A DNA stretch of 64,000 bases from Pseudomonadota bacterium (GTDB lineage Bacteria; Pseudomonadota; Alphaproteobacteria; Caulobacterales; Caulobacteraceae): NCBI GenBank assembly GCA_020161365.1, contig JAIUNU010000007.1:186853-250852 (forward strand), read 5' to 3'. A program made the translations under genes and the position numbers. Shown one piece after another: positions 1 through 64,000 of this stretch. Positions within the stretch are counted from its first letter, which is position 1. Every line of letters begins with the position of its first letter. The notes below the pieces were generated by a model. That model searched no databases and had not been told where the DNA came from. It saw only the letters and a list, made by a program, of their open reading frames with translations.

Positions 1-385
1 GGTGCGGCACGATCGCGGGCAGGGCGTCGGCCCCGAACGAATAACCGATCAACACGACCTCCCGCCGGCCCCACCGCGCCCGATAGTTGTCCAGCAGCAA
101 GGCCAGGTCCTGGGCTGCGCTTGCCGCAGATCGCCGGGTGCGGAAATAGGCGAGGGAATCAACGCCCACCGTCGGCACGCCGTGGTCAGCCAGATGTTGG
201 GCGACCTCCTGGTCTATGGCGCGCCAACCGCCGTCACCTGAATAGAATACGGCCAGAACGTCACCCGTCTTTGCGCTGGGAATCGGGATCTGAACAGCCG
301 CTGGCGCAGGCGTCCCGCCAGCGCTCAGAACGGCGGCTGCGAGCGGCGCGACAAGTGCGGAGAGAAGGCGCAAGCGTGAGACCAT
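1..385 (-). CDS. VirJ/AcvB-family alpha/beta hydrolase (putative lysyl-phosphatidylglycerol hydrolase); 3' end runs off the window
   Basis: Not in the ORF track. Hand translation from ATG at 385 gives MVSRLRLLSALVAPLAAAV (signal-like) ... LAVFYSGDGGWRAIDQEVA ... GVDSLAYF ... VVLIGYSFGADALP. SGDGGW and GYSFGAD are hallmark VirJ motifs. Confidence 0.75.
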   Translation of the reverse strand, partial: MVSRLRLLSALVAPLAAAVLSAGGTPAPAAVQIPIPSAKTGDVLAVFYSGDGGWRAIDQEVAQHLADHGVPTVGVDSLAYFRTRRSAASAAQDLALLLDNYRARWGRREVVLIGYSFGADALPAIVPH

Positions 386-647
386 AGCTCTATGACGACG
401 CCGATGCATCACGACCCTCAAGCCAGCGATCGTCGCGCTTGGGACCTCGATCGCGACAGCCGGTCGCACTCAGGTTGGAAACGTCTCCATTCTCCTTGAT
501 TTTCAAGGCCGCGCGCGTCGAAAGCGGGTTCCGTTTTGGCCTGGTTCCCTCTAAGGAACACGCGCCTCCAGAGGTCTGACAAAGTGGCCGGCGGGGCCCC
601 ATATTTGTCCGGCGCCGCTTCCGGCGCGTCCTGAAGGCGATACACCC

Positions 648-2048
648 ATGGCTCAGTACGACGTCGTCATCATCGGTGGCGGTCCTGGTGGCTACAATGC
701 GGCGATCCGCGCCGGCCAGCTGGGCCTGAAGGTCGCGATCGTCGAAGGCCGCGGCAAGCTGGGCGGCACCTGCCTCAACGTCGGCTGCATGCCCTCGAAG
801 GCCCTGCTGCACGCCTCGGAACTGTACGCCGCCGCGACGGGTCCTGAGTTCGCCAAGCTGGGCATCGAGGTGAAGCCCAAGCTGAACCTGCCTCAGATGA
901 TGGCCCAGAAGGCCGAGAGCGTCGAAGCCCTGACCAAGGGCGTCGAATTCCTGATGAAGAAGAACAAGGTCGACTACGTGAAGGGCTGGGGCCGCATCGA
1001 CGGCGTCGGCAAGGTCGTGGTCAAGGCCGAGGACGGTTCAGAAACCACCCTCGAAACCAAGAACATCGTCATCGCCACGGGCTCGGAACCCACCCCGCTG
1101 CCGGGCGTGACCGTCGACAACAAGCGCATCATCGACTCCACCGGCGCCCTGTCGCTGCCGGAAGTGCCAAAGCACCTCGTCGTCGTCGGCGCCGGCGTCA
1201 TCGGCCTGGAGCTGGGCTCCGTCTGGAAGCGCCTGGGCGCGGAAGTCACCGTGGTCGAGTACCTGGATCGCATCCTGCCGGGCACCGACACCGAAGTGGC
1301 CAACGCCTTCCAGAAGATCCTGGTCAAGCAGGGCTTCAAGTTCCAGCTGGGCGCCAAGGTCACCGGCGCTGCCGCTTCGGCCAAGGGCGTGAAGCTGAGC
1401 TTCGAGCCGGTCGCCGGCGGCGAGGCCCAGGCGATCGAGGCCGACTATGTGCTGGTCGCCATCGGTCGCCGCCCGTACACCCAAGGCCTGGGCCTGGAGA
1501 CGGTCGGCGTCACGCCGGACAAGCGCGGCATGATCGCCAACGACCACTTCAAGACCGGCGTCGACGGCGTTTGGGTGATCGGCGACGTGACCTCGGGTCC
1601 GATGTTGGCCCACAAGGCCGAGGACGAGGGCGTCGCCTGCATCGAGATGATCGCGGGCAAGGCCGGTCATGTGAACTACGGCATCATCCCGGGCGTCGTT
1701 TACACGAGCCCCGAAGTGGCCACGGTCGGTCAGACCGAAGACGATCTAAAGGCGGCGGGCGTCGCCTACAAGGTCGGCAAGTTCCCGTTCCTGGCCAACA
1801 GCCGCGCCAAGATCAACCACGAGACCGACGGCTTCGTGAAGGTGTTGGCCGACGCCAAGACCGACCGCATCCTGGGCGTCCATATGGTCGGTCCGAACGT
1901 GGGCGACATGATCGCTGAGTACTGCGTGGCCATGGAGTTCGGCGGCGCGTCGGAAGACGTGGCCCGCACCTGCCACCCACACCCGACCCGTTCGGAAGCC
2001 TTGCGCCAGGCGGCCATGGGTGTCGAAGGCTGGACGATGCAGGCCTAA
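648..2048 (+). CDS. lpdA: Dihydrolipoamide dehydrogenase (E3)
   Basis: GGGPGGY FAD motif, [13 protein letters not shown] redox disulfide, [11 protein letters not shown] motif, C-terminal HPTRSE. Confidence 0.97.
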
Positions 2049-2072
2049 GGGCCGCTCTCATCGCGCATTGAG

Positions 2073-2107
2073 GGCGGGGTTTCGCGAGGCGAAACCCCGC
2101 CTTTTTT
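2073..2107 (+). terminator. Intrinsic terminator of lpdA
   Basis: 13-bp stem GGCGGGGTTTCGC/GCGAAACCCCGCC followed by TTTTTT. Confidence 0.85.
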
Positions 2108-2134
2108 GTCTCTGCGTCGCAGCGCGCTTGAACG

Positions 2135-2167
2135 AAAAAAGGCCCCGCCTTGAGGGAAGGCGGGGCC
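2135..2167 (-). terminator. Intrinsic terminator of the MCP gene
   Basis: 11-bp stem GGCCCCGCCTT/AAGGCGGGGCC preceded by AAAAAA, a U-tract on the minus strand. Confidence 0.8.
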
Positions 2168-2230
2168 AATCTGCTTTCGGGGAGGGACCCCGCCGAGGGA
2201 GAGGCGGGGCTTACGCGGTACTGAAGCGGC

Positions 2231-4246
2231 TTAGAACTCTTCCCAGTCGTCGGCCGAGGCGGCCGGCGCGGCTGAGCTCTTGGCGAAGCTGGCCAGCTTG
2301 GCCTGGGCGGCGGCGACGGGGTTGGCGCCCGGGCGGCTGGTGGCGCTGGCTAGGGCCGGGCCCTTCGCGACGGGCGCGGGCGTCGGGGCGCGGGCCGCAG
2401 GCGGCGGGGCAGTGGGGCGGCTGGCGCGCTTTGAGCCGCCGGCGACCGCCATGCTCGCCGAGCCCTGCACGCGGAACTTCGAGATCATCTGCATCAGATT
2501 GCCCGCTTCGCTCTTCAGCGCGTGCGAGGCGGCGGTCGACTGCTCGACCATGGCCGCGTTCTGCTGGACGGTCTGGTCCATCTGATTGACGGCGGCGTTG
2601 ACCTGGTTGAGGCCGGTGGCCTGTTCCTGGCCCGACGCGGCGATTTCGCTGACCAGGGCGTCGATCTCGCCGACCTTGGTGACGATGGCCTCCAGGGCCT
2701 CGCCGGTCTGGCCGACCATCGACACGCCTTGATTGACCTGCTGCGACGAGGTGGAGATCAGGGTCTTGATCTCCTTGGCGGCGTCGGCCGAGCGCTGGGC
2801 CAGGGCCCGCACTTCCTGAGCGACGACTGCGAAGCCGCGGCCGGCTTCACCCGCGCGGGCGGCCTCGACCCCGGCGTTCAGCGCCAGGAGATTGGTCTGG
2901 AAGGCGATCTCGTCGATGACGCCGATGATCTGGCTGATCGACTGCGACGACTTCTCGATCTGATTCATGGCGTCGACGGCGTTGCGGACCACGACGCTGG
3001 AGCGCTCGGCGTCGCCACGGGTCGAGCCGACCACCTTGCTGGCTTCCAGGGCGCCGGCCGACGAACGCTTCACGGTGGCGGTGATCTCGTCCAGGGCGGC
3101 GGCGGTTTCTTCCAGGCTCGCGGCCTGCTGCTCGCTGCGGCGCGACAGGTCGTCGGCGGCCGAGGCGATCTCGTCCGAGCCCGCGCCGATGCTGCTGGCG
3201 GCGTGGACGATGGTGCCCATGGCCTCTTCCAACTGGGCGATCGCGCCGTTGAAGTCGTTCTGCAGGCGCTTGTAGGCCTCGGGGAACTGCTGATCCAGGC
3301 GATAGGTCAGGTCGCCGTCCGACAGGCGGGCCAGACCGCCGGCGATGGCCTCCATGACGAAGGCCTGCTCTTTGGCGGCGGCTTCGGCCATCTCCTGGTT
3401 TCGGCGACGCTCGGCCTCGGTCTCGGCGCTGGCGCGCTGCTGAGCGGCCTCGGCGGTGCGCAGGGCCACGGCGTTGTCCTTGAACACCTGGACAGAGCGG
3501 GCCATGGCGCCGACCTCGTCCTTGCGGTCCGCGCCGCGCACCTCGACGTCGACCGAACCCTGGGCCAGGATGTCCATGGTCTTGGCTGTGGCGATCAGCG
3601 GGGCCGCGATCTTCTTGGAGCCGATCCATAGCGCGAACAGCATGGCCGAACCTGCCGCGATCAGCCCGAACAGGATCGAGAACATCGTCCCCGCAGCGGC
3701 CTGCTTCGAGGCCTTGTCCACCATCGCCCGGGTTTCGTCGTTGTGACTGTTGGTGAACTTGGTGACGTCCTTGCTCAAAGCGGCGATGTCGGGATCGATC
3801 ACCGCCATGACCATGATCGCGGCCTCGTCGGCGTCCTGCAGGCCCAGGTCCGCGCCCTGGCGGGCGCTGGTGTAGATCTTTTCCAGACGGGCGCTGAAGT
3901 CCGCGACCATCTTGGCTGAAGCCGGCTCGACCTTCTTGATTTCCGCCAACTGTTCCTTGGCTTCCTTGTAGGCCGCGTCGATCTCGTGACTGGCCTGCTG
4001 GGCTTCTGACGACGTTCCCGCGTTGGCCACAGAACGATACGAGGCGTAGCCCAGCGCCATCAGGCGTCGATTGAAGCGCGATGAGGCCAGCTCGGCGGGC
4101 GCGCGCTCGTGGACGAGCACCTTGGTATTGGCCTCGATCTTACGCGCCTGCATGGCGTTCATGCCGACGATCGCCAGGGCGATGACGGTCAGGACGACGG
4201 CCGGCAGGGCGACCTTTGTTGAGATTTTCAGGTCGTCGAACTTCAT
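2231..4246 (-). CDS. Methyl-accepting chemotaxis protein
   Basis: Two TM helices, HAMP domains, IAFQTNLLALNAGVEAARAGEAGRGFAVVAQEVRALA signalling hairpin, C-terminal DWEEF pentapeptide. Start placed at MKFDDLK. Confidence 0.95.
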   Translation of the reverse strand: MKFDDLKISTKVALPAVVLTVIALAIVGMNAMQARKIEANTKVLVHERAPAELASSRFNRRLMALGYASYRSVANAGTSSEAQQASHEIDAAYKEAKEQLAEIKKVEPASAKMVADFSARLEKIYTSARQGADLGLQDADEAAIMVMAVIDPDIAALSKDVTKFTNSHNDETRAMVDKASKQAAAGTMFSILFGLIAAGSAMLFALWIGSKKIAAPLIATAKTMDILAQGSVDVEVRGADRKDEVGAMARSVQVFKDNAVALRTAEAAQQRASAETEAERRRNQEMAEAAAKEQAFVMEAIAGGLARLSDGDLTYRLDQQFPEAYKRLQNDFNGAIAQLEEAMGTIVHAASSIGAGSDEIASAADDLSRRSEQQAASLEETAAALDEITATVKRSSAGALEASKVVGSTRGDAERSSVVVRNAVDAMNQIEKSSQSISQIIGVIDEIAFQTNLLALNAGVEAARAGEAGRGFAVVAQEVRALAQRSADAAKEIKTLISTSSQQVNQGVSMVGQTGEALEAIVTKVGEIDALVSEIAASGQEQATGLNQVNAAVNQMDQTVQQNAAMVEQSTAASHALKSEAGNLMQMISKFRVQGSASMAVAGGSKRASRPTAPPPAARAPTPAPVAKGPALASATSRPGANPVAAAQAKLASFAKSSAAPAASADDWEEF

Positions 4247-4318
4247 GGGAACCTCGTCGGCGAACGGTCGCGGCACGGAAAATCGTACTTTTCTCAAACC
4301 CCAGAACGCCTTGACGCG

Positions 4319-4335
4319 GTAAAATCGCGGTTAAC
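4319..4335 (-). promoter_or_regulatory. CtrA-like box upstream of the MCP gene
   Basis: Minus strand reads TTAA-CCGCGAT-TTTAC, one mismatch from TTAA-N7-TTAAC, about 75 nt upstream of a chemotaxis gene. Confidence 0.55.
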
Positions 4336-4407
4336 GGCGGGGTGCAGGATGGCTTGGGTGACAGTCTGCCGCACCCGAATTGGGCTTTCGCACAACCCGT
4401 GCGGGCG

Positions 4408-5337
4408 CTATTCGCGCCGGGCGTCAGCCTTTGGGTGGGCCGCCTGATACGCAGCGAGTAAGCTGGCGGCGTCGACCTGCGTGTAGCGTTGGGTGGTCGA
4501 CAGCGACGCGTGACCCAGGAGGTCCTGGATCGCTCGCAAATCGGCGCCTGCGCCCAGCAGATGGGTGGCGAAGGCGTGCCGGAAGGCGTGGGGGGTGACC
4601 CGGTCCGAGAGCCCCAGCCGGCCGCGAAGGCTCTGAACAAGGGCCTGCACATGGCGGGGCGACAAAGGACCGCCCCGCTTGGCGCGAAACAGCGCGTCGT
4701 TCGGCGTCAGGGCGAACGGCAGCGCGTCGAGATAGAGATCGATGGCGTCGCGAACCGCGTCCAGCATAGGCACGATACGGACCTTGCCGCCCTTGCCCAA
4801 GATACGCAGCGTGGCGCCAAGAGGAGCGTCGGCCTTGCGGAGCGACAGCGCCTCGCTGATGCGAAGGCCGCCGCCCCAAAGCAGGGTCAGCACCGCTTCG
4901 TCGCGAGCGGTCTCCCAAGGTTTGCGCTCGGTGTCCTCGGCGGCCTCGGCGATCAGGTCGCGGGCCTGATCTTCGGAAACGGGTCTGGGCAAGCCAACCT
5001 TGAGACGCGGGCCCCGCACGAGATCGATGGCGGCGTTGGCCACGCCATGGCGCTGGTCGAGATAGTGGTGGAAGGCGCGAATGGACGACAACGCCTGCGA
5101 CAGCGAGCGCGGCGCCAGTGCGTTTTCGCCCTGACGACGGAAGGCCAGATAGCCGCGAAGATCCGCCGTCGAGACCTCGCCCATCGCCGAAAGGCTCAGC
5201 GCCTCGCCGCGATGGGCTTCCAGAAAGTTCAGATAGGCCAGGACATTGTCGCCATAGGCCCGCACCGTGCGCGGCGAGGCCCGGCGCTCCAGCGTCAGGT
5301 GGTCCAGCCAGGCGACATAGGCCTGGCGGGCGCTCAC
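4408..5337 (-). CDS. xerC: Tyrosine recombinase XerC
   Basis: Catalytic R in GLRISE, K in GKGGKVR, HAFRH, LLGH and Y in TQRYT. The GTG start overlaps the DUF484 stop (GTGA). DUF484-xerC order is typical. Confidence 0.9.
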   Translation of the reverse strand: MSARQAYVAWLDHLTLERRASPRTVRAYGDNVLAYLNFLEAHRGEALSLSAMGEVSTADLRGYLAFRRQGENALAPRSLSQALSSIRAFHHYLDQRHGVANAAIDLVRGPRLKVGLPRPVSEDQARDLIAEAAEDTERKPWETARDEAVLTLLWGGGLRISEALSLRKADAPLGATLRILGKGGKVRIVPMLDAVRDAIDLYLDALPFALTPNDALFRAKRGGPLSPRHVQALVQSLRGRLGLSDRVTPHAFRHAFATHLLGAGADLRAIQDLLGHASLSTTQRYTQVDAASLLAAYQAAHPKADARRE

Positions 5338-6014
5338 AGGACCGGCCAGCGTTCGGCCGTGCGCTCCACGACGCGGGCCAGGAAGTTGACCAGCTCTGTG
5401 CCCATGTCGGGCGTGAAGCCCTCCGGGTCGGTCGAGCCAAAGGCGATCAGCGCCTCGCGACGGGGCTCCCATATCGCCATGCGGACCAGCGCCATGCTGC
5501 GGATCGTGTCGGCCTTGTCGTCGAACAGCGGCAGGGCCGGCGCGAAAAAGCCCATCCGGGCGATCGGCGCGTCGCCCAGCAGCATGTCCACCTGGCTCTC
5601 GGCCAGCGCGCGCCAGCCCGCCGGGACGCGGTGAGGCCCTTCCAGGGCGATCACGCCGGCGGCGTGGCCAAAGCGCAGCTGGGCCATCTCGTCGACCCGC
5701 CGGGCGAGGTCGGAATGGTTCCGGGCGTCGAGCATGTCGATCACCGCCGCGTGGGTCTGGGCCTGGGCCGAGTAGTTGGCGCGGGCGTTCGCCTCGATGG
5801 CCTGGCGCACGGTCGCCTCGCGGCGGTGTGCGGCCGCAGCCCGAGCCAGGGCCCGCGGCCCGAAATCGACGACATTGGCGGCGTCGACCCGCAGGCCCAG
5901 TTCGCCCAGCAGGCTCTCGTCCTGGCGGAGGAACTCCGGCTCGGTCCGGAGGAAATCGCGGACGCTCTCAGGATCCACGACCGTCGTCTTGGTCGCTCGC
6001 GTCGCGTCGCTCAT
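5334..6014 (-). CDS. DUF484 family protein (GAF-like)
   Basis: VRDFLRTEPEFL N-terminus, LIAFGSTDPEGFTPDMGTELVNFLARVVE C-terminus, directly upstream of xerC. Confidence 0.85.
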   Translation of the reverse strand: MSDATRATKTTVVDPESVRDFLRTEPEFLRQDESLLGELGLRVDAANVVDFGPRALARAAAAHRREATVRQAIEANARANYSAQAQTHAAVIDMLDARNHSDLARRVDEMAQLRFGHAAGVIALEGPHRVPAGWRALAESQVDMLLGDAPIARMGFFAPALPLFDDKADTIRSMALVRMAIWEPRREALIAFGSTDPEGFTPDMGTELVNFLARVVERTAERWPVL

Positions 6015-6066
6015 CTCGTCCCCACCGGCTTTGCACCAAACTGGCCCCGATGAAGCGGCAAGACGG

Positions 6067-6081
6067 TTAACACCCGCTTGA
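6067..6081. promoter_or_regulatory. Possible CtrA-like box in the DUF484-xerC / priA divergent promoter
   Basis: TTAA-CACCCGC-TTGA, one mismatch from TTAA-N7-TTAA. Confidence 0.3.
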
Positions 6082-6138
6082 TGACCCGTCGTCGGCGGGT
6101 CTCGACCTGGGGACGGTTTCGCGGCAGAAGCTCACGCC

Positions 6139-8298
<2,160 letters not shown>

Positions 8299-8312
8299 GC
8301 AGGCCGCATAGA

Positions 8313-8350
8313 AAGAAGCCCCCGGAGTGAGACACTCCGGGGGCCTTTTC
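8313..8350. terminator. Bidirectional terminator between priA and the TerC gene
   Basis: 12-bp stem GCCCCCGGAGTG/CACTCCGGGGGC with A-rich and T-rich flanks. Confidence 0.8.
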
Positions 8351-8378
8351 TGGCTGCGGATCCTTCCGGATCGCGGCG

Positions 8379-9167
8379 CTAGGGCTGTTTTTTGGCGTCG
8401 CGTCTGCGCGACAGCATGTTCAGGCCCTCGACCCCGGCCGAGAAGGCCATGGCCGTGTAGATGTAGCCCTTTGGCACGTGGGCTCCGAAGCCTTCGGCGA
8501 TCAGCACGGTGCCGATCATCAGCAGGAAGCCCAGGGCCAGCATGACCACGGTCGGGTTGGCGTTGATGAAGTTGGCCAGCGGATCGGCGGCCAGCAGCAT
8601 CACCGTCACCGCGACCAGAACGGCGATGACCATGATCGGCAGGTGATCGGTCATGCCCACGGCGGTCAGGATCGAGTCGATCGAGAACACCAGGTCCAGC
8701 AGGATGATCTGGAAGATCGCCGAGCCGACATTGTTGATCACGACCGCGGTCTTGTCCTTCTCGAGCACGTCGTCGCTCTTGCCCGGATCCACCGCGTGGT
8801 GGATTTCCTTGGTCGCCTTCCAGATCAGGAAGACACCACCGGCGATCAGGATCAGATCGCGCCAGGAGAAGGCCGTCTCGAAGCCGGGTTCGCCATGCGA
8901 TCCGACGGGTCCGCTGATTCCAAGGTCGAAGACCGGCGCGGTCAGGCCGACGATAAAGGCGATCGTCGACAGCAGGATCAGGCGCATGATCAGCGCCAGA
9001 GAGATACCGATCCGACGGACCTTCTGCCGATGCTCTTCGGGCAGCTTGTTGGACAGGATCGAGATGAAGATCAGATTGTCGATGCCCAGCACCACCTCCA
9101 TCACGACGAGCGTGACGAGGGCGGCCCACGCGGCTGGATCAGCGGCAAGGCTAAGGATTTCGTTCAT
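8379..9167 (-). CDS. TerC family integral membrane protein
   Basis: [16 protein letters not shown] and [14 protein letters not shown] acidic TM motifs. Confidence 0.9.
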
Positions 9168-9291
9168 GGGTTCCCAATAGGGTTCTGGCTCCGCGCCTCC
9201 CCGCACGGAACCGTGAGAGGGACCAAATGGGGGACGAACGCCCTGCTTGTCGAGGCCTCGTGTTTCGAAAAGCGACGCCGGAGGACGATTC

Positions 9292-10386
9292 ATGCCCGAC
9301 GCCGCGCATATAAGGCCGCTTACAGCCCTTCGCTTCTTCGCCGCGTTCTGGGTGGTGCTCTACCACTACTGGCCCAATCTCGATGTCGGCTTCACCCCGG
9401 CGATCGCGTCCAAGGGCTATCTCGGCGTCGAGGCGTTTTTCGTCCTGTCGGGCTTCATTCTCTGTCACGTCTATCTGAGCGGCTTCGGCGAGGGGCGCTT
9501 TCGCTATGGCGACTTCCTCTGGAACCGTCTGGCGAGGGTCTATCCGCTCCATCTGGCGACGCTGGTCGGCGTCGGCGCCATGGCTTTGGCCGCGACCCTG
9601 GCCGGTCTCGCCGTTGACCCCAACATCCTGTCCTGGCCGTCGCTGCCGGCGAATCTGCTGCTGGTCCACGCCTGGGGCTTCGCGCCCGTTGCAGGCTGGA
9701 ATCACGCCTCGTGGTCGATCTCGGCGGAGTGGTTCGCCTATCTGACCTTCCCGGTCTTCGCCTTCGCCGCCTGGCGGCTGCGCGAGCGGCCAGTGGCCGC
9801 CGTACTCGGCGCCTTGGCCCTGATCGCCGTGATTTATCCGCTGTTCCAGGCGCTAGCGGGCTTCTCCCTGACCGAAGCCACCATCCGCTGGGGGGCGCTG
9901 CGGATCGTGCCGTGCTTCGCCTACGGCTGCGCGCTCCATGCCTTGTGGCGTTCGGGGCGTTTCCCAGCGCGCCTGGCGGGGCCCGGCGCTGCGGCGCTGG
10001 GCTTGGCGACTCTGCTCGCCATTCACGCTGGCGCCCCGGATTTGGGCATCGTCATGCTTCTGGGGGGGCTGATCTTCATGCTCGCCAGCCTCGCTTCGGC
10101 GGGTTCGCGTTTCGCATCGCAGAAGATCTTCGTCTATCTCGGTGAGATCAGCTACTCGACCTATATGATCTGCATCCCCTGGAAGATCCTGGCGATCAAT
10201 GCGGCGACAAAGATCCTGAATATCGATAGCGACAAGTTGCCGCTGCTCGTCTGGCTGGTGATTGTCGCCGCGCTGGTCCCGCTGTCGGCGATTTCGTTCC
10301 ATATCATTGAGAATCCGTGCCGCGAGCGTATGAAAGCTTGGGCGGCGGCATGGCGAAGCCGGCGTCTCGCGGTGGCGGGCGCCTGA
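9292..10386 (+). CDS. Acyltransferase-3 family membrane O-acyltransferase
   Basis: LTALRFFAA...[50 protein letters not shown] upstream. Confidence 0.9.
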
Positions 10387-10456
10387 TAAATACTCTTTTC
10401 ACCAATCGCCTGTAGGGTTATCCCTTCACCCAGTGACGCGGGGGAGTACCCACAGC

Positions 10457-11164
10457 ATGACGAAACGGACGAGGACCCTTCTGGGTTCCCTGGCCGCCGC
10501 CGCCATGATCAGCCTTGTGCCGGTTTCCGGCGCGAACGCTGACGGCTATTGGCAGTGCGTGCCGTTCGCGCGTCTGATGTCGGGTATCCAGATTTTCGGT
10601 GACGCCCGCACCTGGTGGGGCCAAGCCGCCGGCAAGTACGACACCGGGTCGACCCCCAAGATTGGCTCGGTCCTTTCCTTCAAGCCCACCGCCCGCATGA
10701 ATCTTGGCCACGTGGCCTTCGTCAGCCAGGTGCTGACCGATCGCGTCATTCAGGTCACCCACGCCAACTGGTCCGTGATCGAAGGCGATCGCGGTCAGAT
10801 CGAAAAGGACGTCACCGTCGTCGACGTCTCGCCCAACGGTGACTGGACGCAGGTGAAGGTCTGGTACGATCCGATCCGCGACCTTGGCACCACGGTCTAC
10901 CCGACGAACGGTTTCATCTATCAGGACGCCCAGGCGATGAAGATCGCCGTGGCCACCAGCAAGATCGCCCTGGCCCAGAACGCCGTGGTCTCGGCCGCCA
11001 AGTCCGCCGCCAACCAGGTGGCCGCCTCGGTCCGCGCCTCTCCGCTGGACATCATCAGCCAGGCCGCCGACTCGACCGACCGCATCGCGGCGCTGATCGA
11101 AGCCGCCACCGGCGGTGGTTCGCCCTCGAGCGACACCAGCAATAAGCCGAACGCACCGCGCTAA
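10457..11164 (+). CDS. chpA: Secreted CHAP-domain peptidoglycan hydrolase (ChpA-like)
   Basis: Signal peptide, WQCVPFAR catalytic Cys, GHVA catalytic His, HANW. The symbol comes from recalled Caulobacter synteny and is less certain than the domain call. Confidence 0.8.
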   Translation: MTKRTRTLLGSLAAAAMISLVPVSGANADGYWQCVPFARLMSGIQIFGDARTWWGQAAGKYDTGSTPKIGSVLSFKPTARMNLGHVAFVSQVLTDRVIQVTHANWSVIEGDRGQIEKDVTVVDVSPNGDWTQVKVWYDPIRDLGTTVYPTNGFIYQDAQAMKIAVATSKIALAQNAVVSAAKSAANQVAASVRASPLDIISQAADSTDRIAALIEAATGGGSPSSDTSNKPNAPR

Positions 11165-11241
11165 GCCGGGGCGAACACGCTCGGCCTCGGCGCGCGGCTC
11201 CACCTCCAGCGAGGCGGTGGCTGCGACTTTCTGTCGCGATT

Positions 11242-11256
11242 TGAACGGTTGATTAA
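11242..11256. promoter_or_regulatory. CtrA-like box upstream of the pentapeptide-repeat gene
   Basis: TGAA-CGGTTGA-TTAA, one mismatch from TTAA-N7-TTAA, about 70 nt before the ATG. Confidence 0.45.
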
Positions 11257-11324
11257 GGCTGTTCTGGCACGGTGAACGCCGCTTTCGCGTAATCCCGTCC
11301 CTTCGAGCGTTCCGTCACCGAACG

Positions 11325-12566
11325 ATGCCATCCGCCGCGTCCACACGACCGAGCCTGGTCCGTAGCGTCCACCCTTCGGTGGTGCGCGAGGTGCTGGAGG
11401 CGCACGCCCGTTATCTGAAGGGGGTGCCCAACGGGCGTCGCGCGGGGCTGCAATACGTCAATCTCAGCCATTACGAACTGGACGGCGCGGACCTGCGCGA
11501 GGCCGACCTGACCGGGGCCCTGCTGCACGGCGCGTCGCTGCGCGGCGCGCGGCTCAGCGGCGCGACGCTGTACGGGACCGATCTGCGGGATTCGGATCTG
11601 CGCGGCGCCGATCTTTCGCGCTGCGACATGCGTGGCGCCTGCCTGCGCGGCGCCAATCTCGGCGGGGCCAACCTCTCCAACTGCGATCTGCGCGAAGGCG
11701 TCACGGCCGTGCGGGACGAGGAGAAGGGGCTGCGGATTCTCGACCACGCCCAGCGGGCGGGCGAGCTGGATTACGCGCTTCTGCAAGGCGCGAACCTCAA
11801 CGGCGCTCAGATGTCCGGCGCCTTCGCGCGTCAGGCCGACTTCCGGGACGCGGATCTCTCGAATGTCTCCCTGCAGGGCGCGAAGCTCAACAACGCCGTG
11901 ATGGACGGGGCGAACCTCTCCGGCGCCAATCTGCACAACGCCGACCTGTCCAAGGCCTCGCTGCGCCGGGCCGTGCTGGTCGGCGTCGATGTCAGCGGCG
12001 CCGACCTGACGGCCGCCGACCTCAGCGAGGTTCTGCGCGCGCCGCCGCCGATCATCTATATAGACGACCTGCCCCTGGGCGAGGTCCTGGAAGCGCACGA
12101 ACTGTTCTGTAAGTCCGAAGGCCGCGAGGGCAAGATCGCGAATGTTTCCGAGGTCGACTTCCGTCCCCTGCGCCGCCTGAAGAACCGGCGACTGAGCGGC
12201 CTGTCGGCCCCCAACGCGGTGTTCTTCGGCATGGACCTGGAGGGCGTACAATTGCAGGGCGCCAATCTCTCGGGCGCGGACCTGCGCGGCGCCAAGCTTC
12301 GCGGCGCGGACCTTCGTGGCGCGCGCCTGGTCGGAGCGCAGCTGTGCCGGGCCGACCTGTCTGACGCCAAGCTGGGTCCGCTGAAGATCGACGAGGATCG
12401 CGTGATCCGGAGTGATCTGACCCGTGCGGTTCTTCGGGGGGCGAACCTGCGCGGCGCCAGCGCGCCCCGCGCCAGGCTTATCGAGGCCGACCTGTCCGGC
12501 GCGAAGCTCGATGGGGCCGACCTGGGCGGCGCTGAACTGCCGACAGGCTTCCGCGTAGTCGCATAG
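11325..12566 (+). CDS. Pentapeptide-repeat protein
   Basis: Extensive A(D/N)LxG repeats in two blocks, each preceded by an EVLEAH helix. Confidence 0.92.
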   Translation: MPSAASTRPSLVRSVHPSVVREVLEAHARYLKGVPNGRRAGLQYVNLSHYELDGADLREADLTGALLHGASLRGARLSGATLYGTDLRDSDLRGADLSRCDMRGACLRGANLGGANLSNCDLREGVTAVRDEEKGLRILDHAQRAGELDYALLQGANLNGAQMSGAFARQADFRDADLSNVSLQGAKLNNAVMDGANLSGANLHNADLSKASLRRAVLVGVDVSGADLTAADLSEVLRAPPPIIYIDDLPLGEVLEAHELFCKSEGREGKIANVSEVDFRPLRRLKNRRLSGLSAPNAVFFGMDLEGVQLQGANLSGADLRGAKLRGADLRGARLVGAQLCRADLSDAKLGPLKIDEDRVIRSDLTRAVLRGANLRGASAPRARLIEADLSGAKLDGADLGGAELPTGFRVVA

Positions 12567-12651
12567 CGGCGCAACTTTTGAGGTTGCTGGCATCCATCGG
12601 CGCGCTTGCGCCGTATGGTTTCATGACCCCTCGCCAGGAGCCTGAAACCGC

Positions 12652-13416
12652 ATGATCGTCCTTCGCAAGTTCGTCGCCTACAGCCTGGTCGGCCTGGGAA
12701 TCTGCGCGGCGGCGACCTCCGCAGTGGCTCAAGGCCGAGCGCCGGACCGCGCGGTGATCGGGATCGCCGCCGTCTATGCGCCGGGCTATCAAGGCGGCGA
12801 CGACTATCGTCTGATGCCCTTTCCGGTGATCGACGTGGCCTATGGCCGCTTCTTCGCCAGCGGCCGCAAGGGCGTGGGCTATGTCGTGGTCGACGGCCCG
12901 GTGGCGAAGGTCAGCGCGGGCGCGACCTATGTGCCCGGCTATCGTCGACGCGATGCGCCGGTCGGCATCGGGCGCCTGGACGGCGGCGCTGGACTGCGGT
13001 TGGCAACTGACATGCGACTGGGCGGCGTCCTGGCGTCGCTTGGCGGGACCAAAGTGGTGTCGGGCGATGTCGACGGCGCCCTGCTTGACGCGAACCTGGC
13101 CTATCCTGTCCGCGTCTCCGACCGTCTGAGCGTCACGCCTAGCGTCTCGGCGACCTGGGCCGACGCCGAGTACAATCGCGCCTATTTCGGGATCAGCGCG
13201 GCGCAGGCCGCCGCCTCGAAGCTGCCGGCCTATCGTCCCGGGGGCGGCGTCAAGGATGTCTCCCTGTCGCTGAACGCCAGCTACCGCCTCACTGACCGGG
13301 TCAGCCTGGGCGCGACGGCCAGCCTGAACCGATTGACGGGTGATGCGCGCAAGAGCCCGATCGTCGTCGACCCGACCCAGCCCTCCGCCGTCCTGTCGGC
13401 GTCCTACCGCTTCTAG
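12652..13416 (+). CDS. MipA/OmpV family outer-membrane protein
   Basis: Signal peptide, [26 protein letters not shown]-terminal SYRF beta-signal. Confidence 0.85.
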
Positions 13417-13536
13417 CTTCTAGACCAGCGAGGGCGGAGCGCCCCTGTTTGGCGCTGCACGCAGCATAATCTTCCCAGCGCTCTTGCGGCGCGCGTCAAC
13501 CTTGGTGTTGATGCCGGATAACCGTGGGAGTTTACG

Positions 13537-14961
13537 ATGTCGCGTCTGTCTTGGATCGCCGCCGCCGGCGCCTTGGCCCTGGCCGGTTTGGGGGGCGCGG
13601 CTCACGCTGCGGCGCCGCAGTTCAAGCCGTCCCCGTGTGTGGGCGACTACAAGGACGCCGCGCGGCAGGTGCGTTGCGGGACCCTGATCGTCGACGAGGC
13701 GCGCGGCGATCCCAAGAGCCGTCGCATCAAGGTCGCGGTGGCGATCGTCAAGGCCAGCGAGCCCAAGGCCGGCCAGCCGCCGGTCGTCTATCTGCACGGC
13801 GGTCCTGGCGGCTCGGCGCTCGGCGGCTTGCCGCGGATGCTCAAGAGCAAGGCGGCCTTGGATTATGTCGCGGTCGACCAGGACTGGATCTTCATCGACC
13901 AGCGCGGCGGCGGCCAGTCGGATCCCAACCTCAACTGCCCGGGCGCGAACCTGACCGACGCCGGCCCGCCGAGCGAGAAGGACGCCCAGGCGATCATCGC
14001 CTGTCTGAAGGCCTTCCAGGCCAAGGGCGTGAACCTGTCGCGCTACAACGCCGTCGAGGTCGCCAAGGACGTCCAGGACCTGCGCCAGGTGCTGAAGCTG
14101 CCGCTGATCGACCTCTTTGGCGGCTCGTACGGCACCCGCATCGAGGCGGCGATCCAGGCCCATACGCCACAGGGCGTCCGCGCGGTGGTGCAGGACTCGC
14201 CCTGGCCGCCCGAGGCTGACTGGACCGTTGGCGGCCCGGCCATGGTCTCAAGCTCGATCGATATCGTGATGGCCAAGTGCGCCAAGGTCGCCGAGTGCGC
14301 CAAACGCTATCCCGACCTCAAGGCCAAGCTGGCGGTCGTCGCCGAGCGTTGGCTGGCCGGGCCCCAAACGATCAACGGCGAGACCTACACGGCCGATGAT
14401 CTTGGCGGCTATCTGATGGACGCCAGCTACTTCACCGCCGGCGTCCTGCCGCGCGACCTCTGGAAGATCATCGAGGGCGACGTGTCGCCCGTGGCCGAGT
14501 TCGTCGAGAGCCGCGACTACTACAGCGAGGGCCAGTTCATGACCCACCTGTGCAAGGAAGAAATCCCGTTCGAGGCCCGCGCTGCGGTGGCGGACGGGAC
14601 CGAAAAGGACCCGGTCGCCCGCCTGATGGTCGCCTCGATGCAGCGCATCCACGACGTCTGCGCCGCTATTGATGTCGGCCCGATTTCCAAGCTCGAGCAG
14701 CAGCCGGTCAAGACCGCGATCCCGACCCTGTTCCTGGCCGCCGAGATCGACCCAGGCTGCCCGCCGGAGCTGACCAAGGCCGCCGCCAAGGGATATGAGG
14801 GCTCGCAGGTGGTCATCGTCACCAACGCCACCCACGGCGTCAGCCGTCACCCGTGCGCTCGAAAGATGATCCGCAGCTTCTTCCTGGATCCGACCAAGCC
14901 GGTGGACCGCGGCTGCCTGCCGGCGGCGGATACGCCGATGGTCTTTACTTACGCTGGCTGA
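13537..14961 (+). CDS. Secreted alpha/beta hydrolase (TAP-like peptidase/esterase)
   Basis: Signal peptide, YLHGGPGG, DQRGGG, GGSYG nucleophile, late THG. Confidence 0.85.
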   Translation: MSRLSWIAAAGALALAGLGGAAHAAAPQFKPSPCVGDYKDAARQVRCGTLIVDEARGDPKSRRIKVAVAIVKASEPKAGQPPVVYLHGGPGGSALGGLPRMLKSKAALDYVAVDQDWIFIDQRGGGQSDPNLNCPGANLTDAGPPSEKDAQAIIACLKAFQAKGVNLSRYNAVEVAKDVQDLRQVLKLPLIDLFGGSYGTRIEAAIQAHTPQGVRAVVQDSPWPPEADWTVGGPAMVSSSIDIVMAKCAKVAECAKRYPDLKAKLAVVAERWLAGPQTINGETYTADDLGGYLMDASYFTAGVLPRDLWKIIEGDVSPVAEFVESRDYYSEGQFMTHLCKEEIPFEARAAVADGTEKDPVARLMVASMQRIHDVCAAIDVGPISKLEQQPVKTAIPTLFLAAEIDPGCPPELTKAAAKGYEGSQVVIVTNATHGVSRHPCARKMIRSFFLDPTKPVDRGCLPAADTPMVFTYAG

Positions 14962-14967
14962 GGTTCT

Positions 14968-14999
14968 GGAAACCCTCTCCGACCGGGAGAGGGTTTTCC
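14968..14999. terminator. Hairpin between convergent genes, a solo CCCTCTCC..GGAGAGGG unit
   Basis: AAACCCTCTCC/GGAGAGGGTTT 11-bp stem. Confidence 0.7.
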
Positions 15000-15008
15000 A
15001 TCGCCGCC

Positions 15009-15869
15009 CTACATCTTCTTCTTCAGCGGCAAGAGATCCGGGAACACCGCATCCCGCTTCTGCGCCTTCGCCGCGAAGGCCTCGGCCATGTGCGGACCCG
15101 AGAACATGCCCGTCTGCCAGGTGGCGATGTAGTCGAGGCCGTCGGCGATGGTGTGGTCGCGGGCGTAGTTGATCATCACCTTGCTGCCGGCCACGGCTAG
15201 CGGCGACTTCTCGGCGATCTCGCGGGCGGTGGCCAGGGCGTGGGCGACGACTTCCTCATGGGTATCGAACACCTCGTTGACGAGGCCGATGTCGCGGGCG
15301 CGCTGTCCGGGCAGGCGGCGGCCGGTGTAGGCCAGCTCGCGCACCCAACCCTCGGGGATCAGCTTGCACAGACGCGGGAAGGTGCCGACATCGGCGGTCA
15401 TGCCGATATTGATCTCCTGGATCGAGAAGAAGGCGTCGGTGGTGGCGTAGCGGATGTCGCAGGCGCTGATGAAGTCGACCGCCCCGCCGATGCAGCCGCC
15501 CTGGATGGCGACGATCACCGGCATCCGCGCTTTGTCCAGGCAGCTGAAGGTGTCCTGCAGGTGATGGACGAAGCGGCGGAAGCTCTCGGCCGCCACCCAA
15601 CGGTCGGCTTCGTTGCGGACCGTGACGCCCTCGTCGTCGGTGAACACTGACAGGTCCATGCCGGCGCTGAAATGCTTGCCGGTCGAGGAGATGACGATGC
15701 AGCGGGCCCGCGCATTGTCATCAATGTCTTTTACAATCGCGGGAAGCTCGTTCCAGAACGCCCGGGTCATGGTGTTCATGGCTTCTGGGCGCTTCAACTG
15801 GATGTGCGCAACGCCAGCCTCGATCTCGACCTTGAAACAGCTATAGTTCGCGTGATCCTGGTTGCTCAT
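15009..15869 (-). CDS. Enoyl-CoA hydratase/isomerase (crotonase family)
   Basis: HFSAGMDL, GGCIGGA, QEINIGMTADVG. Start at MSNQDH. Confidence 0.9.
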   Translation of the reverse strand: MSNQDHANYSCFKVEIEAGVAHIQLKRPEAMNTMTRAFWNELPAIVKDIDDNARARCIVISSTGKHFSAGMDLSVFTDDEGVTVRNEADRWVAAESFRRFVHHLQDTFSCLDKARMPVIVAIQGGCIGGAVDFISACDIRYATTDAFFSIQEINIGMTADVGTFPRLCKLIPEGWVRELAYTGRRLPGQRARDIGLVNEVFDTHEEVVAHALATAREIAEKSPLAVAGSKVMINYARDHTIADGLDYIATWQTGMFSGPHMAEAFAAKAQKRDAVFPDLLPLKKKM

Positions 15870-15951
15870 GCTGGCCTCCCATATGTTGTTCGCGACTATC
15901 GGACGGGGGGAGGGCGGCGACAACACTGACCCTACGGAAAAGGGAAACGAC

Positions 15952-16749
15952 ATGACGACGCGCAAGACTCCCGCCACGGCCCTGGCCCTCGCCGCCGTCC
16001 TGGGCGCCGGCCTCACGGCCGCACCGGCCCCCGTGCTGGCCCAGCAGTCCAAGCCGCTCGGCGGGATCTTCGGATGCGAAGGCTCGGGCAAGAAGCAGGA
16101 AGGCGGCGCCCTGATCGGCGCGGCCGCCGGCGCGTTGCTGGGCAGCAAGGTCGCCAAGAACGAAAGGACCTTGGGCGCGCTGGTCGGCGCGGCGGCGGGC
16201 GCGGCGGCGGGCGCCTATATCGGCTGCCGCATGCAGTCGACCGACGCGGCTCTGGCCGAGCAGGCCACTAAGAAGGCTCTGGAAACGGGCGTCTCCCAGA
16301 CCTGGAGCAACAGCCGCACCGGCAATTCGGGCCGTATCAGCGTGGTCTCGTCCAGCTATGGCCCGCCGATCGACGGGCGCAGCATCCGCTACGCCCAGGG
16401 CGTTCAGAGCCTGCCCAGCCTGGCGGCCACCGCCGGCGCCTACACGGCGGCTTCGACGGTGAACCTGCGCGCGGGCCCCTCGACCAGGACCGCGGTGGTC
16501 GGCAAGCTCGCAGCCGGCGAGGCGTTCGACGCCATTGGCGAGGCGCCGACAGGCGGCTGGGTCCTGGTGGGCCGCAGCGGCTTTGGCGTCGGCTATGCGG
16601 CGGCCTCGCTGGTCCGTCCCAGCGGCCAGATGGCCGCCAGCTGCCGGGTTATCGACGCAGCGGTCTCGGGCGGCGGCCAGGCGACCTCGACCCAGCGCTA
16701 CAGCGCCTGCCGCGACAATCGCGGCGAATGGCAGCTGACCCAGGCTTAA
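15952..16749 (+). CDS. Exported glycine-zipper / 17-kDa surface-antigen-like protein with a bacterial SH3 domain
   Basis: Signal peptide, GALIGAAAGALLG glycine zipper, QTWSNSRTGNSG, VNLRAGPSTRTAVVGKL (SH3b), CRVI...ACRDNRGEWQL. Confidence 0.75.
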   Translation: MTTRKTPATALALAAVLGAGLTAAPAPVLAQQSKPLGGIFGCEGSGKKQEGGALIGAAAGALLGSKVAKNERTLGALVGAAAGAAAGAYIGCRMQSTDAALAEQATKKALETGVSQTWSNSRTGNSGRISVVSSSYGPPIDGRSIRYAQGVQSLPSLAATAGAYTAASTVNLRAGPSTRTAVVGKLAAGEAFDAIGEAPTGGWVLVGRSGFGVGYAAASLVRPSGQMAASCRVIDAAVSGGGQATSTQRYSACRDNRGEWQLTQA

Positions 16750-17180
16750 AGGTCCACCACCTCGCACTTCAGCCGTTCGCGAATGCGGTCGGCGACGATG
16801 CGGCGATGGCAGCAATTGGGATCGTCCTCGTAGCAAAGGAGGGCGATCCTTTTTGTTTTCGCCAACGCCGTCGCTTGGGCCAGGGCCAGCACGGCGGCGG
16901 GCTCTTCCAGGTGGGCCTCGAAGATCTGGCGCATTTCGTCGACCCGCCCCGCACGAGCTGCGTCACGGCCCGGCTTGGGCGTACCCAGATCGCGCAGGTG
17001 CAGATAGTCGACCCCTCGGTCGCTCAGACCGCCCGCCAGCAGGGTCTTGGAGAAGCCGGCCTTGCGGGAGCTGGCGACGGCGCGAACATCGATCACCAGT
17101 TCGACGCCGGCGGCCTTGAGCCGGTCGATCATCCCGTTCTGCGTGTCGGTCTCGTAGCCGATGGTGGCCAGCGGATTCAT
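16746..17180 (-). CDS. DUF488 family protein
   Basis: LATIGYE, VIDVR...SRKAGFSK, LLCYEDDPNCCHRRIVA. An alternative start lies at 17192. Confidence 0.85.
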   Translation of the reverse strand: MNPLATIGYETDTQNGMIDRLKAAGVELVIDVRAVASSRKAGFSKTLLAGGLSDRGVDYLHLRDLGTPKPGRDAARAGRVDEMRQIFEAHLEEPAAVLALAQATALAKTKRIALLCYEDDPNCCHRRIVADRIRERLKCEVVDL

Positions 17181-17249
17181 CTTGAGCTCCATGGACGCGG
17201 CGGGTGGAGACGCCTACCTTACGCCCGATCAGTTTCAGGGAGCCACGCC

Positions 17250-18140
17250 ATGGACGCGGCCGTTTTTCGCGAACCTCGCAGACGTGTCGTGGCCGTGCCC
17301 GGCGGCGAGATCGCCGCCCTGGAGTTTGGCCCCGAGGATCGGGCGATCGACATCGTCTTTGTCCACGCCAACGGCTTCAACGCCCAGACCTACCGGACGC
17401 TCCTGTCGCCGCTGGCGGCGGGCTTGCGAATCCTGGCGATCGACCAGCGCGGCCATGGCGCCACCACACTTCCCGCTGAACCGAAAGGCCGACGGTCATG
17501 GCGCGATCTGCGGGACGACCTCGTCGGCCTGCTGGACGTGCTGGACGGGTCGCCTGTCGTGCTGGCCGGCCACTCGATGGGCGGCACGGTCAGCCTGCTG
17601 GCCGCCGCCGAACGCCCCGATCGGGTGAAAAGCCTGCTGCTGCTGGATCCGGTGATCATGCCCTGGCTAGCCAACCTCTACGCCAAGGCGCCCTGGACCT
17701 CGGGCCGGGGCTTTATGCAGCTGCCGATCGCCCAGGCGGCGCTGAAGCGACGCGAGGTGTTCGACAATCGCGAGGCGGTGTTCGCCGGTTACAAGGGACG
17801 CGGCGCCTTCAAGACCTGGCCCGAGACGATGCTCGCCGACTATGTGGCCGGCGGCGTGGTCGACGCGCCGGACGGCAAGGTGCGGCTGGCCTGCGCGCCG
17901 GCCTGGGAGGCGTCGAACTACGCCGCCCAAGCCCATGACCCGTGGCGCGCGGTCCGACGCATCGCCGCGCCCGTGCGGATTCTGAAAGCTCAGAAGCACT
18001 CGACATGCCGCGCGGGCGACGGCTTCGCGCGCCGGGGAAGGAACGTCCGTATCGAGACGGTTGAGGGCACGAGCCACTTCCTGCCCATGGAGCGCCCGGA
18101 CCTGGTGCGAGACGCCCTGTTCGAGATGGCGACAGCTTAG
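17250..18140 (+). CDS. Alpha/beta hydrolase
   Basis: HANGF, DQRGHG, GHSMGG nucleophile, SHFLPME. GGGAG RBS upstream. Confidence 0.88.
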   Translation: MDAAVFREPRRRVVAVPGGEIAALEFGPEDRAIDIVFVHANGFNAQTYRTLLSPLAAGLRILAIDQRGHGATTLPAEPKGRRSWRDLRDDLVGLLDVLDGSPVVLAGHSMGGTVSLLAAAERPDRVKSLLLLDPVIMPWLANLYAKAPWTSGRGFMQLPIAQAALKRREVFDNREAVFAGYKGRGAFKTWPETMLADYVAGGVVDAPDGKVRLACAPAWEASNYAAQAHDPWRAVRRIAAPVRILKAQKHSTCRAGDGFARRGRNVRIETVEGTSHFLPMERPDLVRDALFEMATA

Positions 18141-19081
18141 AGCGCGAGCCCCTTCACTTCGTGGGCGGACAGCGCGGCCCGCGCCGCGTCGGTGACCGGC
18201 ACCACCTTGCGGGCGTCGAGGTCAAAGGTGATGGCCACCGCCTCAGAGGTCCCCCAGGGCTCGCCGGTGGCGGGATCCAGCATCCAGTGGACCACGCGCA
18301 TCGTCCGGGCGTCAGTTCCCAAGAGGCCTGAGCGGATTTCGATGCGGTCGCCGGCGCGCGGCCAGGCCAAGTGCACGATCCTGTACTCCAGCACCGCGCC
18401 GCCCATCCGCTGAGGCTTGTGGTCGGCATGCTCGACCACGACGTCGCGGAAGGGATGGATGAACGTGCCGATGCCATCCGACACCCGGCCGATGAACTGC
18501 TCGGTGCGCATCCGTCCGAACACGTCGCAGTCCGACGGCAGGAGGCCGCCCAGACCGATCCGCGAGAGGCGGAGGGCGTCGGCTTGGGCCAGGCTGGCCG
18601 TGGGCGTGAACGGCGACAGGTCGATGCTGCGGGCCTGGGCGCGTTCCGGAACCTCGACCTTCAGGGCCTCGGCGCGTTCGCGGGCGACCTTGGGCCAGGG
18701 GAAGGGCTGGCCATCACGTGGCGTCGCGTGGACGACCGTGGTCTGAAACGTGGCCGCCAGTTCGCCCGAGGCCGGGTGGATCAGCAACTGCAGGATCCGC
18801 GCCTCGCACTCGCCCATCTCGATCACTCCGCCCAGCATGTAGAGCGGCGCGCCGGCGTGGGCCTCGCGCAGGAAGCGGATGTGTTGTTCCTTGACCAGCA
18901 GGGTGGCGTTGGCATGGGGCGAGAAGGCGTGGGGCAGGCCCAGTTCGGCGGCCATGCCGATCAGGCCCTCCTGAGCGCGCACCACGTAGTGGCGCACGTT
19001 CATATGCCCCATCTCGTCACAGTCCCAGGTATTGACGCCGCCGCGCCAGATCTCGACGCCGGGGAGGGGCTGGGCGGTCAT
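18137..19081 (-). CDS. Double hot-dog acyl-CoA thioesterase
   Basis: WDCDEMGHMNVRHY and a second degenerate CDVFGRM hot-dog motif. Confidence 0.8.
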   Translation of the reverse strand: MTAQPLPGVEIWRGGVNTWDCDEMGHMNVRHYVVRAQEGLIGMAAELGLPHAFSPHANATLLVKEQHIRFLREAHAGAPLYMLGGVIEMGECEARILQLLIHPASGELAATFQTTVVHATPRDGQPFPWPKVARERAEALKVEVPERAQARSIDLSPFTPTASLAQADALRLSRIGLGGLLPSDCDVFGRMRTEQFIGRVSDGIGTFIHPFRDVVVEHADHKPQRMGGAVLEYRIVHLAWPRAGDRIEIRSGLLGTDARTMRVVHWMLDPATGEPWGTSEAVAITFDLDARKVVPVTDAARAALSAHEVKGLAL

Positions 19082-19087
19082 GGGGTC

Positions 19088-19189
19088 ACTCGAACGAATG
19101 GAACGGTCGTTCGAGTCTAGATCGGTTGCTGCAAACTTGGCTAGAGCGTGACGCCGAAGGTGCGAGCCGGTTTCGGCGTGAGGCTCTAG
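19088..19189. repeat. Degenerate CIR-like two-arm palindromic intergenic repeat
   Basis: Arm 1 ACTCGAACGA/TCGTTCGAGT with GAATGGAA at its centre, CAAAC core, arm 2 CTAGAGCGTGA...GCTCTAG. Same layout as 45685-45792. GAGTC at 19113. Confidence 0.55.
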
Positions 19190-19404
19190 CGCTTGCCTTC
19201 GGCCGGATCGCCCGCCGGACCCTTGCCCGCCGGACCCTTGAAGGTGTCGCCGACCTCCGTCGCGTCGGGGCCATCGGGGCCCGCGCGCCGGCGCGAGGCC
19301 TCGCCGGTCCGCTGGACGCTGTCCCTACCGCCCAGGGCGGTGAAGTCGCCCATCGGCTCGGACGCGTTGGCCTTTCGCCCGTCGGTGTTGGGTTGCTTGC
19401 TCAT
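19186..19404 (-). CDS. Small hypothetical protein (72 aa, hydrophilic, Gly/Pro-rich)
   Basis: Strong AGAGGAG RBS before the ATG. No family recognised. Confidence 0.5.
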   Translation of the reverse strand: MSKQPNTDGRKANASEPMGDFTALGGRDSVQRTGEASRRRAGPDGPDATEVGDTFKGPAGKGPAGDPAEGKR

Positions 19405-19448
19405 GGCCGGTCTCCTCTCTGCGATGAGGAAACGGGCGCGGGGCCGGC

Positions 19449-19934
19449 CTAGTTTCGGCAGTCCGCGCAGAGGCCGTGAGCCTCGATCGTCACGCCCGTC
19501 AGCGCATAGCCCGCCGCCTCGCCTGCGGCGATGATTTCGGCGCTGGCCTTGGGCTCAATCTCGCGGGTCGCGCCGCAGCAGTCGCAGATCAGAAAGGCGG
19601 CGGCGTGGCCGTCGGCTTCCTTGCGGCAGGCGACATAGGCGTTGAGGCTCTCGATCCGATGGGCGAAGCCCTGCTTCTCCAGAAAGTCGAGCGCGCGATA
19701 GACCGTCGGCGGCTTGGCTGGCGGACCCTCGCCCCCGAAGGTCGAGATCAGGTCGTAGGCTTTCACCGGCTGTCCTGCCTGGAGCAGCAATTCCAGCACG
19801 CGACGGCGGGGGGCGGTCAGGCGCTGGTCGGCGGCGGCGCAGCGGGCCTCGGCCGCGTCGAGCTCGGCCGCGAGCGCCGCGCCGGCGACGCCGTGGTTGT
19901 GGTGGTCGTGTCCGCAGGAAGGGGCGTTGGCCAT
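19449..19934 (-). CDS. zur: Fur-family regulator, Zur-like
   Basis: His-rich N-terminus (CGHDHHNH), LTAPRRRVLELL, PPTVYRALDFL, CDCC and CADC Zn motifs. Confidence 0.8.
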   Translation of the reverse strand: MANAPSCGHDHHNHGVAGAALAAELDAAEARCAAADQRLTAPRRRVLELLLQAGQPVKAYDLISTFGGEGPPAKPPTVYRALDFLEKQGFAHRIESLNAYVACRKEADGHAAAFLICDCCGATREIEPKASAEIIAAGEAAGYALTGVTIEAHGLCADCRN

Positions 19935-19970
19935 GAACAAGAGGTAGAGGCCGGGTCGGCTCTACGCAAG

Positions 19971-20747
19971 CTACAGCAGCGGTTTGGACAGAGCGGACGC
20001 CTCGGCCTCACAGCGCTTGGGGTCGGGAGCGGGACCGGCGGCGCGCGCCGCATCGAGCTCGACCCGGGCTGCGGCGAGGTCCGCCTTGAAGGCGTCGGAC
20101 GACTTCAACGCCGCCAGCAGGTTCTCGGCGTTCATCTGGCCGGCCTCGACCGAGCTCATATTGTGAACGCCGCACACCACGCGGCTTTCGCCATAAGCCT
20201 TGGCGCGCGCCAGAATCGCCTCGCGGCGGTCGGGCGCCAGTTCGGCCAGGAGGAGACCCACGCTCCAGCCCCAGGTCGCATGGCCGGAGGGGTAATCCGG
20301 CGACAGCGCCAGCCCCAGGCTGCGCTTGACGCAGATCGGTCCTTCCTCGCGGAAATAGGGGCGGGGGCGGCGATACTTCAGCTTTGGTCCGGCGACCGCC
20401 GAGCGGACGTCGCGGCTCATGCGCAGCAGGGTGGCGGCCAGCTTGGGGTTGCGCTCGAACGACGGGGTGACGCCCAGGGCGCAGGCGTAGCCGTCGAGCA
20501 CCTTCTCCTCGACATTGTCCTCCTGGGCCAAAGACCAGCGCGGGGTGTCCTTCAGGACGCGGGTGGCGCGGAAGATCTCGCGGTCGCGCAGCGCGGCTTC
20601 GGACCCCTTGGGCGGCGGCGGCGGCAGGTGGTCGCGCGCGTCGAAGGCGCCCTTGGCCAGATAGCGGTTAGCGGGCGCATCGCCGCTCAACGTGGCGCAG
20701 CCGCTAAGCATCAGGGCGGCGGTGGTGACGAGCCAGACAGCGCGCAT
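19971..20747 (-). CDS. Class A (PAP2) non-specific acid phosphatase, lipoprotein
   Basis: LSGC lipobox, KLKYRRPRP, YPSGH, SRVVCGVH. Confidence 0.88.
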   Translation of the reverse strand: MRAVWLVTTAALMLSGCATLSGDAPANRYLAKGAFDARDHLPPPPPKGSEAALRDREIFRATRVLKDTPRWSLAQEDNVEEKVLDGYACALGVTPSFERNPKLAATLLRMSRDVRSAVAGPKLKYRRPRPYFREEGPICVKRSLGLALSPDYPSGHATWGWSVGLLLAELAPDRREAILARAKAYGESRVVCGVHNMSSVEAGQMNAENLLAALKSSDAFKADLAAARVELDAARAAGPAPDPKRCEAEASALSKPLL

Positions 20748-20748
20748 G

Positions 20749-20782
20749 AAAAAGGGTCCCCGAAATCACTTTCGGAGACCCT
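20749..20782 (-). terminator. Terminator downstream of the DHS-like gene
   Basis: 13-bp minus-strand stem (one G-U pair), GUGA tetraloop, UUUU tract. Confidence 0.7.
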
Positions 20783-20825
20783 GCATTTTCAAGTCCGGCC
20801 GATCAAGCCCGCCGGACCGTCAGCC

Positions 20826-21875
20826 TTACTTGCCGAACAGCTTGTTCCAGCGCGGCTTCTCGCGGCCTTCCCAGGCCTTGCGCCAGTAGGCGTCCGAGGC
20901 GATCAGCGGAACCACCGTGGTGGCTTCGGCGAACACCATCTGCTCATAGGTGGTCGAGACCTTGCCCCACGAGGCGGCTTCCTTGAGCGTCGACGACGAG
21001 CAGGCGCCGTCGCGCACGTCGGCCACCGTGATCTGGATGGCGTACTTGTGCATGTCGGCCTCGACGCCGAGGATCTCGGCGCAGACGACGGTGTCTTGGG
21101 CGAAGTTCTTCGGCACGCCGCCGCCGACCATGAACAGGCCCGTAGTGCCAGCGGCGATCTTGATGTCGGTCAGTTCGCGGAAGTCGGCGATCGCGTCCAG
21201 CATCAGGTAGGGCTTGCCGGCGGCGGCGCGCTCCTTCTGGTGCTTGACGAGGCCGAAGCCGGCCGAGCTGTCGACGAACGCCGGGCAGAAGATCGGCACG
21301 CCTTCTTCATAGGCGGTCTGGATCAGCGAGCCTTCCTTCTTGGCGTTGCCTTCCGCCAGCCACTTGCCCATCTCCCAGATGAATTCGCGCGAGGAATAGC
21401 CGCGCGGCTCCAGGCGGTTGGCGATCTCGAGGATCGTGTGGTCGCAGGCCTGCAGCTCTTCTTCGTCGATATAGGTGTCGTAGATGCGGTCGATGTAGTT
21501 GTCGCGCAGGACGTTGTCGTCGACCGGGCCGGCGGCCTGATAGTGCTTGAAGCCGAGGGCTTCGAAGAAGTCCATGTCGACGATGCTGGCGCCGGTGGCG
21601 ACCACGGCGTCGATCATGCCGTTCTTCACCATGTCGCGGTACACGTGCATGCAGCCGCCGGCCGAGGTCGAACCGGCCAGGATCAGCCAGGTCGAGCAGT
21701 CCTTGTCGGCCAGGGCCATGTTGAAGATGTCGGCCGCGCGGGCGGTGTCGCGCGAGCTGAACGACATCTTGCGCATCGAGTCGATGATCGGGCGGGCGTC
21801 GTACGACGTGATGTCGACGTGCTCGACGGTCTTCTGGAGCAGTTCGGCCTTGGTGTTCGGAACGGGAGCGTTCAT
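20826..21875 (-). CDS. Deoxyhypusine synthase-like protein (candidate homospermidine synthase)
   Basis: AGSTSAGG, DRIYD, PIFCPAFVDSSAG, GGGVPKNF, GACSSSTLKEAASWGK with the conserved Lys, EATTVVPL. Start at MNAPVP. Confidence 0.9.
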   Translation of the reverse strand: MNAPVPNTKAELLQKTVEHVDITSYDARPIIDSMRKMSFSSRDTARAADIFNMALADKDCSTWLILAGSTSAGGCMHVYRDMVKNGMIDAVVATGASIVDMDFFEALGFKHYQAAGPVDDNVLRDNYIDRIYDTYIDEEELQACDHTILEIANRLEPRGYSSREFIWEMGKWLAEGNAKKEGSLIQTAYEEGVPIFCPAFVDSSAGFGLVKHQKERAAAGKPYLMLDAIADFRELTDIKIAAGTTGLFMVGGGVPKNFAQDTVVCAEILGVEADMHKYAIQITVADVRDGACSSSTLKEAASWGKVSTTYEQMVFAEATTVVPLIASDAYWRKAWEGREKPRWNKLFGK

Positions 21876-21962
21876 CGCTTCGGTTTCCCTGACTTTGGAC
21901 GCCCGTCGTTGGAACAAGCTCTTCACCGGGACGGAGCGACCGGCGGGAGCGGAAAATACGAA

Positions 21963-21994
21963 CCGCGCTCGACGCTTCAAAACGTCGAGCGCGG
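21963..21994. terminator. Perfect 12-bp hairpin between the ODC and DHS-like genes
   Basis: CCGCGCTCGACG-8 nt-CGTCGAGCGCGG; only a weak U-tract on the minus strand. Confidence 0.45.
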
Positions 21995-22039
21995 CGCGCG
22001 GTTTAACTCAAAAACAGACTACTGACGAACCGTGTCGGA

Positions 22040-23299
22040 TCAGCGACGGCGCTTGCGCTTGCCGGCCGCGCCCTTGGGACGGGAGAAGCGGACGATCTTG
22101 CGCTCTTCCGTCTCCTGGCGGACGACCGGGATCGAACGCTTGGCCAGGCCGTACATCGAAGCCATCGGCGCATCCTGCACCTCGACGGTGTCGGTTTCGC
22201 CGAAGCCGTTGAAGCGCGTATTCATGGCGACGCCATAGGCGCCGAGCATGCCGATCTCGATATAGTCGCCTTCGTCGACGCTTTCCGGCAGGTAGAAGGG
22301 GCCGGGCATGTGGTCGACGCTGTCGCAGGTCGGGCCGTAGAAGCGGAACGGCTTGAGGCCTTCTTCCACAACTTCGCCGCTCTTGCGGTACAGCTTGACC
22401 GGGAACGGCCACTTCATGTGCGCGGCGTCGAACAGCGAGCCATACGAGCCGTCGTTCAGATAGAGCGCGTCGCCCTTCTTCAGCTCGACCTTGACCAGCA
22501 GCGACGAAGCCTCGGCCACCAGGGCGCGGCCGGGTTCGCACCAGAGCTCGGTGGTCTCGTGGACCATCATCTCGGCGAAGCCGCGGTCGATCGCCGCCAG
22601 ATACTCGGAGAGATCCGGCGGGACCATGCCCGGATAGATCGACGGGAAGCCGCCGCCCACGTCGACAACGTCGGCCAGCACGCCGGCGCGCACCAGAGCG
22701 CGGCTCGCCTGAGCCATCGCCGCCTGGAAGGCGGTCGGGCGCATGCACTGGCTGCCCACGTGGAAGCTGACGCCCATCAGGTCCTGGGTCGCGCGGCGCG
22801 CGGCCAGCAGCAGGGCCGGGGCGTTGTGCATCTCGACGCCGAACTTGCCCGACAGGCTGTAGGCCGCGCCCTCGGCCTGCACGCCCATGCGGACGATCAG
22901 GTTGAGGTCCTTGGCCTGGCCCGTGGCGTCCAGGATCTTGGCCAGCTCTTCGTGGGTGTCGAACGAGAAGGTCTTCACCCCGTGGTCGAAATAGGCGGCG
23001 GAGATCGCCGCCCGGCTCTTGACCGGGTGCATGAAGGCCATGCGCGAGCCCGGCGCCTCTTGGGCGACCAGCTCGACTTCGTTCAGCGATGCGACATCGA
23101 ACGACCGCACGCCGGACTTGGCCAGCTCACGGATCACCCACGGCGAAGGATTGGCCTTCACCGCGTAAAAGACATCGCCTTTAAATTCTGCCTGGAACCA
23201 GCGCGCCGCTACCGCCACCGCGTCCGGTCGCACCATGGCGACAGGACGTTCCGGCGACCGCTCGCGGACCAGGTCCAGGGGCGTATGGTACGTGTGCAA
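22040..23299 (-). CDS. Ornithine decarboxylase, fold-type III (alanine-racemase-like) PLP enzyme
   Basis: FYAVKANP (PLP Lys), SFHVGSQ, DVGGGF, EPGR, GPTCDS, GAY. Probable TTG start at 23299 with AGGGGG SD 9 nt upstream. Confidence 0.9.
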   Translation of the reverse strand: MHTYHTPLDLVRERSPERPVAMVRPDAVAVAARWFQAEFKGDVFYAVKANPSPWVIRELAKSGVRSFDVASLNEVELVAQEAPGSRMAFMHPVKSRAAISAAYFDHGVKTFSFDTHEELAKILDATGQAKDLNLIVRMGVQAEGAAYSLSGKFGVEMHNAPALLLAARRATQDLMGVSFHVGSQCMRPTAFQAAMAQASRALVRAGVLADVVDVGGGFPSIYPGMVPPDLSEYLAAIDRGFAEMMVHETTELWCEPGRALVAEASSLLVKVELKKGDALYLNDGSYGSLFDAAHMKWPFPVKLYRKSGEVVEEGLKPFRFYGPTCDSVDHMPGPFYLPESVDEGDYIEIGMLGAYGVAMNTRFNGFGETDTVEVQDAPMASMYGLAKRSIPVVRQETEERKIVRFSRPKGAAGKRKRRR

Positions 23300-23400
23300 T
23301 TCACGTAACCCCCTGTTGGAAGTTAAACCCAGGCCGGCGTTAGCAGCGCTTGTAGGACTTCGGGTCCGCCGGAACCGTGCGAAATAGGGGCATTGATCCG
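23300..23400 (-). promoter_or_regulatory. Probable alphaproteobacterial speF-type leader RNA upstream of ornithine decarboxylase
   Basis: Lies 5' of an alphaproteobacterial ODC. The sequence AUGCCCCUAUUUCGCACGGUUCCGGCGGACCCGAAGUC resembles my recollection of the Rfam speF leader; no covariance-model search was run. Confidence 0.55.
23340..23393 (-). CDS. Candidate 17-aa leader peptide MPLFRTVPADPKSYKRC
   Basis: ATG..TAA inside the ODC leader, 8 nt downstream of a -10-like CTTTACATC, ending 40 nt before the ODC start. Confidence 0.4.
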   Translation of the reverse strand: MPLFRTVPADPKSYKRC

Positions 23401-23566
23401 GGATGTAAAGACCCTTTTGCGGCCCCGTTTCGAGGCGAATTGATCCCGAGCGGTCCAGGCGCCCGCCGCCTGCGAGATTTCGTCGCGCCAAAGCGCTCCA
23501 CGCCGGAAACGCGGGGGCTTTCGCCGCCGTTTGGCCCCCGCCGCCGGCCGCATAAAACGGGCGGCT

Positions 23567-23584
23567 CTGTCACAAATTCGTTGC
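23567..23584 (+). promoter_or_regulatory. Possible Pho box (one strong half-site) upstream of phnC
   Basis: CTGTCAC-AAAT-TCGTTGC about 70 nt upstream of a phosphonate transporter. The second half is weak. Confidence 0.4.
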
Positions 23585-23651
23585 GTCCTGACCGCAAACC
23601 GGAGAACGCATTTCCCAACCCGTGAAACCACGTTAAGGATTCGCCCCGACC

Positions 23652-24446
23652 ATGACGTCGGACCCTGTTCTCTCGATCCGCGCCGCCTCGAAGACCTTCG
23701 GGTCTCGCCGCGCGCTGGACGCCGTCTCGCTCGATGTGAATCGGGGCGAGATGATCGCGCTCATTGGCCCCTCCGGGTCGGGCAAATCCACGCTCCTGCG
23801 CTCGATCGATGGTCTGCAGACCATCGACGAGGATGAAGGGACCATCACCGCATTCGCCGGTCCTGTGCAGGCGCGCGGGAAGGTCTCGGATCAGGTGCGA
23901 AAGGCCCGCGTTCGCATCGGCTTCGTGGCCCAGCAATTCAATCTGGTCGGCCGGCTGTCGCTGTTCAGCAACGTGGCCCTGGGCTCGCTCGGGCGGATCT
24001 CGTTCCTTCGCGGTCTTTTTGGCTGGTGGCCGCAGGAAACGCGCGACGCGGCCATGGCGGCCCTCCATCGCGTGGGCGTCTCGGACTACGCCGGCCAGCG
24101 CGCCAACACCCTGTCGGGCGGTCAACAGCAGCGGGGCGCCATCGCCCGCGCGCTGGTTCAGCGCGCCAAGATCATCCTGGCCGACGAGCCGGTCGCCTCG
24201 CTGGATCCGGTGTCGGCGCGCAAGGTCATGGAGATCCTTCGTGACCTGAATCAAAGCGACGGTCTCACCGTCGTCGTCACACTACACCAGGTGGACTACG
24301 CCCTGCGCTACTGCGACCGGGTCGTGGCCCTGAAGGCCGGCCAGAAGGTCTATGACGGCCCGGCCTCCGGTCTGAAGCGTGAAAAACTCATCGATATCTA
24401 CGGCCCGGAATTCGAGGACGTGTTCTGGGAAGGAGCTCCCCAATGA
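23652..24446 (+). CDS. phnC: Phosphonate ABC transporter ATP-binding protein
   Basis: GPSGSGKST, QQFNLVGRL, LSGGQQQR, ADEPVASLDP. Confidence 0.92.
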   Translation: MTSDPVLSIRAASKTFGSRRALDAVSLDVNRGEMIALIGPSGSGKSTLLRSIDGLQTIDEDEGTITAFAGPVQARGKVSDQVRKARVRIGFVAQQFNLVGRLSLFSNVALGSLGRISFLRGLFGWWPQETRDAAMAALHRVGVSDYAGQRANTLSGGQQQRGAIARALVQRAKIILADEPVASLDPVSARKVMEILRDLNQSDGLTVVVTLHQVDYALRYCDRVVALKAGQKVYDGPASGLKREKLIDIYGPEFEDVFWEGAPQ

Positions 24447-25483
24447 TCAGCCGTCGTTCGGCTCTCGTCATCGCCGCCCGTTGTTCGCTTGTCGGCTTCT
24501 CGGCCCTGGCGCTCGTGTCTTGCTCGGGCAAGTCCGAAGCGCCTGCGGCCAAGAACGAGGTGACCTTCTCCATCCTGTCGACCGAGTCGGCCCAGAACAT
24601 GGAGAGCTACTGGACGCCGATCCTGAAGGACATGGAGAAGCAGACCGGCCTCAAGGTGAAGCCGTTCTTCTCGTCCAACTACTCGTCGCTGATCGTGGCC
24701 ATGGGCGCCAAGCAGACCGACCTGGGCTGGTTCTCGAACCAGTCGGGCTTGGAAGCGGTGCGCCGCTCGAACGGCGAGGTCTTCGCCCGGACGTTCGATC
24801 CGTCGGGCACGGACGGCTACAAGTCGGTGATCATCGTCCCGGCCGCCAGCAAGATCCAGACGATCCAGGACCTGCTGAAGTGCGACAAGACCCTGAACTT
24901 CGGCATCGGCGACAAGAAGTCGACCTCGGGCACCCTGGCGCCGATGACCTACGTGTTCATCCCGGCCAACAAGAAGCCCGAAGAATGCTTCAAGACGGTG
25001 ATCAGCGCCAACCATCAAGCCAACCTGTTCGCGGTGGCTAACGGCAAGCTGGACGCCTCGACGAACAACTCCACGGCCATCAACCTTTCGAGGGCGCGCG
25101 GCGAAGGCGTGACCGACAAGATCCGCGTGATCTGGGAGTCGCCGACCCTGCCGGAGGATCCGATCGTGTGGCGCAAGGACCTCGACCCGGTCGTGAAGGA
25201 AAAGCTGCGTCAGTTCTTCCTCACCTACGCCCAAGGCGATACGCCCGAGGCCGAGCAGCAGCGCGGCTATCTGAAGAAGCTGTCGATCGGCGGCTTCAAG
25301 CCGGCCGATGACACCCATCTGCTGGTGGTGCGCGAGATGGAGGCCACGGAACAGCTGGGCATCGCTCGCGAGTCGGGCGACCAGGCCAAGATCGCCGCCG
25401 CCCAGAAGGTCCTCGACGGCGTCAAGGCCGAGCGCGTGGCCGCCGAAGGCAAGGCGGGCGTCGTCGCTCAGCCGGCCAACTGA
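24443..25483 (+). CDS. phnD: Phosphonate ABC transporter substrate-binding protein
   Basis: Lipoprotein-like signal (LVSC), GYKSVIIV, STSG, HQAN, IWESP. Confidence 0.9.
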   Translation: MISRRSALVIAARCSLVGFSALALVSCSGKSEAPAAKNEVTFSILSTESAQNMESYWTPILKDMEKQTGLKVKPFFSSNYSSLIVAMGAKQTDLGWFSNQSGLEAVRRSNGEVFARTFDPSGTDGYKSVIIVPAASKIQTIQDLLKCDKTLNFGIGDKKSTSGTLAPMTYVFIPANKKPEECFKTVISANHQANLFAVANGKLDASTNNSTAINLSRARGEGVTDKIRVIWESPTLPEDPIVWRKDLDPVVKEKLRQFFLTYAQGDTPEAEQQRGYLKKLSIGGFKPADDTHLLVVREMEATEQLGIARESGDQAKIAAAQKVLDGVKAERVAAEGKAGVVAQPAN

Positions 25484-25491
25484 GGTCCTTG

Positions 25492-26325
25492 ATGAGCCAA
25501 GCCGCCAAGATTGACGGGGCGATTCCGCCGCCCCCCAAGCGGTCGACCTCGGCCCTGGCCTTCGACACCCTGCTGTGGGGCGGGGTGATCCTGTTGCTGA
25601 TCATCAGCTTCAAGCCGGCCGAGATCGACAAGTTTCCGCAGCTGTTCACCGACACCGAGAAGACGCAGGGCTTCGCCAAGCTGTTCTTCAAGCCGTTCAC
25701 CGATCCGGCGCTGTTCATGTCGATGGATTGGAGCCTGTTCATCGGCAAGATGTGGCAGACGATCCAGATGGCGCTGTGGGGCACGGCCCTGGCGATCATC
25801 GTGGCCATTCCGCTGGGCTTGCTCGGCGCGCGCAATATCGCGCCGGTCTGGGTGCAGCAGCCGGTTCGCCGGGTCCTGGACCTGATCCGCTCGATCCCCG
25901 ACCTCGTCGTGGCGCTGATCTTCATCACCGCCGTGGGCCTGGGCCCGTTCGCCGGCGTCATGTCGATCATGTTCAACACCGGCGGCGTGCTGGCCAAGCT
26001 GTTCGCCGAGGCCGTCGAGTCGATCGACAAGGGGCCCGTCGAGGGTGTGCGCGCCACCGGGGCGGTCAAACTGCAGGAGATCGTCTGGGGCGTGATCCCG
26101 CAGGTGGCGCCGCTGTGGACCAGCTACGCGCTCTACCGCTTCGAGTCGTCGAGCCGCGCGGCCACCGTGCTGGGCATCATCGGCGCCGGCGGCATCGGCC
26201 AGATCCTCTACGACTCGATCAACGCGTTCCAGTTCGACCAGACCGGCTGCATCGTTCTGGTGATCGTGGTGGCCGTATCGATGATCGACCTGCTGTCCCA
26301 GATCATCCGCACGCGCCTGCTTTAG
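25492..26325 (+). CDS. phnE: Phosphonate ABC transporter permease
   Basis: KLFAEAVESID EAA motif, YRFESSSRAATVLGIIGAGGIG. Confidence 0.92.
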   Translation: MSQAAKIDGAIPPPPKRSTSALAFDTLLWGGVILLLIISFKPAEIDKFPQLFTDTEKTQGFAKLFFKPFTDPALFMSMDWSLFIGKMWQTIQMALWGTALAIIVAIPLGLLGARNIAPVWVQQPVRRVLDLIRSIPDLVVALIFITAVGLGPFAGVMSIMFNTGGVLAKLFAEAVESIDKGPVEGVRATGAVKLQEIVWGVIPQVAPLWTSYALYRFESSSRAATVLGIIGAGGIGQILYDSINAFQFDQTGCIVLVIVVAVSMIDLLSQIIRTRLL

Positions 26326-26367
26326 GGCGCTGCGACAACCGCCAGGTCTTCGCCTGGCGACGCATTC

Positions 26368-26398
26368 ACGCCGCGGCTCTATGGGCCGCGGCGTTTTT
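26368..26398 (+). terminator. Terminator of phnCDE
   Basis: ACGCCGCGGC/GCCGCGGCGT stem followed by TTTT. Confidence 0.75.
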
Positions 26399-26479
26399 GT
26401 TTGTATAGTGGCGCGCCGGACCTCCCCATGCGCCGGTCGCGGTCGCCGTCCGGCGACGCGTCCCTGACCCTGAAGGGCC

Positions 26480-27793
26480 ATGATTCTCGTCGCGCTCGTC
26501 GTCGTCCTTTTCCTCGTTCTGCTGAACGGGGTCTTTTCCATGTCCGAATTGGCCGTCGTTTCGGCGCGTAAGGCGCGCCTGCAAGGCTTCGCCGAACGGG
26601 GCGATCGGGGGGCGAAGCTGGCCCTGGAGATGTCCGAGCATCCGACGCGGTTCCTCTCGGCCGTGCAGGTGGGCATCACCCTGATCGGCATCTTCGCCGG
26701 CGCCTACGGTCAGGCCACCATCGCCGCCGCCCTGGACACCTGGCTGGAAGCCAGCGTCCCGGCCCTGGCCAAGTATTCCGAAGCCATCGCCACGACCACC
26801 GTCGTCATCGGCCTGACCTATGTCTCGGTGATCCTGGGCGAACTGGTGCCCAAGCGCCTGGCCCTGATCTTCCCCGACGCCATCGCCCGCCGCATGGCGC
26901 CGTTCCTGGCCATCGTGGCGACGGTGCTGCGCCCCTTCGTCACCTTGCTGACGGTCTCGACGGCCGCCGTCCTGCGCCTGATGGGCGTACGCGACGAGCG
27001 CAACACCAGCGTCACGTCCGAAGAGGTCGAGGCGGTCCTGGCCGAGGGCGCGGACGCCGGCCTGATCGAGCCCGAGGAGCGGTCGATGATCCAGGAGGTC
27101 TTGCGCCTGGGTGATCGTCCCGTGCGCGTCGCCATGACCCCGCGCCGGGACCTCTTCTGGGTGTCGCTGGCCGACGACACCGAGACGGTGCTGACCGAGA
27201 TCCGCGCCAGCGCCCATTCGCGCATCGTGGTCGCCACCGAGGGCGACCTCGACGGCGATGTCGGCGTACTGCTGAAGAAGGACCTGCTGGACGCCTGCCT
27301 GTCGGGCGAGCCGCTGGATCTCAAGGCCCACGTCCAGCAGCCGCTGGCGATCCCCGAGACCATGTCGCTTCTGAAGGCGCTGCAGCTGTTCAAATCGACC
27401 AGCCTGCACATGGCGCTTGTGGTCGACGAGTTCGGCTCGTTGCAGGGTGCCATCACCCCGCTGGACCTGCTGGAAATGATCGCCGGCGACTTCCCGGAAG
27501 ATCACGACGACGACGAAAAACGCATCATCCGCCGCGAGGACGGCGGCTGGCTGATCGACGCGCGCCTCGATATCCAGGAGCTCAACGACCACCTCGGCGA
27601 GAACTTCGAGGCCGAGGGGGGCTACCACACGGTGGCCGGCCTGATCCTCGACCGCCTGGGCCGCCTGCCGGTTGAAGGCGAGCACGTCGAAATCGGCGGT
27701 TTCGACCTCGAGATCGTCGACATGGACAGCTCGCGGATCGACAAGGTCATCCTCAAGCCCAGCAAGCGTAAGAAGGACGGCCAGGAGGGGTAG
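26480..27793 (+). CDS. HlyC/CorC family membrane protein (CNNM + CBS pair + CorC domain)
   Basis: NGVFSMSELAVVSAR, VQVGITL, GELVPK, HSRI, VVDEFG, HTVAGL. Confidence 0.92.
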   Translation: MILVALVVVLFLVLLNGVFSMSELAVVSARKARLQGFAERGDRGAKLALEMSEHPTRFLSAVQVGITLIGIFAGAYGQATIAAALDTWLEASVPALAKYSEAIATTTVVIGLTYVSVILGELVPKRLALIFPDAIARRMAPFLAIVATVLRPFVTLLTVSTAAVLRLMGVRDERNTSVTSEEVEAVLAEGADAGLIEPEERSMIQEVLRLGDRPVRVAMTPRRDLFWVSLADDTETVLTEIRASAHSRIVVATEGDLDGDVGVLLKKDLLDACLSGEPLDLKAHVQQPLAIPETMSLLKALQLFKSTSLHMALVVDEFGSLQGAITPLDLLEMIAGDFPEDHDDDEKRIIRREDGGWLIDARLDIQELNDHLGENFEAEGGYHTVAGLILDRLGRLPVEGEHVEIGGFDLEIVDMDSSRIDKVILKPSKRKKDGQEG

Positions 27794-27867
27794 GGGGCGT
27801 CGCGGTTCCGGCTGAAGGCCGCACGCACGTGTCGCCGGGAAGGTCGGGTTTCCGGCGGGAGGCTGGA

Positions 27868-27894
27868 GGCGGCTAGCGACCCGTTGCGGAAGTT
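27868..27894 (+). repeat. Left copy of a 27-bp imperfect direct repeat flanking the lower-GC ORF
   Basis: GGCGGCTAGCGACCCGTTGCGGAAGTT, 17/27 identical without gaps to 28228-28254. Confidence 0.5.
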
Positions 27895-27917
27895 CCGCCA
27901 ACGCGGAAAGATGGCCC

Positions 27918-28220
27918 ATGAACTTGGAGTCGATAACGCGTCAGTCCCTATTGGCTTTGTTGGCGCCGGCGGTTTTGATCGCGTTTGGCAGCGTGGTCGG
28001 CGGGCTGATGTTTGCCCGGATCCTATTTCGTGCTGAAAGGCCGTTCGCCATTTCTATGTGGCTGGCGATCGTTTTGTTTCCAGTTTGGATCCTCGCCCTT
28101 CTCGGCATGCGTGCCGGTTCTAAAAAGCTATACCCTCTAGCTGCGGCTTCATGGCTATTCGGCGCGATGGTGGCGATCTACTACGTTTGGCAGCCTTACG
28201 GACGCCTGTGGGGCTGGTGA
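27918..28220 (+). CDS. Small hypothetical membrane protein (100 aa, about 3 TM helices), atypical composition
   Basis: About 57% GC by hand count over 27961-28200, clearly below neighbouring genes. Rich in TTG/CTA/TTT codons, with three hydrophobic segments. Confidence 0.65.
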   Translation: MNLESITRQSLLALLAPAVLIAFGSVVGGLMFARILFRAERPFAISMWLAIVLFPVWILALLGMRAGSKKLYPLAAASWLFGAMVAIYYVWQPYGRLWGW

Positions 28221-28227
28221 CGCCAAG

Positions 28228-28254
28228 GTCCGACAACCACCCTTTACTGACGTT
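28228..28254 (+). repeat. Right copy of the 27-bp imperfect direct repeat
   Basis: GTCCGACAACCACCCTTTACTGACGTT, 7 nt after the ORF stop, followed by a further ATGTCCGCGTTCC half-unit at 28259. Confidence 0.5.
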
Positions 28255-28299
28255 GGCGATGTCCGCGTTCCAACAGCCACTCCAAGACACGACCCAAAG

Positions 28300-28331
28300 A
28301 AAAAGGGCGCGGACCTTGCGATCCGCGCCCT
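28300..28331 (-). terminator. Terminator of the atp F0 operon
   Basis: AGGGCGCGGA/TCCGCGCCCT stem with AAAAA, a U-tract on the minus strand. Confidence 0.8.
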
Positions 28332-28359
28332 CGTCTTGTCTACCCGATGAAGCCGGCCG

Positions 28360-28869
28360 CTACTGCAGCTTGGCGCCCATCTGGCTGATCGCGGCGTCGA
28401 CCAGAGCGTCGCCCTTGGCGCCCGCGAGGCGGGCGGCCAGGACGGTTTCGGCGGCCTGGGCGGCGAGATCCACCGCGGCGGCCTTCACGTCGGCGGCGGC
28501 TTGCGCCTCGGCCTGGGCGATCTTCCGCTCAGCCATTTCGGCGCGGCGCTTGATCTGCTCTTCGAGCTTTTCCTTGGCTTCCTCGGCCAGACGCTTGGCG
28601 TCGGCCTTGGCGGCTTCCAGCATGGCGGCGGCCTGACGCTCGGCGTCCTCGCGTTGGGCCTTGACGTCCGCGAGCAGGGCCTGGGCCTCTTCCCGCAGTT
28701 GCTGGGCTTCGTCGAGTTCGGCCTTGATCTTGGCGGCGTAGCCGTCGAGCGCGCCGAACAGAGCGCCCGGCAGCACCTTCAGAACGACCAGCAGGCCGAA
28801 GAAGATCACCAGGGCGGCCAGAACCCAGAACTCCGGGTTCGAGAAGCTGAACAGGGATTCGTGTTCCAT
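28360..28869 (-). CDS. atpF: ATP synthase F0 subunit b
   Basis: NPEFWV N-terminal TM followed by an Ala/Glu/Lys coiled coil; operon position. Confidence 0.93.
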
Positions 28870-28879
28870 CGTTCGCTCC

Positions 28880-29416
28880 TTAGGCCAGAGCCGACTTCAG
28901 CTCGGCGGCCGTAGCCGCCTTGCCCGTCAGCTTCTCGACGATCGCGCCGGCCGTCTCCTCGGCCACCACGCGGACCTGGCTCATGGCCTGGTCGCGAGCG
29001 GTCTGGATCGAAGCCTCGGCCGCAGCCAGCTTCTCGGCCAGGATAGCCTCTTCCTTGGCCTGACGCTCGGCGGCCTCGGCCGAAGCCTTGGCCTTGGCGT
29101 CCGCCGCGGTCTTCTGGGCCTTGGCGCGAGCCTCGGCGACTTCCGCCGCCGCGGCGCGAGCCTGGGCTTCAGCCTCGTCCTTCATGCGACGGGCGTCGGC
29201 GATGTCGCCGGCGATCTTGGCGCCGCGCTCTTCGATCGCGCCGCTGACCCGGGGCAGCAGGCCCTTCGACAGCACCGCGTAAAGAACGGCGAAGATGATG
29301 AGCAGCCAGACGATCTGACCACCCCAGTGCTCGAACTGCAGCTGCGGAAGGCCGCCGCTTTCGTGCTTCTGGGGGGCTTCCGTCGTCTCGGTCGTGCCGT
29401 GATGTTCCGTCGCCAT
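28880..29416 (-). CDS. atpG: ATP synthase F0 subunit b'
   Basis: GGLPQL...GQIVWL...LLPRV then a coiled coil. Symbol used in the alphaproteobacterial b' (atpF2) sense, not the F1 gamma subunit. Confidence 0.88.
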
Positions 29417-29542
29417 GGGCGAGGGCGCCTCTCAGCTAGTGCGCTTGGAGCGGACCGTGTTCCGGCCCGCTCCAGGAAGCGCGAGAAAACAAAAGCATGG
29501 AGCGCGTCGCTTCCGATGAAGCGCCGCGCTCCAGGGATCGGA

Positions 29543-29767
29543 TTACGAGAACAGGATCAGGAAGGCGATAACCAGGGCGAAGATGCCCAGGGCTTCCGTC
29601 AGAGCCATGCCCAGGAACAGCATCGGGCGCTCTTGAGCGGCGGCGGTCGGGTTACGCAGAGCGCCTTGGAAGTAGTTGCCGAACATCACGCCCAGGCCAA
29701 CGCCCGCGCCGATCATGCCGAGCATCGCCAGACCAGCGCCGATGTACTTAGCAGCAGCAGCGTCCAT
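29543..29767 (-). CDS. atpE: ATP synthase F0 subunit c
   Basis: GAGVGLG, ALRNP, ALTEA (proton-binding Glu). Confidence 0.97.
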   Translation of the reverse strand: MDAAAAKYIGAGLAMLGMIGAGVGLGVMFGNYFQGALRNPTAAAQERPMLFLGMALTEALGIFALVIAFLILFS

Positions 29768-29816
29768 GATTGAGACTCCTTAGGAAGGGTATGTAGGTTG
29801 AAAGACTAAAGGTTGA

Positions 29817-30578
29817 TCAGTGGCTGTCGAGGTGCACGACGTCGTTGATGTAGACGCAGGCAAGCACCGCGAACACGAAGGCCTGCAGGAAGGCCACCAT
29901 GAACTCTAGGGCCGTCAGGGCGACGACCGAGGTCAGGGCCAGGGCCGCACCGGCCCAGCCCAGCACGCCGAGACCGCCCAGGGCGATCACGAAACCGGCG
30001 AAAATCTTCAGCACGACGTGGCCGCCCAGCATGTTGCCGAACAGACGCAGGCCCAGGGTGATCGGGCGGATCAGGAACGACAGGATTTCGATCGGCACGA
30101 GCAGGAAGTACAGCGGCCACGGCACGCCCGACGGGGCGAACAGCTTGAAGAACTTGATGCCGTTCTTGGCGAAGCCGACGGCGACCACGGTCAGGATGAC
30201 CATCAGGCCCAGCGTCAGGGTCACAGCCAGCTGCGACGTCGCGGTGAACACCAGGAACATGCCCTGGACGTTCATGAACAGCACGAACGCGAAGAGCGTG
30301 AAGATGAAGGGCAGGAACTTCTTGCCGTCGTGGCCGATGATCGACTCGGCGAGGCCATCGACCAAGCCGTAGAGCATCTCGCCCACCGCCTGCAGGCGGC
30401 CCGGCACCACGGCCTTCTTGGCCGACAGGGCGTAGAAGCCGATGATCAGCAGGGCGGCCGACATCATGGCGGCCACGGAGTTCGTGATCGACAGGTCGAT
30501 GGCGCCGAGGCCAGGAACGGTCACGGTGGGCAGTTCCACGATCTTCTGGATCTGGAACTGGTGCATCGGATCGGCCAT
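29817..30578 (-). CDS. atpB: ATP synthase F0 subunit a
   Basis: DPMHQF, PGRLQ, LGLRLFGNM, LQAFVF. Confidence 0.97.
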   Translation of the reverse strand: MADPMHQFQIQKIVELPTVTVPGLGAIDLSITNSVAAMMSAALLIIGFYALSAKKAVVPGRLQAVGEMLYGLVDGLAESIIGHDGKKFLPFIFTLFAFVLFMNVQGMFLVFTATSQLAVTLTLGLMVILTVVAVGFAKNGIKFFKLFAPSGVPWPLYFLLVPIEILSFLIRPITLGLRLFGNMLGGHVVLKIFAGFVIALGGLGVLGWAGAALALTSVVALTALEFMVAFLQAFVFAVLACVYINDVVHLDSH

Positions 30579-30583
30579 CGGCC

Positions 30584-30964
30584 CTAGTCTCTCTTCTGCT
30601 TGGGGGCGGTAGACCCGCCTCCCGTGTCTTCGCCGGCGTTCCCTTGCGGGGACGGCGCCGACGCCTGCGCGCTCAGTTTCATCGCCTTACGGACGATGGA
30701 GAAAATCGCAAGTCCCAGGCCGATCAGCAGACCGCCGACCATGCCCCAGGGACTCGTGTGGACGTAGCGGTCGAGCAGCCAGCCAAAGCCGGCCCCCACC
30801 AGTACGCCCCCGATCAAATCCGCCAGCAGACGATAGCCGTCCTGCGTGGCCCGTTCGGACTCCGCCTTGGACGGCTTTTCCGCCGCCTTCCTCGCCTCAA
30901 ATGCGGCGAGCCGAGCGTCGAGGCCTTCGAGAGCCTTTTCGTTCGGTTCGTCGGCCTTGGGCAT
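30584..30964 (-). CDS. atpI: ATP synthase protein I (AtpZ/AtpI)
   Basis: GVLVGAGFGWLLDRYVHTSPWG; first gene of the operon. Confidence 0.85.
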   Translation of the reverse strand: MPKADEPNEKALEGLDARLAAFEARKAAEKPSKAESERATQDGYRLLADLIGGVLVGAGFGWLLDRYVHTSPWGMVGGLLIGLGLAIFSIVRKAMKLSAQASAPSPQGNAGEDTGGGSTAPKQKRD

Positions 30965-31273
30965 GGGAAGCGGCAGGTCCGAAAGCGCCGAGGACGCGCC
31001 AAAACAAGGCGCTTTTCCGGCCGGCTTGATCGGCGCGGAACCTATAGACCTCGCCGCAGTGCGTCAAGGTGAGCGATTTTTCCGGCAAGTGACCGAAATA
31101 CTTAAGGATTTCGAGATCTCGCCGGCGGGCGGGCAAAACCATCCCCGGATCACGGGCTCCGGGGTCGCCCTGTTCCCGCAAGCCCGCCTTTGAACCGGCT
31201 TTGCGAGAGAGCGTTTCGATCATTTCCGGGCGTGACCCTACCAACTGTCACACGCGGGCCCTATGTAACCTGT

Positions 31274-31357
31274 GCTCTTTATGCGTCGCCCCCTCTAGGC
31301 AAGGGGCGCCGGAGCCCGATGACGCATTGATTTTTTCGTCAATCTGGGCTTAAGAGC
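31274..31357 (+). ncRNA. Candidate structured 5' leader with two alternative folds
   Basis: Pairings GCTCTT/AAGAGC, ATGCGTC/GACGCAT, CGCCCC/GGGGCG and a competing AGCCC..GACG/CGTC..GGGCT. Confidence 0.35.
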
Positions 31358-31384
31358 CGCCGCCTCCAAACAACACGAAGATTC

Positions 31385-31774
31385 ATGTCGCACCTGAAGA
31401 ACACCGGATTCGCCGATCGTATTTCTGCCCAGCAGGAAGCCAAAAAGGCCATGTTGGCCAAGTTCAAGGCCAAGCCGACGGTCCAGGATCCCGATTTCGA
31501 CAAGCGCGAAGAGCTCCGCGCCGCCGAACTCGAGGCCGTCCGCGCCGCCCGCGCTGAAGCCAAGGAAAAGGCCCGCCTCGAAGCCCTGGCCCGCCAGGAA
31601 GAGCAGATGGCCGTTAAGCGCGCCGAGCGTAAGGAGCGCAAGGCGCTCGAAGCCGCCGAGATGCGCATGCGCAAGGAAGAGAAGGCCAAGGAGCGTGACG
31701 AGCTGCGCGCCCTGGGCAAGCCGGCCAACAGCAAGGCTTCCCGCGCCCACCAGTGGGCCAGCCTTCTCGGCTAA
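31385..31774 (+). CDS. DUF6481-like small charged helical protein
   Basis: GFADRISAQQEAKKAMLAKFK and KERKA...RKEEKAKERD, with strong codon bias. Confidence 0.75.
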   Translation: MSHLKNTGFADRISAQQEAKKAMLAKFKAKPTVQDPDFDKREELRAAELEAVRAARAEAKEKARLEALARQEEQMAVKRAERKERKALEAAEMRMRKEEKAKERDELRALGKPANSKASRAHQWASLLG

Positions 31775-31785
31775 AGACGATGAGT

Positions 31786-31810
31786 GGTCCTTCGGGGCCC
31801 CTTTTTCTTT
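31786..31810 (+). terminator. Terminator of the DUF6481 gene
   Basis: GGTCC-TTCG-GGGCC followed by CCTTTTTCTTT. Confidence 0.65.
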
Positions 31811-31843
31811 GCCTCTTCGTCAGAACGGGATCATGAGGCGCCC

Positions 31844-32629
31844 ATGGGCCCTTTGCATCTCGACGTCCTGGCCAGCCTTTTCGTGGTCGCCGCCCTGGCG
31901 GGCGCGCTCGACGCCATCGCGGGCGGCGGCGGATTGATCACCTTGCCGGCCCTGCTGCTGGCCGGTCTGTCGCCGGTCCAGGCGTTGGGCACCAACAAAC
32001 TGCAAGGCGCGGTCAGCGCCATCTCCTCGACCAGCGCCTTCGCCCGGCGGGGCCTGATCGACTGGAAGACCGCCCTGCCGGTGGCGGGCGCTGCCGCGCT
32101 CGCCGGCCTCTGCGGCGCGCTGTGCGCCAGTCTGCTGTCGCCGGAGCTGCTGCGTGCGGTCGTGCCGCTGCTGCTGATCGCCATCGCGCTCTATTTCGGC
32201 TTCTCCCGGGCCATCAAGGCCGACGACGTCCAGCCGCGCGTGGCGCTCATCCCCTTCGCCTGCTTCATCGCGCCCTTGGTCGGCTTCTATGACGGCATCT
32301 TCGGCCCGGGGGCGGGCGCCTTCTACATGGTCGCCATCGTCACCCTGCTGGGCTACGGCGCGCTGAAGGCCACGGCGCATACGAAGCTCGCCAACGCCGC
32401 CAGCAACCTGGGCAGCCTGATCCTCTTCACGCTGAAGGGCGCGGTCGTTTGGCCCGTGGGCCTCGCCATGGCCGCAGGGGCGTTCCTCGGCGCGCAGGTC
32501 GGCTCGCGCCTGGCCATGCGGTTTGGGCCCAAGCTGATCCGACCGCTGCTGGTGGTGATCTCGTGCGCCATGGCTGTGAAGCTGCTGGCTGATCCGGCCA
32601 ATCCGCTGCGGACGGCGATGGGATTTTAA
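31844..32629 (+). CDS. TSUP (TauE/SafE, YfcA-like) transporter
   Basis: DAIAGGGGLI, GTNKLQ, GFYDGIFGPGAG, TKLANAASN. Confidence 0.9.
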   Translation: MGPLHLDVLASLFVVAALAGALDAIAGGGGLITLPALLLAGLSPVQALGTNKLQGAVSAISSTSAFARRGLIDWKTALPVAGAAALAGLCGALCASLLSPELLRAVVPLLLIAIALYFGFSRAIKADDVQPRVALIPFACFIAPLVGFYDGIFGPGAGAFYMVAIVTLLGYGALKATAHTKLANAASNLGSLILFTLKGAVVWPVGLAMAAGAFLGAQVGSRLAMRFGPKLIRPLLVVISCAMAVKLLADPANPLRTAMGF

Positions 32630-32743
32630 ATCCTCCCCCAAGAGGGGGAGGTGGCCTGAAGGGCCGGAGGGGGAAGTCCTGCCGAGCCGGCCTCGCCCCT
32701 CTCCGTCGGCTGCGCCGACACCTCTCCCACAGAGAGAGGATTT
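32628..32743. repeat. Palindromic intergenic repeat (CCTCCCCC..GGGGGAGG type)
   Basis: Terminal inverted repeat AAATCCTC/GAGGATTT with internal hairpins; fills the whole gap between two stop codons. Confidence 0.7.
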
Positions 32744-35700
32744 TCAAGCCGCCACCAGCTTTTCCGCCGTGCTCAGGTCCACGCTGACCAGCTGGCTGAC
32801 GCCGCGCTCGGCCATGGTCACGCCGAACAGGCGGTCCATCCGGCTCATGGTCACAGGGTTATGGGTGATGGCGATGAAGCGCGTCTGGGTGCGGCGGCGC
32901 ATCTCGTCCAGCATGTTGCAGTAGCGGTCGACATTGGCGTCATCGAGCGGGGCGTCGACTTCGTCCAGCACGCAGATCGGCGCCGGATTGGCCAGGAACA
33001 CGCCGAAGATCAGGGCGCTGGCGGTCAGGGCCTGCTCGCCGCCGCTCATCAGGCTCATGCTGGCCATGCGCTTGCCGGGCGGGCAGGCGAAGATCTCCAG
33101 GCCCGCTTCCAACGGATCGTCGCTTTCGATCAGCTTCAACTCGGCCTGCCCGCCGCCGAACAGCGCCTGGAAGAGGGTCTGGAAGTTGGCGTTGATCACG
33201 TCGAACGCGGCCAGCAGGCGCTCGCGGCCTTCGGCGTTCAGTTCCTCGATCCCGGCCCGCAGCTTGGTCACCGCCCCCGAGAGGTCGGCCCGCTCGACGC
33301 GCATCGTCTCGAGACGACCGGCATATTCCTGCGCCTCCTCCTCGGCGCGCAGGTTCACCGGACCGATCGCGTCACGCTCGCGCTCCAGGGCGAACAGGTG
33401 GGCCTCGACCCCGGCGGCGTCCTTGGGCACGGCGACGGCCTCGCCGGCGACATGGCGCCCCAGCTCCTCAGGCTCCATCCGGGCCTGTTCGCGGATAGCT
33501 GCGGCGACCTCGGCGAAGCGCTGGCGGGCGCCGTCCAGATGCGCGACCAGCGCCGCGCGCTTCTCACGCGCCTCGCCGGCGGCCTGCTCGGCGGCGCGCG
33601 CGGCGCGGTCGGCGTTCAGGCGTGTGGTCTCGGCGGTCTCCAGGGCGTCGCTGGCCTTGGCGCGGCGCGCCTCGGCGGCCGCGAACTCGTCGAGCAGGGC
33701 GAGCAGCTTTTCCTGAAGGGCCGCCGGGGCCTCGCGGGCGGCTTCCAGCGCGGCGGCGGCTTTCACCCGGTCGCCGTCCAGAGCCTCGGATCGCTTGGCG
33801 GCGGCCTCGGCGCGCTTACCCCAGTCGGCGCGGTCGCGGTCCAGACTTTCGAGGCGGCGCTGACGGCCGGCGCGCTCGCGGGTCTCGACATCGAGGGCGG
33901 TCCGCGCGGCGCTCGCGGCTTCGCGCGCCTGTGCGGCCGCCTGCCGGGCCTCGGTGAGCTGCGGCTGCAGGTCGCCCGTGGTCTGGGTGGCGGCGTGGGC
34001 CTCTTGGGCCTGGGTAAGCGCGGCGTCGGCCTCGACCTTTTCAGCCTCAAAGCGGGCGATCGTGTCGTCCAGCGATTGAGCGCGCGCCGCTCGAAGCGCC
34101 TGGTCGCGTTCGAACTTGGCGACCTGCTCACGCGCCTGGGTGAGCAGCCGCTCGGCGTCGGGCGGACCCCGGCGTTTGTCGCGGAGCAGGTCCTCGGCCG
34201 CGCGCAGGCGATCAGCGGCCGATTTCAGCGCGATGGTCGTGGCCTCGGCGCGGGGCGCCATGACGTCGATCTCGGCCTCGACCTCGGCCAGACGCGTGCG
34301 CTGCTCCAGCCGCACGGCGGCAGGGCGGGGCGCATCGGCGCGGGCGACGAAGCCGTCCCAGCGCCACAGGTCGCCGTCTTTCGAGACCAGACGCATGCCC
34401 GGCTTAAGCGCTTTCTGCAGCCGATCGCCGTTGGCGCGGGTCACCACGGCCACGTGCGACAGGCGCGCGGCCAGGGCCGGCGGCGCCTTGACCAGCGGCG
34501 CCAGGGGCTCGGCGCCCTCGGGCCACACGGGCGCGGGCGCCTCGGCGCCGCCCCAGTACGAGGGCGCCTTCGGATCGAGCGCCGCGTCGAGATCATCGCC
34601 TAGAGCCGCAGCCAGGGCCGCGCCATAGCCCTTGTCGGGCGAGACGCTGTCCAGCGCCGGCGCGTGGCCGCTCTTGGTGCGCGGGGCGGTCAACTGCGCC
34701 AGCCCCCGCGCCTCGGTCCGGAGCCGGCCCAACTGGTCCTCGACGCTGCGCGCCAGCTGACGGGCCTGGGCTTCCTGTTCGGCGGCCTTCACGCGCGCGG
34801 TCTCGGCCTCCTCCAGCGCGGCGCGGGCGGCGGCGAGGGCGGCCTCGGCGTTGGCGAAGCGCTGGCGGGCGTCGGCGGCGGCCGGGTCGACCTCGGGACC
34901 GACGGCGGCGCGCTCGGCGCGGGCCTGATCCAGCGCGCGATTGGTGCGGTTGGCGCGTGCTTCAGCCTCGGAAAGGCGCGCAGCGGCGGCGCGGCCCTGC
35001 GCCTCTTCGGCGGCCACGCGAGCGGCCAGTTGCTCGACGGCGGCCTCGGCGGCGGCGCGGGCCTCCTCGGCGGCCTTGGCTGCGGCGGCCAGTTCAGGAC
35101 CGCGCTCCGGTGCTGCGGCGACGAGGGCGCGGACTTCCTCCAGTTCAGGCTCGATCCGGGCGAGGGCGGCGGCGGCGTCGTCCTTGGCCTGGGCTTCGCG
35201 GGCGCGGTCGGCGTCGATGCGGGCCAGGTCGTTCGACAGACGCTCGAACTCGGCGGCGGCGGCCTCGGCCTCGCGCTCGGCCCGGTCCTTCTGGATTGCC
35301 AGCTGGCCGAGGATCGCCTGGGCGATGGTCGCCTCTTCGCGCAGCGGCGGCATGGCGGCTTCCGCCTCGGTGATCGCCACCTGCGCGGCGGCGCTGGCGC
35401 GGGCGGTCTCTTCGACGAGGCGCGCGGCGGCCGTGGCCTCGCTGGTGGTGCGCTCCAGGTGGTCGCGGGCCTCGGACCAGCGCGCGTAGAGCACCGCGCC
35501 CTGCACGGCGCGGATCTCGGCCGACAGGCGCTTGTACTTCTCAGCCTGACGGGCCTCGCGGCGAAGCCGGTTCAGCGCGGTTTCCAGCTCGCGCGCCACG
35601 TCCTCCAGGCGCGAGAGGTTGGTCTCGGCGGCCCGCAGGCGCAGTTCGGCCTCATGGCGGCGCGTGTGCAGGCCTGAGACCCCGGCGGCCTCTTCCAGGA

Positions 35701-36187
35701 TGCGGCGGCGGTTCTGCGGTTTGGCGCCGATCAGCTCGCTGATCTGGCCCTGGCGCACCAGGGCCGGCGAGTTGGCGCCGGTCGAGGCGTCGGCGAACAG
35801 CAGCTGGACGTCGCGCGCGCGCACCTCGCGGCCGTTGATGCGATAGGTGGAGCCTTCGCCGCGATCGATCCGCCGGACCACCTCCAGCACGGGATCGTCA
35901 TTGAACTGGGCCGGCGCGGTGCGGTCGGCATTGTCGATGGTCAGGGTGACGTCGGCGTGGTTGCGAGCCGGGCGCGCGCCGCTGCCGGCGAAGATCACGT
36001 CGTCCATGCCGCCGGCCCGCATGGCCTTGGCGGAGTTGGCGCCCATCACCCAGCGCAGCGCTTCCAAGAGGTTGGACTTGCCGCAGCCGTTCGGCCCGAC
36101 GATGCCAGTCAGCCCGGGCTCGATCCGGAACTCGGTCGGTTCGACGAAGGACTTGAAGCCCGAGAGGCGGAGGCGCTGGAACTGCAC
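32744..36187 (-). CDS. smc: Chromosome segregation protein SMC
   Basis: GPNGCGKSN Walker A, long coiled coils, hinge, MSGGEQ signature, LDEVDAPLD. Confidence 0.97.
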
Positions 36188-36208
36188 GGAGGCGGTCCCT
36201 TCCGATCC

Positions 36209-36817
36209 CTAGCCCTTCGCCGCCAGGGCGAAGATCTTCGACAGCGCCGCGACATCGGCCTCGCCTTCATAGGGCGCGCCATTGACGAAGAAGGTTGGGG
36301 TGACCTCGACCTGATCCTCGCCAATCGCCCGGCGGAAGCGGGTGTTGACCCCGTCCAGCGCCTTGGTGTCGTTCATGGCGGCGGTGAACTGAGCTTCGGT
36401 CAGGCCGTATTGCTGGGCGATCGCCAGCAGGCCTTCCCACAGGCGTCCGCTCTCATAGATCGCCGCCTGCTTCTGGAAGACGGTCGTGAGGACCTCGAAA
36501 TATTTCCCCGGCACGCGCCGGGCCAGCAGGAAGCCGGCGGCGGCGAACTCGTTGGGCGGGGTCAGGAACTCGCGGAAGACGAGGCGCACCTTGCCGGTGT
36601 CGATAAAGGTCTTGCGGATCGCCGGCAGCTCGGTGGTCCACCAGTGGGCGCAGTGATTGCAGCTGGCCGAGGCGTAGACGACGAACTGGACGGGCGCGGT
36701 CGCCGCGCCCATCACCATGTCGCCAGGCGCGGGCGGCAGCGACCGGGCGCGCCCGACCGAAGGCCTCGCCGAGAGGGCGAGGCCGCCAGCGATCAGGATG
36801 CGCCGGTCGAACGCCAT
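36209..36817 (-). CDS. DsbA-family thioredoxin-fold protein with a twin-arginine-like N-terminus
   Basis: YASASCNHCA, FREF, TPTFFVNG; N-terminus MAFDRRILIAGG. Confidence 0.85.
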   Translation of the reverse strand: MAFDRRILIAGGLALSARPSVGRARSLPPAPGDMVMGAATAPVQFVVYASASCNHCAHWWTTELPAIRKTFIDTGKVRLVFREFLTPPNEFAAAGFLLARRVPGKYFEVLTTVFQKQAAIYESGRLWEGLLAIAQQYGLTEAQFTAAMNDTKALDGVNTRFRRAIGEDQVEVTPTFFVNGAPYEGEADVAALSKIFALAAKG

Positions 36818-37431
36818 TACTTCGAGGCTTCCGCGATCGCGGCGTCCAGTTGGGCCAGCGTCTGCTCGCCGCCCTCTTCGCCGCCCAGGCGCTTGCCGTT
36901 GACCTCGAAGGTCGGCGTGCCGCGGATGTTGTTGTCCGACATCATCTTCTCGATGCGCTCGGCCGACTTGGCGGCGTTCTCGTCGCTGAGGCAGGCGTTG
37001 AACTGGGCTTCGTTCATGCCGGCGGCCTGGGCGATGGTCAGCAGCTCGCCGCGGATGTCGCCGCTGGTGAAGATGTTGCGCTGGGCGCGGTACAGCGCCT
37101 CGGTGACCTGGAAGTACTTATCCTTGCCGGCGCAGCGGGCCAGCATGGCGCCGGCGTTGGCCAGGCGCGGTTCGCCGGTCAGGGCGTCGCGGTGGACGTA
37201 CTTGACCTTGCCGGTGTCGATGTACTTGGCCTTGAAGGCCGGGAAGACTTCGGCGTTCCAGTCGGCGCAGTGCGGGCACGCGACCGAGGCGTACTCGATG
37301 ACCGTGACCTTGGCGTTCGGGTCGCCCAGGACCATGTCCTCGGCCGTGACCGCCGTGCTCTTGGGCGAGCAGGCTGCGAGGCTGGCCGCGAGGGCGGCGA
37401 CGATGGTGACTCGGCTGATCAGCGAACGCAT
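36817..37431 (-). CDS. dsbA: DsbA-family thiol:disulfide oxidoreductase (lipoprotein-like)
   Basis: LAAC lipobox, YASVACPHCA, GTPTFEVNG. TAATG coupling to the downstream paralogue. Confidence 0.85.
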   Translation of the reverse strand: MRSLISRVTIVAALAASLAACSPKSTAVTAEDMVLGDPNAKVTVIEYASVACPHCADWNAEVFPAFKAKYIDTGKVKYVHRDALTGEPRLANAGAMLARCAGKDKYFQVTEALYRAQRNIFTSGDIRGELLTIAQAAGMNEAQFNACLSDENAAKSAERIEKMMSDNNIRGTPTFEVNGKRLGGEEGGEQTLAQLDAAIAEASK

Positions 37432-37556
37432 GAAATGGCCCCTTGGCGGTCGTTGGAGAGGTTAAACCCGATTCTCGTTAGGCAGCGAAAAAGGCGCAAC
37501 CGTGACGGCTCCAAGAGCGTGAGCCAGCCGTCCTTGTCAATGGTCCGATCCAGCCT

Positions 37557-38096
37557 CTAGCGCTCGGAGGACAGAACCCCGCGACCCAGCTTAAGCAGCG
37601 CTTGCTTTAGCGCCCCGTCGGGCTGTTCGGCCAGACTGTCGGCCAGCTGCTTTTCCAGCGCCGCGTCCAGCGGCGGCTTGCGGCGCAGGCGCGTGGACGG
37701 CGCGGTGGCGGGCGCCTTGACCGGGCCCTGTACGATCCGCAGGCGGGTGACCACGCCCTTGCCCAGCAGCATGTCGAGCCGCGCGGTGATCTGCGGCGCC
37801 TGATGCTGGATCAGCGAGGCGACTGGCCCGTCGACCCGCAGTTCCAGGGCCCCGCCTTCGCCGTTGCGGCCCTTGATGATGCGCACCGGTTCGGTGCGGC
37901 GCGCCAGGGTGTCGCCGACGATCTCCTTCCAGCGCGCCTGCAGGGCGGCGGGACCCTTGCCGAAGCGGTCTTCCAGGTCCTTGAGCAACGGGGCGAGGTT
38001 CTTGCCGGCCGGCGGCGGCGGACGGCGCTGAGGCTTGGTCCGCTTGCTGCGCAGGATCGCGATGGCTTCTTCCGGCGTGGGCAAGGGGCGACGCAT
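37557..38096 (-). CDS. dciA: DUF721/DciA replicative helicase loader
   Basis: ARWKEIVG...RTEPVRI...LELRV...IQHQAPQITARLD DUF721 pattern; typical position next to mutY, dsbA and smc. Confidence 0.8.
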   Translation of the reverse strand: MRRPLPTPEEAIAILRSKRTKPQRRPPPPAGKNLAPLLKDLEDRFGKGPAALQARWKEIVGDTLARRTEPVRIIKGRNGEGGALELRVDGPVASLIQHQAPQITARLDMLLGKGVVTRLRIVQGPVKAPATAPSTRLRRKPPLDAALEKQLADSLAEQPDGALKQALLKLGRGVLSSER

Positions 38097-38142
38097 GGAA
38101 GGAAACTAGCATGACGCCGCCGGTTCGCGGTAGGCGAGGGGC

Positions 38143-40271
<2,129 letters not shown>

Positions 40272-40286
40272 TCAAGAAAGAGAACG

Positions 40287-40386
40287 GAATCATGAGTCTT
40301 TCTGGTAAATCCGGTGTTGAGAGACGTGGTTACCGGGCCGTTAACCACGGCGTTTCAGGCGCTTTTGAGTCTGATCAGACTCAAAA
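40287..40386 (-). promoter_or_regulatory. ccrM promoter region: CtrA box and four GANTC sites
   Basis: TTAA-CGGCCCG-GTAAC (minus strand, 40329-40345). GANTC at 40287, 40294, 40367 and 40378; the last two sit in a perfect 24-bp palindrome at 40363-40386. Confidence 0.85.
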
Positions 40387-40397
40387 CCTGTGGACGA

Positions 40398-41033
40398 TCA
40401 GAGGTCTAGCTCGCCATTAACCGCCAACTCGGCCAGCGCCGCCTTCACCGGCGCCCAGCCCAGGCGGTGGATCGGCGAGGGGCCCAGGCGCCGCAGGCCC
40501 TCCACATGGATCGGCGCGTGGTAACCCTTGTGGCCGGCGAAGCCGTAGCCGGGATAGAGCGCGTCCATCTCGATCATGATCCGGTCCCGGGCCTCCTTGG
40601 CCAGGATCGAGGCGGCCGCGATCGAGCACGACAGGCTGTCGCCCTTGACCACGGTCTTGATCGGGCAGGGCAGCTTGAAGGCGTAGTTGCCGTCCACGAG
40701 CGCGAAGGCCGGGGTAACCGACAGGCCCTCGATGGCCCGGCACATGGCCAGGCCCGCCGCGTGCAGGATGTTGAGCTTGGCGATCTCCTCGATCGAGGCG
40801 AGGCCCACGCACCAGGCGATGGCGACGTCCTTGATTTCCTCTTCGAGGGCCGCACGGGCCTTGGCCGAGAGCTTCTTGGAGTCGTTGAGGCCCTTGGGGA
40901 TGCGGTCGGGATCCAGGATCACCGCCCCGGCGCTCACGGGGCCCGCCCACGGGCCGCGCCCGGCCTCGTCCACCCCGCAGACCGGTCCCGGTCCGCAGGC
41001 CAGTTCCAGCATCATGTCGGGTCCGGGCGGCAT
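40398..41033 (-). CDS. rnhB: Ribonuclease HII
   Basis: [21 protein letters not shown]...[13 protein letters not shown]. Confidence 0.96.
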
Positions 41034-41119
41034 GGGGGCTGTTTAGGCCGGTTCGGTGCGTATGTGAATGTGTCGGGACGCGGGTGGAGCGGCTCGCCCG
41101 ATGCCGTTAGGGTCGCCCC

Positions 41120-42025
41120 ATGCCAGGTCCCATCGCAGCCCTCCTCGCCCTCTGCGCCGCCCTGCTGGTGGCCGGACCGGTCCATGCTCAGGACGACTGG
41201 ACGCTGGTCTGGTCCGACGAGTTCAACGGGACCGCTCTGGACGCCGCCAAGTGGACGCCGGCGGCCGATTGCGGCGGCGGCGGCAACGACGAGCGGCAAT
41301 GCTATGTCGTGAGTCCCGAGACCCTTTCGGTGAAGGACGGCGCGCTGCGGCTGACGGCGATCAAGCGCAAGACGCGGGGTCTGGCCAATCCGTGGGCCGG
41401 ACCGACGGGGCCGATGAAGACCGGCGACTACGCCTCCGGCAAGATCGTCACCCAGGGTAAGTTCAGCTGGCGTTATGGCCGCGTCGAGGCCCGTGCGCGG
41501 GTTCCGGGCGGGCAGGGCGTCTGGCCGGCGATCTGGATGATGCCGGAGCTTTCACTGTACGGCGGCTGGCCTAGGTCCGGCGAGATCGACATCCTGGAAA
41601 CGGTGAACCTCGGCGCGCCGTGCCCGCCGTCGGGCGAGGCCTGCGCGGACGGCCGCGAGAACCGCGTGTTCGGTACGATCCACTTCGCCGCCGATGCGGC
41701 CGGGACCCACAAGCAAGTCAGCGCCAGCACGCCCCTGCCGGCCGCGCCGGACGGCTTCCATGTCTATGTGGTAGAATGGTCGCCCGAGGCGATCATCTGG
41801 TTCCTGGACGGCCGAGAATACGCCCGCGCCACGCCGCAGGACTGGAAACGCGACAATCAGCCGGCCAGCGCCGCGCCGTTCGACCAGCCGTTCCACCTGG
41901 TCATCAACCTCGCCTTCGGCGGCCGCTGGCCCGAGAGCGCCAACGCCAAGGGCATCGACGAATCCGCCCTCCCGGCGACGCTGGAGGTGGATTGGGTGCG
42001 CGTCAGCCAACGGATCGGGGGCTAG
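41120..42025 (+). CDS. Secreted glycoside hydrolase family 16 (beta-glucanase-like)
   Basis: Signal peptide, WSDEF, GVWPAIWM, GEIDILE catalytic motif, FHVY, DWVRV. Confidence 0.9.
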   Translation: MPGPIAALLALCAALLVAGPVHAQDDWTLVWSDEFNGTALDAAKWTPAADCGGGGNDERQCYVVSPETLSVKDGALRLTAIKRKTRGLANPWAGPTGPMKTGDYASGKIVTQGKFSWRYGRVEARARVPGGQGVWPAIWMMPELSLYGGWPRSGEIDILETVNLGAPCPPSGEACADGRENRVFGTIHFAADAAGTHKQVSASTPLPAAPDGFHVYVVEWSPEAIIWFLDGREYARATPQDWKRDNQPASAAPFDQPFHLVINLAFGGRWPESANAKGIDESALPATLEVDWVRVSQRIGG

Positions 42026-42035
42026 CGGCAGGGCC

Positions 42036-43073
42036 TCACTGGGGCCGCGCCGCCTTGACGACGTCCAGCACCGCCTCGATCACCACCTGCGGCTTCTGCA
42101 GTTGGACGAGATGCCCCGCCCCCTCGGCGACGCGACGTTCGCCCTGACGGGACAGTTTGGCCAGGGTTTTGTGGCTGTCTGTCCAGTCGGCGAACAGGGC
42201 CGCGTGCTCGTCCCGGGCGTCGGGACTCCAGAGACCGCCGTCGGCCGCCGCGCCGGCGCTGACGACGATCAGCGGCAGGTCGCCCCAGTCTCGCCCGTCG
42301 CGCGCGACGCGTTCGCCGTTCGGTTCATACTCTTCGTACAGAGAGGCCTGAGCACGGAGCCGGGCGGGTTCGGCGTCACGGCGCGCCAGCGCCGTCTGAG
42401 CGGCGGTCGGGATCTCCGGATAGTATTGAAAGCACGGGGCGGCGGGCGCGCCGGTCTTGACTGTTCCAGCCTCGATCCCCGCCGCGCAATCGCGTAGGCG
42501 CTTGGTTTCGGAAGCGAAATAGGCGCGATCCGCAGCGGCGGCTTTGGGGCCGGCCTTGGCCTCGCGCGCCATGTCATGCGGCCGGGTCGGATCGACGAAC
42601 ACCACGCCGGCGGCCTGATCCCGGTGACGGTCGACAAAGGTCAGGGTCTCGAACGCGCCGGCCGAATGGCCGACCAGCACAAAGGGTCCGCGCTCGCCCG
42701 CCGCCGCCAGGGCCTTGGCCAGGTCCTGCGTCGTCTGGTCCGAGGTCTGGGCGTTCTGAGCGTCTCCGTCGCTCAGGCCAAAGCCCGCGCGGTCCCAGGC
42801 GCAGGCGCGGGTGGTCTTGGCGACCTCGGGCTGCACCAGCGCCCAACTGCCCGACCAGCCGCCAAGGCCGGCGGTGAAGACAACGGTCGGTGAGCCCGAT
42901 CCCAGGCAGTGAATGTGAATCCGGCGACCGGCCTCGACCTCCACCAGACCAGTCGGTTCGACATAGGCGTTCATCGCTTCCACGACAGGCACGTCTTGGA
43001 TGACCTGCGCCTGTGCGCTGACCGCCCCACAAGCCAGCGCCGCAGCCACGCCGACGATATGCTTGCCCACCAT
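42036..43073 (-). CDS. Exported alpha/beta hydrolase
   Basis: Signal-like N-terminus, CAWDRAGFG, VGHSAG, GAGHLV. Confidence 0.85.
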   Translation of the reverse strand: MVGKHIVGVAAALACGAVSAQAQVIQDVPVVEAMNAYVEPTGLVEVEAGRRIHIHCLGSGSPTVVFTAGLGGWSGSWALVQPEVAKTTRACAWDRAGFGLSDGDAQNAQTSDQTTQDLAKALAAAGERGPFVLVGHSAGAFETLTFVDRHRDQAAGVVFVDPTRPHDMAREAKAGPKAAAADRAYFASETKRLRDCAAGIEAGTVKTGAPAAPCFQYYPEIPTAAQTALARRDAEPARLRAQASLYEEYEPNGERVARDGRDWGDLPLIVVSAGAAADGGLWSPDARDEHAALFADWTDSHKTLAKLSRQGERRVAEGAGHLVQLQKPQVVIEAVLDVVKAARPQ

Positions 43074-43216
43074 GCGCCCTCTCCGGATCTGTCGTTGCGG
43101 AACTTAGTCGGTCGCTTCCGGGAGGCAACCGCTGTTCGCAGGTCCCCTCGGCCGGTCAAGATTGCCCGGGGCGCCGGCGACTGGCAGGGTCCTCTCCTGC
43201 CGTGGAGACGCATTTC

Positions 43217-44539
43217 GTGACCCCGTTCCATCACCTGCTGGTCAACAACCTCGTGGCCAACATCACCAACTTCACGATCTGGTTCGCCCTGACCTTCTAC
43301 GTCTATTTGGAGACGAAGTCGGTCTTCGCCACGGGAATGATCGCGGGCGTCTATCTGGTGCTGACGGCGGCCTGCGGCATCTGGTTCGGCAGCCTTGTCG
43401 ACCATCATCGCAAGAAGCTGGCGATGGCGGGGTCGAGCGTGGCCTCGCTGCTGCTCTATGCCGTGGCGCTGGCCGTGCTGCTGCTGGCGCCCAAGGGCGC
43501 CATCGCCGATGTCGGGCGGCCCTGGCTGTGGGCGCTGATCGGGCTTTCGATGCTGGGCGTCATCGCCGGCAATATCCGCACCATCGCCCTGCCCACCCTG
43601 GTGACTCTGATGATCCCCGAGGATCGCCGCGACAAGGCCAATGGCCTAGTGGGTATGGTGACGGGCGTTGGCTTCCTGACCACCTCGGTGATCAGCGGCT
43701 TCCTGGTGGCCTGGGGCGGCATGTTCGCCGCCCTCGTCTTCGCCCTGGGTTTTACGCTCGCCGCGCTGGTCCACCTGCTGGCCGTTCCGGTCCATGAGCC
43801 GCGCGTTGAGGCCGAGCACGGGGCGCCGGTCGAACCCAAGACGATCGACCTCGCCGGCACGATCAAGGTGGTGGCCGCCGTCCCGGGTCTTTTCGCTCTG
43901 ATCCTGTTTGCGACCTTCAACAACTTCCTGGGCGGCATCTTCATGGCCCTGCTGGACGCCTATGGCCTGTCGATGGTGTCGGTGCAGGCGTGGGGGCTGC
44001 TGTTCGGCTTCCTGTCGGTGGCCTTCATCGCCAGCGGCGTCGCGATCAGCAGGACGGGGCTGGGCAAGAACCCGCTGCGCACACTGCTTCTGGTCAATCT
44101 GATCTCGTGGGCGGTGTGTTGTGTGTTTCCGCTGAAGTCGTCGATCGTCCTGTTGGCGATCGGCTGTTTCGTCTGGATGGCGCTGGGGCCCTATGCGGAG
44201 GCCGCCGAGCAGACGACGCTGCAGAAGGTGGTGCCGTTCGAGCGCCAGGGCCGGGTCTTCGGCTTCGCCCAGTCGGTGGAGCAGGCGGCGTCGCCGCTGA
44301 CGGCGTTCCTGATCGGACCGCTGACCCAGTTCGTTTTCATCCCGTTCATGACCCATGGCGCCGGCGCGGCCACGATCGGCGACTGGTTTGGCCGAGGGCC
44401 TGATCGCGGCATGGCGCTGGTGTTCACGGTGGCTGGCGTGGTTGGGGTGATCGTCACCCTGCTGGCCTTCGGCTCCAAGGCCTACAAGCAGCTGTCGGCC
44501 GCCTATGGTCAGGGCGAGACGGCCGCCGTCGCTCAGTGA
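43217..44539 (+). CDS. MFS transporter (macrolide/H+ antiporter-like)
   Basis: About 12 TM helices, GSLVDHHRKK, RDKANG, QGRVFG. GTG start with GGAGA RBS. Confidence 0.88.
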   Translation: MTPFHHLLVNNLVANITNFTIWFALTFYVYLETKSVFATGMIAGVYLVLTAACGIWFGSLVDHHRKKLAMAGSSVASLLLYAVALAVLLLAPKGAIADVGRPWLWALIGLSMLGVIAGNIRTIALPTLVTLMIPEDRRDKANGLVGMVTGVGFLTTSVISGFLVAWGGMFAALVFALGFTLAALVHLLAVPVHEPRVEAEHGAPVEPKTIDLAGTIKVVAAVPGLFALILFATFNNFLGGIFMALLDAYGLSMVSVQAWGLLFGFLSVAFIASGVAISRTGLGKNPLRTLLLVNLISWAVCCVFPLKSSIVLLAIGCFVWMALGPYAEAAEQTTLQKVVPFERQGRVFGFAQSVEQAASPLTAFLIGPLTQFVFIPFMTHGAGAATIGDWFGRGPDRGMALVFTVAGVVGVIVTLLAFGSKAYKQLSAAYGQGETAAVAQ

Positions 44540-45123
44540 CGGTGGCCCAGCGCCTTGCACGCCTCATGTCGGAAGCAGGTCACCAGGTGGTCGTTGACCA
44601 GCCCGGTCGCCTGCATGAAGGCATAGACGATCACCGGGCCGCAGAACTTGAAGCCCTTGGCCTTCAGCGCCTTGGACATCTCGACGGCCAACGGGGTCTG
44701 GGCCGGCACCTGGCCGGCTTCCCACCGGTTCTGGATCGGTGCGCCGCCGACCATGTCCCATAGGAACCGGCTGAAATCCTCGCCCCGCTCGCGCATGTCG
44801 AGATAGAGGCGCGCGCCCTGAATTGTCGCGTCGATCTTGCCGTTCGAGCGGATGATGCCGGCGTCGGCCATCAGTCGGGCGCGATCTGTCTCGTCAAAGC
44901 GCGCGACCTTTTCCGGGTCGAAATTGGCGAAGGCGGCGCGAAAGGCCTCACGCTTGCGCAGGATGGTGATCCAGGACAGCCCCGCCTGGAAACCGTCCAA
45001 GACGAGCTTCTCCCACAGCGCGCGGGAGTCCCACTCGGGCACGCCCCATTCGTTGTCGTGATAGGCCTCGTAGAACGGGTCTCCGTTCATGCCTTTCCAG
45101 GTGCAGCGGGTGATGTCGTTCAT
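44533..45123 (-). CDS. tag: DNA-3-methyladenine glycosylase I
   Basis: RC..W, YHDNEWG, QAGLSWITIL, IIRSNGKI, GFKFCGP, NDHLVTC. Confidence 0.95.
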   Translation of the reverse strand: MNDITRCTWKGMNGDPFYEAYHDNEWGVPEWDSRALWEKLVLDGFQAGLSWITILRKREAFRAAFANFDPEKVARFDETDRARLMADAGIIRSNGKIDATIQGARLYLDMRERGEDFSRFLWDMVGGAPIQNRWEAGQVPAQTPLAVEMSKALKAKGFKFCGPVIVYAFMQATGLVNDHLVTCFRHEACKALGHRH

Positions 45124-45251
45124 GCGGCGAAGCTGGCAGAAACTTTGCCGGCTGACTAGAACTTTTCAGGAACATGCGGCGTAGGGCGACGGATTTCCGG
45201 ATCTTGCGCGTTGGGCTTCGCGAGGGACCTAGACACACGAAAGGTGCGCCG

Positions 45252-45674
45252 ATGAAGCGCCTGAAGACCTTCGCCATCCTGACCCTGGCCACGACCGCCC
45301 TGGCCACGACGCCGGCTCTGGCCCAGCACCGGGACCGCGATCACAATCCGCCGGGGCCGCGCGGCGGGCCGGGAACCAATTGGGAGAATCCGCCGGGCTG
45401 GCGGGGCGGCCCCGGGGCCTCGCCCGACCGCCGCTACTATCGCTGGAAGGGTCAGCGGATCGAGTTCCGCTACCGCGACGGCTACTACTACAACCGCGCC
45501 TACGGCTACTATCACCCGGGCTTTGGCTGGTGGAACCAGACCGCCAGGTGCTGGTTCGACAACGACCGCAATCCGCCCGGTCCGCGCGGTGGTCCCGGCA
45601 CGAACTGGGAGAACCCACCCGGCTGGCGCGGCGGCCCGGGGGCGTCCCCGGACCGCTACGGCCGCTGCCGATAA
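45252..45674 (+). CDS. Secreted protein with two Gly/Pro-rich 29-aa repeats
   Basis: Signal peptide; NPPGPRGGPGTNWENPPGWRGGPGASPDR occurs twice, identical, around a Tyr/Trp-rich linker. Confidence 0.75.
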   Translation: MKRLKTFAILTLATTALATTPALAQHRDRDHNPPGPRGGPGTNWENPPGWRGGPGASPDRRYYRWKGQRIEFRYRDGYYYNRAYGYYHPGFGWWNQTARCWFDNDRNPPGPRGGPGTNWENPPGWRGGPGASPDRYGRCR

Positions 45675-45684
45675 GGTCGACCTC

Positions 45685-45792
45685 GAGCCTTTCCCCCTCG
45701 AATGGAATCATTCGAGGGGGAAAGGCTCTATTTCAAACATTTAGAGCGTGATTACCGCCGAAACTGCTCACACTCTCGGCTATCACGCTCTA
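45685..45792. repeat. CIR-like (CcrM-site-associated) two-arm intergenic repeat
   Basis: Perfect 20-bp stem 45685-45704/45709-45728 with GAATC at the loop, TTTCAAACAT core, second arm TAGAGCGTGAT/ATCACGCTCTA. Confidence 0.75.
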
Positions 45793-45795
45793 GGA

Positions 45796-46677
45796 TCAGC
45801 CGGCCAGGAAGCTCTCGACCTCGGCCATGAACTTGGCCGGTTGATCGATCATGATGAAGTGGGCGCTATCATCGATGCGCACCAGCTTGACGCCCTTTAG
45901 TGGCCCATAGGCGGCCTGATACCAGCCGCCGAACGTCGCGGCGGGGACCGGGATGCCGCTGTTCCAGGCCCAGACCACGGTGGTCGGCGCGGTGATCTTG
46001 GCCAGCTCGGGCGTCAGGTCGGTGGTCAGCAGTTCTTCCATGGCGCGGCCAGAAACCTGCCGGTCGCTGTCGAGCGAGTGCTTGACGATGGCGGCGCGGG
46101 CGGACTCAGTGCGGACCATGCCCGCGATCACCTGCTCCTGCATGGCCTTGAAGGCGTCGGCGGGCGCGTTGGCGATCTGGGCGCGGAAGCCGGCCGCGCG
46201 CTGGGCGACGGACTCCGGCGTCTGGCCGGGGCCGAAATAGGCGACCGCGAGGTTGGGGAACATATCGACCACCATCAGCTTGCCAACAAGGGTCGGATGC
46301 CGGGCCGCCAGCATCATGCCGATCGTGCCGCCCATCGAGTGGCCCATCACCGCCGGCGACTTCAGGCCCTGAGCCTGGATGTAGCCGGCCAGGCCCTCAG
46401 CGACGCCCGCGGCGACCTTGCCCTCGGCGTTGCCGGCGGTCGGCGCGCCCGCGAATCCGGCGACATGGACGAGGTGGACGCGATAGCGGCCTTCCAGCGC
46501 CTGGGCCGTCGACTCCCAGATCTCCGGCGACGACGAAAGGCCCGGAATCAGGATCACGTCGGGGCCCTTTCCGCGAACCTTGACCGTAAATCGCGCGGCG
46601 TCGGCGGCCAGGGTCGGTCCGGCGATAGCGGTGACGGCCAGCAGCGCGCCCGCGCCGAGAACTTTGCGACGATTCAT
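45796..46677 (-). CDS. Exported alpha/beta hydrolase
   Basis: MNRRKVLGAG Tat-like signal, LIPGLSS, GHSMGG, SAHFIMIDQP. Confidence 0.87.
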   Translation of the reverse strand: MNRRKVLGAGALLAVTAIAGPTLAADAARFTVKVRGKGPDVILIPGLSSSPEIWESTAQALEGRYRVHLVHVAGFAGAPTAGNAEGKVAAGVAEGLAGYIQAQGLKSPAVMGHSMGGTIGMMLAARHPTLVGKLMVVDMFPNLAVAYFGPGQTPESVAQRAAGFRAQIANAPADAFKAMQEQVIAGMVRTESARAAIVKHSLDSDRQVSGRAMEELLTTDLTPELAKITAPTTVVWAWNSGIPVPAATFGGWYQAAYGPLKGVKLVRIDDSAHFIMIDQPAKFMAEVESFLAG

Positions 46678-46773
46678 GTTTCCTGTGCCCCTAAAGCGCT
46701 TTCGGTCACCGGTCAGGGCGACTCTCTTTCCGCGCTCTGTGCCCGGAATTGGGGGCGCTCGCAACCAGAGGCT

Positions 46774-47565
46774 TTAGCGGCTCCACTCCGGCCGCTCGAC
46801 CCGGACCGACCGTCCGTCGACGTTGAGCGAGGCGCCGTCGATCCGGTCCAGACGCAGGAGAGCCATGGCCCGGCCTTCGCGGCCGCCCAAGACCTCGCCG
46901 GCGCGCAAGTCTCCCGCCAGGACCTCTGAGCCGAAGGCTGGCGGCGCGCCCTCGAAGGTTATCGGCAGCATCCGGTTCTTGATCGTGCCGCGACGCTTCA
47001 TCCGGCTGGTGGTTTCCTGGCCGACAAAGCAGCCTTTCTTGAAGTCGATCCCCGCCAGCAGGTCAAAATTGGCCTCGATCGGATAGTTGGCCTCGCTGCC
47101 CCAGTCTGCGGGGCCGGGGACGCCCAGCGCCAGGCGATGAGCCTCATAGGCGTCTTCATCGGCGTTGGTCGCCCGGTCGTCATAGGCGCGGGCGCCCAGC
47201 GCCGGCAGGCGCGGATCAGCATAGAGGCCCGGACCCGAGGCCTCGCCGCCGAACACCGCGATCACCGGGCGGTCGCTGGCGGCCAGGTCCGCCTTGGCCC
47301 GCAGGCGGTACATCGTCAGGCGCGCCAGGATGGCGTCACGGTGCGCCGTCGCCACGTCCAGCAGCGCGCCGTCCTCCGTTCCCGCCACGAACAGGTCGTA
47401 GAGCAGCTTGCCCTGCGGGGTCAGCAGGCCCGCAAAGCGCAGTTCGCCCACGGCCAGGGTCTCGACATCCTGGGTCAGCAGGCCCTGCAGAAAGCTTCGC
47501 CAGTCCGGCCCGGAGACGGCGATGACGGCGCGGGAGGCGAGGCGGGCGAGCAAAGGTGCGGTCAT
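46774..47565 (-). CDS. ygfZ: Folate-binding Fe-S/tRNA-modification protein YgfZ
   Basis: FLQGLLTQD, LTPQGKLLYD, KGCFVGQE signature. Confidence 0.93.
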   Translation of the reverse strand: MTAPLLARLASRAVIAVSGPDWRSFLQGLLTQDVETLAVGELRFAGLLTPQGKLLYDLFVAGTEDGALLDVATAHRDAILARLTMYRLRAKADLAASDRPVIAVFGGEASGPGLYADPRLPALGARAYDDRATNADEDAYEAHRLALGVPGPADWGSEANYPIEANFDLLAGIDFKKGCFVGQETTSRMKRRGTIKNRMLPITFEGAPPAFGSEVLAGDLRAGEVLGGREGRAMALLRLDRIDGASLNVDGRSVRVERPEWSR

Positions 47566-47668
47566 GAGGGCACATGTGGCGCCGTGTCGCGGGCGGCGCC
47601 AGTCCTTGAGGTAACTCAAGTGTTAACGTGGGGTGCGCCGACTCACCGACCGGCCTATAGGTGGACCG

Positions 47669-48865
47669 ATGACACAGCGGGCCTTCCCGATCCTTTTCAT
47701 CACGGCGACGCGTATCGGTGACGCGGTGCTGTCGTCTGGCCTGATCAAGATGCTGGCCGACCAGATTCCGAACGCGCGCTTCACCATTGTCGCGGGGCCC
47801 CTCGCCGCGCCGCTCTTCGCCCACGTGCCCGGTCTGGACCGCGTGATCGTGATGGAGAAGGGCAAGGGCAAGGGACACTGGTTCAAGCTCTGGAACCAGG
47901 TGCGCCACAAGAAGTGGAGCCTGATCGTCGACCTGCGCGGCTCGGCCACGGCCCTGTTCCTGCGGCGCGACAAGCGCGCCATCTGGAAGAAGATCCCGGG
48001 CGAGGTCGTCCACAAGGTGGTCGACGCGGCCCGCACGCTGAAGCTCGAGGGCGATCCGCCGCCGCCCTTTCTCTACATCACGCCCGAGGTTCAGGCCCTG
48101 GCGGACGAAATGCTGGGCCTGAACCAGGGCGGCGAAACCGGACCGATCCTGGCCGTGGGCCCGGCGGCCAACTGGGTGGGTAAGGTCTGGCCGATCGAGC
48201 GCTTCACCCAGACCGCCGCGCAGCTGCTCGACAAGGACGGCCCGATGGCCGGCGGGCGGCTGCTGATCCTGGGCGGCCCGGACGACACCCGCATGGTCGA
48301 GGAGCTGCGCATGGCCTCGGCGCGCGGCCGCACCATCGACCTCACCGGCAAGGTCGACCTGCTGACCGCCTACGCGTGCCTGAAGCGCGCCAGCCTGTTC
48401 ATCGGCAACGATTCGGGCCTTATGCACATCGCCGCCGCCGCCGGAACGCCGACCATCGGCCTGTTCGGCCCCTCCGACGAGCGCCGCTACGCGCCGTGGG
48501 GCGAGCACGCCGTGGCGGTGCGCGGCCCACGGACGTTCGAACAGTTCCTGGCCATCGATCCGGAGCTGTCCCAGGCCATCCGCCATATGAGCGACTTGCC
48601 GGTGGCGACGGTCTTCAAGGCGGCCAAGGCGCTGCTGGCCAAGGTCGCCGGGACCGTTCCGCCGGAACCCGTTGCGGCCGAAGCGAGCGACGTGACAGCC
48701 GAGCCTCAAGCTCAAGCCTCTGCGGCTGAGGCCGCACCCGATCCCGCCCCCGAGGAGCCCGCCGCGCCGATTTCAGAGGCGCCCGCCGACGTGTCTTCCG
48801 AGCCCGCCGGGGAAGAGCTCGCAGGAGACCAGCTGGAAAGCGCCGCCCAGCCCGATCGCGACTGA
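47669..48865 (+). CDS. Glycosyltransferase family 9 (heptosyltransferase-like) with an acidic disordered tail
   Basis: TRIGDAVL, KVWPIERF, IGNDSGLMHIAAA, GLFGPS. Confidence 0.88.
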   Translation: MTQRAFPILFITATRIGDAVLSSGLIKMLADQIPNARFTIVAGPLAAPLFAHVPGLDRVIVMEKGKGKGHWFKLWNQVRHKKWSLIVDLRGSATALFLRRDKRAIWKKIPGEVVHKVVDAARTLKLEGDPPPPFLYITPEVQALADEMLGLNQGGETGPILAVGPAANWVGKVWPIERFTQTAAQLLDKDGPMAGGRLLILGGPDDTRMVEELRMASARGRTIDLTGKVDLLTAYACLKRASLFIGNDSGLMHIAAAAGTPTIGLFGPSDERRYAPWGEHAVAVRGPRTFEQFLAIDPELSQAIRHMSDLPVATVFKAAKALLAKVAGTVPPEPVAAEASDVTAEPQAQASAAEAAPDPAPEEPAAPISEAPADVSSEPAGEELAGDQLESAAQPDRD

Positions 48866-48896
48866 GCCGATTTAAAGCGCGGCCCAGGAGACTCCG

Positions 48897-49454
48897 ATGA
48901 AATCCCTGATCGCCCTCTGTGCGGCGCTGGCCCTGGCGCCCGCCGCGGCCTTCGCCGGGACGCCAGGCGAGCAGTTCTTCGATCGCCTGAGCGCGCTGTG
49001 CGGCAAGACCTTCACCGGTCAGGTCGTGGAAGGCGACGCGGCCGACGAGGCGTTCCGCAAGGCCGAGCTGGTGATGACCGTCGCCCACTGCGACGCCCGG
49101 CAGATCCGCATTCCGTTCCGCGTCGGCGAGGATCGCTCGCGCACCTGGATCATCACGCGGCTCGACGACGGCCGACTGCGCCTCAAGCACGATCACCGCC
49201 ATGCCGACGGCGTCGAGGACGAGCTGTCGCGCTATGGCGGCGACACGGCGGAGCCGGGAACGGCGCAAGCCCAGCGCTTCCCGGTCGACGACGAGTCCAA
49301 GGCCCTGTTCACACGACTGAACCGGACAGTCTCCAACACCAACGTCTGGGCGCTGGGCCTCACCGACAGTGCGTTCACCTATGAGCTTTCGCGCCCGAAC
49401 AGGCTGTTCCGCGTGGCCTTCGACCTCAGCAAGCCCGCGCCGTCAAAGCCCTGA
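48897..49454 (+). CDS. Conserved secreted hypothetical protein
   Basis: Signal peptide; LCGKTFTG, IRIPFRVGEDRSRTW, LKHDHRH, YGG. No function recognised. Confidence 0.7.
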   Translation: MKSLIALCAALALAPAAAFAGTPGEQFFDRLSALCGKTFTGQVVEGDAADEAFRKAELVMTVAHCDARQIRIPFRVGEDRSRTWIITRLDDGRLRLKHDHRHADGVEDELSRYGGDTAEPGTAQAQRFPVDDESKALFTRLNRTVSNTNVWALGLTDSAFTYELSRPNRLFRVAFDLSKPAPSKP

Positions 49455-49524
49455 GATCGGGACCTAATGGTTGCCTGTTTCGGTCGATCGTCCTAGATCG
49501 CCGGAAACCCTCCGGAGCCGTCCC

Positions 49525-50859
49525 ATGACCCAGACCTTCGACCTGATCGTGCGTGGCGGCGAGGTGGTGAACCAAGCCGGCCGGGGCTTCACAGACATCG
49601 GCGTGCGCGGCGGCAAGATCGTCGCGATCGGCGACCTTTCGCAGGCCAGCGCCGGCGAGGTGTTCGACGCCACGGGCCTGACGGTGCTGCCGGGCGTCAT
49701 CGACAGCCAGGTCCACTTCCGCGAGCCGGGCCTGGAGTGGAAGGAAGATCTCGAGAGCGGCTCGCGCGGTGCGGCCTTGGGCGGCGTCACCGCCGTGTTC
49801 GAGATGCCCAACACCGAGCCGACGACGACGGACCCGGATTCGCTCGCCGACAAGCTCGTGCGCGCCAAGAACCGGATGCACACCGACCACGCCTTCTATG
49901 TCGGCGGCACCCACGAGAACGCCACCTTCCTGGGCGAGCTGGAACGCCTGCCGGGCTGCTGCGGCATCAAGGTGTTCATGGGCGCCTCGACCGGGTCGCT
50001 GCTGGTGCAGGACGACGAGGGCGTGGAGAACGTGCTGCGCCACGTCAATCGCCGCGCGGCCTTCCACTCCGAGGATGAATATCGCCTGGCCGAGCGTCGC
50101 ATCCTGGCCCGTCCCGGCGACTGGACGAGCCACCCGGAGGTGCGCGACGCCCAGGCCGCCCTGCAATCGACCCATCGCCTGGTCCGCATCGCCAAGTCGC
50201 TGGGCAAGCGCATCCACGTGCTGCACGTGACCACCAAGGAAGAGATCGACTTCCTGGCCCAGAACAAGGATGTCGCCAGCGTCGAGGTCACGCCCCAGCA
50301 CCTGACGCTGGTCGCGCCCGAGGCCTATGAGCGCCTGAAGGGCTTCGCCCAGATGAACCCGCCGATCCGCGAGGCCGACCACGTGGCCGGGATCTGGCGC
50401 GGGATCGACACCGGCGTCGCCGACGTGCTGGGTAGCGATCACGCCCCGCACACGCGCGAGGAAAAGGCCCGGCCCTATCCGGCCTCGCCGTCCGGCATGC
50501 CGGGGGTCCAGACCCTGGTTCCGATCATGCTGACCCACGTGGCGGACGGAAGGCTGACCCTCGAGCGCTTCGTCGACCTGACCAGCCACGGCGTGAACCG
50601 CATCTTCGGACTGGCCGACAAGGGCCGCATCGCCGAGGGCTTCGACGCCGACTTCACCATCGTCGACATGAAGGCCCGCCGGGTCATCACCCACGACTGG
50701 ATGGCCACCCGCTCGGGCTGGACCCCGTTCGACGGCTTCGAAGCCAAGGCCTGGCCCGTGGCGACCATCGTGCGCGGGATCGTGGTGATGCGCGACGACG
50801 AGATCATCGCCGAGGGCAAGGGCGAGCCGGTGCGGTTCCTGGAGACCCTGGCGGGGTAG
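49525..50859 (+). CDS. pyrC: Dihydroorotase
   Basis: PGVIDSQVHFREPG, EMPNT, FHSED, LHVT, EVTPQH, GSDHAPH. Confidence 0.9.
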   Translation: MTQTFDLIVRGGEVVNQAGRGFTDIGVRGGKIVAIGDLSQASAGEVFDATGLTVLPGVIDSQVHFREPGLEWKEDLESGSRGAALGGVTAVFEMPNTEPTTTDPDSLADKLVRAKNRMHTDHAFYVGGTHENATFLGELERLPGCCGIKVFMGASTGSLLVQDDEGVENVLRHVNRRAAFHSEDEYRLAERRILARPGDWTSHPEVRDAQAALQSTHRLVRIAKSLGKRIHVLHVTTKEEIDFLAQNKDVASVEVTPQHLTLVAPEAYERLKGFAQMNPPIREADHVAGIWRGIDTGVADVLGSDHAPHTREEKARPYPASPSGMPGVQTLVPIMLTHVADGRLTLERFVDLTSHGVNRIFGLADKGRIAEGFDADFTIVDMKARRVITHDWMATRSGWTPFDGFEAKAWPVATIVRGIVVMRDDEIIAEGKGEPVRFLETLAG

Positions 50860-50866
50860 GTGCGGC

Positions 50867-51346
50867 CTACGCGACCGCCAGTTTGCGTAGCGCCTCGCCC
50901 GTCAGGCGGCGGATGATCCACTCGTCCATCGCGGCCGCGCCGAGGCCGTCATAGAAGGCGATCGACGGGGCGTTCCAGTCGAGCACCGACCACTCCAGCC
51001 GCCCGAGGCCCTCGTCGACACAGCGCTTGGCGAGGTTCGCCAGCAGCGCCTTGCCTGCGCCCGAGCCCCGCGCCGACGGCCGCACGAACAGGTCCTCCAG
51101 ATAGATCCCGTGCCGGCCCACAAAGGTCGAGTAGTTGTAGAACCACAGCGCAAAGCCGACCGGCTCTCCGTCGATCTCGGCGATGTCGGCGAAAACCCGG
51201 GCCTTGTCGCCGAAGAGGGCGGCCGTCGTGTCGGCCTCTGTCGCCTGGACGGTGTCGAGCAGCTTCTCATACTCGGCCAGATCGAGGATGAACTGGTGGA
51301 TCAGGCTCGCATCGGCGGGCGTGGCGGGACGGACGGTGACGGGCAT
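50867..51346 (-). CDS. GNAT N-acetyltransferase (diamine/SSAT-like)
   Basis: LAEYEKL, FYNYSTF, IYLEDLFVRP, GSGAGKAL, VLDWNAPSIAFY. Confidence 0.88.
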   Translation of the reverse strand: MPVTVRPATPADASLIHQFILDLAEYEKLLDTVQATEADTTAALFGDKARVFADIAEIDGEPVGFALWFYNYSTFVGRHGIYLEDLFVRPSARGSGAGKALLANLAKRCVDEGLGRLEWSVLDWNAPSIAFYDGLGAAAMDEWIIRRLTGEALRKLAVA

Positions 51347-51704
51347 GGCGGTATCCGACGACTACAAGGACTTCGTTCTGGAGCAGTTGGCCCCGCTGGG
51401 CCAGATCAGCGCGCGGCGCATGTTCGGGGGAGTCGGCGTCTATGCGAACGGGCTGTTCTTCGCGCTCATCGACGACGACGTCCTCTACCTCAAGGGCGAC
51501 GAGGCCCTGAAGCTCGAATTCGAGGCCGCCGGCGCACAGGCCTTCGCCCCGTTCGAGGACGGCAAGACGATGGCCTACTGGACTGCGCCCGCCGAGGCTT
51601 TGGACGATCAGGATCTCCTGCTGGACTGGGCGCGGAAGTCGTTGGCCGTGGCGGCGCGCAAACAGAAGCCCTCTCCCAAGGGGGGAGGGCGGGGCCCGCG
51701 CTGA
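51345..51704 (+). CDS. TfoX/Sxy N-terminal domain protein
   Basis: MAVSDDYKDFVLEQL, RRMFGGVGVY, LYLKGD, YWTAP. The real start is ATG 51345, not the ORF-track start. Confidence 0.85.
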   Translation: MAVSDDYKDFVLEQLAPLGQISARRMFGGVGVYANGLFFALIDDDVLYLKGDEALKLEFEAAGAQAFAPFEDGKTMAYWTAPAEALDDQDLLLDWARKSLAVAARKQKPSPKGGGRGPR

Positions 51705-51799
51705 AAGCGTGGGAGGGAGAGGGGGTAAGGCGTCGGCCGACGAAACCCCTCACCTCCCACCGCTCTGCGGTGGGTCCCTCCTCTCCCTCTGGGAGAGGG
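51669..51799. repeat. Palindromic intergenic repeat (CCCTCTCCC..GGGAGAGGG type)
   Basis: Inverted terminal units plus internal hairpins CCCGCGCT..AGCGTGGG and CCCACCGC..GCGGTGGG. Confidence 0.75.
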
Positions 51800-51805
51800 T
51801 CTCGA

Positions 51806-52663
51806 TCACCCGATCTTCACCCCGGGCGGCGGTTCGCTGCTCTCGGGCACGAAGAAGTCCGGCATCAGGCTGGCGGTCGGGTCGACCTTGTAGTGATCGA
51901 AGTCGCGCACGCCCTCGCCGTAGAGGAAGGTGTCGTCGATCAGGAAGTTGCCGCTGAAGTCGCGAGAGCGCTTGTTGAAGATCGCATAGGCCGCGTCGGC
52001 CATGATCTCGGGCGTGCGGCAGTGGCGCAGGCCCTCCTCGCCGGTCAGGGCGAACTGGATGGCCGCCGTGGCGATGCCGGTGCGGGGCCACAGGGCGTTG
52101 AACGCGATCCCGTCGGGCTTGAACTCCTCCGCCATGCCCAGCACGCACATCGACATGCCGAACTTGGCCATCGTGTAGGCCACGTGCGAGCCGAACCAGC
52201 GCGGCGACATGTCCAGCGGCGGCGACAGCATCAGGACGTGCGGATTCTCGGCGTTCTTCAGGTGCGGGATGCAGGCCTTGGAGGTGACGAACGTGCCGCG
52301 CGTATTGATCTGGTGCATCAGGTCATAGCGCTTCATGTCGGTCATCAGGGTCGGCGTCAGCGATATGGCCGAGGCGTTGTTGACGCAGATGTCGATGCCG
52401 CCGAACTGGGCCACGGCCTTGGCGACCGCTTCGTGGACGCTGGCCTCTTCACGCACGTCGACGACCAGCGGCAGGGCCTTGCCGCCGGCGTCTTCGATTT
52501 CCTTGGCGGCGGTGTAGATGGTGCCCGGCAGTTTGGGGTGCGCCTCGGCGGTCTTGGCCGCAATCACCACATTGGCCCCGTCGCGAGCGGCGCGGACAGC
52601 GATGGCCAGGCCGATGCCGCGAGAGGCGCCGGTGACGAACAGGGTCTTGTTCTTGAGGCTCAT
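51806..52663 (-). CDS. SDR oxidoreductase (HSDL2-like)
   Basis: TGASRGIG, HPKLPGTI, NNASAI, YTMAKFGMS. Confidence 0.9.
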   Translation of the reverse strand: MSLKNKTLFVTGASRGIGLAIAVRAARDGANVVIAAKTAEAHPKLPGTIYTAAKEIEDAGGKALPLVVDVREEASVHEAVAKAVAQFGGIDICVNNASAISLTPTLMTDMKRYDLMHQINTRGTFVTSKACIPHLKNAENPHVLMLSPPLDMSPRWFGSHVAYTMAKFGMSMCVLGMAEEFKPDGIAFNALWPRTGIATAAIQFALTGEEGLRHCRTPEIMADAAYAIFNKRSRDFSGNFLIDDTFLYGEGVRDFDHYKVDPTASLMPDFFVPESSEPPPGVKIG

Positions 52664-53175
52664 GCGGGGTCTCCACGCGTTTTGAACAGTTGAAGGCCGA
52701 CGGCGGCGAATCCGAGCAGGAAGGTCATCTTGGCCATGTGCGCGACGGGACCGTGATCCTTCAGCGCCAGGCCGGCCAGCCCGACGACCAGGGCCGCGAT
52801 CCAGAGCCCCGCCGCCAGCCTCAGGACACGGACCCGCAGGAGGTCGGCGGCCCAGACCGCCATGCCGATCGACCAGACGGCCGAGGCGATCACGTAAGAC
52901 GCCTCTCCGAACATCTCGGCCGACGAGGTCCGCACCAGCAGCACGCCCAGAATCGACAACACAAAACCTGCGAGCCCCACCGCGCCAGTGTCGCGAGCAG
53001 TCAGAGTCCGCGCGCCCAGCATGCCGATCAGCAGCAGAAGATCGATCAGCGTGTAGACCAGATGCGGCTGAGGCTCGACCAGGCGCGGATAGATCAGGAA
53101 GGGCGCGACGACGTCGATCGCCACGCCCAGCAGCGCTGCGGCGCCCGCTAGGCGCAGCGTCGAGGCGCGCTCCAT
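52660..53175 (-). CDS. Hypothetical membrane protein
   Basis: Five to six hydrophobic segments; coupled by overlaps to both flanking SDR genes. Confidence 0.7.
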   Translation of the reverse strand: MERASTLRLAGAAALLGVAIDVVAPFLIYPRLVEPQPHLVYTLIDLLLLIGMLGARTLTARDTGAVGLAGFVLSILGVLLVRTSSAEMFGEASYVIASAVWSIGMAVWAADLLRVRVLRLAAGLWIAALVVGLAGLALKDHGPVAHMAKMTFLLGFAAVGLQLFKTRGDPA

Positions 53176-54146
53176 CAGGCGCCGGCCCCGACGATGTCCA
53201 CCGACAGGTCCCAGAGCCGATCGGCGGCGTCCGGATCCAGGGCGTGCGGCATGACGCCGGTCCAGGGGTTATCCTTGCTCCAGGGCAGCGCCTGGTTGCA
53301 GTCTTCCAGATAGAGCCCGCCGACGCCCTCCAGCTCGGCGCCCACCGCCGCCCAGACGCTGGTGGCTGCGCCCTGCTCGGTCGTCTTGAAGCCCTCGCGC
53401 GGCTGGTCGTTCTCGTCCAGCCAGCCCAGGGCGCGCTGCTCCTCGATCGGCAGGTGGCGCTGCAGCGGGGTCAGGATGCCGCCCGGCATGACCGCGTTGG
53501 CGTGGACGCCCTGGTCCTTGAAGCGCTTGTCGAAACCCACCGCGAACAAGCTGTTGGCGGTCTTGGCCTGGCCATAGGCCTCCCACTTTTCGTAGGGGCG
53601 GGTGTTGTAGTTGGGGTCGTCGAAATGGATCCCTGACCGGCGGTGGCCGATCGACGACAGCGCCACCAGCCGGGACGGCTTGCCGCTAGCCTTGGCGCCG
53701 GCGATCAGGTTCGGGGCCAACAGCACCGACAGCAGGAAATGGCCCAGGTGATTGGTCCCGAACTGCATCTCGAAGCCGTCGGCGGTGCGCATCAGCGGAC
53801 TGGCCATGACGGCGGCGTTGTTGATCAGGATGTCGATCCGCCGGTCGCCCCAGACGTTGGCGAAGTGGCGGATGGCCTCCAGGCTGGACAGGTCCAGCAT
53901 GCCGAAACTGACCCGCTTGGAGCCGGCCTCTTCATTGATGGCGTTGGCCACCTCTTCGCCGAGCTCGGGCTTTCGGGCGGCGATGATCACCTCCGCGCCG
54001 GCCAGGGCCAGCGCCCGCACGGTCTCCACCCCGATGCCGGTGGCCGCGCCGGTGACGATGGCCACCCGTCCCGAAAGGTCATGACCCGCCACGACCTCGC
54101 GCGCCGTCGACTTGGCCCCGAAGGCCGATGTGATCCGTCCGCTCAT
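53175..54146 (-). CDS. SDR oxidoreductase (retinol-dehydrogenase/WWOX-like)
   Basis: TGAATGIG, INNAAVM, FGTNHLGHF, YGQAK, QGAATS. Confidence 0.9.
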   Translation of the reverse strand: MSGRITSAFGAKSTAREVVAGHDLSGRVAIVTGAATGIGVETVRALALAGAEVIIAARKPELGEEVANAINEEAGSKRVSFGMLDLSSLEAIRHFANVWGDRRIDILINNAAVMASPLMRTADGFEMQFGTNHLGHFLLSVLLAPNLIAGAKASGKPSRLVALSSIGHRRSGIHFDDPNYNTRPYEKWEAYGQAKTANSLFAVGFDKRFKDQGVHANAVMPGGILTPLQRHLPIEEQRALGWLDENDQPREGFKTTEQGAATSVWAAVGAELEGVGGLYLEDCNQALPWSKDNPWTGVMPHALDPDAADRLWDLSVDIVGAGA

Positions 54147-54238
54147 GCCCGTCTCCTCCCGTCTGTTGTTATGTCGGCTACGCTACATCTGGATCGCGCA
54201 ATTCCGCAAAGACATCACGTGGGGTGAGGTCAGAGCGA

Positions 54239-55009
54239 TCAGCCGACCTTGCTGAAGTCGGGCGCGCGGCGCTCGGCGAAGGCCATGAAGGCTTCGCGGG
54301 CTTCGGCGGTCTGCAGGCGCGCGGCGAACTCAGCGCCTTCGGTGTCCATCAGGGCGGCGATCTTCTCAGCGTCGCGCATCAGGCGCTTGGTGACGGTCAA
54401 TGCGCCCAGCGGACGCTTGGCCAGTTGGTCGGCGGCCGCGCGAGCGCGGGCCCGAAGCGCATCGCCCTCCGCCAAGCCGTTGGCCAGGCCCCAGGCCACG
54501 GCCGTGGCGCCGTCCACCGCCTCGCCCAGAGCGAACATGGCGTAGGCGCGGGCGTGGCCGATGCGGGCGGGCAGTAGCCAGCTGGACGCGGCCTCCGGCA
54601 CCAGGGCGAGGTTGACGAACGGGGTGGTCAGGCGCGCGTCGGGGCTGACGAACACCAGGTCGCAGTGAAGCAGCATGGTGGTTCCCACGCCGACGGCCTG
54701 GCCCTGCACGGCCGCGACCAGCGGGCGCGTGGCGTTGGCCAGGGCCTTCAGGAATCGCGTCACGTGCCGCTCGCCGCTGAAGGCGCCGGTGGCCTGGGCG
54801 GTGAAGTCCTGCAGGTCGTTGCCGGCGGTGAAGCTGTCGCCGTCGCCCTGGAAGACCACGACGCGGATGGCCGGGTCCTGTTCGGCCGCCTCCAGGCTGT
54901 CGGCCAGCACGCCGTACATGGCGTTGGACAAGGCGTTCTTCTTCTCGGGGCGCGCCAGGGTGATCGTCATCACGCCAGCGTCGATCTGCACCTTCACATG
55001 CTCGGTCAT
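54239..55009 (-). CDS. Enoyl-CoA hydratase/isomerase (delta3-delta2 isomerase-like)
   Basis: RPEKKNAL, FTAGNDL, AVGVGTTMLLHCD, PEAASS. Confidence 0.9.
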   Translation of the reverse strand: MTEHVKVQIDAGVMTITLARPEKKNALSNAMYGVLADSLEAAEQDPAIRVVVFQGDGDSFTAGNDLQDFTAQATGAFSGERHVTRFLKALANATRPLVAAVQGQAVGVGTTMLLHCDLVFVSPDARLTTPFVNLALVPEAASSWLLPARIGHARAYAMFALGEAVDGATAVAWGLANGLAEGDALRARARAAADQLAKRPLGALTVTKRLMRDAEKIAALMDTEGAEFAARLQTAEAREAFMAFAERRAPDFSKVG

Positions 55010-55449
55010 TGGGGTTCTCCCTTCGGGAACTTGGTCTGCAGACTGGTCAGCCAGCGCGAGACCACGCTGATTTCCTCGTCTGTGAAGCCTTCGGTCAGTT
55101 GGGCGTTGACGCCGCGCAGGCCAGCCTTGGCCGTGTCGCGCGCGGCGCGACCCTTGTCGGTGAGGTGCAGGCGCATAGCCCGTCCGTCCTTCGGGTCGGC
55201 GCGACGCTCGACTAGCTCGGCCCGCGCCATGCGGTCGATCAGGCCGGTCATGGCGGACGGGGCCAGATCGAGGGCGTCAGCCGCCTCGCCGATCAAGGCG
55301 CCGTCCCGTTCGCCAAGAAAGAACAGCACGCCCGACTGGGCGGCGGTCAGGCCGCCTTCAGCCGTCATCTTGCCTTCGATCCAGCGCTGCACGCGCCGAT
55401 GGCCGGCGTTGAGCAGAAAGACCAGTCGACGGTTGGGCGGCGTGGACAT
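55006..55449 (-). CDS. MarR family transcriptional regulator
   Basis: LTAAQSGVL, SAMTGLIDRM, DPKDGRA...LTDKG. Confidence 0.92.
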   Translation of the reverse strand: MSTPPNRRLVFLLNAGHRRVQRWIEGKMTAEGGLTAAQSGVLFFLGERDGALIGEAADALDLAPSAMTGLIDRMARAELVERRADPKDGRAMRLHLTDKGRAARDTAKAGLRGVNAQLTEGFTDEEISVVSRWLTSLQTKFPKGEPQ

Positions 55450-55462
55450 GCGCCAACCGTAT

Positions 55463-55478
55463 ATTTCACATGCGAAAT
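55463..55478. promoter_or_regulatory. Putative MarR operator
   Basis: Near-perfect palindrome ATTTCACATGCGAAAT (14/16) 14 nt upstream of the marR start. Confidence 0.65.
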
Positions 55479-55493
55479 GTCAAACGGTCGTTT

Positions 55494-56591
55494 TTAAGCT
55501 TCGTTAGAATTCGCCGCGTACCAGGCGACGCCGTCGCCATCCACTTCGCGACGCACCCGGCCTCGTCCGATCAGGCAATTGAGGTGCGCCAGGGCCTCGC
55601 CCGTCGCCATGCCCAGCAGGTCGGGTCCGATCGGACGGGCGAACAACGCGCCGAAGGTGTCGACCACGCGTTTGCGCTCGGAAAGCTTCTTCTCAAGCCG
55701 CGCCAGACCCCGCTCGTGACCAGAGATCAGGGCGTCGATGCGGGTGTGCAGCCCCCCGAAGGGATCATTGTGCGCGGGCAGCACGATCACGTCGTCGGGC
55801 ACGGTCGCCTTGACCTTGGCCAGCGAGCGCAGCCAGTCCGACAGTGGATCGGCGTCCGGCTCCGTCGGGAACACCGAGACGTTGGATGAGATGCGCGGCA
55901 GCACCTGGTCGCCGGAGATCAGGAGCTTCAGCTCCGGGCACCACAGGCAGGCGTGATCCGGCGAGTGGCCCTGGCCGGTGACCACGCGCCACGTGCGGCC
56001 ACCGATGTCGAAGTCCTCGCCGTCGGTCAGGCGGCGATAGCTGTCGGGCAGGGCGTAGATCGCCTTGCCGAAGCCGCCGAAGCGGGCCTTGTAGTTCTCG
56101 ATGGCGTCCTCGTCCCAGCCGGCGGCGCGGAAGAACCGCACCCCGTCCTCGGGCGCCTCTCGGCCGGTGTCGGCCACCAGCATCCGGCACTGGAAGTACT
56201 CCAGGCGCGTCATCCAGAGCCGGCAATCGAACTTGCGCGTCATCCATCCGGCCAGGCCGATATGGTCTGGATGCAGGTGGGTGACGATCACGCGGGTGAT
56301 CGGCTTGCCGCCCAGAGCGTCAGCGAACGCGGCGCGCCAGGCCTGGCTGGTCTCACGGGTCTGGATCCCGGTGTCGACCACCGCCCAGCCCTCGCCGTCA
56401 GCGATGGCCCAGACATTGATGAACTGCAGCGAGCCGCCCAGCGGCATCCGCAGCCACAGCACGCCTGGAGCGACCTCGACGGCCTGGCCCGATCCCTGCT
56501 CCGGCGCCGTCTCGAACGGATAGACGAGTCGCCCCGCCTTCTTCGGCTCCGACGCCGCTTCCGTCGCTTCGTCCTCGAACCCGTCGCGCAT
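55494..56591 (-). CDS. MBL-fold metallo-hydrolase
   Basis: THLHPDHIG, GHSPDH, SGDQVLP, PAHN. Start at MRDGFED. Confidence 0.9.
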   Translation of the reverse strand: MRDGFEDEATEAASEPKKAGRLVYPFETAPEQGSGQAVEVAPGVLWLRMPLGGSLQFINVWAIADGEGWAVVDTGIQTRETSQAWRAAFADALGGKPITRVIVTHLHPDHIGLAGWMTRKFDCRLWMTRLEYFQCRMLVADTGREAPEDGVRFFRAAGWDEDAIENYKARFGGFGKAIYALPDSYRRLTDGEDFDIGGRTWRVVTGQGHSPDHACLWCPELKLLISGDQVLPRISSNVSVFPTEPDADPLSDWLRSLAKVKATVPDDVIVLPAHNDPFGGLHTRIDALISGHERGLARLEKKLSERKRVVDTFGALFARPIGPDLLGMATGEALAHLNCLIGRGRVRREVDGDGVAWYAANSNEA

Positions 56592-56691
56592 TTCACTCTC
56601 CCCGCGCGCCAGTCGACCGACGCTTATTCCCGATATTACCCATTTTTTGCCCGTAAGGGCCGTCACGATCACGCCTAGGTCGGACGGTATC

Positions 56692-56722
56692 TTGACCCCT
56701 GATGCAAGCACGCGCTTATGTC
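56692..56722 (+). promoter_or_regulatory. Sigma70-type promoter of the Cys-rich repeat gene
   Basis: TTGACC-16 nt-GCTTATGTC, matching the Caulobacter housekeeping pattern. Confidence 0.5.
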
Positions 56723-56754
56723 CGCGCGAGGAATCCACCCAGGAGATGTTTCCC

Positions 56755-58104
56755 ATGAGGCCTTTCGCGATCGGCCTGACGGCCGCCCTCGCGGTCGCCG
56801 TACTCGTTCCGGCCGCCGTCATTTCGGCGCCGAAGGAACAGAAGGGCAAGCCCGCCATCGACGCCAAGGCGCGTGAAGCGGGCATGAAGGAAGCGCCGGC
56901 GCTGATGCAGGCCAGCGGCGCCAGCTGCACCGTTTCTGACGCTCGCTATATCGGCGAGGACAAGAAGGCGGGCGCCAAGTACTTCGAAGTCGCGTGTAAC
57001 GAAGGCATGGGCTTCGCGCTCATCGCCAAGAAGGACACCGCGCCGCAAGTCTATAGCTGCCTCGAATCGAGCCAGCCGGGTCCGGACGGCAAGGTCGGCG
57101 GTCTGGCCTGTATCCTGCCCGGCAACGCCAATCCCAGCGCTGGCCTCGACGCCTACGTCAAGAAGGGCGGCGCCAACTGCGAGATCGAGAACACCCGCGC
57201 CATCGGCACGGGGGCCAAGAACGCCTATTTCGAAGTCGCCTGTAAGGGCGGCTCCGGCTACGTCGTCCAGACTACCGCCCCGATGAACATCGGCGGTGAC
57301 GTCACCGTCAACAGCTGCCTGCTGTACGAAGAAGGCGGTAATGTGAGCTGCAAGCTGACCAACCGTCAGACCCAGCTGCAGATCGTCGACACGCTGAACA
57401 CGGCCGCTGCGGCCGCCGGCACCAAGTGCGTGGTCAAGGACAAGCGCTACGTCCTCAGCACCAAGACCGACAACTACTTCGAAGTCGCCTGCGACGACGG
57501 CAAGGGCTACGTCTACCAGCAGACCTCGGCCACCGGTGCGTTCAACCGCGCCATCCCGTGCGCCCAGGCCGGCTTCGTCGGCGGCGGCTGCACCATGACC
57601 GACGCGGTCGCGGCTCAGACCGAGCAAGCCGGCTTCTACAGCAAGCTGGCCAACAAGGCCGGTTTCGCCTGCGACGTCGAGAAGTACGGCATGCTGCCGA
57701 CCAACGACCCGAAGAAGGAAGTCGTCGAGCTGAAGTGCAAGGGCAGCGACGTGGGCGGCATCGCCGTGTTCACCGCCACCGACGGCAAGGTTTTTGACTG
57801 CCTGACCGCCGAGATGAACGGCTACCGCTGCTCCTTCACCAAGAAGGACACGCAATATGCTCGTCTGACCAAGGACCTCGTGGGCTTCAACAAGGCCTCG
57901 TGCCAGGTCTCGGACGCGCGCATCATCGGTTCGACCGACACCGAAGGCTTCGTCGAAGTGGCCTGCTCGGACGGCCTGCCGGGCTGGGTCCTGGGCTATC
58001 CGGTCGGCGTCGCCAAGCCGGCGGCCAAGGAGTTCCTCTCCTGCGCCCAGGCCAAGGGCATCGGCGGCGGCTGCAAGCTGCCGACCAACAAGCCGAAGGC
58101 CTGA
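56755..58104 (+). CDS. Secreted protein with five tandem 4-Cys repeats
   Basis: AGGAG RBS, signal peptide, repeating C...(Y/F)(F/V)EVAC..G.G...C...C units, strong codon bias. Confidence 0.85.
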   Translation: MRPFAIGLTAALAVAVLVPAAVISAPKEQKGKPAIDAKAREAGMKEAPALMQASGASCTVSDARYIGEDKKAGAKYFEVACNEGMGFALIAKKDTAPQVYSCLESSQPGPDGKVGGLACILPGNANPSAGLDAYVKKGGANCEIENTRAIGTGAKNAYFEVACKGGSGYVVQTTAPMNIGGDVTVNSCLLYEEGGNVSCKLTNRQTQLQIVDTLNTAAAAAGTKCVVKDKRYVLSTKTDNYFEVACDDGKGYVYQQTSATGAFNRAIPCAQAGFVGGGCTMTDAVAAQTEQAGFYSKLANKAGFACDVEKYGMLPTNDPKKEVVELKCKGSDVGGIAVFTATDGKVFDCLTAEMNGYRCSFTKKDTQYARLTKDLVGFNKASCQVSDARIIGSTDTEGFVEVACSDGLPGWVLGYPVGVAKPAAKEFLSCAQAKGIGGGCKLPTNKPKA

Positions 58105-58126
58105 TCAAGGTCACGGCCTGACAAGG

Positions 58127-58168
58127 AAGAGCCCGCCCGGAGCGATCCGGGCGGGCTTTTTCTTTTTG
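58127..58168. terminator. Terminator between the Cys-rich gene and the ALS-like gene
   Basis: AGCCCGCCCGGA/TCCGGGCGGGCT stem followed by a long T-tract. Confidence 0.85.
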
Positions 58169-58189
58169 GACTGAAAGAGAGGGCTTTTC

Positions 58190-59728
58190 CTACATCGCCG
58201 CTTCGATCAGGCGCGGCCCCGGCGTCGCCATGGCGCGGGCGAAGGCCTCGTCGAAGGCCTCGGCGGTGGAGACGCGCTCGGCGGTCATGCCCATGCCTTC
58301 GGCGAGCTTGACCCAATCGATGCGCGGATCACCGAGATCCAGCAGCTTCGAGGCGGCAGGACCAGGGTTGCCGGCGCCGGTGCGGCCCAGCTCGATGCCG
58401 AGAATGCGATAGGCGTGGTTGGCGAAGACGACGACGGTGACGTCCAACTTCTCGCGCACGACGGTCCAGAGGCCCTGTACGGTGTACATGCCCGCGCCAT
58501 CGCCGGTCAGGGCCAGCACCTTGCGGTCGGAACAGGCCACCGCCGCGCCGATCGCCAGCGGGATGCCCTGACCGATCGCGCCGCCGGTCAGGGACAGCCA
58601 GTCATGGGCGCGGGCCGCCTTGGTCTGGGTGAAGATCGGCAGGCCCGCCGTCACCGCGTCGTCGGAAATGATCGTGTTCGTCGGCATATGCCGGGCGATC
58701 GCCGCGCCGATGGCCCAGGCGTCGAGGCGTCCGGCCGGCGCGTCCGGCGCGGCGTAGGTCTCGACGGAACCCAAGGCCGGAGCGCCCAGCGCGTCAGCCA
58801 GGGCGTTGAGCGCTGCGGCGGCGTCGACCTCGCGGCCACAGAGCGTCTCGACTGCGCAACCCTCCGGAACCAGCACGCTGGGACGATCGGGATAGGCGAA
58901 GAAGGCCACCGGGGTCTGGGTCGCGACCAGCACCATCAAGTCGACGCCATCGAGGTCCTTCAGCGCCAGCTCCCCGAAATAGGGCAGTTTGTCGGGGCGA
59001 AAACGACCTTCGCCGCGCGCTTGGCGAGCGGTGAAGGTGTCGGTCAGCACCCGCACGCCATGGGCGGCAAGCCGCCCGGCCGCCGTCAGGGCCGCCTCGC
59101 CACAGGCGCCGGAGCCCAGCAATAGCACCGGCTTGGCCGCATCGCTCAGCGCCTTGGCCGCTGCGGCGACGGATGTAGCCTCGGGCGCGGTGAAGGCGGG
59201 CGGCGTCACGACCGGCCCCTTGACCGTCGTCTCGTTCCAGGCCGCGTCGGCGGGGAGGACGAGGCAGGCGTTGCCGCCGGGCGCGCCATAGCTGGCGACA
59301 ATGGCCTCTGCGGCCAGAGGCCCGACGCTGTCGGCGGTCTCGGCCGACTTGACCCACAGTGAGTTGGGGGCGGCGAGGGCGGCGATGTCGCTGTTCAGCG
59401 GCGCGTCGAAGTCGCGGTGATAGGTGGCGTGGTCGCCGATGACATTGACCACCGGGGTGAAAGCGCGGCGGGCGTTGTGCAGATTGGCCGCGCCATTGGC
59501 GTAGCCGGGTCCCAGGTGCAGGAGGGTGCAGGCGGGCTTGCCGGCCATGCGGCCATAGCCGTCGGCCGCACCGGTGGCCACGCCCTCGAACAGGCAGAGC
59601 ACGCTGCGCATGCGCGGCTCGCGGTCCAGGGCCGAGACGAACTGCATCTCGCTGGTGCCGGGATTGGCGAAACAGGCGGTCACGCCGTTGTCGGCCAGGG
59701 TGGTGATCAGGGCGTCCGCGCCGTTCAT
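58190..59728 (-). CDS. Acetolactate-synthase-large-subunit-like TPP-dependent enzyme
   Basis: FANPGTSEM, LFEGVATGAADGY, LHLGPG, GDGAGMY...N TPP motif. Confidence 0.88.
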   Translation of the reverse strand: MNGADALITTLADNGVTACFANPGTSEMQFVSALDREPRMRSVLCLFEGVATGAADGYGRMAGKPACTLLHLGPGYANGAANLHNARRAFTPVVNVIGDHATYHRDFDAPLNSDIAALAAPNSLWVKSAETADSVGPLAAEAIVASYGAPGGNACLVLPADAAWNETTVKGPVVTPPAFTAPEATSVAAAAKALSDAAKPVLLLGSGACGEAALTAAGRLAAHGVRVLTDTFTARQARGEGRFRPDKLPYFGELALKDLDGVDLMVLVATQTPVAFFAYPDRPSVLVPEGCAVETLCGREVDAAAALNALADALGAPALGSVETYAAPDAPAGRLDAWAIGAAIARHMPTNTIISDDAVTAGLPIFTQTKAARAHDWLSLTGGAIGQGIPLAIGAAVACSDRKVLALTGDGAGMYTVQGLWTVVREKLDVTVVVFANHAYRILGIELGRTGAGNPGPAASKLLDLGDPRIDWVKLAEGMGMTAERVSTAEAFDEAFARAMATPGPRLIEAAM

Positions 59729-59854
59729 GGTCTTCTCCGTACCTATGCCTCTTCCTTCCGACATTTCGCCGGCCGCGCCAACCCGGGGACGCTTCAAGGC
59801 GATTGCGCTCAGAGGGCGGGGCGGCGCAGTCTGAGCAAAAAGCGGGGGGACAGG

Positions 59855-60535
59855 ATGATGCAAGGCATGAGCGCGGCCGCGCGGTGGACGCTGATCGCTT
59901 CGGTGTTCGCCGGGGTCAGCTATGTGGCCAGCTGGGCCCTGACCCTGCCGCCTGGGGTCGAGACCGTCTGGAAGGGCGCGGGCGTCGCCCTCCTGGCGAT
60001 CCACGCCGCGCTACGGGCCCGGTCGCTGGACGGCTGGCTGCTCGCCGCCGTCATGGCGCTGGGGACCGGCGGCGACGTCCTGCTGGAGACCCACGGCCTC
60101 ACGGTTGGCGCGATCTCGTTCCTGCTGGGACACGTGGTGGCCAGCGGCCTCTATCTTCGCCACCGCAAGCCTGGGTCCCTGGCGCCGCTGGCGCTGATCC
60201 CGATCGTCGTCGCCGTGTCGTTCCTGCTGCCCAGCGACCGCGCCGGCGCGCCGGGGATCGCCCTCTACAGCCTGTTCCTGGCGGTGATGGCCGCCACGGC
60301 CCTGATGAGCCGGTTCCCGTTCAAGACCGTCGGTTCGGGCGCGCTGATGTTCGTGGTCTCGGATGTGTTGATCTTTGGCCGCTTGGGGCCGTTGCCCGAC
60401 AACCTGGCTACGGGGCTGGGCGTCTGGGGTCTCTACTACTTTGGACAGTTGCTGATCTGCGTCGGTGTGGCGGGGGCGTTGGACGCCTCCACCACCGACC
60501 TCCCCGGCGAAGGCCGGGGCCCAGATTCAGCCTGA
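59855..60535 (+). CDS. YhhN family lysoplasmalogenase-like membrane protein
   Basis: GDVLL, FLLGHV, LFVVSD-like MFVVSD, YYFGQ. Confidence 0.85.
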   Translation: MMQGMSAAARWTLIASVFAGVSYVASWALTLPPGVETVWKGAGVALLAIHAALRARSLDGWLLAAVMALGTGGDVLLETHGLTVGAISFLLGHVVASGLYLRHRKPGSLAPLALIPIVVAVSFLLPSDRAGAPGIALYSLFLAVMAATALMSRFPFKTVGSGALMFVVSDVLIFGRLGPLPDNLATGLGVWGLYYFGQLLICVGVAGALDASTTDLPGEGRGPDSA

Positions 60536-60624
60536 GCGTTTGAAGGTAACGCGCCGACGGCCCTGCGCTTCCGGCGGACCTCCGTGGGTTCGATCTGGGC
60601 CCCGGCCTTCGCCGGGGAGGTCGG
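60495..60624. repeat. REP-like element with a perfect 32-bp terminal inverted repeat (CCCCGGCGAAGGCCGGGG type)
   Basis: 60495-60526 is the exact reverse complement of 60593-60624. Confidence 0.85.
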
Positions 60625-60625
60625 A

Positions 60626-62431
60626 TTAGGAGAACACCATCACCCCTTCGCCGGGCGACTCAGCAAACAGCCGCTCAAGCTCTTTCGGCCGCCGATCCCG
60701 CGCCAGGGCCTGGTTGATATAGCCCTTGTCCGTCAGCTCGCCGCTCGCCGCGTCGGGCGCGCCGTCCAGGATCAGGGCCCGAGCGATCCGTCCGCCGCCG
60801 CCCTTGGCCGCCGCGTTCATCCGCGACAGGCCCTCAACGATGGCCGCACGCACCGCATCAGGGGCGCCGAGCCGCTCGGCCGCCTTGGCGTCGACGAACA
60901 GCATCAGGCCGACGCCTTCCTGTCCCTCGCCGCAGACGACCGCGTCGGACACGACGCCGCCGATCGCCGACACCGCCGCCACCCGCAGGGCCCCGGCAGC
61001 CACGAAGGTGCCGCTGGCCAGCTTGAAGTTCTCGACCAGGCGTCCGTCGAACACCAGCCCCGCCGCCGCATCCTCCGGATCGGCCAGCCTCGCCGCGTCG
61101 CCCAGGCGGTAGAAGCCCTCTTCGTCAAAGGCCTGGGCCGTGGCCTCGGGCTGGTCGAGATAACCGGGCGAGACCTGCGGGCCCTTCACGCGGATCTCGA
61201 ACTTGCCGCCGTCGCCGGCCGGAACCAGCTTCACCGCCGTACCGGGCGTGGGCAGACCGACCATCCCGGAGCGCGCATTCAGCCAGTGGATGTTGCAGGC
61301 CGTCGGCCCCGTCTCGGTCGCGCCATAGCCGGCGGCGAAGGTGATCCGTTCGCCCACCGTCCGCACCGCGACGGCCTGGACGCGATCGAGGATCGACTGG
61401 GCCATCGAGGCTCCGCCGTACTGCAGAACCCGCACCTTTTCGAAGAACTTCGCGGCGAGGGCCGGGTCACGCTCCAGCTCGCCGACGAACATGCCCCAAC
61501 CGGCCGGGACCATGTTGTGATAGGTCGTGGCCACCTCCGACAGGTTCCGGACGGTCTCGGCGAAGCGCCCGGGCACGGGCTGGCCGGCGTCGATGTAGAG
61601 CGTCCCGCCCCGGTGCAGCACCATGTGCAGGATGGCGTTGGCGCCCAGGCTGTGGCTCCAGGGCGCGGAATTGACCAGCACCGGCGGTTCGGGGTCGGCG
61701 TAGCACGCCTCGATCTGCGCCGCGTTCAGCGCGATGTTGGCGTGGGTGCACACCACCGCTTTCGGCTTCCCGGTCGAGCCGGACGTCAATAACAGCTTGG
61801 CCACGTCGTCCGGCTGGGCCGTTGGCGGCAGCGGCGAGCTCTTCAACAAGGCTTCAAAGGCGACGTCGCCCGGCCGCGCATTGCGACTGACCACGACCGG
61901 CAATCCGGCCAGGAACGGCGCGGCTAGGGCGTCGCTGAACGCCTCGGCGTCGTCGGCGTAGACGGCGGCGGGCTTCAGCCGCTCAACGGCGTGTTGCAGC
62001 CGGGTGAGATCCGCGCCCTTAAGGCCGTATTGCGGCGACACCGGCGCGGCGGGCGCGCCCAGGCTCATGGCGGCGTAGGCGATCAGGGCGTGGTCGATGC
62101 CGTTGCGCGCCAGGATCAGCAACGGCTGACCTCGGTGCAGGCCCAGCGCGGCCAGCCCGCCCGCCAGCGCCTCGACCCGAGACCTCGCCTGCGCATAGGT
62201 CACGGTGCGCCAGCCCTCGCCGTCGCGTTCAGCCAGCCAGATCCGGTCCGGCGCCTCGGCCGCCCAGCGCGCCAGCGGCGCGGTCGTGGTCCGCACAGCA
62301 TCGGAATAGGGCATGGGATTGCGCAGGATCAGCGTCTCGCCCCCCTCGCCCTGGGATCGCTCGACCTCCAGCGCGCGGGGCGCGTAGCGAGCATCGCGGA
62401 AGGGGGCTGTGTTCAGGGTCGATCCGTCCAT
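60626..62431 (-). CDS. fcs: Feruloyl-CoA synthetase-like acyl-CoA ligase
   Basis: LLTSGSTGKPK, PWSH, GYGATETGP, FDEEGFYRLGDA, GRLVENFKLASGTFV, LTDKGYINQ. Confidence 0.85.
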   Translation of the reverse strand: MDGSTLNTAPFRDARYAPRALEVERSQGEGGETLILRNPMPYSDAVRTTTAPLARWAAEAPDRIWLAERDGEGWRTVTYAQARSRVEALAGGLAALGLHRGQPLLILARNGIDHALIAYAAMSLGAPAAPVSPQYGLKGADLTRLQHAVERLKPAAVYADDAEAFSDALAAPFLAGLPVVVSRNARPGDVAFEALLKSSPLPPTAQPDDVAKLLLTSGSTGKPKAVVCTHANIALNAAQIEACYADPEPPVLVNSAPWSHSLGANAILHMVLHRGGTLYIDAGQPVPGRFAETVRNLSEVATTYHNMVPAGWGMFVGELERDPALAAKFFEKVRVLQYGGASMAQSILDRVQAVAVRTVGERITFAAGYGATETGPTACNIHWLNARSGMVGLPTPGTAVKLVPAGDGGKFEIRVKGPQVSPGYLDQPEATAQAFDEEGFYRLGDAARLADPEDAAAGLVFDGRLVENFKLASGTFVAAGALRVAAVSAIGGVVSDAVVCGEGQEGVGLMLFVDAKAAERLGAPDAVRAAIVEGLSRMNAAAKGGGGRIARALILDGAPDAASGELTDKGYINQALARDRRPKELERLFAESPGEGVMVFS

Positions 62432-62585
62432 GACCTGTTATGTCGCGGGTCATAACGCTGTTCAATCGGCCGGGCGTAATCGCGCCCCTCTCGACATTTT
62501 TTTACGGCCGCTGTCGAATCCTGCGGACCCGGTGCGTCTCTGGGGTCGAGGCGCTGCGATGGTCGCGCGCCGACGGGAGAAGACC

Positions 62586-62936
62586 ATGCAATACGCCCTG
62601 CTGCTGTACGAGAACGAAGCGGTCTACGCCGAAGAGGGCGCGACCAGCCTGGAGGCGATCATCGCGGCCCATGGCGCTCTGGCGGCCGAACTGGCCCAGC
62701 AGGGCGTGCTGCGCGGCGGCCAGGGTCTGAAGTCGTCAGACACCGCCACCACCCTGCGCAAGGCGCGCGGCGTCGACACCCTGCACGACGGCCCCTACGC
62801 CGAGGCGCGTGAGCAGTTGGGCGGCTTCTACGTGATCGAGGTTCCGGATCTCGACGCGGCCCTGGCCATCGCCAAGCGCATCCCCTTCGCCGGCGACGGC
62901 GCGGTCGAGGTGCGCCCGATCATCGACGAAGATTGA
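62586..62936 (+). CDS. YciI/DGPF family protein
   Basis: MQYALLLY, DGPYAEAREQLGGFYVI, VEVRP. Confidence 0.9.
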   Translation: MQYALLLYENEAVYAEEGATSLEAIIAAHGALAAELAQQGVLRGGQGLKSSDTATTLRKARGVDTLHDGPYAEAREQLGGFYVIEVPDLDAALAIAKRIPFAGDGAVEVRPIIDED

Positions 62937-64000
62937 GCCTGCTCGACCAGACGGCGCGGCGGGACGGCGGCAGGATCGTCGCCGCCCTGGCCGCCGCCTT
63001 CCGCGACCTCGACCTAGCTGAAGAGGCCTATGCCGAGGCCTGCGCACGGGCGGCGGCGGTGTGGCCCGCCGCGCCGCCGCTGGACCCGGCCGCCTGGCTC
63101 TACGCCGTCGCCCGTCGCTATGCGCTGGATATGATCCGTAGACGGAATATGCGTCGCGCCAACGCTGTTGAACCGCCCGCGCCGCCCCCCACGGCCGAGG
63201 ACATCCTGACCGCCGACGACCGCCTGATCCCCGACGAGCGGTTGCGATTGATCTTCGTCTGCTGCCACCCGTCGGTCGCGCCGGAGGCGCGCGCCGCCCT
63301 GACCCTGCGCCTGGTCTGCGGCCTCTCGGTCGCCGAGATCGCCCGCGCCTTCCTGGTCGCCGAACCGGCCATGTTCCAGCGCCTGACCCGCGCCAAGAGG
63401 AAGATCGCGCAGGCGGGCGTATCGTTCGAGGTCCCGGGTCCGGAGGCCTGGCCCGGCCGGATGGCGGCGGTGCTATCGACCCTGGAAGTGGCCTACGCCC
63501 GCGCCCACGAAGACGCCGCCGGCTCAGGGCCGCACGCCGGCTACGCCCGCGAGATGCTGGACCTGACCGCCGTGCTCACGGGCCTGGCCCCCGACGATCC
63601 GGAGGCCCTGGCGTTCGCCGCCCTCGTCCGCTTCGCCGAGGCGCGGCGTCCGGCTCGGCTGGACCCGGACGGGGCCATGATCCCTCTGGCCGAGCAGGAC
63701 CCGAAACTTTGGAACCGCGCCCTGATTGCCGAGGGCGAAGCCCTCCTGCGCCGCGCCGCGCGGCTGAACCGTCCGGGCCCGCGCCAGTTGCGGGGCGCCC
63801 TGCATGGGGCCTGGGCGCTGCGAAGGTCCCTTGCGGAGCCGCCGCCGTGGGCGACCCTGCTGGCGCTGTATGACCTGTTGCTTCAAGAGGGCGACGATCC
63901 GTTCGTCCGTCTCAACCGCGCCGTCGCGCTGGCGGAGCTCGCCGGGCCGGCGGCCGCCCTCGCCGAGGTCGAGGCGCTGGACGCCGACCGGTTTGAGCGT
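62933..64000 (+). CDS. ECF sigma factor with a TPR-like C-terminal extension (ECF42-type); 3' end runs off the window
   Basis: Not in the ORF track. The TTG start overlaps the YciI stop. RDLDLAEEA, PAAWLYAVARR, DERLRLIFVCCHP, ALTLRLVCGLSVAEIARAFLV, QRLTRAKRKI, DPFVRLNRAVA. Confidence 0.88.
   Translation, partial: MSLLDQTARRDGGRIVAALAAAFRDLDLAEEAYAEACARAAAVWPAAPPLDPAAWLYAVARRYALDMIRRRNMRRANAVEPPAPPPTAEDILTADDRLIPDERLRLIFVCCHPSVAPEARAALTLRLVCGLSVAEIARAFLVAEPAMFQRLTRAKRKIAQAGVSFEVPGPEAWPGRMAAVLSTLEVAYARAHEDAAGSGPHAGYAREMLDLTAVLTGLAPDDPEALAFAALVRFAEARRPARLDPDGAMIPLAEQDPKLWNRALIAEGEALLRRAARLNRPGPRQLRGALHGAWALRRSLAEPPPWATLLALYDLLLQEGDDPFVRLNRAVALAELAGPAAALAEVEALDADRFER

What the first reader, a model, noticed from the sequence alone, without database searches (positions are those of the whole stretch)
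20826..23299. ODC plus DHS-like pair: candidate HSS-independent homospermidine route
Seen: a fold-III ornithine decarboxylase followed by a DHS homologue that keeps the EAxSWGK Lys but reads GGGVPKNF where eukaryotic DHS has GGGVVKHH. Known: bacteria lack eIF5A, and DHS homologues make homospermidine in plants and in Anabaena. Inference: putrescine from ODC feeds this enzyme, giving homospermidine or modifying an unknown protein substrate.
Basis: partly seen in the sequence, partly recalled or inferred. Interest (0 to 1): 0.55.

Follow-up and report, generated by a model that had tools for sequence, protein, structure and literature searches.

The report
Agmatine-based homospermidine genes in Caulobacter

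Summary
On the minus strand, an alanine-racemase-fold (fold III) ornithine decarboxylase homologue (22040-23299, 419 aa, TTG start) is followed by a deoxyhypusine-synthase homologue (20826-21875, 349 aa) that carries GGGVPKNF and EAASWGK.

The genome, a Caulobacter at 100% completeness, has no canonical hss, so the route is HSS-independent. [quoted passage not shown] Every SpeY tested so far couples two agmatines, not putrescine (Sci Rep 2024; JBC 2026).

The genome has no other arginine decarboxylase of any known fold and no agmatinase. It does have an AguA/AguB-like pair about 139 kb away on the same contig.

The "ODC" belongs to a clade that holds all 14 SpeY-linked decarboxylases in a sample of 251 alphaproteobacterial genomes. 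That clade includes Pelagibacterales proteins whose congeners are arginine-only enzymes. It is therefore most likely a neofunctionalised arginine decarboxylase.

SpeY was found in 80 of 81 Caulobacteraceae genomes sampled. This is a known pathway in a family that the papers do not name. Interest is low.

The parts
22040..23299 (-). Alanine-racemase-fold (fold III) PLP decarboxylase, an ODC homologue of 419 aa with a TTG start. Predicted to be an arginine decarboxylase that supplies agmatine.
   Evidence: Pfam PF02784 and PF00278. Database homologues of 419 aa match at 100% coverage. All catalytic residues of human ODC align. The protein sits in the clade that holds all SpeY-linked decarboxylases. 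Apart from LysA it is the only AR-fold decarboxylase in the genome.
23309..23314 (-). Shine-Dalgarno AGGGGG, 9 nt upstream of the TTG start of the decarboxylase.
   Evidence: Read from the sequence. The same CAGGGGGTTnCGTG context before a TTG start is seen in two other genera, G061 and G208.
20826..21875 (-). speY: a deoxyhypusine-synthase homologue of 349 aa, predicted to be diagmatine (G44G, caldomycin) synthase. Catalytic Lys is K305.
   Evidence: PF01916 at 300.4 bits. NF002699 equivalog at 567.8 bits, above its cut-off of 500, while every DHS equivalog falls below its cut-off. Residue mapping. It is the single copy in the genome.
21962..21995 (-). G+C-rich hairpin with a 15-bp stem between the two genes. 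It is terminator-like and lineage-specific.
   Evidence: Found by the terminator scan. The fold is -33 kcal/mol with z = -5.0. It lies in a roughly 65-nt insertion that is absent from the G061 intergenic region.
20753..20782 (-). Terminator-like hairpin followed by a T run, 44 nt after the speY stop. It marks the end of the two-gene unit.
   Evidence: Terminator scan. The next gene downstream is an unrelated PAP2-family gene.

Best explanation
The pair forms the first two steps of the agmatine-dependent (SpeY, 'diagmatine') pathway to homospermidine.

Step 1 (inferred): the ODC homologue at 22040-23299 decarboxylates L-arginine to agmatine. It is an ornithine decarboxylase that has been neofunctionalised to an arginine decarboxylase.

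Step 2 (inferred from orthology to tested enzymes): SpeY at 20826-21875 uses bound NAD and Lys305. It oxidises one agmatine, carries its 4-guanidinobutyl group as an enzyme-imine, and transfers it to the amino group of a second agmatine. The product is N1,N9-bis(guanidino)homospermidine (G44G, caldomycin).

Steps 3-4 (inferred): an AguA-like iminohydrolase and an AguB-like amidase remove the two guanidino caps via bis(carbamoyl)homospermidine, giving sym-homospermidine. These two genes lie about 139 kb away on the same contig (G000:C7:48162-49954).

Putrescine is not an intermediate. The genome lacks hss, speA, speB, speD and speE. No other known polyamine route was found, so homospermidine made this way is probably the cell's only triamine.
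For: SpeY identity:
- NF002699 equivalog at 567.8 bits, cut-off 500. All DHS equivalogs fall below their cut-offs.
- Among 14 control genomes, only Thermus thermophilus and Caulobacter vibrioides pass that cut-off.
- K305, W303 and E299 are kept. D243 reads F and D316 reads C, the same two sites that differ in Thermus CdmS (F204, L286; PMC10981699 section 9). These residues are the same in all 14 alphaproteobacterial SpeYs, except one M at the D243 site.
- All tested SpeYs make G44G, including two from alphaproteobacteria with an upstream ODC homologue (Rhizorhabdus wittichii, Ca. Fonsibacter ubiquis) (PMC13625781).

Genome logic, at 100% completeness:
- One PAD_porph gene is directly followed by an aguB equivalog at 446.7 bits, cut-off 410.
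- There is no arginase-family gene and no HSS.
- There is no SpeA, no AAT-fold decarboxylase, no pyruvoyl ADC and no AdoMetDC-type ADC.
- There is no spermidine synthase.

Comparative evidence:
- In 12 of the 13 other SpeY genomes in a 251-genome class sample, the ODC homologue sits directly upstream of speY.
- Seven genomes have dec-speY-speB-like clusters and one has dec-speY-AIH-aguB.
- All 14 SpeY genomes have either an AIH or an arginase-family gene.
- All 14 SpeY-linked decarboxylases fall in one clade (SH-aLRT 94). Its sister clade lies next to speB and/or hss, and the ~377-aa hss-adjacent ODC type is far away.
- The SpeY clade contains Pelagibacterales proteins that are 64-71% identical to Fonsibacter sp. 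and Pelagibacter sp. proteins. Tested proteins from those genera are arginine-only (PMC9992855).
- The AIH homologues of all seven AIH-bearing SpeY genomes form one clade (SH-aLRT 96) apart from 49 others. This fits the G44G-specific iminohydrolase of R. wittichii.
Against: - No enzyme from Caulobacter or from this family has been assayed.
- The substrate-contacting residues of ODC (K69, D332, C360 and D361 equivalents) are all kept, so the sequence gives no direct sign of arginine specificity.
- I could not place the exact tested proteins (R. salexigens, R. globiformis, F. ubiquis, B. abortus) in my tree by accession. The anchors are congeners and gene context.
- The AguA/AguB-like pair is not linked to speY in this genome. 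It could also serve catabolism of imported agmatine.
- A strong hairpin between the two genes may uncouple their transcription.
- One sampled genome (G205) has both SpeY and HSS, so the published 'mutual exclusivity' is not absolute.
Confidence: 0.8

Rival explanations
1. One reading: the decarboxylase is a true ODC, and the DHS homologue condenses two putrescines (or putrescine plus spermidine) directly to homospermidine, as plant HSS and eukaryotic DHS can.
For: All ODC active-site residues are kept, and databases call the protein ornithine decarboxylase. The DHS-like protein keeps the catalytic Lys and the NAD-type glycine motif.
Against: - The genome has no spermidine pathway to supply an aminobutyl donor.
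- Purified Thermus SpeY did not use putrescine or spermidine. All SpeYs tested needed agmatine, and eukaryotic DHS and HSS made no G44G (PMC10981699, PMC13625781).
- The two Asp residues that human DHS has in its spermidine-binding site read F and C.
- This reading leaves the SpeY-specific AIH clade and aguB without a substrate source.
- The decarboxylase is 31-36% identical to the hss-adjacent ODC type and lies in a different clade.
Confidence: 0.06
2. The decarboxylase is bifunctional and acts on both arginine and ornithine. The cell would then make putrescine as well as agmatine, and SpeY would still use agmatine.
For: The ODC-type substrate pocket residues are retained. No other route to putrescine is visible in the genome.
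Against: All four SpeY- or speB-linked ODC homologues assayed so far had no detectable ornithine activity (Pelagibacter, Fonsibacter, R. salexigens, R. globiformis; PMC9992855, PMC13625781).
Confidence: 0.1
3. The DHS homologue modifies a lysine of an unknown protein, a hypusine-like modification.
For: It shares the fold and the catalytic Lys with DHS.
Against: - No eIF5A domain is found in the genome.
- The DHS equivalog models score far below their cut-offs.
- H288 is replaced, along with D243 and D316, which lie in the spermidine-binding site.
- Orthologues have a demonstrated small-molecule activity.
- The gene is tightly clustered with small-molecule polyamine enzymes across the class.
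Confidence: 0.01

Closest known systems
[quoted passage not shown] Thermus thermophilus TTHA1570; SpeY of Anabaena, Rhizorhabdus wittichii and Ca. Fonsibacter ubiquis.
   Same: - Same Pfam domain, and it passes the NCBIfam equivalog cut-off.
- The catalytic Lys is kept, and both Asp sites of DHS are replaced by non-acidic residues.
- An ODC homologue lies directly upstream, as in R. wittichii and Fonsibacter.
- AIH and NCPAH homologues are encoded elsewhere in the genome, exactly the R. wittichii layout (PMC13625781).
   Different: - The host family, Caulobacteraceae, is not named in the papers I read.
- Cys, not Leu, sits at the D316 site.
- A lineage-specific hairpin lies between the decarboxylase gene and speY.
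- No biochemical data exist for this protein.
ODC homologues neofunctionalised to arginine decarboxylase (Ca. Pelagibacter ubique, Ca. Fonsibacter ubiquis, Rhodothalassium salexigens, Rhodopila globiformis).
   Same: AR fold, about 390-445 aa, directly upstream of speY. It shares a phylogenetic clade with Pelagibacterales representatives, and no other ADC is present in the genome.
   Different: It is only 42-43% identical to the Pelagibacterales proteins. Its specificity has not been assayed, and no published residue signature exists against which to check it.
Eukaryotic/archaeal deoxyhypusine synthase and plant DHS-derived homospermidine synthase.
   Same: Same fold, same NAD-dependent chemistry through a lysine-imine intermediate, and the same SWGK motif.
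   Different: - It uses agmatine rather than spermidine as donor.
- There is no eIF5A in the genome.
- V286, H288, H289, D243 and D316 read P, N, F, F and C.
- It scores below the DHS equivalog cut-offs.
Bacterial homospermidine synthase (HSS; PDB 4TVB family).
   Same: The same end product, sym-homospermidine.
   Different: HSS has an unrelated fold (saccharopine-dehydrogenase-like) and depends on putrescine. It is absent from this genome.

Membership tests
SpeY (G44G/diagmatine synthase, NCBIfam NF002699) | Deoxyhypusine-synthase (PF01916) domain over the whole protein | tested here: met
   300.4 bits, covering residues 30-327 of 349.
SpeY (G44G/diagmatine synthase, NCBIfam NF002699) | Score above the curated equivalog cut-off, with rival DHS equivalogs below theirs | tested here: met
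   567.8 bits against a cut-off of 500. The DHS models score 263.6 (cut-off 434), 213.5 (304) and 211.9 (364). Among the controls, only Thermus and Caulobacter vibrioides pass.
SpeY (G44G/diagmatine synthase, NCBIfam NF002699) | Catalytic lysine (human K329, CdmS K299) and the Glu proposed to bind the guanidino group (CdmS E293) | tested here: met
   K305 and E299 align with them and are invariant in 14 alphaproteobacterial SpeYs.
SpeY (G44G/diagmatine synthase, NCBIfam NF002699) | Non-acidic residues at the two Asp positions of the human DHS spermidine-binding site (D243, D316; F204 and L286 in CdmS) | tested here: met
   F207 and C292. The 14 SpeYs read 13 F plus 1 M at the first site and 14 C at the second.
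SpeY (G44G/diagmatine synthase, NCBIfam NF002699) | Genome also encodes an agmatine source and a G44G-decapping enzyme (ureohydrolase, or iminohydrolase plus amidase) | tested here: met
   An AguA-like plus AguB pair is present. The AguA-like protein lies in the SpeY-associated clade. The only candidate agmatine source is the adjacent decarboxylase.
SpeY (G44G/diagmatine synthase, NCBIfam NF002699) | Catalyses homocoupling of two agmatines to G44G | not testable with these tools
   This needs expression in E. coli lacking speB, or an in vitro assay with LC-MS.
ODC-derived arginine decarboxylase (alphaproteobacterial type) | AR-fold PLP decarboxylase with the PLP lysine and catalytic residues | tested here: met
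   PF02784 and PF00278. Equivalents of K69, H197, the GGG motif, E274, D332, C360 and D361 align with human ODC.
ODC-derived arginine decarboxylase (alphaproteobacterial type) | Phylogenetic placement with enzymes shown to be arginine-specific | tested here: inconclusive
   The protein falls in the 19-row clade with all SpeY-linked decarboxylases, including Pelagibacterales ones. Those are 64-71% identical to Fonsibacter sp. and Pelagibacter sp. proteins. The exact assayed accessions could not be retrieved, so the anchoring rests on genus, length and gene context.
ODC-derived arginine decarboxylase (alphaproteobacterial type) | Activity on L-arginine and none on L-ornithine | not testable with these tools
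   This needs the purified enzyme.
Deoxyhypusine synthase proper (hypusine pathway) | eIF5A/aIF5A substrate encoded; DHS equivalog score; H288, and the D243 and D316 of the spermidine-binding site | tested here: not met
   No PF01287 match in the genome. Scores are below every DHS cut-off. H288, D243 and D316 read N, F and C.
Bacterial HSS pathway | hss gene present | tested here: not met
   No match at E <= 1e-40 with an HSS query that finds 49 of 251 class genomes. The best PF03435 protein in the genome is a generic 377-aa dehydrogenase.

The most novel reading that the evidence does not exclude
In Caulobacteraceae the decarboxylase may have kept ornithine activity, and this SpeY may accept putrescine. 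That would be a third bacterial route to homospermidine: DHS-type and putrescine-fed. The unlinked AguA/AguB-like pair would then serve only agmatine scavenging.
Probability: 0.05. Interest if true: 0.55.

Novelty: already known. Interest (0 to 1): 0.15.

Why it matters
There is little here for discovery. The pathway, the gene order (ODC homologue then speY) and the unlinked AIH/NCPAH pair were described for alphaproteobacteria in 2023-2026, and NCBI's own model already names the SpeY.

Three practical points remain:
- The upstream gene is still annotated as 'ornithine decarboxylase' across Caulobacteraceae and is probably misnamed.
- The route appears to be the only polyamine pathway in this genome. 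It is present in 80 of 81 sampled genomes of the family and in the model organism C. vibrioides, which would be a convenient genetic system for studying it.
- These cells should contain homospermidine but little or no putrescine.

Tried and rejected
- I looked for a residue signature that would separate arginine- from ornithine-specific enzymes. The classical ODC pocket residues are all conserved. A group comparison gave only candidate markers, chiefly M90-H91 in xMHPxK against G-N in the hss-adjacent ODC clade. Their role is unknown, so I did not use them as evidence.\n- I tried to retrieve the exact assayed proteins by accession through cluster look-ups and a second homologue search. Only congeners were found (Ca. 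Fonsibacter sp., Ca. Pelagibacter sp.). The paper's supplement is not held.\n- Shaw et al. 2010 (JBC), which I recall first proposed DHS-based homospermidine synthesis in some alphaproteobacteria, is not held. That statement rests on memory only.\n- An Rfam scan of 20000-24500 found nothing credible, and no sigma-70-like promoter was found.\n- The representative search returned only unnamed homologues and was not used further.\n- I did not predict a structure, because the sequence-level mapping to human DHS and ODC was unambiguous.

Full report
**What is there**

The window is G+C-rich (about 0.64-0.75 in 2-kb windows). Earlier notes and my homologue search place it in Caulobacter; the closest named protein is from C. 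flavus at 94% identity.

Two genes lie on the minus strand.
- The upstream gene, 22040-23299, encodes a 419-aa alanine-racemase-fold PLP decarboxylase. It starts at TTG 23299, 9 nt after AGGGGG. Database proteins of exactly this length match end to end.
- The second gene begins 164 nt downstream. It runs 20826-21875 and encodes a 349-aa deoxyhypusine-synthase homologue.

GGGVPKNF is at residues 251-258 and EAASWGK at 299-305.

Flanking genes are unrelated. Downstream are PAP2, Fur-family and thioesterase genes. Upstream and divergent is a phosphonate-type ABC transporter. A terminator-like hairpin follows the second gene, and another lies between the two genes.

**What the DHS homologue is**

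[quoted passage not shown] All deoxyhypusine-synthase equivalogs score far below their cut-offs. Among 14 control genomes only Thermus thermophilus and Caulobacter vibrioides pass the cut-off; archaeal DHS proteins do not.

This enzyme (CdmS/SpeY) was characterised in Thermus. The purified protein consumed agmatine only, not putrescine or spermidine, and made a bis-guanidino homospermidine. A ureohydrolase then converts that product to homospermidine (PMC10981699).

Li et al. (JBC 2026, PMC13625781) showed the same for SpeYs from several phyla. These include two alphaproteobacteria whose speY lies directly behind an ODC homologue, Rhizorhabdus wittichii and Ca. Fonsibacter ubiquis. Eukaryotic DHS and bacterial HSS made none of this compound.

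Aligned to human DHS in native numbering, the window's protein keeps K329, W327 and E323. It has N at H288, F at D243 and C at D316. D243 and D316 are the two positions the Thermus authors singled out as different in CdmS (F204, L286). In all 14 alphaproteobacterial SpeYs that I collected, these positions read F (one M), C, N and K.

**Rest of the pathway in this genome**

The assembly is 4.43 Mb in 25 contigs and 100% complete. The searches gave the following.
- One agmatine-deiminase-family gene at C7:48162-49145, about 139 kb from the pair. It scores below the AguA equivalog cut-offs (257.6 against 381.8).
- Directly after it, an AguB equivalog (446.7 against 410) and then a GNAT acetyltransferase.
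- No arginase/agmatinase family member.
- No HSS. The best saccharopine-dehydrogenase-like protein is a generic 377-aa enzyme that does not hit PDB homospermidine synthases. A bona fide HSS query finds 49 of 251 class genomes but not this one.
- Only two AR-fold decarboxylases: LysA and the gene in the window.
- No AAT-fold, pyruvoyl or AdoMetDC-type decarboxylase.
- No spermidine synthase and no eIF5A domain.

So the agmatine-type downstream enzymes and the agmatine-dependent SpeY have one possible source of agmatine: the 'ODC'. This layout is the one described for R. wittichii: ODC homologue, then speY, with AIH and NCPAH elsewhere. In that organism the AIH homologue proved specific for G44G.

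**Comparative test**

I used an evenly drawn sample of 251 alphaproteobacterial genomes.

- SpeY passes its cut-off in 14 genomes, this one included.
- In 12 of the other 13, the ODC homologue lies directly upstream on the same strand.
- Seven have dec-speY-speB-like clusters, the arrangement reported for Rhodothalassium salexigens. One has dec-speY-AIH-aguB in a row. In another genus of the same family, the AIH-aguB pair lies 1-3 kb from speY.
- Every SpeY genome has either an AIH (7) or an arginase-family gene (7).
- Only one genome, G205, also has HSS.

A maximum-likelihood tree of 86 ODC homologues with a LysA outgroup shows three relevant groups.
- A distant clade of ~377-aa proteins, 16 of 17 adjacent to hss. 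By length and context this is the Brucella-type true ODC.
- A 10-row clade adjacent to hss and/or speB, including speB-dec-hss clusters of the Rhodopila globiformis type.
- Its sister, a 19-row clade (SH-aLRT 94; 97 for the two together) that contains all 14 SpeY-linked decarboxylases, including the window's.

That last clade includes Pelagibacterales proteins that are 64-71% identical to Ca. Fonsibacter sp. and Ca. Pelagibacter sp. proteins of 396 and 394 aa. These are the lengths of the two enzymes shown to act on arginine only (PMC9992855).

I could not retrieve the assayed accessions themselves, so this anchoring is by genus, length and context.

A tree of 57 AIH homologues places all seven from SpeY genomes, plus one other, in a single clade (SH-aLRT 96) apart from 49 AIHs from genomes without SpeY. 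This fits a dedicated G44G iminohydrolase.

**What remains inferred**

Nothing from Caulobacteraceae has been assayed. The ODC pocket residues (K69, D332, C360 and D361 equivalents) are all kept, so arginine specificity cannot be read from known determinants. The only consistent differences from the ODC clade, such as M90-H91 against G-N, have no known role.

The intergenic hairpin is -33 kcal/mol with z = -5.0 and is an insertion absent from a sister genus. It may attenuate transcription into speY.

**Verdict**

The proposed chemistry is most likely wrong: the route is arginine to agmatine to G44G to homospermidine, not ornithine to putrescine to homospermidine.

This is a published pathway, and SpeY is already captured by NCBI's annotation model. 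SpeY is present in 80 of 81 sampled Caulobacteraceae genomes across all 25 genera (the tally includes unpublished G272) and in C. vibrioides. The finding is therefore ordinary.

Three points have residual value. The decarboxylase is probably misannotated. This appears to be the genome's only polyamine route. Caulobacter would be a convenient model for testing it.

Noticed in passing
window 21962-21995 (-): A 15-bp G+C-rich hairpin (-33 kcal/mol, z = -5.0) with a weak T tail lies between the decarboxylase gene and speY. It sits in a roughly 65-nt insertion that the Caulobacteraceae genome G061 lacks. It could be an attenuator, or a REP-like insertion.
   Followed up: partly
window about 21900-21940 (-): Just upstream of the speY ribosome-binding site, the segment GTCGCTCCGTCCCGG...GACGGGCG is conserved between this genome and G061 and can pair (CCGTCC with GGACGG). 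It is a possible regulatory stem.
   Followed up: no
window 23297-23320 (-); L073, L074: The unusual TTG start of the decarboxylase, preceded by CAGGGGGTTnCGTG, is conserved in two other genera, G061 and G208. About 340 nt of untranslated leader lies between it and the divergent ABC-transporter gene.
   Followed up: partly
G000:C7:48162-50560 (L001:1387-3898), outside the window: The AguA-like and AguB-like genes are followed by a GNAT acetyltransferase and preceded by a TonB-dependent receptor. The GNAT has a faint hit to spermidine N1-acetyltransferase and might acetylate homospermidine.
   Followed up: no
G205 (L079 and G205:C7:21071-22408): One sampled alphaproteobacterium has a dec-speY-speB cluster and also a canonical hss at 56% identity to the query. 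This is an exception to the published mutual exclusivity of the two routes.
   Followed up: no
G130 (L077, L183): This genome has a decarboxylase and an AIH that both fall in the SpeY-associated clades, but no DHS-like gene was found. It may have lost speY recently, or it may use these enzymes for plain agmatine-to-putrescine conversion.
   Followed up: no
L084, L096, L098, L080 (G145, G093, G227, G154): Several hss clusters carry two different ODC homologues: speB, then a decarboxylase 48-51% identical to ours, then hss, then a ~377-aa decarboxylase at 33-36% (G154 lacks the adjacent speB). This suggests parallel arginine and ornithine feeds into putrescine for HSS.
   Followed up: partly
L081 (G097) and L088 (G021): speY in G097 is split by a stop or frameshift near residue 63. 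The decarboxylase in G021 changes frame near residue 335. These may be pseudogenes or assembly errors.
   Followed up: no
decarboxylase residues 90-91 (window about 23027-23032, -): All SpeY-linked and speB/hss-linked decarboxylases read M-H in the xMHPxK motif. The hss-adjacent ODC clade reads G-N and human ODC reads A-N. This is a candidate marker of the arginine-specific type, untested.
   Followed up: partly

What the first reader, a model, noticed from the sequence alone, without database searches (positions are those of the whole stretch)
27840..28271. Solo gene cassette bracketed by GTCCG..ACCC..CGGA.GTT direct repeats: candidate uncharacterised gene-delivery system
Seen: a 100-aa membrane ORF of about 57% GC with atypical codons, wedged between the CorC gene and the atp terminator. 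It is flanked in direct orientation by GGCGGCTAGCGACCCGTTGCGGAAGTT (27868-27894) and GTCCGACAACCACCCTTTACTGACGTT (28228-28254), which are 17/27 identical without gaps. Extra left-half units lie outside: AAGGTCGGGTTTCC at 27840 and ATGTCCGCGTTCC at 28259. The ORF fills almost all the space between the sites, and no transposase or integrase is adjacent. From recall only: palindromes of the form ATGTCCGC..ACCC...GCGGACRTT recur beside small foreign ORFs in alphaproteobacterial genomes, and I know no characterised mechanism. Inference: these are recombination sites of an integron-like but distinct single-gene cassette system acting in trans.
Basis: partly seen in the sequence, partly recalled or inferred. 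Interest (0 to 1): 0.78.

Follow-up and report, generated by a model that had tools for sequence, protein, structure and literature searches.

The report
Swappable single-gene cassette in Caulobacter
A small membrane-protein gene in this Caulobacter genome lies in a 361-bp cassette bounded by a conserved 24-bp motif, and the same chromosomal slot holds different cargo in sister strains, which points to an undescribed integron-like gene-shuffling system.

Summary
The ORF (27918-28220, 56% GC against 68%) and the two 27-mers exist. Their 17/27 identity is not above chance (20% of shuffles). They are, however, two variants of a real Caulobacter motif, GTCCGC-N3-C[C/G]ACCC-N3-GCGGAC: about 234 hits in 127 genus genomes against about 16 for the reversed control.

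The decisive result comes from the corC-atpF slot. A near-identical strain (metagenome contig L122) has flanks 97-98% identical up to the two cores, but a 150-nt palindromic element replaces the ORF. The closest species, G001, has a third content: a palindrome plus a WapI-like immunity gene.

A 96%-identical copy of the ORF sits in an unrelated context (L085). The shared block starts exactly at the left core.

Six near-identical palindrome copies in this genome are framed the same way. Other genomes carry same-strand arrays of such units, with SUKH, CdiI, ankyrin and pentapeptide cargo.

There is no adjacent recombinase. A highly conserved 208-aa tyrosine recombinase is significantly linked to the motif elsewhere, once heading an integron-like array.

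Verdict: a real, site-bounded mobile cassette system. The mechanism (trans-acting tyrosine recombinase) is inferred, not shown.

The parts
26480..27793 (+). CNNM/CorC-family transporter gene: conserved left context, not part of the cassette.
   Evidence: Pfam CNNM 2.5e-46, CorC_HlyC 5.9e-23, CBS. It is 89-97% identical in G001 and L122.
27832..27852 (+). Terminus of a CIR-like dispersed repeat (TCGCCGGGAAGGTCGGGTTTC). It forms part of the 'target' sequence that precedes the left site.
   Evidence: About 60 copies of CGCCGGGRAGGTCGGG end inverted-repeat elements in this genome. A subset continue about 27 nt later with CGACCC-nnn-GCGGAC. CIR is described in PMC2229807.
27868..27891 (+). Left (U-type) site, GGCGGCTAG-CGACCC-GTT-GCGGAA. 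The core is at 27877-27882, the left arm is weak and the right arm is strong.
   Evidence: Flank identity with strain L122 runs up to and includes 27882. The block shared with L085 starts at 27877. The same site type precedes cargo in G055, G076, G137 and the PE1/PE3 copies.
27883..28242 (+). The swappable cassette: triplet + right arm (GTT-GCGGAAGTT), 23-nt leader, ORF, then left arm + triplet + core (GTCCGA-CAA-CCACCC).
   Evidence: This is exactly the segment replaced by a PE1 palindromic element in L122, while both flanks stay 97-98% identical. G001 has other cargo here. The segment is 96% identical in the unrelated context L085.
27918..28220 (+). Cargo gene: a 100-aa small membrane protein with two strong and one weaker hydrophobic segment. 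Function unknown.
   Evidence: It belongs to a conserved sparse family (66-96% in 7 metagenome proteins; 33-71% in 4 Caulobacter species) with 20 invariant residues. No Pfam, NCBIfam or PADLOC family matches.
28228..28251 (+). Right (D-type) site, GTCCGA-CAA-CCACCC-TTT-ACTGAC. The core is at 28237-28242, the left arm is strong and the right arm is weak.
   Evidence: Flank identity with L122 resumes at 28244. Homology with G001 resumes at about 28229. The same site type follows cargo in all other cases.
28261..28266 (+). Trailing hexamer GTCCGC, 9 nt after the right site. It belongs to the target side.
   Evidence: It is conserved at +9..10 in the consensus of 29 independent sites. It is present after 43% of CCACCC sites against 16% of CGACCC sites, and is shared with L122, G001 and the PE1 right flanks.
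28304..28331 (.). GC-rich hairpin, the terminator of the converging atpF operon: conserved right context, not part of the cassette.
   Evidence: A perfect 10-bp inverted repeat. It is conserved downstream of atpF across the genus even where corC is elsewhere.

Best explanation
Window 27883-28242 is one unit of a dispersed, site-bounded gene-cassette system of Caulobacter.

Grammar of the system:
- Units are separated by a 6-bp core, C[C/G]ACCC.
- Each unit starts with a variable triplet plus the hexamer GCGGAC (often followed by nTT).
- Each unit ends with GTCCGC, a triplet and the next core.
- Cargo is a single small gene, often a polymorphic-toxin immunity type, or a 120-150-nt palindromic MITE-like element.

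Shown by comparison: units are exchanged, inserted or lost precisely at the cores, both at solo slots such as corC-atpF and in arrays.

Inferred: exchange is conservative site-specific recombination on duplex DNA by a tyrosine recombinase supplied in trans.
- A cassette-borne strong site (GTCCGC-N3-CCACCC-N3-GCGGAC) recombines with a weaker chromosomal site. This leaves a left hybrid (weak left arm, CGACCC, strong right arm) and a right hybrid (strong left arm, CCACCC, weak right arm, trailing GTCCGC).
- Strand exchange lies between core position 2 and the right hexamer (ACCCnnn). The variable triplet behaves like a CTnDOT/Tn916-type coupling sequence.

Most likely enzyme (about 45%): the conserved 208-aa catalytic-domain-only tyrosine recombinase encoded once in this genome (contig C9:177215-177838).

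The function of the 100-aa cargo is unknown. Immunity to a membrane-acting toxin is a guess by analogy with other cargo.
For: 1. Same slot, different cargo, breakpoints at the cores.
- L122 against the window: left flank 143/147 identical through CGACCC; right flank identical from 28244 with 2 mismatches in about 117 nt; PE1 replaces the ORF cassette.
- G001 has two other units in the slot.
- G055 (6-kb array) against G076 (one unit) lie between the same core genes, with homology breaking at the first core and resuming at the last.

2. Same cargo, different context.
- ORF100 is 96% identical in L085, and the shared block starts at the left core.
- A pentapeptide ORF is 91% identical in L090 and G016. 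The block ends in the right site.
- ORF100 relatives occur in at least 8 contexts, each with the motif on both sides.

3. Recent activity in this genome. Six 98-100% identical PE1 copies and six >=95% PE3 copies are framed by CGACCC-nnn-GCGGAC...(G/A)CCG(A/C)N-nnn-CCACCC. Diverged copies of the same palindromes lack the frame.

4. The motif is real. There are about 234 hits against about 16 control hits in 127 genomes. A GC trough lies on its 5' side. Neighbouring ORFs have low GC3: 59/78 near, 27/49 farther away, 154/432 baseline.

5. Arm asymmetry is as expected for attL/attR-like hybrids.

6. There is no excess of compensatory arm changes: 13 Watson-Crick of 40 doubles, 16 expected. This fits duplex half-sites, not hairpins.

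7. Candidate enzyme.
- In G000 the 208-aa recombinase gene lies directly downstream of a cassette and its right site.
- In 10 other independent contexts, motif-like sites sit at -110 on the same strand and at +41..+70 on the opposite strand.
- Best score >=14 was found in 3/9 upstream windows (G000 is one of the nine) and 4/10 downstream windows, against 1.6% of control windows.
- In L147 the gene heads a run of five single ORFs, including CdiI_3, each separated by a site.

8. Other enzyme classes are absent. G000 lacks Y1 HUH and IS110-type genes.
Against: - No circle, empty slot or enzyme activity has been observed.
- About half of the recombinase gene contexts show no site (L136, L139, L145, L152, L154).
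- Most arrays and five of eight provirus records with arrays have no tyrosine recombinase nearby.
- In G000 itself, generic motif counts are at control level. Only the U+TT form stands out, 6 against 0.
- Across the class the pattern is not enriched, 18 against 17.
- Block ends in the two same-cargo pairs are not identical.
- The variable triplets beside six identical PE1 copies are explained only by an assumed heterology-tolerant overlap. That reading places the two hexamers asymmetrically around the overlap.
- The empty asd/ubiH slot has no motif at all, so targets are not simply pre-existing chromosomal sites.
Confidence: 0.65

Rival explanations
1. Site-specific cassette exchange is real, but a different enzyme catalyses it. 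Candidates are the housekeeping XerC/XerD pair, one of the other eight PF00589 proteins, or a serine recombinase such as the 524-aa one at C2:485768-487342.
For: G000 has 10 tyrosine and 3 serine recombinase genes. The large serine recombinase lies 1.5 kb from a 358-aa ORF cassette (left site at C2:483108, right site at 484268) and 2.8 kb from a PE1 unit. Half of the 208-aa recombinase contexts lack sites.
Against: A 2-bp serine-type crossover does not explain variable triplets on both sides of identical units. The motif has none of the ATAA/TTAT inner-arm signature of Xer sites; that signature is from established knowledge, and no clear dif site was found for a direct comparison. Only the 208-aa family shows sites at fixed offsets in several unrelated contexts.
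Confidence: 0.15
2. The motif is a REP/NIME-like structural or regulatory repeat that accumulates in intergenic 'junkyards'. Cargo differences between strains arise by homologous recombination in the flanking core genes after DNA uptake, as in the 'minimal mobile element' model. No dedicated recombinase is involved.
For: The motif often abuts other palindromic repeats. Slots lie between conserved core genes. No recombinase is adjacent to most arrays. The class-wide signal is weak.
Against: In L122 the flanks match G000 right up to the cores, with no donor-type bases. Identical PE1 units sit in diverged flanks at six loci of one genome. The same ORF occurs with the motif in unrelated contexts. 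None of this follows from flank-mediated replacement.
Confidence: 0.12
3. The motif is a cis-regulatory element (operator, promoter element or 3' stabiliser) of imported genes. It travels with them, and its position at block ends is incidental.
For: The left site lies 25-45 nt upstream of the start codons and the right site lies just after the stops. Arms are conserved as sequence, like a protein-binding site.
Against: The same frame encloses non-coding palindromes and ORFs in either orientation relative to the motif strand. Context homology, not just cargo homology, ends at the cores. No Rfam family matches.
Confidence: 0.05
4. The units move by single-strand HUH transposition: IS200/IS605-type palindrome-associated elements, or REPINs moved by a RAYT.
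For: The ends carry hexamers in inverted orientation, no target duplication is seen, and insertion occurs next to a fixed short sequence.
Against: Y1_Tnp is absent from G000 and from 84 of 127 genus genomes, including motif-rich ones. There is no compensatory variation in the arms. Hybrid sites cannot fold.
Confidence: 0.03

Closest known systems
Integrons and CALINs (attC-bounded gene cassettes; IntI tyrosine recombinase)
   Same: Promoter-poor single-gene units of atypical composition. One recombination site lies between successive units and sites share one strand in arrays. Solo units and arrays occur without an integrase (like CALINs). One platform has a tyrosine recombinase heading an array (L147).
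   Different: The site is a 24-bp duplex-type motif (6-bp arms, conserved asymmetric core). It is not a 57-141-nt folded attC with RYYYAAC/GTTRRRY boxes, and shows no compensatory changes. ORFs occur in both orientations. Cargo includes MITE-like palindromes. The candidate recombinase is 208 aa with the catalytic domain only. Units are scattered over many chromosomal slots. From memory (Cury et al. 2016), integrons are not known in Alphaproteobacteria.
rAID-1 (recombinase-associated acquired interbacterial defence clusters of Bacteroidales; Ross et al., bioRxiv 10.1101/471110)
   Same: [quoted passage not shown] Cargo here includes WapI-like, SUKH, CdiI_3, ankyrin and pentapeptide proteins.
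   Different: Different phylum, different repeat and a far smaller recombinase. Most units here are not linked to the recombinase. This study adds nucleotide-level swap junctions.
Neisseria dRS3/NIME arrays and 'minimal mobile elements' (recalled from memory, not tested)
   Same: A short inverted-repeat motif (6-N8-6 there, 6-N12-6 here) separates 50-150-nt repeat units in arrays. Slots between conserved genes hold different cassettes in different strains.
   Different: The sequences are unrelated. NIME units are non-coding and present in hundreds of copies. Exchange of minimal mobile elements is attributed to flank homology, whereas here the breakpoints lie at the motif core.
pdif modules of Acinetobacter plasmids (XerC/XerD sites flanking gene modules; from memory)
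   Same: Gene modules are bounded by short tyrosine-recombinase sites and moved by an enzyme encoded elsewhere.
   Different: pdif sites alternate in orientation and have Xer-type arms. Here the sites are direct, with a different consensus, and chromosomal.
CTnDOT/Tn916 integration (heterology-tolerant tyrosine recombinases with coupling sequences; from memory)
   Same: Variable, non-duplicated nucleotides flank identical element copies on both sides, next to a short conserved stretch (ACCC here).
   Different: Those are large conjugative elements that encode their own integrase. The variable stretch here is only 3 nt.
CIR (Caulobacter CcrM-associated intergenic repeats; Chen and Shapiro 2003, summarised in PMC2229807)
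   Same: The sequence to the left of the cassette ends with a CIR-like terminus. Several left sites lie about 27 nt beyond such termini.
   Different: CIRs are about 110-bp two-armed repeats with GANTC sites and no reported cargo. The window holds only about 20 nt of one. The cassette motif is a separate element.

Membership tests
Integron / attC cassette | An adjacent intI gene with attI and the Pc promoter. | tested here: not met
   The nearest PF00589 gene is 23 kb from the cassette. No recombinase was found among 140 motif-adjacent ORFs or 20 larger array ORFs.
Integron / attC cassette | An attC site of 57-141 nt: an imperfect palindrome with R''/R' boxes (RYYYAAC/GTTRRRY) that folds as a single strand. 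| tested here: not met
   The site is 24 bp, GTCCGC-N3-CSACCC-N3-GCGGAC. Compensatory changes show no excess. Left and right hybrid sites are not self-complementary.
Integron / attC cassette | Arrays of single-ORF units, each separated by one site in the same orientation. | tested here: met
   G055, G074, G016 and L147 arrays. ORF orientation is mixed, however.
REP / REPIN with RAYT | A high-copy hairpin repeat plus a Y1 (RAYT) transposase gene in the genome. | tested here: not met
   Stringent copies number 0-9 per genome. PF01797 is absent from G000 and from 84/127 genomes. There is no hairpin covariation.
IS200/IS605 palindrome-associated element | TnpA (Y1) supplied in trans; subterminal hairpins; insertion directly 3' of a fixed tetra- or pentanucleotide. 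| tested here: not met
   No Y1 gene in G000. A variable triplet separates the fixed core from the unit.
pdif / Xer module | Sites of 11-6-11 bp with Xer-type arms, in alternating orientation. | tested here: not met
   Sites are in direct orientation in arrays. There is no ATAA/TTAT inner-arm signature. No dif site was found in G000 for a direct comparison.
rAID-1 | A XerD-like recombinase at the 5' end of an array of low-GC immunity genes with repeated intergenic motifs (Bacteroidales). | tested here: inconclusive
   Immunity-type cargo and repeats are met. A recombinase-headed array was seen once (L147). Most units are unlinked. The recombinase is an unrelated 208-aa family, below all NCBIfam cut-offs.
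CIR repeat | An approximately 110-bp two-armed intergenic repeat containing GANTC. | tested here: not met
   Only the about 20-nt terminus is present at 27832-27852, and there is no GANTC in 27794-27917.
Tyrosine-recombinase core-type site (generic) | Inverted binding arms around a 6-8-bp overlap; exchange at the overlap; hybrid sites after integration. | tested here: inconclusive
   The architecture, the breakpoints at the core and the arm asymmetry all fit. Binding, cleavage positions and the enzyme are not testable with these tools.

The most novel reading that the evidence does not exclude
Caulobacter and relatives, and some of their proviruses, possess a previously undescribed cassette-shuffling system. 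A minimal 208-aa tyrosine recombinase, acting in trans on a 24-bp duplex site with a heterology-tolerant overlap, inserts, excises and swaps single-gene units and MITE-like palindromes. The gene units are largely orphan immunity genes against polymorphic toxins. Exchange occurs at many dispersed chromosomal slots and in arrays. This would be an integron analogue in a class where integrons are unknown.
Probability: 0.45. Interest if true: 0.88.

Novelty: new variant of a known kind. Interest (0 to 1): 0.8.

Why it matters
If confirmed, this would be a second, mechanistically distinct solution to the integron problem of capturing and shuffling single genes. It would operate in Alphaproteobacteria, with a very small recombinase, a short duplex site and dispersed solo slots.

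It would explain how orphan immunity genes and small membrane proteins spread among Caulobacter strains, and why certain palindromic repeats multiply.

It would also give a compact recombinase/site pair of possible use as a genetic tool.

The comparative evidence is already at nucleotide resolution. The hypothesis can be tested directly in a standard laboratory organism.

Tried and rejected
- **Chance repeat:** the 17/27 pair alone is not significant, but the 'no feature' reading was rejected after the genus-wide motif test and the strain comparison.
- **Known RNA families:** no Rfam match in the window region or in four array loci.
- **Known protein families for ORF100:** none in Pfam, NCBIfam or PADLOC.
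- **RAYT/IS200-type HUH partner:** rejected, since PF01797 is absent from G000 and most genomes.
- **IS110-type DEDD partner:** absent from G000.
- **Target-site duplication:** the triplets flanking six identical PE1 units do not match each other, so a DDE-type cut-and-paste mechanism was rejected.
- **Hairpin (attC-like or RNA) reading:** no compensatory excess.
- **Pre-existing chromosomal att site:** the empty asd/ubiH slot has no motif.
- **Recombinase next to arrays:** none found among 140 + 20 ORFs. Provirus records have only ordinary end-located integrases.
- **dif comparison:** no clear dif site was found in G000 with E. coli-like patterns, so this led nowhere.
- **Earlier scan notes:** nothing on record.
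- **Literature:** no paper describing the motif was found. Chen and Shapiro 2003 is not held.
Full report
**1. What is in the window**

The finding lies between a CNNM/CorC-family gene (26480-27793, +) and the converging atp operon (atpF 28360-28869, -; then atpF', atpE, atpB). A 100-aa ORF occupies 27918-28220. Its GC is 56.1% against 68.0% for the window and 67-68% for its neighbours, and a local trough of 0.545-0.58 covers 27900-28300. A perfect 10-bp hairpin at 28304-28331 is the atp terminator.

This is the best ungapped match between the two intergenic regions, but 19.7% of shuffles do as well, and the repeat finder does not list the pair. Taken alone, the 'direct repeat' is not evidence.

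**2. The ORF is a real gene, but not a resident one**

Its product has no family in Pfam, NCBIfam or PADLOC. It does belong to a conserved sparse family:
- seven metagenome proteins of 100-103 aa at 66-96% identity;
- relatives in four Caulobacter species at 33-71%;
- a frameshifted copy in G067 and a truncated one in G062;
- 20 invariant residues across the family.

The ORF is absent from 24 congeners and 16 other Caulobacterales sampled first. Named records place the family, and hence the genus, in Caulobacter.

Every copy sits in a different neighbourhood:
- after ispH (G067);
- between asd and a FAD-binding monooxygenase gene, here called ubiH (G137 and contigs with P0003);
- in a run of small unknown ORFs (P0007);
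- next to CsbD (L085).

**3. The motif is real**

Around each of these copies the same short sequences recur. CGACCC-GTT-GCGGA(A/C)-GTT lies 25-45 nt before the start codon. GTCCGC-nnn-CCACCC-nnn-(degenerate GCGGAC) lies just after the stop.

The pattern GTCCGCNNNCCACCCNNNGYGGAC (<=1 mismatch) matches about 234 times in 99 of 127 genus genomes. The reversed control matches about 16 times. Across 400 genomes of the class it is not enriched (18 against 17), although some copies look genuine.

In 29 independent sites a third hexamer, GTCCGC, follows at about +9.

Around 28 sites chosen by pattern alone, mean GC drops to 0.61-0.64 over about 800 nt on the 5' side only, against 0.67 further out. 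ORFs within 250 nt of sites have GC3 <0.75 in 59/78 cases. The comparison values are 27/49 for ORFs farther away in the same loci (Fisher p=0.02) and 154/432 for a G000 baseline from the same crude ORF caller.

**4. Decisive comparison at the very slot of the finding**

Only the closest species, G001, shares the corC-atpF junction. In other species the two genes are far apart. G001 keeps both flanks, but between them it has two other units: a palindromic element, then a full site GTCCGC-AAT-CCACCC-ATT-GTGGAC, then a 131-aa low-GC ORF that matches WapI-like immunity proteins.

A metagenome contig from a near-identical strain (L122) gives nucleotide resolution. Its left flank is 143/147 identical through CGACCC (window 27882). 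Its right flank is identical from 28244 onward, with 2 mismatches in about 117 nt. Between them a 150-nt palindromic element, PE1, replaces the ORF:

...CGACCC|tgg-GCGCACTTTG-PE1-GCAATG-ACCGAC-ATC-CCACCC|ctt-actgac...

So the swappable unit is window 27883-28242. The breakpoints lie at, or within, the two cores.

**5. The same grammar elsewhere**

- **Same flanks, different cargo.** G055 has a 6-kb array and G076 a single unit between the same two core genes. Homology stops at the first core and resumes at the last.
- **Same cargo, different context.** L085 carries ORF100 at 96% identity, and the shared block begins exactly at 27877, the left core. A pentapeptide-repeat ORF is 91% identical in L090 and G016, with the block ending in the right site.
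- **Recent amplification in this genome.** Six PE1 copies (98-100% identical) and six PE3 copies (>=95%) are each framed by [weak left arm]-CGACCC-nnn-GCGGAC...(G/A)CCG(A/C)N-nnn-CCACCC-nnn-[weak right arm]-N9-GTCCGC. The many diverged relatives of these palindromes lack the frame.
- **More ORF units in G000.** These lie at C3:~189965-190600 (134-aa membrane protein, 45% GC), C9:~177980-178278 (78 aa) and C2:483108-484291 (358 aa).
- **Arrays.** G074 has 17 sites in 9.5 kb, in two arrays diverging from one point. Right-to-left site pairs 83-86 nt apart recur in several genomes.
- **Proviruses.** Five provirus records carry same-strand arrays, with right and left sites 25 nt apart.
- **Recognisable cargo.** SUKH/SMI1-KNR4, WapI-like, CdiI_3, ankyrin, pentapeptide, DUF4272 and DUF559 were found. 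Most cargo has no family.

**6. What the site looks like mechanistically**

Among 131 distinct sites with a perfect core:
- CCACCC sites have strong left arms (5.16/6), weaker right arms (4.60/6), and the trailing hexamer in 43%;
- CGACCC sites have weak left arms (3.96/6), better right arms (4.84/6), and the trailing hexamer in 16%.

Left junctions almost always carry CGACCC and right junctions CCACCC. This is what attL/attR-like hybrids of a strong cassette-borne site and a weaker target would look like. It places the exchange point 3' of core position 2.

The triplet after each core is variable and is not duplicated beside the six identical PE1 copies. Together these observations confine exchange to ACCCnnn, a 7-nt interval whose last three positions tolerate heterology. 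CTnDOT and Tn916 coupling sequences behave this way (comparison from memory). This point is unresolved, because it places the hexamers asymmetrically around the overlap.

Double changes in the arms are not preferentially compensatory (13 of 40, 16 expected). That argues for duplex protein-binding half-sites rather than a folded attC-like or RNA hairpin. No Rfam family matches.

**7. Which enzyme?**

Nothing is adjacent to the finding. The nearest tyrosine recombinase gene is 23 kb away. Arrays generally lack one.

G000 has no Y1 HUH gene and no IS110-type gene. It has ten PF00589 genes and three serine recombinases. Only two of these 13 loci have motif sites within 4 kb.

One is a 524-aa serine recombinase 1.5 kb from a cassette.

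The other is an intact 208-aa tyrosine recombinase with the catalytic domain only (C9:177215-177838). It lies directly downstream of a left site, a 78-aa ORF and a right site, all on the same strand. This protein:
- is below every NCBIfam cut-off, with weak XerC/XerA/invertase similarity;
- has no solved relative;
- belongs to a very large family, with at least 8000 proteins at E<=1e-20; the 120 best are nearly all 208 aa long and mostly 80-99% identical, and the named sources are Caulobacter, Phenylobacterium and Caulobacteraceae.

In ten further independent contexts, motif-like sites occur at fixed offsets: -110 on the same strand (L141, L142) and +41 to +70 on the opposite strand (L141, L142, L147, L148). 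Windows with a best score >=14 were 3/9 upstream (G000 is one of the nine) and 4/10 downstream. Only 1.6% of random windows from the same loci reach that score, which gives binomial p of about 3e-4 and 1e-5.

In L147 the gene is followed by five single ORFs, including a CdiI_3 immunity protein. A site lies between each ORF and the next, except after the last, where only a weak (13/18) match is found. This is an integron-like platform.

About half of the contexts show no site. I rate this enzyme as the most likely partner, at about 45%.

**8. Comparison with known systems**

The behaviour is that of integron cassettes and CALINs, and, for cargo and layout, of Bacteroidales rAID-1 clusters (10.1101/471110). 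The defining integron features are not met: there is no attC structure and no linked IntI.

The REP/RAYT, IS200/IS605 and pdif definitions each fail on features tested here. Neisseria NIME/dRS3 arrays and 'minimal mobile elements' resemble it in layout (from memory), but exchange there is attributed to flank homology, which the L122 junctions argue against.

I found no description of this motif or system in the searchable literature or in earlier notes of this scan.

**9. Verdict**

- **Observation:** partly confirmed. The ORF and sequences are real, the pairwise repeat statistic is weak, and one 'half unit' was misassigned.
- **Interpretation:** supported in its essentials. This is a site-bounded, swappable, single-gene cassette acting without a linked recombinase.
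- **Shown:** unit boundaries at the cores, mobility between contexts, recent amplification in this genome, arrays, and a statistically linked candidate recombinase.
- **Inferred:** conservative site-specific recombination, the position of strand exchange, the identity of the enzyme, and any function of the 100-aa protein.

Noticed in passing
window 27832-27852; G000 genome-wide (e.g. C1:474256-474415): About 60 inverted-repeat elements of roughly 100 bp end in CGCCGGGRAGGTCGGG and contain GAATC. They probably correspond to the published CIR repeats. Several have a left-type cassette site about 27 nt beyond their end.
   Followed up: partly
window 28293-28332: The atpF terminator hairpin (AAAAAGGGCGCGGACCTTGCGATCCGCGCCCT) recurs at 92-97% identity at other loci in many Caulobacter genomes. 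It looks like a shared or mobile terminator-like element.
   Followed up: no
window ~4468-4977 (-): A Xer-like tyrosine recombinase gene (PF00589, E 6.8e-36) lies 23 kb from the cassette. It is probably the housekeeping xerC or xerD.
   Followed up: no
G000 C9:177215-177838 (-), outside the window: An intact 208-aa tyrosine recombinase with the catalytic domain only, from a very large and highly conserved family. Motif sites lie at fixed offsets around the gene in several unrelated contigs. In L147 it heads an array of five site-separated ORFs that includes CdiI_3.
   Followed up: partly
G000 C3:189965-190600, C9:177980-178278 and C2:483108-484291: Three further ORF cassettes in the same genome: a 134-aa membrane protein at 45% GC, a 78-aa membrane protein, and a 358-aa ORF. 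Each has a left-type and a right-type site.
   Followed up: partly
L082 (G074:C24:54000-68000), positions 1920-11422: Seventeen motif-like sites in 9.5 kb form two arrays on opposite strands, diverging from an 81-nt spacer between two outward-facing left sites. G000 C2:482992/483108 shows the same head-to-head arrangement.
   Followed up: partly
L094/L095 (G041, G015), asd/ubiH junction: A MITE with about 33-bp terminal inverted repeats (CCCGTCATTCCCGCCCTTGTGGCGGGAACCCCT) encloses a motif-like site. Sister species have an empty 29-nt junction with no motif, and G137 has the ORF101 cassette there.
   Followed up: partly
L123, L126, L129, L130, L131 (IMG/VR provirus records): Same-strand arrays of the sites occur among small ORFs in proviruses. 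Right and left sites there are only 25 nt apart start to start. L131 also encodes a Mu F-like head protein.
   Followed up: partly
G000 C1:526064, C4:50031, C7:96170: Three near-palindromes of the form (G)CATAA-AGATATC-TTTATG were found while looking for dif. One begins with TGTCCGCATAA. Their nature is unknown.
   Followed up: no
L121 (Ga0187844_10010902): Another corC orthologue whose downstream region holds a different palindromic repeat and an rnhA-like gene instead of atpF. This confirms that the corC-atpF adjacency is lineage-specific.
   Followed up: no
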